64,000 nucleotides of DNA, taken from positions 77,206,202 to 77,270,201 of the forward strand of contig NC_057718.1 in NCBI RefSeq assembly GCF_004010195.1, written 5' to 3'. Under the pieces are notes generated by a model that was not told where the DNA came from, ran no database searches, and saw only the letters and a list, made by a program, of their open reading frames with translations. The translations under genes and the position numbers were made by a program. Below are positions 1 to 64,000 of this stretch, in pieces. Origin of the DNA: Chiloscyllium plagiosum (Eukaryota). Numbering within the stretch: position 1 is the first letter of the stretch; the number at the start of each line of letters is the position of its first letter.

Positions 1-1224
1 GTGATCTGTATGGACTTCAGTAAGGCGTTCGACGAGGTTTCCCCATGGGAGACTGATTAGCAAGTTTAGATCTCATGGAATACAGGGAGAACTAGCCATT
101 TGGATACAGAACTGGCTCAAAGGTAGAAGACAGAGGGTGGTGGTGGAGGGTTGTTTTTCAGACTGGAGGCCTGTGACCAGTGGAGTGCCACAAGGATCGG
201 TGCTGGGCCCTCTACTTTTTGTCATTTACATAAATGATTTGGATGCGAACATAAGAGGTACAGTTAGTAAGTTTGCAGATGACACCAAAATTGGAGGTGT
301 ANNNNNNNNNNNNNNNNNNNNNNNNNNNNNNNNNNNNNNNNNNNNNNNNNNNNNNNNNNNNNNNNNNNNNNNNNNNNNNNNNNNNNNNNNNNNNNNNNNN
401 NNNNNNNNNNNNNNNNNNNNNNNNNNNNNNNNNNNNNNNNNNNNNNNNNNNNNNTAGCAGGACTTAATCACTTAATGGTAAGGTCCTAGGGAGTGTTGCT
501 GAACAAAGCGACCTTGGAGTGCAGGTTCATAGCTCCTTGAAAGTGGAGTCACAGATTAGATAGGCTAGTGAAGAAGGCGTTTGGTATGCTTTCCTTTATT
601 GGTCAGAGTATTGAGTACAGGCGTTGGAAGGTCATGTTGTGGCCGTACAGAACATTGGTTAGGCCACTGTTGGAATATTGCGTGCAATTCTGGTCTCCTT
701 CCTATCAGAAAGATGTTGTGAAACTTGAAAGGGTTCAGAAAAGATTTACAAGGATGTTGCCAGGGTTGGAATATTTGAGCTACAGGGAGAGGCTGAACAG
801 GCTGGGGCTGTTTTCCCTGGCGCGTCGGAGGCTGAGGGGTGACCCTATAGAGGTTTACAAAATTATGAGGGGCATGGATAGGATAAATAGACAAAGTCTT
901 TTCTCTGGGGTCGGGAAGTCTAGAACTAGAGGACATAGGTTTAGGGTGAGAGAGGAACGATATAAAAGAGACCTAAGGGGCAACATTTTCATGCAGAGGG
1001 TGGTACGTGTATGGAATGAGCTGCCAGAGGATGTGGTGGAGGCTGGTACAATTGCAACATTTAAGAGGCATTTGGATGGGTATATGAATAGGAAGGGTTT
1101 GGAGGGATATGGGCCGGGTGCTGGCAGGTGGGACTAGATTGGGTTGGGATATCTGGTCGGCATTGACAGGATGAACCGAAGGACCTGTTTCCATCCTGTA
1201 CATCTCTATGACTCTATGACTCTA
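1..1224 (+). mobile_element. CR1-clade (HER1-like) LINE, 3' part of ORF2 (RT domain and C-terminus) plus 3' tail
   Basis: ORFs 137-300 ([30 protein letters not shown]) and 568-1137 (LVRPLLEYCVQFWSP, TRGHRFRV) are typical CR1 ORF2; ends in the (CTCTATGA)n tail at ~1204-1224; spans an assembly gap. Confidence 0.93.
302..454. other. Assembly gap (N run)
   Basis: Run of N inside the CR1 element. Confidence 0.99.
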
Positions 1225-1225
1225 A

Positions 1226-1445
1226 GTACACACCAACCCTCTGAAGAGTAACCCACCCCGACCGATTTCCCTCTGACTAATGCACCTAACACCATGGGCA
1301 ATTTAGCAAGGCCAATTCACCTAACCTGCACATCTTTGGATTGTGGGAGGAAACCAGAGCACCTGGAGAACATTCATGCAGAAGAATGTGCAAACTCCAC
1401 ACAGACAGTTGCCCGGGGCTGGAAACTAACCTGGGGCGCTGGTGC
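1226..1445 (-). mobile_element. HE1-type shark SINE, partial copy
   Basis: Shares GGCAATTTAGCA(T/A)GGCCAATTCACCTAACCTGCACATCTTTGGA and GCAAACTCCACACAGACAG blocks with the other SINE copies in the window. Confidence 0.8.
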
Positions 1446-2641
1446 CTTCGGTCTAACAGTCCCTTCATCTTTTCCATTCATTCTCATCAACTTCAGAAGT
1501 TTTATATTGGTGAATGCTTCAGTCTGGAAAATGATACTTAATTACTTAGATATTTTATTCCTGCAATAAAATTGGTTGTTAATGTCCTTTTTGTTTTTTG
1601 TGAAGGGAGTAAATGGTATAGTATGAGTGCATGCATACATTCATTCATTTGGTCCTCACATAAGCACTGTATACATTATTATGCGTTTGTGCATAATAAA
1701 ACTGTATGGATTTTTTTGTGCAAATCATTGTTTTATTTATTTGAATTTTCAGATCAAATACATTAAAAGTTCAAAAATGTCCTATTGATGTTGAAAATCT
1801 TTAAATGTATATTTTAATATATAAAATATTTTTACATGTACCTTTGTCACTGACTAACTTTCTTCATTATGGTTCAAGTTTAATGCCTTTATCTCCAGGC
1901 TGCTGGGATCAGATTAGATCATTGATTATAAATCAAAGTATTCCTTTAATCATGAGAAATTCACTTTGGCTGAGCATAAACTATTTGTTGAGAGTTTATG
2001 GCACAAGGGGTAGCATTCATACCTCTGAGGCAGAATTTTTATTTTTTGAGCACCACTCTAGAATTGATGGCTACAGAAGGTGCATTCACAACTTGGTCAA
2101 ACAAGTTGATTATCAGATGGTAAGCACGGAAGAATCTCATGGTTAGCCCTCCTTGGTGTGGTGTGGTGCCCTTCAAGCTATATAGTCTTTAGTGATGGGG
2201 AGTGGCAGAATTGTTCCAGGAAAATTTAGTTACAGTTGCATACATATGAAGATGTTTTGTCTGCCTCATATCATTAAGAAATGAGAACATCTGCAAGTCT
2301 GAAATGATTTGTTGCAGTAGTATCCCCTACCTCTGGGATAATGTTGCATGCCACAAATGGTGTTACCACCAGTTCTTCCTGGTAAATGAATTGTGAGATA
2401 TATTCTACTTAATTTGCCAGTTTTAAAATTATATGAAGAATCTTACTTTATGCAGATATCTACTCATAACACGTTTTAAAGTTTCTTGTTTGCATGTGTG
2501 TGGTTAGTGAAATAACTCCAATTACACTAGTGTCCTGTCACCAAGTCACCCTTTATTTAAACATGGAGAGTCCTTGACATTGATCCAGCTCCCTCAAAGT
2601 TAACTCTCAGAGTGAACAGAATGTCAGACACTCCTGTTCTT

Positions 2642-3467
2642 TTTTTTTATTATTTATTTATTTTTTCTTTTCTCTTCTCTTTTTTTTCTTTTCTTTTTTT
2701 TTCCCCATTAACCCCCACACTACCACCTAAGTGCGGTAGTGCTTATTTTATCCCCAGCACCCATGGTGTGTGGATGTAGGTGTGAGACACAGTGAGAGAC
2801 ACAAAGTGCACGAATCTTTATTCAATTTCCACCACCAGGAAGATAGGAAAACACCCGGGTGGCCAGTGACAAACACTGCCCTTCACATCAAAGGGCAGTG
2901 CTGTGTGATCAAAACAGTGAAGGGGAGGGTAGGGACTAAATCAAAATAGAATTGGAGGGAGAAATGATGCACTCCACTCCCTGCGGCGCCCACCTCTCCC
3001 TGAACAACTCCAGGGTGTTGGTCGACACCGCGTGCTCCTTCTCCAAGGACACCCGGGCTCTAACGTAACCGCGGAAGAGGGGCAGGCAGTCGGCCCTAAC
3101 GACCCCCTCCACGGCCCGCTGCCTCGACCTGTTGATGGCCAGTTTGGCCAGGCCCAGGAGCAGACCCACGAGGAGGTCTTCAGACCTGCCCTCCTTCCTC
3201 CGTACCGGGTGCCCAAAGATCAGGAGCGTGGGACTGAAGTGCAGCCAAAAACAGAGGAGAAGGTTTTTAAGGAAATCAAAAAGGGAGTGCAAACGCCCAC
3301 ACCCAATATATACGTGGTCCACGGACTCCACAGCGCCACAGAACAAGCAGTTGGGCTGGGAGTCCGTGAACCACCGCAATCTGCAGTTGCAGGGGACTGC
3401 TGCGTGCAGCACCCTCCACCCCAGATCCCTGAGAGAAAGGGGGAGGACTCCCGCGTAGAGAGCCCTC
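2642..3467 (-). mobile_element. 5'-truncated L1/Tx1-clade LINE inserted into the Gypsy LTR
   Basis: Open 158-aa C-terminal ORF (2936-3412) with zinc-knuckle CLFCGAVESVDHVYIGC; A-rich tail at 2642-2702; 17-bp TSD CAGACACTCCTGTTCTT at 2625-2641 and 3468-3484. Confidence 0.9.
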
Positions 3468-4532
3468 CAGACACTCCTGTTCTTATCTGTCAGTCAGGGC
3501 TTCCTGATTGGACCAGATTAACACCCTCAAATAGGATATTCATTTCTGTGAGGTCCACCTGGCTGTTCCCTCCCCCTCTGAGTCCAAGGACATAGGTCGA
3601 TTCTTTTATTTGTAGTTCCTCCTAGGGCATTTAACCACTAGGTCAGGTTCCTCCAACTCTGCCTCTGATATGGGCAGCATGTAACACGTGGTAGCTCATC
3701 TCTTGCACAAATTCATTCTCTTCTTCAGCCGGCAAAGGGTCGAGGTGGTGATATCCACCATGTTCATCTCAGATTCTAAGATATCTTCAACACTTAATGG
3801 AAAGGTGAACACATGGGTTCTAGAGCAGTTCGAAAGGCAGTTAAGGAGTTGGGCACATTTTCTTCCACACTGTTTGCGAGTTTGCGGCTTTCATATGGTC
3901 CACATGCTTTTCAGGACCGTGGCACCCACCTGAAATTCATACATCACTGGACTTTGTTTCGACCATACCTCTTACCCATGCAGGGCTATTCCTGTTGTTC
4001 CTACACCAAATTTTATCACCGATGTAATCTGTCTCTCTCACTTAGCAGGTTCTTATGTCTGGTATTGGCATTCCTGATGCCGTTTGACCCACCAAGTCCA
4101 GGAAGATGTTCTCCCCACTAGCCACACTGCTAAAACTATCCTTTTAGTTGCGTGAAGGGTGGTTTTATAACCAAATAGGAAAAGGGATAGTTTGGTATCT
4201 AATGAGGCTGTAGGTTGTTTCTTTAAGCCTGCCTGCAAAGTTTGGATTGCTCTTTCTGCCAGATTATTGCATGATGGATGGCATGGAGCTGTCCTTATAT
4301 GTTGAATACCATTCGACTTTAGGAAATATTGTTGGTAAACAGTGGCCCATTATCTGTGACCAACTCTTCCTGGAGTCCACATACCTGGTTCCCTGATGCG
4401 TATTGGTTCTCAGTCTAGCTTAATTTAAGGGTTGGACTCCAGAGTGAATTTTGTTAAAGGGCTCTTCAATCATTGCAATGGCTGCATCAGTATCAACCTC
4501 CATTAGAACCAGGTGACCATCTATCCAGATGT

Positions 4533-4804
4533 TTAGATTAGATTACTTACAGTGTGGAAACAGGCCCTTCGGCCCCACCGACCCTCCGAAGAGCAACCCA
4601 CCCAGACCCATTCCCCTACATTTATCCCTTCACCTAACACTACAGGCAATTTAGCATGGCCAATTCACCTAACCTGCACATCTTTGGACTGTGAGAGGAA
4701 ACTGGAGCACCCGGAGGAAACTCCACACAGACAGTTGCCTGAGGTGGGAATTGAACCCAGGTCTCTGGCACTGTTAGGCAGCAGTGCTAACCACTGTGCC
4801 ACCC
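4533..4804 (-). mobile_element. HE1-type tRNA-derived SINE nested in the Gypsy element
   Basis: - strand begins GGGTGGCACAGTGGTTAGCACTGCTGCC (A box), has B-box-like GGTTCAATTCC, and ends in the (TAATC)n tail. Confidence 0.88.
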
Positions 4805-6982
4805 ATAAATTATTTTAATTTATTCTGATTTAGGTGCTGCTAAGTAATTTAACTGTTCCAAACCAAATGTAGGTGGACTTTCCAGGGTGCGCACCATCTG
4901 GATACTGCCCTATGAGCTCTCCTACTCACTTTACGTCTAGTGAAACTCTTTTGCTATCTTGATTCCACATATCAGAGGCAACCACAAAAGATTGTTGACC
5001 CAGCTCCTAAAGAAAATGTTTGAACTTGAATTCTTTTTTTCCTTTTTCTTTTTTCTGCGTTTTTAGCCCCCCTGCCCTAATATCATCTTCTGAAGCTTCA
5101 AGTCTGATTGACACTGCACCATTAAAGGCTCTCCATGCATGCTAGTTTCCTTTTATTAAATATCAAAGCTGATGTGTTTGATTAGGCAAGAGGGCTGGTG
5201 TGGAGTTGGTCTGAAATGGAATAATTATGTAAGTACTCATTCCAAAATCGATCAGATATGTGAACAGACTTTTCCTCATCTGTATGTCCTTGCCACAACA
5301 GAATGTCCTCCTCTGACTTCCAATGGCACAGGTTCTGACAAACAACAGTGAAATGACACTCATATTCTTATCTGTCATCCAGGGTTCCCTGATTGGACCA
5401 GATTAAGAGCCCCAAACAGGGCACTCATATTATGACCTCATTATAATCACTACAGTTAGTATTTATTTTCTCTGTTGCTGTCTCTAATATGTAAAAACAT
5501 AAACTTCCAATGTATTATCTATAATCCTCAGAAATTATGTTGGCAATTTGGTTAAAGAGAGGGTTACCTGCATCCAATGCATCAAGTCATACTTGTACAG
5601 GAAATAGATAATATTTTAGGCAAACACCTGTCATGGATTTCAGAAGTTATAATTTGGTAAAAGACAGTTAATTAACTTTGATTTCAACTGGGTTATAAGA
5701 CCTAATAAATGGAACAGAAAATGTGTGTCTCTAAAAAGTTGAAATGCATGCTGGAATTGGATAAACTTGAGATTTGGGACCAAACTGAATCTAATAAACC
5801 ATTAATCTTCTGATAAGCTTGAAGAGATTCATGGTCAGCTAGGGTTTCCACCCCGCACACACACATCCTTCGATATCAAGGTCACCATTGACAGCCTAAG
5901 AGATATTTGTTCTTCACATCCCCTCGTATTTGCATTGGGTGTTGAGAACATACATATATTTATGGATTATGAAGATTAGAAAATTGAAAATTTCAGCAAT
6001 TACTGGGATGCAAAGGATTTATCATGTGACTTATTAGAACTCAAAAGTCAAAAGGTCAAGGGAACTTGGGATCATTGTTTACAAAATGCCAGGTGACTTG
6101 AGGAAGGAAGCTTCTAAACAAGAGATGAAAGAATGCGTTATGGCATATAATTGCTGGTCAAATTAACTAGGCTTTAGAGGGGCCCCTATACAAGACTTTC
6201 TGAACTGTTATGTAGGATTCTGCACTTAACAAGCAGCAAAATTATTTTCCTAGCTATGTGCAACTTGCCAGGTCACTGAGATGAATATACATTGAAGAGT
6301 GCTTCTTCCTCCGCATTTCTGTTATATGGAGAACAATTTCAAATTCTCTAATCTTTCTACATATCTGAAGTTCCTCTATGCTTGATGCCATCTGTAATTA
6401 CATTGATACAATTTGCTCCTCCAAAATAGAGTATTTTGACTTGTTAAGAGTTTGGTATCATCTCCTTTTATTTGCAGTTGCCCTCAATTTAAAGATGTTT
6501 CATGTTACAACCCTCAACATCTTTTAAAATTGCATTTTTGCTGATAAGGTGGTATATATCACTATTCAGTGATGTTGATTGAGGAATACATATTGGCAAG
6601 GATACCTGTTTTTTTTAAATAGCAGCATGTATTATTTTATGTTCAGTTGAGAGATAGAATCTTGGTTTACTGGCTCATCTGAAATAAGGCATCTCCAATC
6701 ATTCTTGGTCCTTCAATTCTGCACTGTTACCTGCCTGGATTCTTTGTTCCTGTTGCTGTATCAGAATGAGGGTTTTACAGGACATAAAGCAGAGGAACAT
6801 GTGATCACAGGGTACTGAAGTACCAAAAATAGATCTCAGAACAAATAGCAAATATTTGAGCTGGCAAACCCAACAGTTCAAATAATTTAGGAGCATATTA
6901 CTGCAGATGCTGGAATGTGTAGTGAAAACCAAAAATACTGGAAATTGCAACAGGTCGGGCAGCATCCATGGAAAGAAAGCAA

Positions 6983-7500
6983 GTACAGAATCCAGCATCA
7001 AATGAATTATTGAATCCTGGTCATGCCTGTTATTTGCAAAACTATACAAAACTGCAGTTTCACCTCAACACAAGTTGAACTGAAAATGAAAATGTTGGAG
7101 ATCACAGCAGGTCAGGCAGCATCCATGGAGAAGGGCTTATGCCCGAAGCGTCGATTCTCCTGTTCCCTGGATGCTGCCTGACCTGCTGCGCTTTTCCAGC
7201 AACACATTTCCAGCTCTGATCTCCAGCATCTGCAGACCTCACTTTCTCCTCAAAGAAAGCAAGCTAACATTTCGAGTCTAGATTATTCTTTATCAGTGCT
7301 GACATGAAGCTGATGAAGAGTCATCTTGACTCGAAACGTTAGCTTGCTTTCTCTCCATGGATGCTGCCTGACTTGCTGTGATCTCCAGCATTTTCATTTT
7401 CAGTTCAACTTGTGTTGGGGTGAAACTGCAGTTTTGTATAGTTTTGCGAATAACAGGCATGACCAGGATTCAATAATTCATTTGATGCTGGATTCTGTAC
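6983..7500. repeat. Fold-back inverted repeat built from Penelope-type terminal repeats plus duplicated flank
   Basis: 6983-7131 is the near-perfect reverse complement of 7353-7500; inner arms 7253-7296 and 7310-7352 are also inverted; 7132-7251 is a fragment of a second Penelope-derived repeat. Confidence 0.9.
7310..7345 (+). ncRNA. Minimal hammerhead ribozyme motif (Penelope-associated)
   Basis: CTGATGA-A-GAGTCA-tct-TGACTC-GAAAC-GTT: conserved core, perfect 6-bp stem II and palindromic AACGTT stem III; the stem I 5' strand is truncated at the inversion junction. Confidence 0.7.
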
Positions 7501-9526
7501 TGAAAACCAACAAATGCTGGAGATCACAGCCGGTCAGGCAGCATTCATGGAGAGAGAGAGCAAGCTAATGTTCGAGTCTAGATGACACTTCTTCATAGCT
7601 GACATGAAGTGGGGAGGAACAGCATTTAAAAATTGTAGTTTGGAGGTTGGGAGAGTGGTGTTGATGGTGGGTTAATGGGTGGAGGGTACTGTTGGAGAAA
7701 ATATGTTACTAGTTTACATTAAGTGGCTGGATGTGAGAATGGCAGAACAATGGTGTGTCTCCTGCCAGACTGAAAGGGCAGTAAGGGGGATGGGGAGGGA
7801 ACGACTTGATAACAAGCTAAAAGAAAGGAAACAAATGGTTCACAATTTAATGTTGTTAATCTCAATACAGAAGAACCTTGACTCTTTGAAGTACACAGGC
7901 GGGCAGTATGTCATTCAGTTAATCGAGCTCCAGATAATTGAATGCTGGATAACATAGTTTAGCCAAACATTGGGACGTTGTGACCTTGCCAGATAATCTG
8001 ATATTCGGATAATCAAATGCCGGATATTCGAGGTTCTTCTGTATTAAGTTCAGAAGACTGAAAAGTGCCTCGTCAGAAGCTGAGATTTTGTCGTCCAGTT
8101 TGCGGTGTGTTTCACTAGGACATTGCAGTGTGCCGAAGACAGACATGTGGACATGCGAGTAGGAAGCTGTGTTAAAATGAACAGCTACGGGAAGGTCGGG
8201 ACCCTGCTAGTATGCAGACTGGAGATGTTCCACAAAGTAGTCACCCAGTCTGCATTTTGTTTCTGAAATGTAGAGTAGGCCACATTGGATGCAACAAATA
8301 CAGTACACAGGATTTGAGGAGGTACAAATAAAATGTTGCTTCACCTGGCAAGACTGTTTAGGTCCTCGGATGGTGAGCAGGGAGGAGGTGAAAGGGCAGG
8401 TGTTTCACCTTCTACCGTTAAGTGGGAAGGTGCCGTGGAGAGAGGGGGAAGTGTTGGTGGTTGTGAAATAGACTAGAATGATCCCTGCAAGATGCAGTCG
8501 GGGGAGTGAGGGGAAGGTGTGTTTGGTGGTGATGTTCTGCTGAAGTTGTCTGAAATGGCTGAGATGATCCATTGAATGCGGAGGCTGGTGGGTTGAAAAG
8601 TGAGGACAAGGGGAACCCGATCACGCTGTTGTGAGTGATGGGAAGAGACAAGGGTGGGAGCATGGGTGATAGGTCATATGCGATTGAGGACCCTGTCAAT
8701 CACAGTGGGTGGAAGAAGCAAGCCATATCAGCAGTACTGTTTTGGAAGGTGGCATCACTCAAACAGATGCGATATAGGTGAAGGAACTGGGTGAATGGGG
8801 TGGAGTTCTTGCAGGACGTGGGGTGTGACAAGATTTGGTGAAGTCAGCTATGGGAGTCCATGGCTTTATAGTGGATAGCGGTGGACAGTTTATTCCTCAA
8901 AGTGGAGGTAAAGTGGTCAAAGAAGGGAAGGGAACTGTTGGAAATGTACGATGTGCAAGTTATAGAGGGGGAGAAATTAGAGGCAAAATTAATGAAGTTT
9001 TCAAGGTCCTAGGGAGAGCATGAAACAGCATGGAAGCAGTCGCGATGTACAAAAAAAAAGTTGTGGGAGCAGGCCAGTGTGAGACTGGAACAAGGATTGT
9101 TCCACATACCCCATAAAGCGGCAGGCATTACTGGGACCCGTGCAGGTGCCTATAGTTACTTCTTTGACTTGGCAGAAGTGAGATGAATTAAAAGAGAAAT
9201 TATTCAGTAAGAGAACAGATTCACCCAGACGGGAGGAGAGTGGTGGTGGATGGGGATTGTTCAGGCCTTTGGTTGAGGAAGAAGCCGAGAGCTCTCAGAC
9301 CATCCTGGTGGGGAATGGAGGTATAGAGGGATTGGACATTCATGGTGAAAAGGAGGCAGTTAGGGCCAGGGAACTGGAAATTATCAATATAGGGGAGGGC
9401 ATCAGAGGAATCATGGATGTAGGTGGGCAGGGCCTGGACAAGTGGAAAGAGGATGGAGTCAAGGTAGGAGGAAATGAGTTCAGTGGGGCAGGAACAGGCT
9501 GATATGATGGGTCTACTGGGACAGTC
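7497..9526 (-). mobile_element. Penelope-like retroelement, degenerate (RT plus GIY-YIG region)
   Basis: - strand ORF 9221-9574 has RPIISACSCPTELISSYLD..LFTMNVQSLYTSIPH (PLE RT); 3' terminal repeat at 7497-7610; largely the reverse complement of 9740-11104. Confidence 0.85.
7868..8041. mobile_element. Tc1/mariner (Tigger-like) MITE inserted in the Penelope copy
   Basis: TIRs CAGAAGAACCT(T/C)GA; TA duplicated at 7866-7867 and 8042-8043; removing it restores CTCAATATTAAG, which matches the intact sister copy at ~10738-10750. Confidence 0.85.
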
Positions 9527-11104
9527 TTTCTCTGCTATTTCAGATAACTTCAGCAGAACGCAACCACCCAACATATCTTCCCGTCATTTGCCCCGTCGGC
9601 ATTTCACAGCGATCATTCCCTCCGAGACACCCTACTCTATTGCACAACCACCAACACCACCCCTCCTCCAAGGCCATGTAACCACAGAAGGTGCAACACT
9701 TGTCCCTTCACCTCCCCCTTCACTTGTTCAAGTCTTACATTGGCCCCCACCCACAAATTTTATTTTCAATACATTGACGACTGCTTCAGTGCCACTTCAT
9801 GCTCCCACCAGGACCTTGAAAACTTTGATAATTAGGCCTCCAATTTCCACCCCTCTTTAACTTACACATCATTCATTTTTGACACTTCCCTTCCTTTCCT
9901 TGATCTCTCTGTTTGCATTTCAGGGAATTATCTGTCTACTCCCATCCACTACAACTCCACGGACTCCCATAGCTACCTTCACTACAGCTCATCACACCCC
10001 ACATCCTGGAAGGACTCCATCCCATTCTCCCAGTTCCTTCACCAATGTCATATCAGTTTGGATGGTGCCAACTTCAAAAAAAGTGCTGCTGAAATGACAA
10101 ATCCTTCTTCCAACCAATGTGTTTAACAATGCCCTCAACCGCATCTGACTTATCTCCATGCTTTTACCTTTGCCCCTCCCCATCACCTTCAACTTTACGT
10201 CCAATCATTCTCCGCCATTTCAGACAACTCCAGTAGAATGCTACCACCAAAGACATCTTCCCCTCACTTTCCTGTCTGCATTTCATAGGGATCATTCCCT
10301 CCAGGACACCCTAGTCCTTTCCACAATCACCAATACTACCCATCAATTCCACGGCACCTTCCCATGTAACCACAGAAGGTGCAACATCTGGCCTTTCACC
10401 TCCTTCCTGCTCACCATCCAAGGGCCTAAACAGTCACGCCAGATGAAGCAGCATTTCACCTGCATCTCCTCCAAACCGCGTATTGTATTCACTGCATCCA
10501 ATGTGGCCTACCCTACACTGGAGAAATCAAATGCAGACTGGGTGACTGCTTTGCGGAACATCTCCAGCGTGTGCGCAAGCACAGCCCTGACTTTCCCACA
10601 GCTGGTCATTTTAACAGTTTCCTGCTCGCATGCCCACTTGTTTTGTCCTTGGCATGCTGCATTATTCCAGTGAAACACAGCACAAACTGAAGGAACAACA
10701 TCTCATCTTTAGACTAGTCTCTTTACAGCTTTCTGGACTTAATATTGAGTTTAATACCTTTAAACAGTGAACCATTTGTTTCCTTTCTTTTAGCTTGTTA
10801 TCATGTCATCCCCTTCCCCATCCCACTTTCTCCTTTCAAGTCTGACAGGAGACACACCATTGTTCTTCCATTCTCACATCCTGATCATTTAATGTAAGCT
10901 ACTAACATCTTTTCTCCAACAGCACCCTCCACCACCCACCCTCACCACCACCCCCCTCCCCAAACTATCACATAAATGCTGTCCCCTTCACATTTCATTT
11001 CAGCTCTGATGAAGCGTCATCTAGACTTGAAACATTAGCTTACTCTCTCTCTTTGAATGCTGCTTGACTCACTGTGATCTCCAGCATTTGTTGTTTTAAG
11101 TGCA
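9527..11104 (+). mobile_element. Penelope-like retroelement, degenerate, head-to-head with the 7497-9526 copy
   Basis: RT thumb and GIY-YIG remnants (TFPCNHRRCN, Y.GE..RL...F.EHL-like at ~10510-10565); 3' terminal repeat with hammerhead-like agctCTGATGAagcgtcatctagacttGAAACATTagct at 11002-11040; 9527-9735 duplicates a segment similar to 10205-10410. Confidence 0.85.
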
Positions 11105-11899
11105 TGTAGTTTATTGTGAAGTGACGATGGCCTGGACTTTCCAATGGTCTTCACGACCCTGATGTCAAAACTAAAAAGTTGGTCCCAAGGTTAGTCACTG
11201 GATAATCACATTGTTACATTTATTATTAAGGTTAAGAAAAAATAGGTGGTAACTATTAATTGTCTAAGAACATCTATAGGGAACACATGTAATATTGGAG
11301 GGTAGAAGGAGCTGTAAATAAACTCTATCCACAAAACAAAATGTCTTTTCTATGTCACTGGCTGGCTTAGATCCAGATGAGATCAGTTTCAGACAATGAT
11401 TGCCTAAACGTGAGGAAACAAAATATTTCCATCTACTTTTAAAGGGGGAAGGCGGGGGTTGGGAACATGTCAGCCATTAACAAGATAGCTCACTGGATCA
11501 CCTATCAATCAGTTTATTAAGGGTGGATACCATGCCTCATTGCATGCCTTGACGCTGAGGCTGCCAGCTCGTTTGAGATAGGTAGTTGGGAAGTTGGTAA
11601 GAAGAAGCGTTTTAACTAACACTCATTGACTACTTGCATGTCGCAGTTGTTGGCAAGTTGAGAAAATTGTCCATGGGAAGTTCTTGCCAGCAGATAAATG
11701 CTGAGGTGGCAAGAAGGTGAGTTTATCTTCAGGGCCAACTCATTCCATCATTTCCCCTTTTCACTAATTCAAGGGAGGGGAAAAGAGTTCAGAAGGAATT
11801 TATATTTTAAATTAGTATTAGATATTCTTCTCAAATGAAGTATGGATGTTCTGTGAAGCTGAATCTCCACAGAAGGAAAGATGAAGTTGAAAAACAGAC

Positions 11900-14800
11900 A
11901 TATGCTAAATCCTTGACAAAGTAAAAACAAGATATAGCCTTGACACGTTGCTTCCTACTAGAAGCAGGATCGGGTGCATAGTATACTCAGAACTAAGTGC
12001 TCAGGATTTGGACAGTGAAGAAGGTTTACATTATCTATTAACTTCTGCGGTCCAAGTTTATTTTTAAGAATGACCTATTAAATGTTTACAAGGCATGATC
12101 AGACTTTGATAAAGCAGGATGGATATTCTTTAGAAGAATATGTAGTGGCATTTAACAGACTATAAGCAAAGTTGCAAAATTTCTACTTGGAATATCGTAA
12201 TTCATGGCTTACCTTGGAATTGTTAGGCTGTGTTGGTGTCAAACATGAACCAATTCCTTATACTCACTGATTTTCAAATGTATCATGCTTTTGGAACAGA
12301 TGTCAGGAGCCTTCAAATATTCCTGGAGAAACATACATTGCCACTGGTTAAAGTAACATTCAACAATAACACAAAGAACAGAGGATTGAATGAAAGTGAT
12401 AATGTGAGATGTACAGTTACAGACTGGATGTGACAGGAGAATTAAAATAAACTGTAGCGAGGATAGAGGATACCTCTGGCAATTGTAACAAACCAATTGG
12501 AATTGGTGTACTAAATTGGAAACAGAAGAATGAAATCCAGGGATACCCAGTTTATGAATAAAAGGTATTTTAGATGTGAGTCAAAATAACATTATGCAGT
12601 GAATAGCACCATTTTTAAAATTATGCATGGAAGGATCAAAAGGAGAAGATGGTGGTATAGATCAGGCAGAAGAATTGGCACTAGATACAAGGAGCTTCTG
12701 TCAGGAACCAATGCTTTAGTTGCAGACTCATTCAGTTATCCTGTGTTGGACAGTGGATGCTCATATGCAATGTGTCAAATTTTATTTAGATTATTTAATT
12801 AGTAAGGGCCAAAGTAAGATGAAGGAATTTGAGAGTTCTACCTGCTCCAGGTTTGGGAATGACAGCATGCTGAAACATTGCCATTCCTTGTAACAGTGTG
12901 GATCACTTTATTAGCACTGATGTAATGTAATTGGAAATACCTCTGCTGAACAGACCATCTGTCAGTCAGCTGAAATGAAACTGGGCATCGCATATATAAA
13001 CCATTTTTTTAGGAAATCAGTGAATTTTCTGTTTACATAACCTGGACATTGTTATTGTCTTCCCTGAAGAAGATGTAACTTCTCCAAGCAAGATAATAAG
13101 CAATTGTTCCTGGTATCATGGGATAGGAATTTAAAGCAAATAAAAGGGCAAATTATATTAAAACTATATCATTTTAACTCAAAAGTTAAAAAATCTTACT
13201 AAAGGATGCAGGAATAAGGGTCAAGGAGTAAACTAAACTTAAAGAAGAGATCAGTGATAAATTTGGTAAATGGATATATGTAAGAGGACAGAATCACATT
13301 TCATTGTAAGTCTCCCATTAGCAAAAAGCTTTGATAAAGATGTAGCAATGAATTTGAAGGTACGGATTGAGGGATAAAAAAATCACTTTCATTTTGCACT
13401 TTGTGCATATGGCAAATGGATTTAGTCAGTTGACAATGATAAATATTGAAGGGAAATTAATAATGGTGGACAAAGTAATTGAGAAATAGATACAATGCTT
13501 CATAAAATCTTAGGGGATCAAGTTGGAAATTAACATCTTCCCTGACATAGACAGTCCCTGTAAAGGACTTGCTGGAAAAACTTGAGAGCCATAATCCATC
13601 TCAATTTTTTTTGTGGGAGAAATCCAAAAATTCCTTTTGTAATGAGTGATCATCCTCCAGCTTGGAAAGATATTATAATTATCTCCACTCTGAACACTAA
13701 AATGCATAAATGCAGAGTAGAAGGCATTTATTAAGGCTGACGTCTTGGAAAAGACTTGATAATTCAATAAAGCCATCAGAAATACATTTTAATTTAGAGA
13801 CACATTACAGAGAAAAAGGGCAGAAAGAATGGGAAGATCCTGGTAAAGTTATAAGTTGTGATGAAAAAATAGTATCCTTATAGCATGGCAATCAGATTTT
13901 TAAGGTGAATTCCTCGAGGTTAATTGACATTGATTACATATGTAGAAAGTTACAGAAAGTGATGAGACATCATGCATTTTTGTGTACACGTGTTAGATTG
14001 TTATGAGGACCAATTATGTCAGATTAGGGTGACAAAGGAAAGTTGGCACCAAAGCAAGATATATGCCAGAAAGGGCGAGTGAATGTAGAAATACCACCAT
14101 AATAGGGAGAACAGGGAAAGCCTCTGGCAAATACAAACATTGACTAAACATGCAAGATGAAGGATAGGAAATAAGGGCCATGGATCAGCAAAATTAGGTA
14201 AAGAGTGGAAGACCAGAAAATGTAGTATGAGTTCCGAAAGTGGACTGGACATAAACATGATTCCAGAAAAAGATTATAAACTTAAGAAAGGAATTCTAAT
14301 GATAAAAGATAGGAGGCCGAATAAAGACCAGGACTATGAAATATGCTGGAAACACCATGAGATGTCAATGGTGGTGACAATTAAACAACTCACTGGAGAA
14401 AGAAGTTCCACAAATAACCCTATACTCGATGGAAGAGACCAACATATAAATGCAAAAGATAAGGCTGAAGCATTCTCAACAATCTTCAGCTAGAAGTGTC
14501 AGGCAGTTGGTCCATCTCGGCCTCCTCCAGTAGCCTCCATCAATACAGATACCAGCCTTCAGCCCATTTGATTCACTCCATGTGATATCAAGAAATGGTT
14601 GAAGACACTGGATACTGTAAAAACTATTGACCCTGACAACATTCCAGCAATAGTACTGAAGACTTGTGCTCCAGAACTTGCTGCTCTCCCAGCCAAGCTG
14701 TTCCAGTTACAACACTGGCATCTACCCAACAACATGGAAAATTGCCCAGCCATGTCCTGTACACAAAAAGCAGAACAAATCCAACCTGGTGAATTACAGC

Positions 14801-17700
14801 CACACTCAGTCTACTCTTGATAATCAGTAAAGTGATGAAAGATGTCATCAACAGTGCTATCAAGCAACACCTGCTTTGCAATAACTTGTTTGAGTTCTGC
14901 CAGAACTACTCTACTCCTGACCTCATTACAGCCTTGGATCAAACATGGACAAAGTGGGTAAATTCCAGATCTGAGGTGAGAACACAACCCTTGACAACAA
15001 GGTCACATTCGATTGAGTGTTGTGTCAAGGAGCTCCAGCAAAAGTGGAATCAGGCGGCAAACTTTCCACTAGTTGGAGTCATATCTGACACAAAAGAAGA
15101 TAGTTGTGATTATTGGAGGTCAGTCATCTCAGCTCCGGGAGTGCTTCAGGGTATTGTCCTCAGCCCCACCATCTTCAGTTGCTTTATCAATAACCTTCCC
15201 TTCATCCTAAGGTCAGAAGTGGGGATGTCGGTGATAATTGCACAAGTTTCAGCAGCATCTGCTACTTCTCAGATACTGAAGAAGTCAATGTTCAAATGCA
15301 ACAACATATAGTCAAAATCCAGGCTGAGGCTAACAAGTGGCACATAACATTTGCACTACACAATAGCAGGGAAATGATCATCACCAATGAGGGACAATCT
15401 AATCATTGACATTCAATGGCATTACCAGCACTGAGTGCCCCACTGTCAACATCTTTGTGGTTATCCTTGACCAGAAACTTAACTGGAATCACCACATAAA
15501 TCACAGTGACTATAAGAGGAGGTCAGAGGCTAAGAATACTGCGGCAAGTAACTCGCCACCTGATTCCTCAAAGTCTGTCCACCACTACAGGCATCAGTCA
15601 GGAGTGTGATGAAATACTCCCCACTTGACTGGACAGGTGAGGCTCCAACAACACTCATGAAGCTTGACACCATCCAAGACAAAGCAGCCCACTCAATTGG
15701 CATCATATCACACGCATCCAATCCCTTCACCGCCGACGCTTAGTAACAACAGTTTGTATTATCTACATGATGTATGGCAGAAATTCACCAAAGATTCTTG
15801 AACAACACCTTCTACACCATGTCATTTCCATCTAGATGGACAATGGTCAGAGATACTTGGGAACATCACCTGCAATTCCCCTCCAAGCCACTCACCTCCT
15901 GACTTGGAAATATATCACTGTTCCATCGCTGTCACTGTCAAAATTCTGGAATGCTCTCCCTAATGTCATTATGGGTCAACCTACACCATGTAGACTGCAG
16001 CTATTCAAGAAAGCAGCTTACCGCCACCATATCAAGGGGAGTTAGCAACAGGCATAAATGCTGACCAGCCAGCAAGCTCACATACCATGAGTGAATGAAA
16101 AAAAAGAAGCCCCTCTGATTGATAAGTTTTAATGGTTACAAGCAGTTAAAGGATAACCTGATAAAGTTGCTAAACTAAAAGATTTGCAAAGGATCGAAAA
16201 TAATTAAGTGTAGATACTGATGTACCAGATAGAGAATAACCAGCCTTGTCATTCAGATGGTATGCAAAAAAAAAAGCTCTGTCTTGAATATGTAAGGAAA
16301 AAGCCAGACTAGTAGCTCAGGGTTTTGAAGAAAGACTCAGTGACCAAAATAAGCAAAAAGAAGAGGAGCTATGAAAATGTGTTTATGGATTGAATGATAG
16401 CGAGGGTGTGATATTTCTCTAAGGTATGTCTTGTACAAAGTAGACAGCATTCCCCTTAAAACAGACACATCAATGTCATTCTGATATCAAATAATTGGCA
16501 AGTTAGTTGGCAAGTATTGTTACTAGGCCCGTTGATGGTTTATGTGAGGATATTTGCAGAATTTGTGCAATGTGTGATAAAATAAAAAAGGAGTTTAAAA
16601 TTGGTCATCAAACTTTAGAGGCTTTAAATACAAGAATCAGATATTAAACAGAAGAAGTCAGGAATGACTTTGGCTGAACGATCTTACTTAGAAGAAGTCA
16701 ATCTCATTTCAATAAATAGGTCCATATCCACACAGAAATAATTTTTTATATATCCAAGATTGAAACAGACCAGTTAAGAAGTTTGATTGGTCATTTGAAC
16801 TCAGACATGATGCCACTTGTGAACTGTTGAAACTGAGTTTCATTTTAAAACATGTTATGATTAGGAGGTTCTGAGAGCAAATCAAGTATAAAAAGATTAA
16901 ATTCAGAGAAAAGTGCAGTCAAGTTTGAAGCTTTGGATCCAGAAGACTTCATTTGCCAATCTACCAGATGCAAATTACAGTACAGCAGTTTATCATCTTA
17001 GTAGGAAAGAAGAATAAATGTTATCCATTGATAGACAAGCCAAGGAAAATGAGGGTGCTTGAAAACACTTTAGCTGCCGAAACACTGGGGGGAATAGACG
17101 TTGGGGTGCATTTGTCTAATCTTCTGAAAAAAAGTCCTATTTAAGGTGCAATTTGAGAAAAGTTTGCTTGTAGCATTTGAGGTGGAGAATAATTTTCTTT
17201 GGGATAATGTTCATTGAACAAAGAACTTCACAGAAAAAGGTTGAGAATTTATCTTTCTACTGTGAACAGAAATGTTGGAAAGAAAATACTTTTCTAAAAT
17301 AAAATGAGTTGACACAGTCACCACTGTCAAATTGTTTTACAAAGAGAAATGTTTATCCTGATAAATTATTAAATGTCTTCAAAGAGTGACATCTTGATTT
17401 ATGATGAGAATATGGAATATTGTATTGTAACAATGTGGATAACAGTATTTTTCTTTAATTATTTTGCAATTAGTTATGATGTGTTTTGCTTTAATTAAGG
17501 GAATACGGAATCTGTGAATATATTGTTTATATTAGAAATGAGCAGCATGGAAAGAAAGAAAACATTACATTTCTTTGATTAGTTTTGAAAATATTGTTAT
17601 CGAAAGTTTGAATTTAAAGAAAAGAGAGAATCTCTCAGTATCTGATTGATCACATTAAGCTTGTTAATGTTTTGAATTAATATACTGGCGATTAGTTGTC
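11900..17700 (+). mobile_element. Highly degenerate Ty1/Copia LTR retrotransposon (GalEa-like), interrupted by a LINE
   Basis: Domain order gag (~11930-12250), protease VLDSGCS (~12743), integrase (GRNPKIP, ~13615), RT KARLVAQGFEE (16300-16332) and YGLND (~16384), RNase H NTLAAETL (~17064), purine tract ~17497. Integrase before RT is the Copia order. Ends are approximate. Confidence 0.75.
14345..16105 (+). mobile_element. 5'-truncated non-LTR retrotransposon (CR1/L2-group RT), degenerate
   Basis: PDNIPAIVLKTCAPELA, GVLQGIVLSPTIFSCFINNLP, VILDQKLNW; 3' end AATGAAAAAAAA at ~16094-16105; same family as 51695-52337. Confidence 0.8.
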
Positions 17701-18261
17701 AGGCCACGTACAAATAAGGAGTACCTGTAGCATGGTGGGGGCAGGGGATTGCAAAAGAAGATGTTTAGTTTTCTTTCTCACTGAATATCTTGGATCGAGA
17801 CTGACACCTATAACATGGGGCTCTCTGGCTGAGACTGACTAGGCAATATGCAAGCCTAGGGGCAGCTGTCCAGAACAGGGGTTTCACTTGTAAAACTAAA
17901 GGAAGACCCCCACAAACACCTCAGCTACTGACAATGAACACCAGTCTGCAGACCAAACAACCAAGACATTATGGAGCCTACAAAAATACAAAACTATTCA
18001 ACTTGTAATCAGTTTGCTCAGACACAGAGATATAGAATATTCCACACCATTGTACTACATGCAAACCTGTTTGCCTTTGAATGTGTGGCCTTCACATTAC
18101 AGTAAAACTTTAACCCACATCCATCCAAGAGAAATATTGGGCATTCAAAACTATCAGAAACCCATTCACTTTAATCGGAGAACCATTCACACCTCATCCA
18201 GTAATCAGGAGGCTCATTCAGCCCCAAGCGGAGGAACAACAGCTCAGTAATCAAATCCAGA

Positions 18262-18474
18262 CTGAGTTAAGAATCACACAACACCAGGTTATAGTCCAGC
18301 AGGTTTATTTGGAAGCATTAGCTTTTGAACCACTGCTTCTTCATCAGATTGACAAACACCTGATGAAGAAGCAGCGCTTCGAAAGCTAGTGCTTCCAACC
18401 AAACCTGCTGGACTATCATCTGGTGTTGTGTGATTCTTAGCTTAGTTCACCACAGTCCAACACCAGCTCCTCCA
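18262..18474. mobile_element. Fold-back Penelope-derived mini-element with 13-bp TSD
   Basis: Arms 18262-18347 and 18360-18446 are reverse complements; AATCAAATCCAGA is duplicated at 18249-18261 and 18475-18487. Confidence 0.85.
18357..18391 (+). ncRNA. Minimal type I hammerhead ribozyme, core intact
   Basis: cac-CTGATGA-A-GAAGC-agc-GCTTC-GAAA-GCTA-gtg: stem I CAC/GTG, stem II GAAGC/GCTTC, palindromic AGCT stem III (dimer-type), CUA cleavage triplet. Confidence 0.8.
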
Positions 18475-18778
18475 AATCAAATCCAGATTGAGAGGAGATA
18501 ACAGGGCACACAGTCTGTATAACTGCTATTGCTGCCCTTGGGGTGGGGGAGGGGAGGTGGGGGGGCGAAGAGAGAGGGGGCCTTTTTCCAACTTCAAGCT
18601 CCTGCAGAACAGTTTCCTCACAGGTTGTAGCCCTAACAAGCAGCTTTGGAACCAAGAACCACAGGGGCCAAACCAAGACATTGAATCAGGAAGACAAGCC
18701 AAAAGCATCATCACAACAAAGGTCATCAAAGAGGATATGAAGCCAACCAAGTATTATCTGAACAAGAGTTTCCAGATA

Positions 18779-18959
18779 CAGAATATGGTGCTGGAAAAGC
18801 ACAGCAGGTCGGGCAGCATCCAAGGAGCTGGAAAAATGACGTTTCAGGCAAAAGTCCCCGAAACGTCAATTTTCATGCTGCATGAATGCTGCCTGACCTT
18901 CTGAGTTTCCAGCAGGTGGTTGACTCAAGTCTCCAGCATCTGCAGTACTCACTTTTACC
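18779..18959. mobile_element. Second fold-back Penelope-derived mini-element with 9-bp TSD
   Basis: Inverted arms (GCTGGAAA..CAGGTCGGGCAGCAT..GACGTTTC / GAAACGTC..ATGCTGCCTGACC..TTTCCAGC); TTCCAGATA at 18770-18778 and 18960-18968; 3' CTCCAGCATCTGCAG tail as in the 47558 element. Confidence 0.75.
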
Positions 18960-19965
18960 TTCCAGATAAAGCCTGTTCCAAACCAAGAAAACCGATGGCA
19001 AGAACCTCAGCAACCTGGACACACTTTAAAACTCTGTTTTCCCCGGTGGTGAGTTGAAACTCCTGAGATCCCAGAGTTTCCAACCTAGCTAACAGGGAGG
19101 GGAAGGCAGGTGGCGATAGTGCAGGGACCCCAAGGGTAGGAAACCTGAAGAACATGTCTGGGATTAAAACTGCTGTTTAGCTTTGAATAGTGTTTTAACC
19201 TCTGTTTAATTTGATAGCGTATCTCATTACTGTCCTCTATATAATTGCATCAATTTCACTGTTTTATTGCATTTGCCTTTTTAAATTTATTGTATTATAC
19301 TTACCTTTTTGTACTTAAATAAATGCAGAGATTATTTTGCCCTGAAACACCTGTCTACTTCCTTCTTCATTTCACATTCTCTAAATGTCCAAAGTCTGAA
19401 CCAGGGATCTGGGGGTGATTTGAACTACTTAAAAATCAGCAAATTACTGATCACAAACCAGAAATCCTACACACCTGAGAACTGTTCCATGAGGTAGACC
19501 ACCCTCAGCCACTTGGTATTTTTATTTGAAGTGACCCATTTGAGGGCATGCCTACTTGGAGATAAAACAAACAACTGAGGATGCTGGAAAGTTGAAAAAA
19601 AACCTAAAGAAGCTCAGCATGTCTGACAGCATCCTTAATTGAATCGTGGAACAGGATTGGCCACCTCCAATAAAATTGCTGAGCAAGTTCTGAGCTAGCA
19701 GGTGCAAGTTCAGGGCCTCCATTTGATCTTGATGTTGGGATGTGGAAATCCATGGAAAAATTCAGCCTATCTTAGCCTTTCTCCCAGATTTAATTCAAAA
19801 TGAGTTGCCGCCTTGTTGTTGTAATTTCTCTGCAGATCTGCTATGCTCAGTTGTGTTCAGGTTTGTTTATTTCCATATTTTTGGCTGGAAAATATAACCA
19901 CTTCAATTTACTGAAACAAAATGTTCCCATGGTCAGTAGTTTGCAGAATTCTTAAACAGCATTGA

Positions 19966-20188
19966 TGTAGTGATTGTCACAAGGTTAGCCAGGTGGCCCT
20001 CATAGAATATGTGTTACCTGATTGGGGCTATTAATCTGGTCCACTCAAGGAGCCCTGACTGACAGGTAAGAATAGGACTGCCAGCTATCCTATTCATTCT
20101 GAAGGAGCTGGATCAGTGTCAAGGACTCTCCACATGTAAATAAAGGGTGACTTGGTGATAGGATACTGGCCGTTATGGAGTTATTTAA
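19966..20188 (+). mobile_element. Gypsy solo LTR with 5-bp TSD (ATTGA)
   Basis: Starts TGTAGTGATT, contains AATAAA, matches the LTRs of the 2508-5454 element; ATTGA at 19961-19965 and 20189-20193. Confidence 0.85.
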
Positions 20189-20379
20189 ATTGACAATTTA
20201 AATTTAATGATCTAAGTGATGTAGTCTTTTCAGAAAGTTTAATTTCTCCCCCATAACTCCTTCATGATATTTGTAGATATTATTCAATGCTCTTGAACCA
20301 CCTTTGATATCTTAGTCTATAAATTACTTCACGTGATTAATTATTTCCATTGGTTTTGAGATGACCAATTAAATAAAAT

Positions 20380-20650
20380 AATACTTGCATTTATAAACTG
20401 CTTTTCATGACCTCAGAGCATGTCAGAATGCTTTATACCTAATTCAGTCATGTTTTACAAACAGCAGTCTGATCACGATAGGACAATTTGATTTTAAGTA
20501 ATGTTAAAATGGGATAATGTTTGAAAAGGTCACAGTGAAGAAGTATGTTTTACAAATAATGCCATTGGTTATATCATAGCCCAGAGGGCAGACAGACCTC
20601 AGTTTAACAAACGCCAGTAGTTCCAACAGTGCAGTGCTTCTCAGTACTAT
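20380..20650 (-). mobile_element. Old SINE relic (Deu-domain/SacSINE1-like)
   Basis: ACTTGCATTTATA...TTTCATGACCTCAG...CCAACAGTGCAGTGCTTCTCAGTACT blocks recalled from the shark Deu-type SINE; similar to 23405-23712 and ~6560-6700. Confidence 0.5.
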
Positions 20651-21004
20651 ATTCTGTGTGCAATTTCTTGAAATGAAGAGGATAAAACCTATACTAGGCA
20701 TGTGCTCATCGCCACAAGTGCAATGGTTTACTGATAAGGCTGCCTGCACACAATAAATTGTAGATTCTTTGGACAACAACCAAACTACCAGAGTCTTCCC
20801 ATTTTTGGGAAATAAAGCTTTTCTAACATGCATTTCTTTGTTGACATGATATAGTGAAGCCAATAAAATTAAATGAATTTGCCCAAAAAGACTGAGTTGA
20901 ATGTTTGGAAGATTGGAAAAAGGTTTAGCCTGGGACACGACCAGCTTCTTAAACAGTTATATTACAGCTGGAGTATATGAATTTGTCACTTTGTTTATTG
21001 CTAG

Positions 21005-21167
21005 AAAAAGGATGGATCAGTTTGAACATGAGAAGATTGAAGAAATAGCTCGGTTAGATGAGTACAAGAAGGAGGAAATGAAGAAACTACAAAAAGCAAA
21101 GCAATTGTCTGCAAAACACTCAGCAACAAGAGCTATTTTTGATAAGAAAGAGAATGAAGAGATGGAG
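21005..21167 (+). CDS. CENPJ: CENPJ/CPAP (SAS-4)-like protein, internal coiled-coil exon (phase 2 to 0)
   Basis: ttgctag|A...GAG|gtaggt; encodes KRMDQFEHEKIEEIARLDEYKKEEMKKLQKAKQLSAKHSATRAIFDKKENEEME, resembling the CENPJ segment [31 protein letters not shown]. May be a paralog rather than the ortholog. Confidence 0.85.
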
Positions 21168-21777
21168 GTAGGTCAGGATCCTGGCAAAATACAAATAATT
21201 CTTCAGTCAATGCTAATGAAAATGAAAAAGGCTGGTTAGCTGAGTTGGCTAGGCGACTAGTATATGGATCAGATAACAGAATTGATCCTGATTTCAGCAG
21301 ATAGACTGCTTCTTCAGTCAGGCCATTGTATAAAACATGACAATTCTGCCATGATTCAGCAAATAATCACCAAGATCTTGCCTTTGAACAGAAGAAGAAG
21401 AAAAAGAAAAAGATATCAGAAACAAAAATTTGTGAAGTGTTGCAAAAAGGACATTGCCAAATTGGCATCTTGGTTCATACCCACATTTTTTTTGCTTCCA
21501 GTATTGAAAAATTAGACATCAGTTACTTATTGCCCAAGACTAATTTTTACTGTTCCCTTTCACTTACCTAGATAATCATTAATCATATGGAACCAAACAT
21601 ATCTAATTTTCATAATTAGAGACATATTGGGAACCAGGTCTTTCATATATATCTGGAATACACTTATTGATGAAAAACACTGACTATGGTAAACATTGTA
21701 ATGGATTGGTTGATGAAGTTGTTGAAATCTTGCAGCAAAAAAACAAATTGCGACTGATGTTTATGTCAGTTTACTCA

Positions 21778-22485
21778 TTTATGAAGGTGTAGAGGTGTAC
21801 TGTACCATCGAGAGAGTGGAAGCTGGCAGGACCTAGAAAGGCACAGAGTATGCTGAAAAAATTAAAAATGTATCATTTGGTTGAAACAAATAGCTGGAGC
21901 TGCATTACCATGGTACAAAACAAATTCAAATTTGGCCAAGTAGTTAAAATTATGCCCCAAGTACCAAAAAAATTCAATCAAATTTGAATTTTACTGATTT
22001 GGACGACATCAAACCAAAGAAATGATCCGATGTTTTTGGGACATTTTGAGCAGCAGAGAATAGCAAAGAGCAGCTAAGCAAGTACCAAGACTGCCAGCAG
22101 AATATCTCTCTGAAAGGTATCTATCCAGAACAAATCTGCGCAGCAGAATACTGAAGCCGACCTAGAGAAATCTACAAAGAAAGCTTAACATCCGAAGACG
22201 ACAACTGGTTTTGAAATTAATTTGCCATAAATTTAAGAGGGAATTTATTGGACCAGGATTGTAGAATAGGGGTTAAATATAGGTTTAAAAGAAAGGAGTT
22301 GTAAATAGTTGTTGTCTAATGTTCTTTTTTGGACTTAAAAGAAATAAATTGTTAATTTTTTTTCTTTACATAGAAGGATTTTTGTGGTTCTTGGTCACTC
22401 ATACTTTAACAGATTACGGAGCGTGGTGAGCTTTTCTGTGGGTCTGGTTCAAATTAACAGAGGGTTTTTACTCCATGTCGTAACA
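21778..22485 (+). mobile_element. Solo LTR
   Basis: Ends TGTCGTAACA; possible CTCA TSD (21774-21777 and 22486-22489); homologous to the - strand LTR at 61319-63990. Confidence 0.7.
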
Positions 22486-23066
22486 CTCAGCCAACTAATG
22501 TCCAGCTTTCTGGATCAAACGGCAGCCGTTTGAAACCCTACTTCAGGATTCAAAACTTGTATCTAGTACCCTAATAGATTAATACACTGAAAAACATATT
22601 TTCCGATATTTTGTTTAACTTACATGCTCAACATACAACGCTGTTTTTAACAATGCGACAGAGTATTTTACTTTCTGAGCAGTTTGGTTCTAGTTGACGT
22701 CTTTAAACAAATGCACTTCATTCTTATCAGGCTTGCTTTACTCACTGTAAGAACCATGTGCATTGTATGACATGCAGATATAGATATTGATATTTTCTGT
22801 TTTGCTGAAACTTTCTCAATTGCAGTTTAATATTGCATTGTTTGTACACCCTTGCATAAGTATAGTAATGAAAAGTGCCAATATAAATGCAATCCTTTTT
22901 TTAATGTCATTTCATGATGACCTATGTGCACCCTAAGTGTTTACATTGAATTTATATATGACCAAATTTAAGAATATGTGACATGTGGTTTAGTGTTTTG
23001 AAACTATTTATTTAGTGTTGTTTATTCATGATGACTGTTTTATCCCTTCCTCTCTAATCTTATTAG

Positions 23067-23270
23067 TTTTTGAAGCAGCAGCTTAGTCAGCTCCAGGAAG
23101 ACTTCAGAAAAAATGAATCAAAGTGGTCTCATGCCCACAAATGCCTACGAAATCAGATTGACACATTGACCAAGGAAAACATTGAACTACGTGATGAGTT
23201 GAAAGCCGTAGACTGTCATCGACAGGAACCTATGAAAAAGACTGAGATCAGCAAGAAATTTGAAACACCA
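23067..23270 (+). CDS. CENPJ: CENPJ/CPAP-like protein, coiled-coil exon (phase 0 to 0, 68 codons)
   Basis: Polypyrimidine tract and ttattag|TTT...CCA|gtatga; FLKQQLSQLQEDFRKNESKWSHAHKCLRNQIDTLTKENIELRDELK resembles CENPJ [40 protein letters not shown]; in frame with the previous exon. Confidence 0.88.
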
Positions 23271-23404
23271 GTATGAAATTTACTATTGTTCAATATTATT
23301 CACTGCGGAATTTTAATCAAAGCTACAGTTGTGGTTTAACGTTACAGTAATTAAGAAGTGTTCAACATAATGGATTTGCTTCATTTAAGATAAAAGTAGA
23401 TCCT

Positions 23405-23712
23405 CCATTATGTCAGACTTTCACAATGTCAGAACATCCCTAATGCTTTGCAACAATGAAATACCTCTAAGGTGCAACTAGTGTTCTAATATAGAAAACA
23501 CAGCAACTAACTTAGATACTGCAAGGTCCCACAAACAGCGACATGATAAGTAGTGATATAGTATATCATCATCTGTGTTAGGTATTGTTTGAATGCTAAA
23601 TATTGATCAAGATACAGCAGAGAACTCTCTTGCTACTCTTTGGGGATAATGCTAGAGATCTTTTATGTTCACCTGAGCAGGAAGATAAGGCCTCTGTTAA
23701 ACATTTCAACTG
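23405..23712 (-). mobile_element. Old SINE relic (Deu-domain/SacSINE1-like)
   Basis: TCCCACAAACAGC, TAAATATTG..AGATAC, GATCTTTTATGTTCACCTGAG blocks shared with the other relics and the recalled consensus. Confidence 0.55.
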
Positions 23713-25265
23713 CGTACTTAATCTATTTTGAAAGATATTTGCCACTTACATGCCTATTCTGAATTTTGATAAATATAGTCTGTATTTTCTTGCAATCCTC
23801 ATTTGAATAAGCCCTAATTTAGTCTTTTTGCAAATTTTGAAGTGGTGCTTCTGATTCCTTAGTCTATATTGTGAACGTAAGTGGGGAATAACAGTGGTCC
23901 AGCAAGAATTCTGATAGGACACTTTTTTGCCATTCTGAACAATTGCCTTTCACCCTTTCTGTTTACTATTTTGTAATCAGCTTTCTATCCATTTGGTCAC
24001 TTGTGTTCTAACTCTGACTTTAAACAGAGTCTGCTGTGCCTTCCTTTTTTTGAAATCCAATAATATTACATTATTTAACTAAACCTTATCTGCACTTTTT
24101 GTTACTTTTCTAAAGAATTTAAACAGCTTGGTTTGAAATCTGTACTGATTGTACTTAATTATATTTTCACTTTCTAGACCTTTTTCTGTTTCATTACCTT
24201 TCTAACCACCAATGTTTAACTGGCTTATAGTTTTCTGGATTTGTCCTGTCTCTATTCTTAGATATAGAAATCACATTAACATGCATAGTTTAGTACAACT
24301 AGAATACTCAAAGCAGGGCTCACAGTTTAAGAATGAAGGGTCTCCCAGTTAGAGATGAAGAGTTTTTTTTCTCTCTCAGAGGGTTGTGAGTCTTTGAAAT
24401 TGTCTTCCCCAGTGAGCAGTAGTGGGAGGCTCATAGAATATTTTTAAGGTGTAAATAGATAGCTTCTTGACTAATGAGGGGTGAAAAGTTATTATGCTAG
24501 GCCAGGGTGGGCAATTGAAGACACAACCGGTTTAATATGTTGGATGTCCAGCTCATAATCTGATCAGAACATGCTTTTGCTAGACTTCAACTGATTTTTC
24601 ATTCAGGCTTATAACAATTCTCTTAAGCAGGATCAGGTTGATGATTTTCACATCTAAAGTGTTATTCTCCGTAGATTTTTATAAATTCTAACAAAGTATT
24701 TTGAGCATTTTGTATTTTTATTTCCACTTTCCAATGTCTGTAGTATTTTTCCTGGAATTTTGTCGGATGGGGTGTGTAGTTGGAGGCTGAGGTGGTGTAT
24801 TAACATGGTTCCTATTTAATTAACATATCATCTAAATGCTATTCTGGATAAATATACCCTTCCTCCCTGGCCTCTTCTCCTTTTGTGCTGTGCAAAATGA
24901 TTGGAGACCTAACTTTACCCAGTAGGATGCAAAATAACAGAAGACTGCTCTCATCATCTTACATTCACCTTTTCCCACCAATTCTGCCCTTTCATATGCA
25001 TAACATTTGAACATTGCTCTCAAAGCTTGCATGTGGGAAGCTATTTGACATAGCAGACATTAGGAAAATCACTGTTGAGAAGTGTTTGCACAAGTTACAT
25101 GCCATAACATCAAACAGCAAGGAGGAATACAACATCATATTGCCCCTGCAATAGTGCATTTTGATTGATCCTTGATGAGCAAAAGTAAATTTGTTTCTTG
25201 CTATAAGCAGTGTATTATCATGATACTTTACTATAGTAATAAATATCACATTTAATAACATCTAG

Positions 25266-25394
25266 GTGTCAGATGCCATCATTAAAGGTACATCACAAAG
25301 AGTCTCATGCAGGCAAAGGAGTCGTAGTTCAACTCCAACTGGAAGAAGAATGCCTATGGAAAGAAGACTGACCCCTGTGGATTCTGAGCTGAAG
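25266..25394 (+). CDS. CENPJ-like gene, internal exon (phase 0 to 0, 43 codons)
   Basis: tctag|GTG...AAG|gtattg; open frame VSDAIIKGTSQRVSCRQRSRSSTPTGRRMPMERRLTPVDSELK, phase-compatible with the previous exon. Confidence 0.75.
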
Positions 25395-25835
25395 GTATTG
25401 CATACTTACTTTGAAGTTATTATTGCTCATTAATATATTTATCCAGTGAATAATGCTTAATACATGGTGATTTTTTATAGATATTTTTATTGAAAATTTA
25501 ACATTTTTACAAGTTTACAAAATTAAAAAAAAACCAAGTATAAACATTGATATACAATTAAATCTTAAATAAATAATAACCAAAATTTAACAAAAGAAAA
25601 ATACAGAGAAAAAAAACGAAACTCAATTAACTACTAATCTAATCTACAACTAACCAGAGTGTATAATTAAGTCTCTTACATTATTAAATAAGAGAAAAAA
25701 AACCCGACGGATAACACAGAAATTGGGTAGTGAGTGACATGCTCGGAATGTATTAACATCAAATGTAACAAAACCCAGATTCGTGCGGGATTCCTCTCCC
25801 AAGGGTCCCCGGACCAGCCAGGTTCACAATCTCCA

Positions 25836-28800
25836 TTAAATAAAAGTCCTTGTTAGGATGGCCAAAATATCTGTATTTATATAATTCAAGAAGGGCTGCC
25901 ATATTTTATGGAATAATGTAGTCTTTTGGTGCACGATATTTGTTAGGAAGTCAAGTGGAATACATTCCATAATTAATCTGTGCCAGTTTGAAAGTCCAGG
26001 GGGGCCCTCAGCCACCCAGTTTACCAAAATATTTTTCCTTGCACAGAAAGAGAGAATAGAAAATAATTTCTTCCCGTGCATATCCAGGGAGGGTAAGTTC
26101 GAAAAGCCCAATAGGAAAGTTACAGGGTCCACTCTAATTTCCGTTCCTAAAATTTCTGTCAGGGCACTTGCTACTTTAGTCCAATATCTACTGATCTTGT
26201 GACAGGTCCATAGGCAATGTACAAGAGTGCCCACCTCTATTTTACATTTGGGACACATTGGAGATGCTCCTGCCTTAAATTTTGCTAATCAATCCGGTGC
26301 TATATGGGCCCTATGAAGTATCTTCAGCTGAATAGCCTGAGTTCTGTTGCAGATGGTGATTCTTCTGGCGTTTTCCCAAATGTCATTCCACGTTTCTAAA
26401 GAGATTTCTAGTCCCAAATCCTGATCCCATGTTTTAAGCAGATTGTCCATATCTCCCAATACTTCATCATGTAGTAAATGATAAATAGTACTGACGGAAG
26501 ATACCCCCATTGGCCATAGCATTCTACATTCTCTATCTGATTTATAAAGACTATCTAATAACGCCCTCTTCTGTATGTAATCTCGAATTTGGAAGTATCG
26601 AAAGAGGTCTCCATTAGGTAATCCGAATTTCTGACACAGCTGTTCAAAAGACATCAGGACCCCTTCTTTAAATAGATCCCCTAAACAGGAGATACCCCTG
26701 GATCTCGAGTTTGAAAATGGTATCTGTAAACCCCGGTTGAAATCCCCATGCTCCCACTATCGGAGCATAGGGGGATGTTTTATGTGAGTTGCCCTCATTT
26801 TGTGGCATTATATTCCAAGCTTTAATTGTGTTTAGTATTATAGGGTTTTTACAGTGATCCGTAATGATTTTCCTCTTGTCTGAAAATAAAAGGTTAATAA
26901 GTGGGTATTTTACTTGAGAAGCCTCGATGTCCAACCAGATTGATTGCGGGCCTGACAAGACCTAATCAGCTATGTAACTGAATAGGGAACTTAACTGATA
27001 TTTCCTGAAATCTGGGAAATCCAATCCTCCCCTTGCCTGTGGTAGCTGTAGCTTCTTCAGCTTAATGAGGGGCTGTCTATGATTCCAGATAAAGGAACCC
27101 AGCCAGCCATATAATTTACGTAGTGCCAGCCTCGGCAGCATCAGCGGAAGCATTCTCATAGGGTATAGGAGACAGGACAGGACATTCATTTTAATTAGTG
27201 CTATTCTGCCTAACCAGGAAATTGGAAGGTCTCCCCATCGCTGGAGGTCCTTCCTTATCCTTTCCAGTAAATGCACAAAGTTAGCCTTGTATAACTGACC
27301 AAATACTGGGGTAATAAAAATGCTTAAATATAAAAAACCCTCCAGGGATCACCGAAAGGGAAAGTGGGATCCGTCCAATAAATGGGATATACTTGTGAGG
27401 CCACCCATTGGCATGGCCTCCGATTTTGAGAGATTAATTTTGTAACCTGAAAATACACTAAATGTATTAATAACTTGGATTAAGTGAGGCACGGACATCA
27501 AAGGATTACTGAGAAATAGAAGATCATCTGCATATGGGTTAATTTTATGTTTACCTATACCAATCCTCGGGGCTGTTATATTAGGGTCAGCCGGTATAGC
27601 TTCTGCTATATTATTAGCGTAAATAGCAATGGCGAGAGAGGACATCCCTGATGGCAGCCCCTATCCGCACTGAAGCTATCCGAGCCTAATCCATTGGTAA
27701 TCACAACTGCTTTGCGATCACTATACAGTGTTGAGACCCATTTGATAAACACCTTTCCAACGCCAACCCTTTCCAATGTGTAAAACAAATATGACCATTC
27801 AACCCTGTTGAATGCCTTTTCCGCGTCTAATGAGACTATAACTCCTGGTATCTTTCCCTGATGGCAGGCTTGGATCACATTCAAAACCTTCTAACATTAT
27901 TGGATGATCTACGGCCCTTAATAAACCCCGTCTGATCCTCCTTTATGATATGTGGCAATACCCTTTCTAGCCTCAATGCTAACGTTTTAGAGAGGATTTT
28001 AAAATCTACACTTAGCAAGGATATTGGTCTGTATGACGCGCAATCTTCTGGGTCCTTTCCTTTTTTAAGGATAAGAGAGATATTTGCCTCTTTCAGTGAA
28101 GGCAGGAGACAGCCCTGACTGTATGATTAGTTATACATGTCCATAAGTGGACCAGCCAATATTCCTGTAAATTCTTTATAGACTTCAGCTTGAAAGCCAT
28201 CTGGGCCAGGTGCCTTACCGCTCTGAAGTTGCCTGATTGCGTCAAGTACTTCTTGGATGGTTAGGGGACATTCAAGACCGATACCTGTTCTGGAGTTAGG
28301 TCCGGAAAGGTCAAGTTTTAAAAAAATGATTGCATCCTCCTAGTCCTGTCTTCACAATCCTGCGATTTATATAAATCAGAATAAAATTTTCTAAAGATTG
28401 CGTTAATCCTTTTATGATCATGAGTCAAAATACCCGTACTTTCCTTGATAGACGTGATAGTTTGAGGGGCCTTCTTTTTCTTTGCAAGAAATGCTTAGTA
28501 TCTACCAAATTCATATAACCTTTGTTTTGCAAATAATATTTCCCTCTTAGCCGTTTGGGTAAGAATGGTGGTTAGAGCTGTCCTAAGGGCCTTAATCCTT
28601 TGCAATTTGATAATAGAAGGTCTGTCAGCATATGCTGTTTCAGCCGCTTTTAAGCGAGCTTCAAGCAGATGCTGTTGTTCTCCCTTTAATTTTTTCTGGG
28701 TCGCTGAGTATGAGATGATCAAACCTCGCGCGTAAGCTTTGATGGTCTCCCACATCATTGATGGGTTGCTAGCCGTACCTAAATTAATTTATAGAAAAGT

Positions 28801-29615
28801 TTTAAATTCTTGAGAGAAGTACTTTACAAATTTACTACCTTTCATTCAGGAAGGTGTCCATATGCCAATGCTGGGGGGGAATATCTCATTGTTCCTCGCC
28901 TTGATTTCCATATATACAGCAGCATGATCGGAAATTGCTATACTGCCTATTTTACAGATTGATATGGAATTTAAAAAAAATCAAGGGGGCAAAAAACATA
29001 TCGATTCTGGTATGGGATTTATGTGGATTGGAGTAAAAAGAAAAATCTCTGCCCTGTGGATGGAGGCATCTCCATATATCTACTAGTCCTAATTCTTTGT
29101 TCAAATCCACCAATTGTCTAGATCTGGGCGATACTCCCGCAGTACTCTTGGGAATCCTGTCTATTTCCGGATCCATAATACAACTAAAGTCTCCCGTATA
29201 ATTGTATGACGAGCACGAGAGCCATCAATTTTGAGAAGGCTTCCATTATAAATTTAAAAGGATGTGCCGGGGGACAATACAAATTTAAAATCCCATATTT
29301 CTTTCCATTTATAAGGGCTTTAATCAGAATATATCGTCCAGATTCGTCTTTTATCTGATTTAGGATTTTGAAAGGAAAATTCTTCCGAATAAGAACAACA
29401 ACTCCCCTGCTTTTTGAGCTAAAAGAAGAAATAAAAGCCTGATCAAATCCACCCTGTCGTAATTTCAAGTGTTCTTTATCCAATAAGTGTGTTTCCTGTA
29501 GGAGAGCTATATCAACCCTTTTTTTCTTGAGGTTTGATAACATTTTCTTCCTTTTGACTGGTGAGTTACTCCCCTTGACATTCCAGGTGCACCACTTAAC
29601 CGACTGATCAACCAT
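25836..29615 (-). pseudogene. L1 ORF2 (APE endonuclease, RT, CCHC finger), frameshifted
   Basis: MVDQSVKWCTWNVKG..LLQETH, SLDAEKAF, GCHQGCPLSPLLF, YADD, CPKC..HCLWTC, split over several ORFs. Confidence 0.92.
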
Positions 29616-30339
29616 GATCGTCCGGGCAAATCCGAGACCCCTTGGGAGGGGAAACCCTATCCAGAACATCCCGAGCATAGAGCATATAAAATTCACAAAA
29701 ATAAAAGCTCTCTAATACACTCACAACAGTATAGTAAAAAACTATTTCTAAATTTCAAAAAATGTATTTAAATGGAGATTTTATCCCTTGTTCCCAGGGG
29801 GTGTCACTTCCTTTCCAAAAGTCCATCGTATCCTCTCCCAACCAGTGCCCCACCCTTGACCCAGGCGCTCCTCAATAGGATGAAGAAAATTCAAATATAC
29901 TACAGAGCTAGAGTTAACAGTGAGCACCCTACCCCCACCCCCCACCCACACCAACACCTGGATATATTTGGTAATGTTAATACCATGTATAAACATATAT
30001 AACTATAAAATTACAACCTCAACAAGTAATAATTAAATATAATAATACAAAATAACAAGGGAAAACCACCCCGCTCCTAGAGCCGGAGGTAAAATAGAAT
30101 AAGGTAACCACCTCCCCCTACCAACATTAACTAGACCCCCGGCCTATATATAGAATAAAAAAACAGGGGGAGGGAGAAAATCGTTAAGTAGAGAACAAAT
30201 AAATAAATCCCTCTCCCCACCCCCCAAGATAATATTAAACAGTAAGGTAAAAAAACAGGATTAATATATAAAAAAAAGGGAGGCGGGGTGTAAACCAGAG
30301 TGGGGGGAAAGCAAATCAACATCAATTATCTCTTACAAT

Positions 30340-31173
30340 TTATCTAAGAGAGTCCAAAAATTCCTTGACCTTTTCCGGCGATCCGAAGTTATACACGGAC
30401 CCTTCATGTTTAAAGCGTAGCGTTGCTGGGTAGTGCAAGGAGTACTGAATATTTAAGTCCCTTAAACACTTCTTCGCCTCATCAAACGCCTTCCTCTTTC
30501 GGACCAGAGCTGGGGAAAAGTCCTGGAATAACACGATCTTGGATCCTTTTACGATCATGGCCTGGGGATCTTTTCCAAGATTTCCGGAGGCTTCTAAGAG
30601 TATCTGCCTCTCCTTGTAACTCTGCAGCCGGAACAGGACCGGGCGGGGTCACGTATTGCAACCTGGTAGGCCCATTCCACCTTTACCTGGCCTGATCCAG
30701 CCTCCAGATTTAAAAGCTGTGGAAGCCACTGTTCAAGGAACACTAAGCTGGCCTTCCTCTTTCCGTTCGGGAAGGCCCAGCAAACGAATGTTTTTGACGA
30801 CCTCAATTCTCGAGGTCGTCTGTGTGATTCTCTAAGGTCCAGACTCGCTGTTGGAGAGTCCGGACCCAATCCACGGCCGATTGTGCTGTAGTTTCGGAGG
30901 TCACAGCCTTTAGCTCCGCCTCTCCGACTCGCCGCTCAATTTCCTTGATGTCTCGGCCGTGCTTTTGCAGTGCGGCCAAGAGTGAGTCCCATCGGCTTCG
31001 GAATTCTTCAATAAAAGTGTCGATCTTCACTTCGACTTTGGAGATTATTTCCACGAGGCTCGTCACCGTAAGTAAGCTCCCGGGGCGGCTGCGGACGCCT
31101 CTGCTGCAGCTGGAGAGGGTGGGGGAGGGGTTCATGCCTGCTGAGAGCTGCGGGCTACCTTCCCTTTAGTCAT
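30340..31173 (-). pseudogene. L1 ORF1p (coiled coil, RRM, CTD), disrupted
   Basis: ATG at 31173 followed by an early stop; coiled coil (IKEIERRVGEAE..DDLEN) and C-terminal LFQDFSPALVRKRKAF..YPATL. Confidence 0.88.
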
Positions 31174-31394
31174 TTTTACTGGAGATTAAATTGTTTAAAT
31201 TCAGTACTAAACAATTAATTACATTAAGTAAAAACTATTTTAAATGATTTGGTGAGTGTGGTGGGGGTGAGTGACCCACTTTGCCCAAGTCTTGGGAGGA
31301 ACACTGTAGACTCAGACTTGCTGGGTCACCGCCATCTTGGATCCCCACATGGTGATTTTAAGTCAGTGCAGTACTTGAGTTGTGGCAATTCTTG

Positions 31395-31720
31395 TGACAG
31401 TACTTGTGACAATTCCAAAGTCATATGCTATTAAAATCAACCAGACCAGACCAAACCAGAGCCCCTCAGAATATTTTAAGAAGGTGGCCAAGAACCTAAC
31501 TTTTTCCTATTTTTATGGTAGATGTGAAGAGCGAGTTTCCAGAAGCAATGTGACTGATCAAACTATTCAACATTAAGCAAAACACAATTTATTTAAGAGC
31601 TACACATTATAGTTAATACTGTAGTTAAAATAAAAATAAAAGAAAGAGGAATTTAAAATAACTTTACAATTGGAAGACTTAACTGAATAATAAATACAGT
31701 ACCTATACTAATTAACAATT
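31395..31720 (-). mobile_element. LTR fragment (family of the 55072-55719 LTR)
   Basis: Reverse complement resembles 55480-55719. Confidence 0.6.
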
Positions 31721-34118
31721 CTGGTTAATCCAAGGTGTAAAAAATTGTGGCTGTCTTGGGTAAAATTTGTAAATAGTCTTAGATGGGGCACTGGAAGTGT
31801 ACTAGCTCATAATTTATTGCCACTGACCTTGGTTCAGTTTTCCTATCATGGCCTGAACGCTGCACAACTTTCCATCTGGGAAAATTGGCGATAGGGTAGA
31901 ATGAATGGCTACCCAACTGCAAACTGACTGGATCAGTTATGAGGCCTTTAAAGCCAAATACCACATGTTTAACCCTTTAAATTTTTGCAGTGATAACCCT
32001 TATATAAGACTGTGGTTATATTGTATTGAATATTAGACATGACACTACTTGAGCAATGATATCCAAGCAAAACAGAATGACCATTATGCTTGAGGAGAAA
32101 ATCAATGTTCACATAACTACTCCCTGAGACCCCATCTTGTCAACCAATATGCATAATACCTTCATAATGTCTGTTGTTATGGTCTCAGTTGATGGTAATT
32201 TTAGACAAGTCAGATTCCAGAACAAAACCTGGCTTGGGCGATTTTTTTTAAATCGGTTAATCTGATGGTTAATCAATGAAACATATTCACATTTGGCTGC
32301 AGATGTTCAATAGTAGCAGATTAAAAGTTTATTACATAAAAACAGTATAGATCAAATATATTGATACAGAAGACAGTTTAGAATATTTCAACACAAGTGG
32401 CTAAACAAATCTCAGCACTAAAATGAAAACAAATTAACATAAATGTTGGAAATCTGACTTAAAATATAAAATGTTTTGGATAAGGTTCATATTGGACTTG
32501 CTAAGTTGCTTCAGCATTTTTAATTTTTAAACTAAGTTTCAACCTCTTTCTCAAACTATCTGTTGTAGAAATTCAAGTTCAGAGAAATTATACTCCTAGC
32601 TCAATTCTTTAAATTTATACTTAACTGACTTCTTTCAAGTTCTATCAATATATCACATCTTATAATCTTTAATTCTGCTTCTCTACATGTTATTTGACCA
32701 CGTCACAGTGTGGCTCAAATAAGGCACCTTTGCTTTGGCAAATTCACTTCTAGCCAAATGTATGACTAAATTAACTCCTTGTAATTGATCAAATAGTTAA
32801 TTCAAGTTGTGTAAATATTCTTCCTAGGTTTAGCTGAAAATAACCAAGTCATCAAGTGTGTACAATACAGTTAAACAGTCCTTTATTACTTTCTTGGTTA
32901 CTCATTGGCAGGTTACTGGTATAATCTTCATTCCAAATGGCATGACTTTACATTGTTAAAGTCTTTCAGGTGTTTTAAAGTCTGATGTTTCTTGGCTCGA
33001 CCAATCAATAGAACTCGATGCTAACCTTTTAGCAAGTCAGATTTGGTGATGAATTGTGCATGTTCAATGCTGTCTTTTAGTCATGGAATAAGATAACAGT
33101 CTGCTTTTGATACTGCATTGACTTTGTGATAATCAGTCCAAAATCTTTGTTATCCATCTAGTTTCAGCATCTTCATTACAGGGGAGTTCCAGCTACCAAG
33201 GGTGGAATCTTCACAGCCCCTGAATAATATAGGCATTGGTGAGAAAAGTTGGGAGAATAAAGTGTGATGTCCAGCAAATAACTTCCCAATGAGAGCAATA
33301 AATCCCATTGTCAGCTGTGAGATGATATTCTTGCCAATGAGTGATGAGAGGCCTATTTGGATGCATAAGCAAGTATTCACATGCACTTATATCCTCATTA
33401 TTGCACTCTCTTGTCTCGTTGATACGCAGTTTCCTATTCTTGTACTCATCACATAGAAACTAGACAATGCCAAATCTTCATAGGTAAGTCAGAGTAGTAA
33501 CCTGGCAACTCAAACTTGCTGCATGCTTCTTCAGACCTCCATCAGTCATAAATATCCCAGAGCATGATTCATGGACTGCAACCCAATGCATCCCAAGGAA
33601 AGCAGAATCTAAAGCTTCCCATTGGTAAAGCTAGGTACCAATTACTCTCTGTCCCACAATGTCCAGGGCAAATGAAATGGATCCTACAGAGCAATAATTG
33701 ACCAGATGCATAGCTGATATTTAAAGATTAAGCCAATACAAGGAATCCTGAGATGTCACAGCAGCGGCTAGTACATTTGCCTACATTGAGTAGAGAATAT
33801 GATGAGTGGAGTGCCATAGGGGATTGGTGTATAGATGATGAGGTAGGTTTGGGAAGATAGCATGACAAAAGTTTCCAGAGATTAATGAGAGAAACCCTAA
33901 ATGAAACTAAGCTAATTTATAGTAGGCTCCAATCCCATAAATGTTTGCTCATATTATTGTTCATCATGAGCGTAATTTCTTCCCTCACTTTAGGTAACTC
34001 ATCTGGATTAAGTCCATAAAGGGTTTTAAGTAACATATTCCCTCATTAACGTCATGTATATCTAAAGATATTTTTCCTGGCCTATTCAGACAAATTCATT
34101 TGAATCTCAATAGCATTT

Positions 34119-34352
34119 ATAAAATTATATGAACTTACCTCGGGTGTTCAGTGTTCTCCATTTTGCCAGCAGCAGTAGCAGTGGGGGGAGTGACAGCGAG
34201 GACAAGGAGCCTGCCGACAAGGTAAATTAAAAATTATATAAACTTACCTCGGGTGTTCAGCAGTGTCCATTTTGCCAGTAACAGTAGCAGTAGGAGGAGC
34301 AACAGTGAGGACTTGCTGGAAGGTACATTTAAAATTATATAAACCTATCTCG
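34119..34352 (+). repeat. Tandem ~105-110 bp monomers (two plus a partial) in the CR1 5' UTR
   Basis: AAAATTATAT(G/A)AACTTACCTCGGGTGTTCAG...CCATTTTGCCAG..CAGTAGCAGT recurs at ~34121 and ~34230, with a partial third start at ~34331. Confidence 0.85.
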
Positions 34353-37300
34353 TGAATAGGCAGAGTGCACACTGAGCAGGAGCGGACACGGGACTGCTAA
34401 GTAAAGTAACATATTTGAGTCATTGCATTACCTGAAACACTACTTAGGTAGTGTCTCCCACCCATCCTCCTCCTTCAACCAAAACAAAAGGTTCTGTCCG
34501 CCGGATTGGTAAGGTAACTAGTTATTTTTTATTCTTTAGTTTTCTTCAGTCTCTTTGGGAACTTAGACCACTGAGGATGGTGGTTAGGGCAGTTGAAAGT
34601 TCCTCCTTAGGAATGTGGTGGGGTAAGGGTCACCACTAGTGTCCCTGCTGACTGCATCTGTGGGAAGTGCACCCAACTCCAGCTCCTCGAAAACCACATT
34701 AGGGAACTGCAGCTGAAGCTGGAGCTGGATGAACTTCGGATCATTCGGGAGGTGGAGGGGTTATTGAATGGAGTTACAGGAAGGTAGTCACACCTTAGGT
34801 ACAAGAAAAAGGCAGATGGGTTACTGTCAGGGGATGGAACAGGAACCGGTAGGTAGTGCAGGGAACCCCTGTGGCTGTTCCCCTCAATCCTGGATCCTGT
34901 TGGGGGGCGATTTACCTGCGGTAAGCCATGGGCTACAGGTCTCTGGTAGAAAGTCTGTCCCTGTTGTTCAGAAAGGAAGTGGGAAGATGAGCAGAACATT
35001 ACTCATTGGGGACTCCATAGTTAGGGGGACAGATAGGAAATTCTCTGGGAATGAGAGAGACTTGCGGTTGATGTATTGCCTCCAAGGTGCCAGGGGTCTT
35101 GAAGTCTCGGATCATGTTTTCGGAATCCATGAGGTGAAGGGGGAGCAGCCCCAAGTTGTGGTCCACATAGATACTAATGACATAGGAAAAGGGATGGATT
35201 CGTACATGGAACTGTGATGTTGTTGCCATTACGGAGTCTTGGATATCACAGGGGCAGAAATGATTCTTGGATGTTCCAGGGTTTAGATGGTTCAAAAGGA
35301 TTAGGTTGGGAGGTAAAAGAGGTGGGGGAATGGCATTGCTAATCAGAGATAGTATCACAGCTGCAGAAAGGGAGATTGTCGAGGAGGATTTGTCTACAGA
35401 GGCAGTATGGGTGGAAGTCAGAAACAGGTAAGGAGCAGTCATTTTATTGGACATTTTTGACAGATCCTCCAATAGCAACAGAGACATGGAGAAGCAGATT
35501 AGGAGTCAAATTTTGGAAAGGTGCAGAATTAACAGGGTTGTTATCATGGTTGACTTTAATTACCCTAATATTGATTGGAACCTCCTTAGTTCAAATAGTT
35601 TGGATGGGTCAATTTTTGTCAGCTGTGTCCAGGAAGCGTTCCTGACTCACTATGTAGATAGGCTGATTAGAGGGGAGGCCATATTGGATTTAGTGCTTGG
35701 CAACGAACCATACCAGGTGTCCAATCTCTCGGTGGGAGAGCATTTTGGTGATAATGATCAAACTCACTGACCTTCTATGTACTCATGGAGAAGGATAGGA
35801 GCAGATGGTATGAGAAAGTATTTAATTGGGGGAGGCAGAATTACAATGCTATTAGGCAGGAACTAGGGTGCCTAATTTGGGAACAGATGTTCTCAAGGAA
35901 ATGCACGACAGAAATGTGGAGGTTTTTTATGGAGCTCTTCCTGATAGTGCTGGACAGGTTTGTCCTACTGAGGCAAGGGAGGGATGGGAGATTGAAAGAA
36001 CCATGGGTGACAAGGGATTTGGAAAATCTCTCTAGTCAAGAGGAAGAAGGATGCTTATTAAGGTTGAGGAGGCAAGGATCTGACAGGGCTCTAGAGGGTT
36101 ACAAGGTACCCAGGAAGGAATTGAAGAATGGACTTACGGGATTTAGAAGGGGGCATGACAAAGCTTTAGCGGGTAGGACTAAGGAAAACCCTAAGGCATT
36201 GTACACTTATGTGAGGAATAAAAGCTGGCCAAAGTGAGGGTAAGGCCGATCAGTGATAGTGGAGAGAGCTCGTGCCTGGAGTCAGAGGAGGTAGGAGAGG
36301 TCCTTAATGAATATTTTGTTTCAGTATTTACTATTGAGAGGCTCTTGTCGTTTGTGAGGACAGTGTGAAACAGACTGATATGTAACAGATTGATGTTAAT
36401 AAAGAGGATGTGCTGACAATGTTGAAAAACATAAGGAAAGATAAGTGCCCTGGGCCAGCCGGTATATACCCAGGTTACTACAGGAAGCAAGAGAAGAGAT
36501 TGCTGCACCTTTGGTGATGATCTTTGTGTCCTCACTGTCCACTGGAGTAGTTCCAGATGATTGAAGGGTGACAAATACTATTCCCTTTTTCAAGAAGGGG
36601 AAGAGGGATAATCCTGGGAGCTACAGACCATCAATGTTACATCTGTGGTGTGCAAATTGTTGGAGAGGATTTTGAGAGACAGGATTTATGATTATTTTGA
36701 AAACCATAGTTTGATTTGAGATAGCCAGTATGGTTTTGTGAGGGACAGGTCATGCCTCACAAACCTTATTGAATTCTTTGAGGATGTGACAAAACACGTT
36801 GATGAAGGTAGAGCAGTCGATGTGGCATACATGGATTTTAGCAAGGCATTTGATAAGGTTCCCCATTGTAGGATCATTCAGAAAGTAAGGAGGCATGGGA
36901 TACAGGGAAATGTGTTTGTCTGGATACAGAATTGGCTGGCCCATAGAAGACTGAGGGTGGTTGTAGATGGAAGATAGATTGAGCTTGATGACGAGTGGTG
37001 TTCCACAGGGATCGGTTCTGGGACCTCTCGTCTTTGTGATTTTTATAAATGACTTGGATGAGGAAGTGGAAGGGTGGGTTAGTAAGTTTACCAATGACAC
37101 ATAGGTTGGTAAAGTGGTGGATAGTGGAGGGCTATTGTAGATTGCAATGGTACATTGACAGGATGAAGAACTGGGCTGAGAAGTGGGAGATGAGTTCAAC
37201 CTGGAAAAGTGCGAAGTGATTCATTTTGGAAGATTGAATTTGAATGCAGAATGCAGGGTTAAAGGCAGGATTTTTGGCAGTATGGAGGAACAGAGGAATC

Positions 37301-37985
37301 TTGGGGTCTATGTCCATAGATCCCTTAAAATTGCCATCCAAGTTGATAGAGTTATTAAGAAGGTGTATAATGTGTTCATGATTTGGAGATATAGTGTGTT
37401 GGCTTTCATTAGCAGGGGGCTTGAGTTTAAGAGTCATGAGGTCATGCTGCAGCTCTATAGAACCCTGGTTCGACCACACTTGGAATATTGTGTTCAGTTC
37501 TGGTTGCCTCATTATAGTAAGTATGTGGAAGCTTTAGAGAGGGTGTAGAGGAGATTTGCTAGTATGCTGCCTGGACTGGAGGGCATGTCTTATGATGTAA
37601 GCTTGAGGGAGCTCGGGCTTTTCTCATTGGAACGAAGAAGAATGAGAGATGACTTGATAGAGGTGTACAAATTGTTAAGAGGCATAGTTAAAGTGAATAG
37701 CCAGAAACTTTTTCCCAGGGTGGAAATGGCTATCACGAGGGGGCATAATTTTAAGGTGATTGGAGGAAGGTTTAGGGGAGATGTCAAAGGTAGCGTCTTT
37801 ACACAGTGCGTGGAACACACTGCCAACGATGGTCGTAGAGTCAGATACATTAGGGACATTTAAGAGACTCATGGATAGGCACATGGAAGATGTGTATGTA
37901 GGTTAGTTTGATCTTAGAATATGATAAAAGTTCGGCACAACATCAAGGGCCGAAGGGCCTGTACTGAGCTGTACTGTTCTATATT
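34119..37985 (+). mobile_element. Near full-length CR1 LINE with internal deletion
   Basis: 5' tandem repeats; ORF1 zinc finger/leucine zipper (DCICGKCTQLQLLENHIRELQLKL) and SGNH esterase (LLIGDSIVRG, VVVHIDTNDI) joined at ~35200 to the endonuclease (DVVAITESW); RT ([31 protein letters not shown]); tail CTGTACTG..TTCTAT. Confidence 0.92.
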
Positions 37986-39049
37986 TGATCAATAGGAGAA
38001 TCAAAGGTTATGGAGAAAAGGCAAGAAAGTGGACATGAAGTGTATTGGATCAGCAACGATCCTATTGAACAGGGTTCAAGGGACTGAATAGCCTACTCCT
38101 GTTCCTATTCCTTAGGATCTTATAACTAAGTCGTGGGCCCGGGAGAGTGGTGTAAATTAAGGAGTTGAAAACTAAATAAAAATGCTAAGTGGAAACATGT
38201 GTAGGCTTAAACCTGTTGGGGTTTACAGGGAATGCAAAGAAGAAGGGAACAGCAGGTTTGGTAGTCACCTAGATTAACAGGCTGAGTCTATGACTCCCTC
38301 TGTGAAAGCTACCTATGTTGCCTTCCATCATCATCCAAATCCTAAATATGCAGTGGAAATGAAAAGTGGCTGCCATCACATCCAAAGTGGGTGAAGTAAG
38401 TGTTTTTTTTCTCTCTCTGTCTAAAGGAGTCAACTCCACTTGTGAGCAATCTGAGGCCCTTCAAGGCGAAATTGCATTAATCAAGCGCTCACATAGTACA
38501 GGTTAAAGACATCTGTAATCACAGAATTCTGCATGTGAACAGGCATGATCTATTATGTTGAAAACAAGTCCTGGCCACAAGCAGTCTTAACCATATCATT
38601 GCTCATTAAAAAATGATCACCGTCATCTCTGTCATGCAGAAGTAGTCAAAGGCAACTTATAAAGTTTCATCTCGGTGCCACATTTCATGAAGACAGTCCA
38701 GTTTCTCATAGGCTGCACAAGAGCACAGAGGTGCTATCTTCCTATACTGAACTGTATCTACTTTCTTTTTCGCAATACTGTCTTTCTCGAGTGACGGGTG
38801 GGGGAGATAACATAGATAAACCTATCAGACTTACAATATCCTATGTATTTCTGCTGCATAGGATGGAATAAGGTTTATTATGTCAAAAGCCTATGTAGAG
38901 GCATCATACAGTCCTCCAAGTCCCACTATATTGAGAGAATAGTCATTAACATGTATTGCAGCTGCTGGCTGATCACATAAATAAGGAATTTTATAGTTTC
39001 TGATTTCCTTGTCATTACTGATATTAAATGGTGTTATAATTGCTTGTGG

Positions 39050-40130
39050 CTGTTGGATAGCAAAGGTGCAAAGAAATGGAGGAGGATCAAATGCACCAGC
39101 AAGCCCAGGACCAGTAGCAACCACCAATGTTGCCAAATAGCCTGCACAAAAAAAAATCACAGTTGAAGGGTCCCTAAGGAGGCTGAGGCAGTACAGAAGG
39201 CCAAGAGTCTTTTGTCCTCAATGCTATTTCCTCTAGATGAGCGAGGCTTATTGCTGTCAGCAAATTACAATGTCCTGGGGCACCATCACAGAACTATGTC
39301 ATCTGCTGGAGCAGGACTTACAATCTGAAAGGATAGGTGGTCTTACTATCCCAGTGAGTGTCAAGATGACAGCTGTACAACTCATCTGTGATCATGGGTG
39401 GCATGGGCTGTACAACTCATCTGTGATCATGGGTGGCACAGTGGGATAGCACTGCTGCCTCACAGCGCCAGAGACCCGGGTTCAATTCCCGCCTCAGGCA
39501 ACTGTCTCTGTGGAGTTTGCATGTTCTCCCCGTGTTTGCGTGGGTTTCTTCCGGGTGCTCCGATTTCCTCCCACATTCCAAAAATGTGCAGGTTAGGTGA
39601 ATAGGCCATGCTAAATTGCCCGTAGTGTTAGGTGAAGGGGCAAATGTATGGAAGTGAGTCTGGGTTGCTCTTCGGAGGGTCGGTGTGGACTTGTTGGGCT
39701 GAAGGACCTGTTTCCACACTGTAAGTAATCTAATCTAATCAGTATCTCATCTTAGACATCTGCGCCTGGTACCCTGGAGTCTGCCATTATACCTTTATCC
39801 TTGAGAATATCCATGTTCCTGCTTCATTTCAAGGGCCAGGTGTCTTTACAAGGATGTTTACTGGTAGCCAAGGGCCATTGTAGAGCAGCTGTTAGACTTC
39901 TCGACAATGAGATTTCAATGATTGGATTTGTCTGGGGGCCTTGCTGTGTGCTCCAGACAAAATGTGTCGAACAATCCATGCATGCTGTGCTCCACATGTG
40001 ATGGATGCTGTGCTGGGAGAGTGTCAGACGTCTTCCAAGAAGCAAGATGAGGACTGTCAACTGGAGGAACATTCACCATGGTAGAATGGTGCAGCATTGA
40101 ACACAACAAGTAGACAGGACTTAATTGACA
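39050..40130 (+). pseudogene. PIF/Harbinger (HARBI1-like) transposase relic, internally deleted and SINE-interrupted
   Basis: ITELCHLLEQDLQ..GGLTIPVSVKMTA, VQLICDH, then after the SINE AWYPGVCH..FIL, GCLLVAKG (GWLLGDKG-like), MRFQ*LDLSGG, HACCA. Confidence 0.78.
39431..39740 (+). mobile_element. HE1-type SINE, full length
   Basis: GGGTGGCACAGTGG A box, GGTTCAATTCC B box, (TAATC)n tail. Confidence 0.9.
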
Positions 40131-41399
40131 CCCGGTTCTAATAGATCTGAATTGGGTGGAGTCATCTGTCATTGATTGCATATTTGTTGGTGCTCAAAAA
40201 GAAAACAACCTGTTTAGATCCAGAAGTAAATGCAGCATTTTGTTTGGCTTTCTTAACTTTTATTAATCAGCAGGAAAAGTGAATGTTTACAGCTATTTGA
40301 GAGCGTTTTAATATGTAACAGTCCCATATTGGGCAATGATTAATGTCATGCTACACTGGGCATTAGAGAAAGACTAGTGGCACTAAGTAGCCACAGCAGC
40401 TTCATTTTTGCAATTCCAACTACAATGTCAATATGTCATACAAGTGATGATTTAAAGTGTCAATATATTTACAAATGTGAGATTCTATTTACGATGCAGT
40501 GTTACTTGTGCCAATTATTTGCCCTAGAACCTTCCATTTCTTTTATTTCCTTCCCATTTAATGGAGCATATGGTAGTAAGATTAGTATCATAGAGACATG
40601 GTGCGTACTTAATGAGGTGAGCAGCAGAGAGTTAACACTTGAGCTCACAGAGAGAAACCCTCCATGAAATTGATACTGCCGAATTTTGGGAAACTTCAGT
40701 CCCATTTCTCCAGCAATAAAATTTCACGGTTTTTTTGTCAGCTCTAATTTTCATTGTTTGTTGTTGACTCTACAAATTCTTTTTGATGAACATGCATACT
40801 TTGGTTAGTTGTTTTTCTGAAAATCAAAATATAGCTTGGAAACATAGTCTTGTCTTTATCGATTTTTCTTTGATTAATTTAAGGGGTCCACTTATCACAT
40901 GTTCAAAAAGGATTTAATCCTGTACACTTAGTTGGAGCTTCCCTATAACAAACAGTAACAATGGAATTCCTTTATCCCAGTCATTAGGATATACCTAAGA
41001 ATAAGGTCCAAACACTTTCAAGTTTGATGACATTTTTCCAATACTGTTTGAGGTTGTGAGTGATAAGTTGAAGGTATAAATTGTTTTATTATCAAAGTGT
41101 TCATTTCTTTTAATATTTGTGACATAAAATCTGAACTTTGATATGATTGTCTTTCTTTGGTTAATCTACAACTTGGAAACAATGAACTATTTTCTCCATT
41201 ATCATAATTTTCTCCAAAGGCACTGCTTTAGGAATTCCTGTCAACACATTGATAATTGTTAAATGATACTGATTCCCACTCTAGTTTTAGATAGGGTCCT
41301 AAGAAAACCCTACTAAATTATTCTGTGAAAGATGCTATCAGAATTAGAAGTATTAGTTTAATTGATGGTTGGAGTTTTCTCACTGGCTGACAGGTATGA

Positions 41400-43150
41400 T
41401 ATACCTGGCAAACATTGACTACTTCCTTATGCAAACTTGGTCCATCAAAATGTTTTAGTATTTTAGTTTCTATTTTCTTAATTCACAAAATGATTAGCTA
41501 TTGAAATTTTGTAAGCAACTTGTGATATTTCATGAAAGTACTTAAATGGAGCTACCACCTGTTGAACTGCTCCTCATTCCTCGTTGGCTGGTATTTCCTC
41601 ATTCTTTCTCTTTCAAATATAACACTCATTTTTTGATTCTGCTTAAATTTCTGAGTAGGTCATTTGATAAAGTGCTTTCAGTTCAATAGTTATTACATTT
41701 CTATTGAAGAATATGGTGAAACATGTGAGTCTCATTCCCTTTTCGTTCATTCTTTTTATTAAAGTTTCAATAATTATGCCTGATAACTGAATTTCCAAAT
41801 CATCTTTTTCACAGACCTCCTCCTGTTTATGCCCAGGTCTATGGGCCTGAGATCTAGTCACAAAACATATGGGAAACAATACAGGACATTCTCCCTTTTA
41901 CATAAGTTTTTCTTTCATGTCCTATGGTTGTTCTACCACTTTTGAAAAATGGTTTTAAATGAGCATTTCCAAAGATAAAAATCAATTCTTTCAAAAGGGA
42001 TTTGTTTCATTACATGAATTACAACTTCTCCACCTACTAAGACACATTTCAATCCGACTTTATTTGACTGGTTTGTAATGTGTATGTATACTGCAAATAA
42101 ATATTTTCTCCTTCCCGTTAACCATTGTGGAAGACAAAGACATCAGCCAGCATCAGTGACTGACTTGTTCCAGTCTCGAGCTCTACTGATTGAAGATTAA
42201 GGAAAAAATTTCCCTTTGAAATAAAATATACAGAAACTCTTCTGATTCTTTTTACCATTGGTTGAGGAAGAATTTTCTTTCTTGTCCTGAGTCATCTTCC
42301 CTTAGTCGTCCCGAAGGAAACATTTCTTTGCAAACTTCAACTGCAGTTTTAATACCCATTTCCTTTCCCCCAGTGCCACTTTAAGGATTTTTAGGTGTTT
42401 CAACTACTGCTGTTATCTCCCATTTAAATTCCAACAATTAGTTTTGCTATGTCCAATTTTATTGTAGTGGAAGCATGTTATTTCCTTTATTACTTTGGAC
42501 TGTTGTTTGTTCTATAAAGCTATTATCTCTTCCGTCCACAGATTTTTGGTTCTTCTAATTTCCTTGCACATTTCCATATGATCATCTCCTCATATTTTAA
42601 TTGCTAGAAATATGACAGAAATCAGCTGGAACTGCTACTTCTCAGATCTTTGATACTTGATGGACATCTAAATAAGTCTTTTAAAACTTTGAAAAACATT
42701 TAATGGAATACTATATTGAATTCTTCTTCACCATGAATTCCCCCATACTCTCATTTTTTTTCACTAACTTTATTGATTAAAACCATTGGCCACATTTCTT
42801 TTTCTTTTGCAAAATGAGAATGCCTGATTATGTTTCTTTCTTAAAATCGTAAATTTCAGTTGATAAAGCCAAAAGATGGTACAAACATAGAAAATCATAA
42901 TACATCTTACAAAAAGCTATAGTTTACCATATCGTCAATAAATTATTAAAGGATTCTCCAGTTCTCACTTTACCCATGACCACCTTTTGCTTCATATATT
43001 TCAGTTGTCCCAATCCAAATCTTGTATTCTTTTAACTTTAATTTCACATCCATTTCGCCATGAAAATCCAGTTACTGTAAGCCGACCTGGAGTTTCTTTA
43101 GCTACACTTACCATTACTATCTTTTATCTTTATGTGCCCCAACTCTGAAT
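41400..43150 (-). mobile_element. Degenerate Gypsy (Gmr1-like) gag-protease relic
   Basis: - strand FPICFVTRSQ linker motif and gag remnants similar to 55866-56990; boundaries approximate. Confidence 0.55.
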
Positions 43151-43537
43151 CTTTGTTCGCCTTCTTGGGCTTCTGCACCTTTATCTCTGTCAATGAACTA
43201 TACAACAGCATCTATTTCAAGTCAATGGGATCCCATGATTAGTTAGCCTTGTTTTTTCTATCATGCATCCCATTTTTTGTTCAATTTGTCTGTTGTGCTT
43301 TATCTATTTTGAAACAGAACTCTGAAATATTCTTTTTTTTCTTTAGTTTTGTCCTTGTGCTCAACAGACCTTTCATCATATCTAACCTATTCCATGTTGC
43401 ATTAGCTTCACTTTCTTGCTTGTTATTAGGTATATCACAGGCCATCTTGTCTTCATTCAAGATATATTAACCTGTAAGCCATCGCATCTGTTGTATAAGC
43501 ACTAATTTTCACCTTTGTGTGTTGATTTCTATTGCAG

Positions 43538-43574
43538 GATGGATATTCATGTTCCTTAAATAGAACACTCAGCA
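43538..43574 (+). CDS. Probable small exon of the CENPJ-like gene (donor uncertain)
   Basis: Branch-like ACTAAT (43501), long pyrimidine tract and ttgcag acceptor; open DGYSCSLNRTLS; donor A|gtaggt (phase 1) would fit the acceptor at 44919; alternative donors at 43578 and 43592. Confidence 0.45.
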
Positions 43575-43833
43575 GTAGGTATTTGCACAATGGTTAATTA
43601 AATGAGAGTTATTGACAATAATTTAACATATACTTAGCTTATAGAAGAAGAAACCTGCAGCATTTTGCTAAAGAAGCCACATTTTATCAGCATTGTGGCT
43701 GGCTGACATGATATTAGACTTTCCATGACTTATCACGATAATTATCTATCCCATGCCTACTCAGATCTTTTTTATAACTTCATAAACTGGTCAAACAGCT
43801 TCTAAAAGTCTAACAATGGTGCTGTTCTATCAT

Positions 43834-44765
43834 CATAGAGTCATAGAGATGTACAGCACAGAAACAGATCCTTCGGTCCAACAGTCCAGATATCCTAACC
43901 TAATCTAGTCCCATTTACCAGCACTTAGCCCATATCCCACTAAACCCTTCCTATTCATATATCCATCCATCTGCCTTTTAAATGCTGTAATTGTACCAGC
44001 CTCCACCACTTCCTCTGGCAGCTTATTCCATACTTGTACCATCTTCTATGTGAAAAAACTGCTCCTTAAGTCCCTTTTATATCTCTCCCCTCTCACCCTA
44101 AACCAATACCCTCTAGTTCTGGACTCCCCCATCCCAGGGAAAAGAGCCTGTCTATTTATGCTATCCATGCCCCTCATGATTTTATAAACCTCTGTAAGGT
44201 CATCTCTCAGCCTCCAACACTCCAGGGAAAACAACCCCTGTCTATTCAGCTTCTCTCTATAGCTCAAATCCTCCAACCCTGGCTACATCCTTGTAAATCT
44301 TTTCTGACCCCTTTCAAGTTTTTCAACATCCTTCCAATAGTAAGGATATCAGAACTGCACACAATATTCCAAATGTGGCCTAACCAATGTCCTGTACACC
44401 TGCAACATGACCTCCCAACCTCTATACTCAATGCTCTGATCAATAAAGGAAAGCATACCAAACACCTTCTTCACTATTCTATCTACTTGCAAGGAACTAC
44501 GAACCTGCGCTCCAAGATCGCCTTGTTTAGCAACACTCCCCAGGACCTTAGCATTGAGTGTATAAGTACTGCTCTGATATGCTTTTCCAAAATGTAGCAC
44601 CTCACATTTATCTAAATTAAACTCCATCTGTCACTCCTCAGCCCATTTGTCCATCTGATCAAGATCCCATTGTACTCTGATAACCTTCTTTGCTGTCCAC
44701 TACACATCCAATTTTGGTGTCATCTGCAAATTTACTAAGTATACCTCCCATGTTCACATCCAAAT
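43834..44765 (-). mobile_element. 5'-truncated CR1 (HER1-like) LINE
   Basis: Tail TCATAGAGTCATAGAG at ~43833; - strand KFADDTK, FNLDKCEVLHFG, LVRPHLEYCVQF; same family as 1-1224. Confidence 0.9.
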
Positions 44766-44911
44766 ATTTACTTAAATTTCTCTCAGTCATCTGAAAGAGA
44801 CATAAAAAGAAATGTGCTTAAATCAAACTTGTCTTGTTATTTTGTAAAAGACCAATTAAGAGGATTGAACATAGACTACAGTTTTCACAAAGAAATTTGG
44901 ATGTCTTGTAG

Positions 44912-45064
44912 CTTTCAGGAAAATTAACAAAACGACCTGAAAATAGGAAAATAGAAGTACGAGAAATCCATACCAGGTCTCCTGTCCATCAAAGGAGCAG
45001 AAGTGGAACTCCAACTGGATGGAAAACATCTTTTCAAGACAGATCAACGCCTGACCCTGCCTTG
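44912..45064 (+). CDS. CENPJ-like gene, internal exon with second QRSRSxTPTG motif
   Basis: tcttgtag|CTT (or tttcag|GA at 44919)...TTG|gtaagt consensus donor; LSGKLTKRPENRKIEVREIHTRSPVHQRSRSGTPTGWKTSFQDRSTPDPAL. Confidence 0.75.
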
Positions 45065-45998
45065 GTAAGTATGATCAGAAGCAATGAAGAGGTTATCAAT
45101 GGAAATAATATCAGACAGTTTCAATTACATATGGGCAATTACACAGAAAATTTACTGCTTGTTATAGAGTCATACAGCATGGAAACAGACTCTTCGGTCC
45201 AACCATAATTCCAAATTAAAATAGTCCCACCTGCCTGTTCTTGGCCAAAATCTCTCCTTTGTGGAAACACAGAATATAGGTGTAGGAGTAAATTATTTGG
45301 TTCACCAAGCCTGCTTTGCTATTCAATTTGATAATGGATTTATGAAGAAGTGAACCTATTGTTTTCTTGGTGGCTGTAAGTGAGGCCAATGGTGTTTGTT
45401 CGAGGACTGGATGAGAATGAGAAAGTAACATAGGGAGAAAAATATTGGGATTTGGTGGATGAGTTAGGCAAAATATTCAACAGCTAAGACAGGATAAAGA
45501 CAATTATCAATAGTATTTGGAGCAATGAATAATCATGGTGTGGCAAAAATTCAGTTAGGGAAAACTGATTAATGATGAGTAGGTTGTATTTTGTGTAAGA
45601 ATAGTGGGTATTGTCATAATGAATTGTTGAAGGCTGTAATATTGAACAATGAAGGTAATGCCTGTTGAGAGGAGATCTCTGTAGTAGTTAATGCATATAT
45701 TTTGCACATGTCACAGGCTTTGTTGCCATGGGTGTATATTTCAGTGTTAGCAAACATTCAACTACCTACAAATTATTATCCAGCATTAATCACTGGGGTT
45801 GGGAGACATAATAGTTACTCGATACCAGACTGATCTGATGAGTTCTTATTTAATTGCATGAGAGAGTCTTTTAAGAGAATGAAGAAGCTATATCCAGAAG
45901 GAACCAACATCAAGCCAAACTGTTTAGTGACCTGAAGATCAATCCATGTAATTATCATCTACATACTGTCAACTATTTGACTTGAGTCTTTACCAATT

Positions 45999-47356
45999 TT
46001 TTTTATTGGAAAAATATACTTTATTCATAGAAAGAAATCTTTATGTACATGTACAGTTAATGAAGCTGTTCAGATCTATACTGTACTTACATTGAACAAA
46101 TTAAGCTGTGACATTCATCATTCTCTGTATTGACAATCAACCTCTTGACATTTGACATGAGGTGTCGGCAGGGCCCAATTATTGAATAAACCCCGGTTAT
46201 TCTTTGACAGACAGACCTTACACGGTGATCCTTCCCCACTGCGCTTTGGCAGCAGCTGCCCTAAGCTTTAGAGCATCCCCCAGCACGTAGTCCTGGACCT
46301 TGGAATGTACCAGTCTGCAACACTCAGTCAGGGTCAACTCCTTCAACTGGAACACCAGCAAGTTTTGGGCAGACTAAAGAGCACCTTTCACCAAGTTGAT
46401 GGTCTTCCAGGCATGATTGATGTTTGTCTCGGTGTGCGTCCTGGGAAACAGACCATAAAGACAGAGTCCCGGGCCAAGGTGCTGCTCGGGACAAAACTCG
46501 ACAAGCACTACTGCATTCCTCTCCAGACTTCCTTTCCTTAGGCACATTCCAGAAGGAGGTGTGTGACAGTCTCATCTCCTCCGTAGCTGCTTCGAGGGCA
46601 GTGTGCTGTGACACAGAGTCCAGGCATACATAAAGGATCTCACAAGTAGAGCCCTTTTCAATACTAGCCAAGTGGTGTCCTGGTGCTTGTCTGAAACTTC
46701 TAGTGATGAGGCATTCTGCCAAGTGACATTGACATTCTGCCCAGGGAACCACTCGACAGGATCCACCCTCTATTTTTCCTGAAGGGTCTTAAGGACACTA
46801 TGTGCTGACGACTTCCTGATGGACTTGTGGTCAAAGATGTTTTACTTCACAAATTTCTCCACAAAGGACAGGTGATATGGCATAGTCCAACTACTGGGAC
46901 GTTCCGTGGCAGTGAAGCCAGGCCCATCCTTCGCAATACCGGGGACAGGTAGAACCTCAGTACACCATGACACTTGGTGTTTGCATACCAAGGGTCTCAG
47001 CACAGCTTGATGCAGCCACACACAAAGGTGGCAGTCAGGGTGAGGATAGTGCTGGGTGTGTTTTCTCCCCCTTTGTCCAGATCTTTATACATGATGTCCC
47101 TTCAGACACGGTCCATCTTCAAACTCCAAATGAAATGAAAGATGACTTGGCCCCTGAAAGTGCTGGGAATTTGGTTCAGAGGGACTTGATTAAAGTGAGG
47201 CAGAAACTGGGCAGATGGGAGCACTGGTTGCTCTCCATTGCAGGTGAAAACCCGGTCATCAGGTATGTGGTTCTCTCAGTGTTGTTGTACGTGGTGCAGG
47301 TCTGGCCTAATCCCAGAATCTGCACCAATGCAGTCACCCAGGCCATCTTTCACTTC
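45999..47356 (-). mobile_element. Tx1-clade LINE, 5'-truncated with 5' inversion, 24-bp TSD
   Basis: ATTTGACTTGAGTCTTTACCAATT at 45975-45998 and 47357-47380; - strand C-terminal ORF2 at 45999-~47152; + strand inverted piece ~47160-47360 (KLGRWEHWLLSIAG..QAIFHFI). Confidence 0.88.
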
Positions 47357-47557
47357 ATTTGACTTGAGTCTTTACCAATTGGGTAGGTACTATTAATCTT
47401 GATTATGTCCATATTTCATGTTTTGGTGGTTCATTGACACTGGATTCTTTCACAATCTGCTGTTCAGCCATGGTGACTGAGCTGACTTCTTCCAGAATGC
47501 TCTTCAGTGAAGTCTTTATGCTGCCCTCTTTTGGATGCCCTGCCATCCTGTATTGGA

Positions 47558-47741
47558 GGCATCCAAGGAACAGGAGAATCGATGTTTCGGGCATAAGCCC
47601 TTCTTCAGCCCTTCCTGAAAAAGGGCTTATGCCCGAAACGTCGATTCTCCTGTTCCTTGGATGCTGCCTGACCTGCTGCGCTTTTCCAGCAACACATTTT
47701 CAGCTCTTATCTCCAGCATCTGCAGCCCTCACTTTCTCCAC
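47558..47741. mobile_element. Fold-back Penelope-derived mini-element with two opposed hammerhead motifs
   Basis: Arms 47558-47608 and 47615-47664 are inverted; cores CTGAA(G/A)AAGGGCTTATGCCCGAAAC(G/A)TC on both strands; CCTGTATTGGA duplicated at 47547-47557 and 47742-47752. Confidence 0.82.
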
Positions 47742-48377
47742 CCTGTATTGGATGCAACATTTAAGGAATTTCATAAAGGTGTCATACTCATTGTTAAAAT
47801 GATTATTGAATTTGCTAGTTTGAACTTGCTTCAAATTTATCCCTTAATTTTGTCTAAGTATCTGCCTGTCTGTCTGTGCGTGTAAGGAGGTGATTTGATC
47901 AAAGAAGATTTGGTTTAAACCATAAGCATTAATTAGAATACCTTATTGTTTAACTTCGCTCTGCTGAAGTTACAGTATTAATCTAAATTATTCATTTCTG
48001 TTTAAGCTATACATTTGATGTTTGATATCTGTCATTCTTAAAGTCTGATTGGAAATAGTTGGGTAACTTTGAGGGTTATTGAATATTTTAATTTCACTGT
48101 ATCGTGATGCACAGTGTTAGCAAGTCTGATTTGGTCTGGCTTGCCATTCCTTTGTCTAACACTGCACATGCTCAGATTGTGGCCTTCAGATAGAAACTTC
48201 AATAATAGATATTGAAAGACACAAAATACAGTTCACTGGATATACTTCACCATGGTATTAAGCAAGTTATTTTTCTTGCTATTTTGATTAATAGTTTATT
48301 TTGAACAATAGACATTTCAGCCGTTTAAGGTAAAAGTGGCATCCAACCTATTTCCAAAACCCTTGTGCCTGAACAAC

Positions 48378-48706
48378 ATAGAATCCATAGAATCCCTACA
48401 CTGTGGAAGCAGGCCATTTAGCCCATTAAGTCCACACTAACCCTCCAAAGACCATCCCACCCAACCCAACTCTCCCGCCCCTCATCCCCACAATCCTTGT
48501 AACCCTGCATTTCCCATAGCTAATCCACCTAGCCTGCACATCCTTGAACACTATGGATAATTTAACATGGCTAATCCACAAGTCTCTGGACTGTGGGAAG
48601 AAACCAGAACATCTGGAGGAAACCCACGCAGATACGGGAAGAACATGCAAACTCCACAATGAGGCAAGTGCTGTGAGGCAGCAATACTAACCACTGAGCC
48701 ACTGTG
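48378..48706 (-). mobile_element. HE1-type SINE
   Basis: (ATAGAATCC)n tail; shared SINE body; head CACAGTGGCTCAGTGGTTAG on the - strand. Confidence 0.85.
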
Positions 48707-49795
48707 CAAATACTTGATTATTTGCATAATTAGGCACTTTCTTTGCAGGTGTTTTCTAAATAGGGATGTTGGAACTTAAAATGGAAAGGTCATATATGCC
48801 AATATGGAGTCAGTAATGCTATAGTATAGGTCTGGAAAAAAAATAACATAAGAAAATGTATACATTGTAGCTAATTTCCAACACAGATTGAAGATTCAGA
48901 AGAATAGCCTTAAAAAGTGAACTTTCAGCAGCTTGGGAGCACATTCGCCAGCCTGCTTAATTACAGACCTGTCTTTTTCTCCCCTCTTGAAAGCTGTTGA
49001 CCCTAGCTCCCTGACCTAGGGACCATTTTAAAGGATTTTAAAAATCACAGCATGTCCTAATCCTGACCAGGCAAGTTCATTTCCTGCTGGCTTTGACAAG
49101 ATGTAACTGATGTCACTATGGAGTACAGTATTAATACTGCCTTGAGTCCAGACTGAGAATCAGGCATAAGGAAATCCTGCTTTATGGACTTATTATCCTC
49201 CCTAATGTCAGTGGTCTTATAGAGTTAACTAAATCCTCTGTCCCATAAGACCATTTTGGATGCTTACACTCAAGGTTGGAAATTCAGGTATTCAGGTCCT
49301 ATTTGAGATAGCAGCTGCTCCTACAGTATCTGATTGATATTTACAGGAGGAGTCCAACAGAAAAGTAAACTAATTGTGGAGCCATTATATAGATAAGTGA
49401 AAAATGGGCAAGTCGCAGTGATGCTGACATTCAGGTATTTTAATGTGAAGTGATAGGAAACAAGTTAATTCTCACATTTGAGTGCACATTCCAAGTCCTG
49501 ATTTTGATTAAGGAGGAAGTACTAAGTGGCGGTAAGGCACATGCTTATAGAAATGTAAAGAAAATCTGTGAATGAATCTGGCCATTTCGACCTAACAGCA
49601 AGCTTCAGAACAGTCACCATAATTTCCTGAGAAATTTTTAGCTGCGTACAGTTGTGTACTGTGGAGAAAGGATGAAAATATTAATGCAAAAAGTGCAGAG
49701 GGTAGACTGAGAAATTGAAGGTGACTGCAATCTCGGAAGTCTTTACCACATAACAAGACTTTCTCTTTAAATCACATAATGCTGATCTGTTTCAG

Positions 49796-49858
49796 AATAT
49801 TCAGCAATGCACTCCAAATCATCAAAGGGGACGAGAGAGGAAGTCACCTGCACCAAGT
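49796..49858 (+). CDS. Probable short exon of the CENPJ-like gene
   Basis: ctgatctgtttcag|AAT...AGT|gtaaat; NIQQCTPNHQRGRERKSPAPS, open and phase 0 after the 45064 donor. Confidence 0.55.
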
Positions 49859-50177
49859 GTAAATCTAAGTGTGTTTCAAAGAGTAAATTCTACCAGCTGC
49901 ACGAGGGGTAAGATGTTTGCTTTAATTTCAAGCATAATGAGCTTAATTGCAATATAGTTATGTTTTAGAAAAGTTTTGTGTGAATTATTAGATGATTGAG
50001 TTACAGATAAACACAAACATGATTGCAATTGCTTCATAGTCCCTTTGTCATTTTTTTTGTGAAATGTGGTCTGACTTAACATCTCTTACTTTAGTTGCTT
50101 TGTGAACAACTGAATTCTGCAAATCTCTGCATCTCCCAAAATATAAAGTAAATTAAAGATTAGATTCCAACATATTT

Positions 50178-50487
50178 TAGATTAGACTCCCTACAGTGTG
50201 GAAACAGGCCCTTCAGCCCAACAAGTCCACACTGACCCTCCGAAGAGTAACCCTCCGATCCCCCTACATTTACCCCTGACTAATCTACCTAACACTATGG
50301 ACAATTTAGCATGGCCAATACACCTGACCTGCACATCTTTGGACTCTGGGAGGAAACCAGAGGAAACCCACGTAGACACTGGGAGAACGTGCAAACTCCA
50401 CACAGACAGTTGCCCGAGGTGGGAATTGAACCTGGGTCCCTGGCGCTGTGAGGCAGCAGTGCTAACCGCTGAGTCACCATGCCACCT
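50178..50487 (-). mobile_element. HE1-type SINE
   Basis: Head GGTGGCATGGTGACTCAGCGGTTAGCACTGCTGCC and B box on the - strand; tail at ~50178-50190. Confidence 0.88.
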
Positions 50488-50659
50488 TTAATTAAATATT
50501 TGAACACCTAATTAATCTGATACATCTGACCTACTGCTGTCTCGATGTGGCATTTTTTACATGATTAAAATAATGGAAGTTTTGAAAATACTAAATCTCA
50601 CCATAAGCACATCATTTACCATTTTTGCAGGGCTGGAAATAGTAATTTGTGGAAATTTG

Positions 50660-51108
50660 GTTTATGAGGAACAGTTGAGGCCTCTGGGTCCATACTCTAT
50701 GGAGTTTAGAAGGGTGAGGGGGATCTCATGGAAAAATGTGGAATACTGAGAGACCTAGATACAGTGGACGTGGAGAAGATGTTTCCACTAGTAGGGGAGT
50801 CTAAGACCCGAGGCCACAGCCTCAAACTGAAGAGACGACCCTTTAGAACTGATAAGAAGAGGAATTTCTTCAGCCAAAAGATGGTGAAGCTGTGGAACTC
50901 ATTATCACAGAAGGTGATGGAGGCCAAGTCATTGAGTATATTTAAGACAGAGAAAGATAGTTTCTTGATTAGTAAGAGAATCAAGAATTATAGGGAGAGC
51001 ACAGGAGAATGGAGCTGAGAACATATCAGCTGATTGAATGGAGGAGCAGACGTGATGAGTCAAATGGCCTAATTCTGCTCCTGTATCCTATGCTCTTATG
51101 GTCTTATG
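50660..51108 (+). mobile_element. CR1 LINE 3' fragment
   Basis: TRGHSLKL..RNFFSQKMVKLWNSL; tail TCTTATGGTCTTATG. Confidence 0.8.
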
Positions 51109-51302
51109 AAAGCACTGACCGTGTAAATCATCAGCTGCTCAATTCCTCAAGTGAGTATTCCTCACTTTTAATTAATTAAATGCCTACAAGCTGATGTTTG
51201 AGACTGTACCAGGTAAGAGCAGGTAGAACCTAATATATTTGTTTCAATACCAGGGTACCCTTTTGAAGATAAAAGGTACCTTTTGTTCTGATTCTGGGAC
51301 AG

Positions 51303-51412
51303 CTTTGGGGAAGTTAAGCTGTTCTTTGGTGGAGGTAAGCTGCCTTTCGGTAGAGGCAAGATAGCTATTGGTACAGATAAAGTACCCTTTGGGAGAGGTA
51401 AAGTACCCATTG
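51303..51412. repeat. Degenerate ~21-bp minisatellite (about 5 units)
   Basis: CTTTGG..GAGGTAA(G/A)..C units repeat every ~21 nt; the - strand reads GTLPLPK-like heptads. Confidence 0.65.
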
Positions 51413-51694
51413 CAATTATTAAACATAGGCATTTGTGTAAAATGTGCATAAACTTATTATGACTGTCATGTATCAAAGAACCCTAAAAAAACTACAAAGT
51501 TGCCATATGAATGTCCAAGTACACTGCTTTAAAACAAAAACAGTGCTAGGTATTTCAGTGTATCAATTGAAGTAAACCATTATAGTATTTGTCCTGCTTA
51601 AAAGATTTGCCAAGCTATCATTTTTGGAATACGATATCTGTCAAGTGAGGGTTTAGATAGACAGCTCCACTTATAAATAGAATAGAAATATTTT

Positions 51695-52337
51695 TATTCT
51701 CACATGGGACATGGGCATCACTGGCTGCCCTTCAGTTATCGTTGCCCCCAGTTATCCTTGAGAAGGTTGTGGTTAGCTGCCTTCTTGAACTGTGGCAGTC
51801 CATACACTGTAGGTAGACCGATAGTGCCATTAGGGAGGGATTCTAGGATTTTGACCCAATGTCAGTAAAGAAACAGTGATGTATTTTCAAGTCAGGATAG
51901 TGAGTGGCTTGAAGGAGAGCTTGCAGATCGTGGTGTTCTGATGTATCTGTTGCCCTCGTCCTTCAGTGGAAGTGGTTGTGGTTTTGGAAGGTGCTGTCTA
52001 TACAGGTCTACTTCTTACAGGTAGCACACATTGCTGCTACTGAGTGTAGGTGGTGGAAGGAGTCAAAGCTTGTAGATGTGGTACCAATCAAGTGGGCTAC
52101 TTTGTCCAGGATGGTGTCAAGCTTCATGAGTGCTGTTGGAGCATTCATCCAGGCAAGTGGGGAGTATTTCATCACACTGACCTATACCTGTAGCTTCTGG
52201 GCAGGTTTGGAGAGTTAGGAGGTGAGAGCTACTTGCTGCGGTATTCATAGCCTCTGATCTGCTCTTGTAACCACTGTATTTATATGGTGAATCTACTTGT
52301 GTTTCTGGTCAGTGTTAACCCCCAAGATGTTGATGGG
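51695..52337 (-). mobile_element. 3' fragment of the LINE family seen at 14345-16105
   Basis: Reverse complement matches ~15450-16100 (e.g. GTGATGAAATACTCCCCACTTG, AAGCTTGACACCATCC). Confidence 0.75.
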
Positions 52338-52344
52338 ATTCAGT

Positions 52345-52512
52345 GATGGTAATTCACATCCAAATCATTTAAATGAATGACGAAAAACAGTGGACCCAAC
52401 ACCGATCCTTGTGGCACACCACTGGTCATCAGCTTCCAGTCTGAAAAGCAACCTTCTACCACCACCCTCTGTCTCCTACCTTCGACCCAATTTTGTATCC
52501 ACTTGGCTAGCT
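52345..52512 (-). mobile_element. CR1 RT fragment
   Basis: [29 protein letters not shown]. Confidence 0.75.
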
Positions 52513-54229
52513 CCCCTGCATCCTCTGGACAATTTTCATAAAAGATTTGTTGAAGAAATTTCAATATATTGTATCAGTGCAAGTGTTTTTTTAAATAGTG
52601 ATATCATCAATAGACAAATACACTTGATGCCAAAATAGTTTGGAAGGCAAATGGCGAGGATAATACAAAGAAGTCTGTTCAGGAATATAGTTAGATTAAG
52701 CAAATGGGCATAAAATTGACAGATCCATCAGTCTACTCTCGATCACCAGTAAAGTGATAGAAGGTGTCACCAACAATGCTATCAAGCAACACTTGCTTAG
52801 GAGCAACCTGCTTACTGACACCCAGTTTGGTTTCCACCAGGGTCACTCAAATCCTGACCTCATTACAACCTTGGTTCAAACTTGGACAGATGAAATATAA
52901 TGTGAAGTTGTGCACTTTGACAGGAAGAACAGAGTTGCTGAAAAGTTGCTGAATGTTACTTAAGTGGGGAAAGACTGCATGAAAGCTACAATGCAGTGTG
53001 AATTTGAAGTCCATGCACATAAATCACAAAAAAACAAGCATGCAGGTTCAAGTATTAGGGAAGGCAATAGAACTTTTGTCTTTATTTCAAAGGGAATGAA
53101 GTATAAAAATAGGGAAGTCAACCTTAATTCTGAAGGTTATTGATGCACTGTCAGGCAGTGATAGTTGCTTAGTGGACCTGTCCCCTTGACCATCCCATGT
53201 ACAGGACTTTACCCTGTGGTATTTGGAAGAAGGTTTTAATCACAGGTTCTTAGAATGTTAGAGTTTGATTGAGCAGGACTGAGCTAGTGAGGATTGGCTA
53301 TGCATCCACTCTAATTTTCTAATTAGTTTCCAATTTTAGGAGTTGTTCTAGATTAATTTCAATATTCCAGTTCCTTATGACTTTCCAAACTACATGAATA
53401 TTTGTTTCCTTTAATACTGAATCTGCCATTTGAACACTGCTTGATCACAGTATGTACTACCATGTCCAAAACATCATCAGGAGATGGCTCTTTAATTGAA
53501 GTTACAGTCTCCTTTCTATTTCAAATCAATTGTCCCAATGCTGAATCTACTAATGGGACTTGAGAAGTTCAGTGCTTCCTGCTTGATGCTGCTTTGAATT
53601 TTGACTTTATGGCAGAAGTAACCCTATATTCTTATCAAATGCCTCCTTTTCCCAGATTTGCAAATCAACTGTTTGTTTCAAAGTTGAGTTGACTGGCAAG
53701 ATTATAAAGGCCCTAGAAATTCTTCTTTAAGGTTTAAGAAAGGGTGTTGGATACGTCAGCCACTGGCACAATCCCTGGTCTTATTGGCAATAAGAATGAA
53801 TCATTAGAAAACCAAGATTTTTTACACTAAATCAAAATATTATTGAAGGTAGAAATCTGGAATAAATACAGAAAATTCCAGGTTTTTCAGCATTTGTGGA
53901 GAAACAAATAGAATTAATGGTTCAGGTCAGTAACCTATCATCAGACTTGAAAAAGGCCTTATTTTATATCCTTTCTTTTTACTTCACCCATTTATGACAC
54001 TGCAAAAAATTTAAGGGAGAAGTTGGCTTATTCAATTCAACATGCTACCACTTTTAGTACATCAGCACTTTCAGGTCATTGTATCAATCCATATCTTTTA
54101 AATTTACTTAGCCACTATCCACATATTAAATTCTTGATTCGTGCATGAAAATTATATTGTAAGATGTCAATAAATGATCTTTTCTCATTTCATGAGAAAC
54201 ATGTTAATAATCTCCTCCAATTATTTTAG

Positions 54230-54333
54230 GTGTTCAGTCTTCCAATTCAGGTAGTTCAGAAGATAATTCCTGCATGCATTTACAAACAACAGAGCGTGTT
54301 TCCAGGTCCCAAAATAATACTCCTAAACGACAG
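54230..54333 (+). CDS. Probable exon of the CENPJ-like gene (phase 1 to 0)
   Basis: ttattttag|G...CAG|gtaact; open xVQSSNSGSSEDNSCMHLQTTERVSRSQNNTPKRQ; unique sequence in repeat-poor context; the upstream phase partner is not resolved. Confidence 0.6.
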
Positions 54334-55071
54334 GTAACTGAAAATATCAAAGAATTAAAGATGCACTGTACATAAGTAGTTTTATAGGATTTAAAATGTA
54401 AGAATTAAAATATTTATTAAAAATAACATTTGTTCTGTTCGTATTATTGTGTTGCTGCATACAATGTTTATTCTGAATTTGAGGAAAACCATCAATTTGG
54501 TTTCTCTTAAGAGTAAGCTTTTCTAAATTTAAACAATGGACGGTCATTAAGTATATCTGTGTTTTGATGATACGAAAAGTATGAAAAATGGTCAGTGGGG
54601 GTTAGTGTTGGTACCTCATGTAAAAATCACCAGTTCACAAACTACAAACTCACTTGGCAAATCCGTGTGGATGCTGACGGTTGTCATTGGCCTAATGGGA
54701 AGTGCAGAGTGAAAGACACAGTGGTTTGTAAACCAACAACATTGAAGGAATTGCAGTACAGTTCCAAGTCAGAGCATTGTATGACTTGGAGGGGTGATGC
54801 AATTTGCAAAGAAACGGATAACTTTTAATAAGAATTTTGAACTTGCACTTATTAGTTGGAAGGATAACACAATGAGATTTCATGTTAAGACTTTTCCACT
54901 ACCAAACAGACTAAAAGCACAATTGACTATGTTTGTGTTTTTGTAGACTATTTATATTTTAACTTACAGAACAGAACTTTCCCCTTTGACTTTTAATGCA
55001 GTCAAAAAATCTCTTTACAGGTATGTGTTACATTATTCTTTAATTAGACATCAAATTCTCCTGAAACCCAT

Positions 55072-56990
55072 TGTGATGATGCTATGACTTTAAGAGTTGT
55101 ATTTTGTCCTTTTTTTCAGGAAGACAGGTTAAGCAGTCTGTTCCCAGCCACTAAAGTAAACAGCTTGTGAGGCCTTGGTTTTTTTAAATTAAAGTTGGAA
55201 CAATAGAAGCAGCATAAAGGAGTGGGGTCAAGCTCCCACAGAACCAGGATTTTAGTTTAATGTTTAGTCATTGCTGGGGTCTTGAAGCTGGATGTGGAAG
55301 CTGTTATTCCTCTCGCTGTGATAACTAAATGCTGGAGTTCTTCCTGTTGCTAGAATTGAAGTGAGACCATTTATTTTACTGAATTTGCCTTTGCCAAGGC
55401 TGTATTTATGGGATAAAATCAACGAGGTAAAAATTTATGGGATGTTACTATATTGGAACAGTTGGTGTTTAACAGTTAAATAATCTATTATTTTATTAAG
55501 CTTTCCAATAGAGTTAAATTATGCCAATTCCTCTTTCTTTAGATTGTATTTTAACTATAGTATATGAATAAAGTGCACTTTGCTTCAAGCCTGGTAGTTT
55601 AACAAATCAAATTGCATATGGAACACAATGTCTTACACTTGCCTTTAAAATTAAGAAAAAGTCAGGGTCTAGGCTATCATCTTAATATATTTTAAGAGGC
55701 TTTAGTCTGATCCATAACAGATTGAGGGCTTTTGTCAGGATGTAAATCTAATTCCAGTTTGGGTTTCGGATTATTGAACTCAAAGACAGTGAGTGGTGAC
55801 TTTTTGGTGTCCTCTTTTTGGAAAATAAATTTGCTTGCTTTAAATAGCATGGACCTTGTATACTAATGGCTCTTTCAGTCATGAAGAGTTTTCTGGAATA
55901 AGAATAAGTCACCGGGAATTTTACAAGAAGTGATCAAGGCAACACATTTGGAATTGGCAGATTAATTGGAGTTGAGATTACCTTTGACTGTATGAAAAAG
56001 AGAGGTAAACACAGCAATAGCTCAACATCTACAATTGCCGGAAATACCATCGGAATTTATGGAAATACCTAAAATTCAATTGCAAATGTAGCAGGCTGAC
56101 TATGAAAAGGAAAAGAAACAATTTGACATGCAATTAAAAACAAAAGAAAAGGTGGAAGAGAAAGGTTTTGAATGTCAGAGATTGTAATTGAAAACTCAAA
56201 GACAACTTAAAATAGTGGAGGTAGAGGTAAAAGTGGGAGTAATGCTGAGGACAGTGATGGAAAGCAATCCCATCGTAGCCAGGCCTTGGCGGGGATCTGT
56301 TTAAATGTCCAAGCATTGCCCAAGTTTGACAAGAAGGACACGGAAGCCTTTTTCATTTCATTTCATTTGATAAAGTAGCTAAACAAATGAAATGGCCAGT
56401 AACCATGTGGATATTGTAGATCCAAACAAAGTTGGTACATTGAGCAAGTGATGTATCACTATCAGAGAAGGTGACTGGAGAGTATGATAAGGTGAAAAAA
56501 AATCTTAAGTGCAGATCAATTAGCACCAGAGGTCTCCGGGTAACGTTTTAGGAATCTAAAGGAGGGAACCTGGTCAGGCGTACATAAAGGTTGAAAGGAT
56601 CAAACAGAGCAACTTTGATAGGTGAATAAAAGCATTGAAAATAGATCAAACATATTACATTCTCAGAAAGATGATTATTTTGGAGGAATTCAAACATTCA
56701 CTTCCTGAACTGGTGAGAACGCAGGTGGAAGAACAGAGAGTTAAGATTGTAAGATTAACAGCGGAAATGGTAAATTATTATGAATTGGTTCAGAAATCAA
56801 AGTTTGGCTTCTGACATCAATTTCAGTTTGTGAGGGATAGAAACTGGGGAAATAAGAAATCAATAGGTGGTCAGAGAAAAGGAGCTCCCATTAAAGATAA
56901 GAAAGATACTTTACCACAGGGTAAAAAGAAAACGCAAGAGGAGGAAAGAAAAGTTAAAAAGTTCAGTTATTTCCATTGTAATAAAATTGT
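55072..56990 (+). mobile_element. Gypsy (Gmr1-like) 5' LTR (55072-55719) plus degenerate SCAN-type gag, 3' truncated
   Basis: TG..CATAACA LTR, PBS-like sequence after 55719, ATG at 55866; LPKFDKKDTEAFF, KVAKQMKWP, RFRNL, IILEEFKHSLPELVRTQVEEQ. Confidence 0.8.
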
Positions 56991-57603
56991 TATTCCAATT
57001 CTTCTTTGTAATGGTGACTGTATATCCTCTTGAAAATGGTGGATGGGAACAAATTCTGCCCCATTGGCAGTTTTCACAGTGTAAGATGTACACAGCGACC
57101 CCACACCCTGTGCTCCTAACTTGGCTGACTAGTCATCTCATAAGGTCCTGCAAATTTTGGATAGTCAGGCCATCCTCTCCGTAACTTGTGTATTGGTGGA
57201 ATCATGAATGATAGTCTGGATTCATGAACTTTCTGAAGTTAAAAATGTCTAACCTATGCTCCTTTCTGCCACACCCATTAAGGCTATTAAATAGCCATTG
57301 TAAAACATGAATTTACCCAAGATAAATGCCAAATCACTCTCTACATCTGATAGCGTTCTTGTGAAGATAGATCGATGATGGCCATGTCGGGCCACCCAGT
57401 TTTACACTGAAGGGAGGGCATTTACAAAATTCCACACAGCACTAAAATGGTAACAGAATTGTAGAGGAGATGCTTTCTGTCCAAACTCTGAACTTCATGT
57501 CACCACTCCACATCCTCCACTCCATCTCACACTGGTAGCTAGTACTGGCTCTTTAAAGGTTGTAATGTCATGGACCTGTTCCAATCAGTTCCTGCTATTA
57601 CCT

Positions 57604-58630
57604 ATTAGTGAATTCCATCAAATGGAGACTTAGTACTCGAGTATTGATTAGATGCAATTTTTTTTGGACCTACATTCACTCACTTCTACTGCAGATGTGA
57701 AAAGTGGTAACTGGGAATATAAGGATGTCTCAAGATGGAAGACTAAGGGTGCCTATGTTCTCCGATCTGGCAGCAGAGGCCCTGTTAGAGAAGATAGGGA
57801 GGGAAAGAGTTTTTTTTCTCATGAGACTATGATTTAAAAATATGTATAAGCAGGCCTATTTTTCTGAGTCAAAAACAGAAATTGCTGGAAATTCTCAGCA
57901 GGTCTGATATCATCTGTGGAGAGAAATCAGAGTTAACATTTCGGGTTCAATTGCCATCAAGACAAAGACTGGTACTGCAGATCATGAACCGTTGATGGCC
58001 CATCCTAGAGGATAAGTGGAAAGGTTTTAAAACATCTTCATGTCAGATGGGTGTAACTTCTAATTCTAATGTATAGAGGATTTCCTTCAAGAAGATTGTT
58101 TCTATAACAGATTATATCAAAATAGTTAGCATTTCAGAACCATTAGGAACTACCTGGGTTATTGATTGCCTGACTGACATTAATCTTGGAAATGCTTCCA
58201 GAAGTTTTTTGCCATGTCCAATTACCTATTTATAGCAGCCATCTTTATTGGCCTGTTTTAATGTCATATATAAGGAATTCACTTTTATTAATTTGTGACA
58301 GGGTAATGTTTAAGTCATGATGTAGGTGATAGTAGTGATGTAGTTATCGAGAAGCATTTTTATGAGATCCAGTAATTTAGATGCCTCTGTGCTCTCCTTG
58401 TCTTTTTTCTGGAGGTAGAAAAAAACTCTTTCCCTCTCTATCTTCTCTAACAGGGCCTCTGCTGCCAGATCAGAGAACATAGGCACCTTTAATCTTCTAC
58501 CTTGAGACATCCTTATATTCCCAGTTACCACAGTTCACATCTGCAGCAGAAGTGAGTGAATGTAGGTCCAAGAAAATTGCATCTAATCAATACTCGAGTG
58601 CTAAGTCTCCATTTGATGGAATTCACTAAT
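57604..58630. repeat. ~215-bp inverted duplication (57604-57819 and 58417-58630) containing a Myb/SANT-like Harbinger ORF start
   Basis: The arms are close reverse complements; they encode MSQGRRLKVPMFSDLAAEALLEKIERERVFF, similar to the PxFSDxxLExLLxxV start of Harbinger Myb/SANT proteins. Confidence 0.85.
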
Positions 58631-58759
58631 GATAACACCATTGAATGCCATGAGGCATTGGTTGGATTGTCTCTCATAGGAAACAGTTCTTAACCAGCAT
58701 TTATGTGCTGTAAATGTTACTTGTTGCTTTTCAGTCCAAACCTGGATATTGTTCAGGCA

Positions 58760-59760
58760 GTTTGTATGGTATCTAATAAAAAATTATCTGATCTAGATGG
58801 CCATTGTCCTGCAAAATGGCTTTAATGCATCCTATTTCAGCAACAAGCTTGCTTGGTGAACAAACAACTCAGGCCCTACTTCACCGTTGAGGTTGTTGAT
58901 AAGACTGATCTTATAGTGAGCAGAACTGTAGAAATCCTATAACATATAATGACCAATGAAGGTGTGTTTGTGGTAGAAAGTAGTAGAGAACATCTGACCA
59001 ATTTCTCAACTAAGATATCCTGATTACTCCATTTCAAAGGTGAATTAATTGCAATGTATTAAGATTTGTAAGGAAATTTGTATATTTAACTGCGGATTCA
59101 AATATAGCGAACACATAATCAACATCTCAGAAATACACACGGTAGAGGATTAAGTGGCACTGCATGTGTTTGTCATGGAACGCAGCAAAGATATTTACAA
59201 GAGTTTGGTCCAGTTGGGATCCCATCATCCCAATACCATCTATTTGAACACATATGGTGTCATTAAAACTGAATTCAGTTGTTCAAGTTGTTGCGTTTGT
59301 AAGTTCAGTGAATATTGATTCTCACAATAGTGATGGTTTTAGATTACCATGACCGAGTCCTGCAGTGCAATTGTCTATGACATCCCTTGAGTGATATATT
59401 GGTGACTAGGTTAGCAATGTGAAGTAAGTACATGGATGCTGATTACCATCAATATGTAAGACATGTATGGTCTTTGCAAATGTGGAAGAACTTTTCACTA
59501 TGAATGTGGAGCTGCAAAAATCTGATTGTAACAATTCACCCAAACATTTGGCCAGTTCATGTTGCGCAGAACTAGTTATAAGTTAGCTAGAGCATTGAGG
59601 AGCATTACTTTTGTGTGTTTCAGGCAGCGCATACGTACAAGGACCAATGAGTTGGTCAATGAACAATGAGTTTCAGTCGTCATTAGCTGGTGGACTCTTC
59701 ATGGTATTGTCTTTTTCAATCAGATATGCTGACCAACCATTGGCTACTCACCTGTCACAC
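58760..59760 (-). mobile_element. Old Penelope-like RT relic (second family)
   Basis: - strand YALPETHK..SSAQHELAKCLGELLQ..IANLVTNI, EFSFNDT..QIDGIG, and YF*DVDYVFAIF (YVDD-like). Confidence 0.7.
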
Positions 59761-60897
59761 AGTATAAATGTTATTTTCCCTTTAATTCAATATCAATATT
59801 ATTCTGTCAAGCTAAGTCATTGGGTAACTGCCTCAACTTGGGATACTTTAAATAAGAATCTTTACAAAGTGGCCACATGTTTGTTAAATTTTCTTCCCGA
59901 TTGAATTTGAAGCTGTCAAAGGTTGGATTTTTATACAGTACTTACTTCAATTATATTTTTAGTTTTATTTTTTAGACATGGGCTTTTGTTAATCAATTAG
60001 CACTCTGAGCAGAAAAGTTGTTCATGGAGATTAGTGTCCATTCCATCTATTAAGCTTGCTATGTGCATAGTTGACACATGAAATCTATGCAAAGCTTTGC
60101 ATTAGAAGCATTAATTCATAACTTCTATCAGATATTCTCAGCTTGCTAAAAGCCTATTCCCTGTTTCCACCTTCGCTTCACTCCTATTACCCATCTACAA
60201 AGTTACCTAGGATACTTCTCTATTTTTTGACAGAATCTAAACACAGAAACTTTTTAACTCATTTTTTATTTTAGCCTAAGTTCCAATTTTTCTCTCTTTT
60301 AGTTTAATTTTTTCACTTCATTCTCCTGGTTTTTCTCAGTTTAAATCCAAGCTTCTGAATAAGCTGTAATATGTCCTCATAAGAGAAGAAAACAGAAAAC
60401 AATAAATTATTTTAAATTCAACATGCTCTGAATCACAAAGCAATTAATATTCTGTTTTTAAGTCATCCTCTCTTTTTTATGTCTACGTCTGGCTGTTGAA
60501 TTTCTTGTCTTTTTATAAAATTCAAATTTATTTGTCTTAAAAACAGCCACAGTCATATTTTTGCTGATGTGGTAGGAGATCAACTTGGGGAATTTCCCAA
60601 TATGACAGACCCACTTCAATTTAAAGGTTGTGTAATGCATCCTTATTTGGGGGCAGGGGAGAGTTGGAACTACAGTAGGTGGCACACAAGCGCACATGTC
60701 AAGTTGGCTGTCTAGAATATTGTCTGACAATTAGATGCTCTAGCTCTCACACATTTTCACCTTTCCCACCTACTCTCTATAATCACTTTAATTCACCTCA
60801 TACATTTTCATCTTTTCCTACTCGCTGTCCATCTAAATACCCCCTAGCCATCCAATGCTACATTCAAGCCCTGTGGCCTCAACATATACTTCATGAT

Positions 60898-61230
60898 GGC
60901 GGCATGGTTAGCACTGCTGCCTCATAGCACCAGGGACCAGGTTCAATTCCAGCCTTGGGCGATTGTCTGTGTGGAGTTTGCACATTCTCCTCGTGTCTAC
61001 ATGGATTTCCTCCGGGTGCTCAAGTTTCCTCCCACAATCCAAAGATGTACAGGTTAGGTGAATTAACCAAGCTAAAATTGCCTATAGTGTTCAGGGATGT
61101 GTGGGTTATGTGCATTAGTCAGATGTAAATGTAGGGTAATGGTTCTGGCTGGGTTACTCTTCAGAGGGATTGTGCAGATTTGTTGGGCTGAATGGCCTGT
61201 TTCCACACTGTAGGGATTCTATGAATTCTA
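60898..61230 (+). mobile_element. HE1-type SINE
   Basis: GGCGGCATGGTTAGCACTGCTGCC head, GGTTCAATTCC, (ATTCTATG)n tail. Confidence 0.87.
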
Positions 61231-61318
61231 TGTCTCCTTCTATTTACCCTCCTCCCCTCCCTAATCTCCTCTCCCATTGTTGTATTAATTGTACTTCCAT
61301 GCCTATTTACCAGATATC

Positions 61319-63990
61319 TGTTATGACACAGCAGCAAACCCTTCTGCTAATTAAACCAAACACATAGAAATTGTAATTGTTTTTTTATAGATATTTTTAT
61401 TAGAAATTTAACATTTTTACAAGTTTACAAAAATAAATAAAACTCTCAAGTACAAACATTGATATACAATTAAATATTAAATATATAATAACCAAAATTT
61501 AACAAAAGAAAAATACCGAGAAAGAAAAAAAACAAAACTCAACTAACTACTAATCTAACCTACAACTAACAAGAGTGTATATTTAAGTCTCTTACATTAT
61601 TCAAATAAGAGAAAGAGAAAAAAAAAACAAAAAAAAACAACGGATAACATAGAAATTGGGTAGTGAGATACATGCTTGGAATGTGTTAACATCAAATGTA
61701 ACAAAACCCGTATTTGTGCAGGATTCCTCTCCCAAGGGGCCCCGGACCAGCCAGGTTCGTAATCTCAATTAAATAAAAGCCCTTGTTAGGATAGCCTAAA
61801 TATCTGTATTCATATAATTCAAGAAGGGCTGCCATATTTTGTAAAATAATTCGTCTTTCGGTGCACCATATTTGTAAGGAAGTCAAGGGGAATACATTCC
61901 ATAATTAATCTGTGCCAATTTGAAAGTCCAGGGGGACCCTCAGCCACCCAGTTTACCAAAATATTTTTCCTTGCACAGAAAGAGAGAATAGAAAATAGTC
62001 TCTTCCCGTGCATATCCAGGGAGGGAAAGTTCGAAAAGCCCAAAAGGAGAGATATAGGGTCCACTTTAATTTCCGTTCCTAAAATTTCTGTCAGGGTACT
62101 TGCTACTTTAGTCCAGTATCTACGGATCTTATGACAGGTCCATAGGCAATGTTCAAGAGTGCCCACCTCTATTTTACATTTGGGACAGATTGGAGATACT
62201 CCTGCCTTAAATTTTGCCAATTGATCCGGTGCTATATGGGCCCTATGAAATATCTTCAGCTGGATAGCCTGAGTTCTGTTACAGATGGTAATTTTCTGGC
62301 GTTTTCCCAAATGTCATTCCACGTTTCTATAGAGATTTCTAGTCCCAAATCCTGATCCCATGTTTTAAGCAGATTGTCCATATCTCCCGATACTTCATCA
62401 TGTTAGTAAATGATAAATAGTACTGATGGAGGATACTCCCATTGGTCGTAGTACTCTACATTCTCTATCTGATTTATAAAGACTGTCTAATAACGTAGTC
62501 TTCTTCTGTATATAATCTCGAATTGGAAGTATCGATAGAGGTCTCCATTAGGTAATCCGAATTTCTGATGCAGCTGTTCAAAAGACATCAGGACCCCATC
62601 TTTAAATAGGTCCCCTAGACATGAGATACCCCTGGATCTCCAGAGTTTAAAAGTGGCGTCTGTAAACCCCGGTTGGAATCCCCATGCTCCCACTATCGGC
62701 GCATAGGGGGATGTTTTATGTGAGTTGCCCTCATTTTGCTGCATTATATTCCAAGCTTTAATTGTGTTTAGTATTATAGGGTTTTTACAGTGATCCGTAA
62801 TGATTTTCCTCTTGTCCAAAAATAAAAGGTTAACAAGTGGGCATTTTACTTGAGAAGCCTCGATGTCCAGCCAGATTGATTGTGTATCAGACAAGACCCA
62901 ATCAGCTATTTAATAGGGAACTTAACTGATATTTCCTAAAATCTGGGAAGTCCAATCCTCCCCTTGCCTGTGGCAGCTGTAGCTTCTTCAGCTTAATGAG
63001 GGGCCATCCATGATTCCAGATAAAGGAACCCAGCCAGCCATATAATTTATGTAGTGCCAGCCTCAGCAGCATCACTGGAAGCATTCTCATAGGGTATAGG
63101 AGACGGGGCAGGACATTCATTTTAATTAGTGCTATTCTACCCAGCCAGGAAATTGGAAGGTCTCCCCATCGCTGGAGGTCCTGCCTTATCCTCTCCAGTA
63201 AATGCACAAAGTTAGCCTTGTATAACTGACCAAATACTGGGGTAATAAAAATGCCTAAATATAAGAAACCCTCCAGGGACCAATGAAAGGGAAAATGGGA
63301 TCTGTCCACTAAGTGGGGTATCATAGCAAGGCCACCCATTGGCATAGCCTCCGATTTTACCTCGTAATTGTTTGAAGTATGAGTGATAGAAAACTACCCA
63401 AATTCTACTATTTAACAAAAAATATCAATATATTCCTTAACTCTAAAAGTGAACATTAAACAACAATTATTTACAACTCTATGCCTCCTTTTTCTTCAAG
63501 GTTTGTTATCTACATCCTACTCTATAACAATATCCTGATCCAATAAAAGCCCCTATTAAATTTACAGAAACCTAATGTTCAAAACTAGACAGCAGCTGTC
63601 ATCTCCAGTGTCAGTCTTCCTCTGTAGATCTTCCTGGATCGTCTTTGGTCTTCTGCTGCAAAGATGTTTCATATGGAAAAGGTACCTTTGACAGAGAGTG
63701 TGGTGAATAGCAGTCTTTCAATGGCAGTTGGTGCTCTTCATTAATTTGATGTTGTCAAAACAGTAAAATTCAAATTTGATTGGGTTTTAGTTTCTTGGGG
63801 CATAATTTAAACTGATTGGTTAAATTCAAACTGCTGTGAAAATAACTTGAGGTATCTAGGTTACAGCCAAGTGTTACATCTTTCAATTTTCCAGCACACT
63901 GTGTGACTGCTAGTCGGTCACATGACAGGTGCTTGCCAGCTTTCAACTTTCACTCTCTCTTAAAGGTACAGTGCACACCTTCAACTACAT
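61319..63990 (-). mobile_element. Solo LTR (61319-61382 plus 63364-~63990) split by an L1 insertion
   Basis: - strand end TGTGTCATAACA at 61319 and start region GTGCACTGTACCTTTAAGAGAG; homologous to 21778-22485. Confidence 0.75.
61383..63363 (-). mobile_element. 5'-truncated L1 (~2 kb), same family as 25475-31346
   Basis: Highly similar to 25475-27430; TSD GTAATTGTTT at 61373-61382 and 63364-63373. Confidence 0.93.
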
Positions 63991-64000
63991 TACATATCCA

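Follow-up and report, generated by a model that had tools for sequence, protein, structure and literature searches.

Organization of the fold-back unit

The window analyzed here, a 64-kb stretch of Chiloscyllium plagiosum DNA, harbors at 18249-18492 a noncoding fold-back unit in which two mirrored arms are enclosed by a direct repeat. The inverted arms (18261-18347 and 18360-18446) are 87 nt long each and 89% complementary, differing at 10 of the 87 positions, and they are separated by a gap of 12 nt. The predicted fold of the unit has an energy of -138 kcal/mol, as compared with -48.9 ± 4.2 kcal/mol for shuffled sequences (n = 200; z = -21), and none of the 200 shuffles equaled it. About 40 nt at the right end of the unit do not pair with the hairpin and lie outside the fold.

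The direct repeat (18249-18266 versus 18475-18492) spans 18 nt with a single mismatch (94%), and an equal match was found in 13 of 20,000 random site pairs. The first 5 nt of the right copy are also the 3' end of the repeat family itself, and the last 2 nt of the left copy also fit the start of the left arm. Because the repeat copies overlap the element ends in this way, the target duplication is best read as 16-18 nt with microhomology at its ends, rather than as a fixed length. A preliminary description of this DNA had proposed a unit made almost entirely of hairpin and flanked by a 13-bp duplication. The former holds except for the unpaired right end, and the latter is indeed a target duplication, but its length has to be revised to 16-18 nt, with one mismatch and overlap with the element ends.

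The repeat family in sequencing runs

The family was followed in four of 24 public runs by a single read and contig mapping over 18070-18669 at 80% likeness. In the DNA runs X3 and X8, 32,930 and 36,497 contigs matched, respectively, and the summed arm depth in X3 was 10^5-10^6, as compared with about 3-8 for single contigs, a depth that is not equivalent to copy number. These data show that the family is a very large and very abundant shark repeat. Within the 64-kb window, a BLAST search with the unit returned only the unit itself and its own mirror, with no second copy. We found no account of this shark family or of a propagating hairpin of Penelope-like elements (PLEs) in the literature, a weak absence given that most subscription journals, Repbase/Dfam and supplements were outside the search.

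The points at which other copies continue or end allowed us to delimit the arms. Continuation 5' of 18265 with tail sequence was found in 984 and 961 contigs (the 24 rows listed, with 1,108 more existing), continuation 5' of 18272 with a few element bases followed by mixed AT-rich flank in 410 (X3) and 463 (X8) contigs among those listed, and continuation 5' of 18352 with upstream element sequence in 240 and 266 contigs and 249 reads among those listed; five of the six right-arm pieces listed for X13 ended at 18477-18481. It follows that the sense arm comprises 18352-18479 on the plus strand, starting 8 nt 5' of the hammerhead core and ending with the tail, and that the inverted arm, an antisense family end without tail, runs on the minus strand over 18265-18347, its proper start lying near 18265 (the mirror of 18442) and not at 18261. 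The tail, 37 nt at 18443-18479, is present at the right end only, and other copies carry it at the mirror position as well. Both outer ends and the 5' start of the sense arm are therefore common with ends listed for other copies. Between the arms, four bases (18348-18351) do not correspond to the upstream sequence of the family contigs.

Four variants with respect to the family majority are common to both arms, and two of them are rare (18271/18436 and 18299/18408; 2-6% of the X3 depth), which suggests that both arms derive from one template lineage. These arm-common variants fit equally a hairpin master, one molecule copied twice or conversion between arms. Each arm also carries several private changes. 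In addition, a joint from 18479 to 18265 was present in 4 (X3) and 6 (X8) contigs, suggesting that the family also occurs elsewhere tail to tail or in repeated arrangement.

The center of the hairpin in other copies

The depth at 18348/18351 was 1.7-3.0% of that at 18356, or 4.6-7.3% when indels were counted, a fraction that is rough because assembly graphs treat hairpins badly. At 18348, other letters accounted for 274 of the 481 depth in X3. The depth crossing the center in X3 (387-481) was far above that of a single contig (about 6), indicating that more than one locus has a center of similar size. Among 15 of 195 joints that were listed, six skip the center, connecting left-arm ends at 18289, 18289, 18299, 18305, 18312 and 18312 with right-arm positions 18357-18370; each was represented by one contig per run, and the short sides of the joints measured 22-30 nt. 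Another 12 of 142 joints added left-arm ends at 18298 and 18303, with different letters in between. Thus, the inverted arm appears to vary in extent among copies while the sense start stays near the hammerhead, and a constant inversion center with constant ends was not found among the joints listed, the center depth being 2-7%. The proposal that the hairpin is a propagating unit is not borne out by these data, since other fold-backs turn at different points and with other center letters, and the hairpin is probably not what moves. The random inversion points that the preliminary description named as evidence against such a unit are largely what the left-arm ends display, although they are not fully random, as the right arm starts near the front edge of the hammerhead.

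The center together with its neighbors (18345-18352) coincides with 8 nt of the right target copy (18484-18491). This match was noticed post hoc, and an equal one occurred in 889 of 50,000 random 78-nt stretches (p about 0.018), so that an origin of the center bases from the target is suggestive only.

The hammerhead motif and its predicted folding

The right arm contains, at 18357-18391 on the plus strand, a candidate minimal type I hammerhead with the anatomy given in PMC4209133 and a predicted cut after 18388. In it, CUGAUGA is followed by a single additional A, stem II (5 bp, capped by a loop of 3 nt), GAAA, the palindromic AGCU and the CUA triplet, and stem I has 3 contiguous bp. No core mismatch was found: the extra base before 10.1, the G10.1-C11.1 pair, the palindromic 15.2-16.2 positions and the NUH triplet are all present. 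A strict motif pattern, designed post hoc, matched one site in the 64-kb window and none in 300 simulated 64-kb sequences. Matches to the motif pattern in other collections (none in viral contigs, 0 and 2 in prokaryote genomes, 1 in metagenomes) were discarded, the three loci being attributed to chance with similarity over 20-24 nt only. On the minus strand of the left arm, GAAA is changed to AAAA and stem II carries two changes. The complete motif in the right arm and the decayed antisense copy in the left arm are thus as first described.

A hammerhead covariance scan, proposed earlier as a check, matched no Rfam hammerhead family: there was no hammerhead among the six matches of the unit at E ≤ 1, which were weak microRNA and tmRNA matches far under the gathering scores, and the 72-nt motif had no match at E ≤ 10. 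This result carries little weight, because minimal variants were originally detected with custom descriptors (PMC4209133).

The predicted pairing probability of stem II was 0.87 in a 39-nt piece and 0.11-0.28 when downstream sequence was included, owing to competing pairing. For a dimer, the double-hammerhead fold had a predicted energy of -13.7 kcal/mol versus -26.9 kcal/mol for the best fold, a gap of about 13 kcal/mol. In plus-strand transcripts the antisense arm comes before the ribozyme, and the core was predicted to pair with the left arm with a probability of 0.92-1.0 at all seven transcript lengths folded. On the minus strand, the sole sense copy of the hammerhead is the decayed one. 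These models agree with the earlier suggestion that the antisense arm could block the ribozyme, which would be locked in a duplex in any plus-strand transcript; this locking is a by-product of the fold-back geometry and not a designed switch. The stem II partners 18369 and 18379 both deviate from the family majority while their pair is preserved, a sign that the motif was under selection in the source subfamily. The hammerheads of PLEs are reported to be weakly active even as dimers (PMC4209133), and protein-assisted cleavage was dispensable for insertion in vitro (PMC11167929).

RNA reads and the poly(A) site

The RNA sample, about 2% of a poly(A) single-cell run, yielded 2,265 family reads. 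None of them was at least 99% like the locus, which indicates that they come from other copies of the family. In at least 980 of the 2,265 reads, among the rows listed, poly(A) or poly(T) was found at one family position, after 18415/18416 or at its mirror. Positions 18398-18403 read AATAAA or ATTAAA in most of the family and are followed by a GU-rich stretch, the whole region spanning 18398-18416 on the plus strand. The available portion of PMC2377424 mentions neither AATAAA nor a poly(A) site. At the poly(A) site, an A-run is absent from the window and from the DNA rows listed, so that internal priming is an unlikely source of the poly(A) reads, as judged from sequence. In the unit itself, the hexamer of the sense arm is changed at two bases and that of the antisense arm (18309-18304, minus strand) is retained. 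This loss cannot be called significant (P 0.04 if the two changes are taken as independent, 0.25 if as one event), and a selected loss of the poly(A) signal is statistically unsupported.

The distance from the predicted cut to the poly(A) site is 27-28 nt, and a further 26-64 nt separate the site from the two genomic 3' ends. Because the site precedes the genomic ends, the polyadenylated RNAs would not be the templates of the tail-bearing copies, and the abundant polyadenylated RNA would be unable to supply tail-bearing insertions, which matches the priming inside a longer RNA reported in PMC11167929. There was no pile-up of read starts or ends at the predicted cut in this poly(A) single-cell library, which is blind to circles and to 28-nt products.

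Insertion site and host gene

The insertion is carried by a separate host repeat of moderate copy number (18100-18529), as indicated by a similar depth on both sides and by the ends of flank pieces. Sixteen of the flank pieces listed end at 18251-18263 without entering the element, as expected of empty paralogous sites, and the empty-site joint from 18261 to 18488 was absent among the 15 of 195 joints listed. A 99-nt contig under another organism code (X13, record 2) reads through the left junction, differing at 8 of 97 positions, which weakly hints that the insertion is old. The host repeat had no protein match. A search of the flanks against PLE proteins gave no match either (best E 0.21), so that a PLE coding end at the left flank is unsupported.

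Downstream of the unit, the exon at 21003-21167 is 100% identical to a CENPJ-like protein of Chiloscyllium plagiosum, and six plus-strand exons of its gene map across 21003-54342, with introns of up to about 19.5 kb. The earlier part of this protein did not map anywhere in the 64-kb window. With no upstream exon in the window, the unit probably lies within a long intron of the CENPJ-like gene, with its sense arm on the gene strand. At 21317, on the minus strand and 150 nt past this first exon, there is a hammerhead-like core with a 5-bp stem II, from a family otherwise unseen in the window, which failed a stricter hammerhead census.

Other elements in the window

Two further hammerhead families are represented by fold-backs at 7254-7352 and 47559-47664, with different centers. 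The second of these fold-backs, when followed over 47559-47730, has 50-nt arms, a 6-nt center that repeats bases of its own arm, a long right tail and a flanking direct repeat. The window also contains a coding PLE relic (7496-11104) arranged head to head, with homology to reverse transcriptase (RT) and GIY-YIG and with arms 73-83% alike; its minus-strand copy runs from RT to GIY-YIG over 9559-8087, its plus-strand copy covers 9743-10618, and a hammerhead-like core lies at 11006. This relic belongs to a family different from that of the 18249-18492 unit. The fold-backs and the relic together suggest that the head-to-head arrangement is general for PLEs in this window, at any length. A GIY-YIG-like piece (10430-10687) could be placed only via full-length PLE proteins, and no homolog was found when it was searched alone. 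Pfam searches of the window frames (six and two frames) gave nothing significant, and an Atlas search returned unnamed clusters and a DUF.

A young-looking inverted repeat of 150 nt (97%) at 6982-7501 surrounds the short fold-back at 7254-7352; its arms extend about 110 nt past the end of the hammerhead family, a copy of another hammerhead family lies in its left arm, and it may be a captured flank or a DNA-level inversion. A fourth fold-back (18782-18955), 300 bp downstream of the unit, belongs to the 47559 family; its center falls in the stem II loop, and the CUGAUGA part is missing. The frames at 25836-31165 and 61819-63393 are presumably decayed L1-type elements, and we take the RT pieces at 5-1137 and 35432-37548 to be CR1/L2-like.

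Origin of the unit

The arrangement of the unit points to an insertion by an EN+ PLE, as the preliminary description had proposed: an inverted and 5'-truncated copy lies at the 5' end of the direct copy, a 37-nt tail within the 30-40-nt range is found at one end only, a target duplication surrounds the whole unit, and a hammerhead motif lies in the end repeat. We regard the unit as a single, old and dead one-off insertion made by an endonuclease-bearing PLE enzyme, with its mirror arm made at the landing site, to which we assign a probability of about 0.8; the little depth through the center and the differing turn points of the other fold-backs make this the best reading. What was inserted would be the last ~128 nt of the element in sense orientation, including the hammerhead, the poly(A) signal and the tail, with an inverted, tail-less copy of 83 nt placed head to head in front of it, all inside the 16-18-nt target duplication. 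During insertion, the PLE enzyme would nick both target strands. Priming would take place at the tail end for the right arm, involving 5 nt of microhomology, and at the tail-less start site for the left arm; a single template lineage would serve for both arms, whose ends would be joined at the center. For the mirror arm, either the second nick or self-priming may have supplied the primer.

Self-priming, in which the first DNA copy or an antisense template folds back and primes itself, with a single round of copying from one RNA and with the first arm as the DNA template of the second, concerns only the origin of the second arm and overlaps the explanation just given. It is the proposal made for rotifer Penelope palindromes in PMC3846280, and the two rare variants present in both arms fit one molecule copied twice. 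However, the left outer end is the tail-less end found in the 410 (X3) and 463 (X8) contigs mentioned above (an agreement of only about 0.4), such a shared tail-less end is what a second true priming site would produce, and the four center bases are not element sequence, so that we consider self-priming possible but doubtful. The rare variants would also suit a small nonautonomous subfamily in which the hairpin is transcribed whole and moved in trans by the PLE enzyme, a reading that can further appeal to the flanking duplication, which marks a complete insertion, and to the center depth, which implies more than one locus with a center of similar size. Nevertheless, the center depth is only 2-7% of the front-edge depth and includes other letters and indels, the joints listed differ among themselves, the center resembles its own target site, and an 87-bp duplex would be a poor template for reverse transcription, all of which renders this subfamily improbable.

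A class II MITE-like element, with long terminal inverted repeats and a hammerhead look-alike, would share the long inverted arms and the flanking duplication of the unit. Its ends, though, should be symmetric, whereas here the 37-nt tail is on the right only; most of the family depth does not pass through a center; and the same core occurs with different stem II sequences in three families within the window. Furthermore, the common cut-and-paste superfamilies make duplications shorter than 16-18 nt, and the MITE reading is largely refuted, its probability being close to nil. A copy retained for a host function in the CENPJ-like intron, either as double-stranded RNA for editing or small RNAs or through a selected loss of the poly(A) signal, would be in agreement with the location of the unit on the strand of the gene, 5' of the first exon detected in the window, with the hexamer being absent from the sense arm and present in the antisense arm, and with the possible age suggested by the junction-crossing contig. 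Against it, both arms carry several private changes, the hexamer loss is not significant, and none of the RNA reads was like the locus at the 99% level, which makes a host function very improbable.

Beyond this locus, we make a tentative proposal for the family, that the PLE end module is a hammerhead plus a poly(A) switch, in which transcripts that terminate at the poly(A) site would be dead ends for want of the priming sites, and only read-through RNA would be copied. Equally tentative, when taken jointly with the switch, are the suppositions that the usual template is a short RNA starting ~8 nt before the hammerhead core and that the fold-backs record both nicks priming the same RNA at two start sites, the center being sealed by target-borrowing end joining. 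If this proposal were true, thousands of stubs would make the second-strand step of PLE integration readable from the genome. How PLE integration is completed and what role the PLE hammerheads play are open questions (PMC11167929, PMC8557442), and a genome of short fold-backs with measurable ends, centers and target overlaps could separate double priming from self-priming. Family copies in sense orientation could also truncate host transcripts. The single locus matters little, as it is one dead copy among very many, and its value lies in the family.

Comparison with known systems

Animal non-LTR retrozymes (Cervera and De la Pena 2020, PMC7229834; Li et al. 2026, 10.64898/2026.07.22.740005) are, like the shark unit, noncoding, PLE-related and provided with a type I hammerhead, and they also have larger target duplications and are present in a cartilaginous fish. 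However, a retrozyme is built as a head-to-tail tandem, has two or more intact ribozymes and gives rise to circular RNA (PMC7229834; 10.64898/2026.07.22.740005), whereas the shark unit has a head-to-head layout and a single intact motif, and the RNA observed for its family is polyadenylated. A non-LTR retrozyme was ruled out, the second motif being inverted and decayed and no tandem being present in the window, and the earlier label of retrozyme-like does not apply, as the defining tandem of intact ribozymes is absent.

With the minimal hammerheads of metazoan PLEs (Cervera and De la Pena 2014, PMC4209133), the motif shares the intact core, the extra base between 9 and 10.1, the G10.1-C11.1 pair, the palindromic 15.2-16.2 positions and the lack of helix III. 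It differs from those of the Schistosoma families in having a stem I of 3 pairs instead of 4-5 and a stem II of 5 pairs instead of 7-8. Most motifs in that study are single and come from truncated PLEs, and the dual motifs lie on opposite strands 100-700 bp apart, whereas only about 12 nt separate the two shark motifs; the portion of the study consulted mentions no shark family by name.

The arrangement of inverted copy, direct copy, tail and duplication is itself already published for EN+ PLE units (Arkhipova et al. 2013, PMC3846280; Craig et al. 2021, PMC8557442), which likewise have, next to a direct pLTR, a head-to-head inverted copy shorter than the direct one, a tail of 30-40 bp that is often at one end only, a duplication around the whole and a hammerhead in the end repeat. 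In contrast with them, the shark unit has no reading frame between its arms, is only ~215 bp long and has its inversion center at the front edge of the hammerhead, and its duplication is 16-18 nt instead of the 8-10 bp of the rotifer examples. A further related system is the Anolis Poseidon element PAc (Frangieh et al. 2024, PMC11167929), in which the tail has been tied to two RT start sites with cleavage and extension of both strands. Priming by PAc proceeds without target homology, unlike the 5-nt overlap of the shark copy, but both have two 3' end positions split by the tail, an AC-rich end able to form a stem-loop, and ATT on one target strand.
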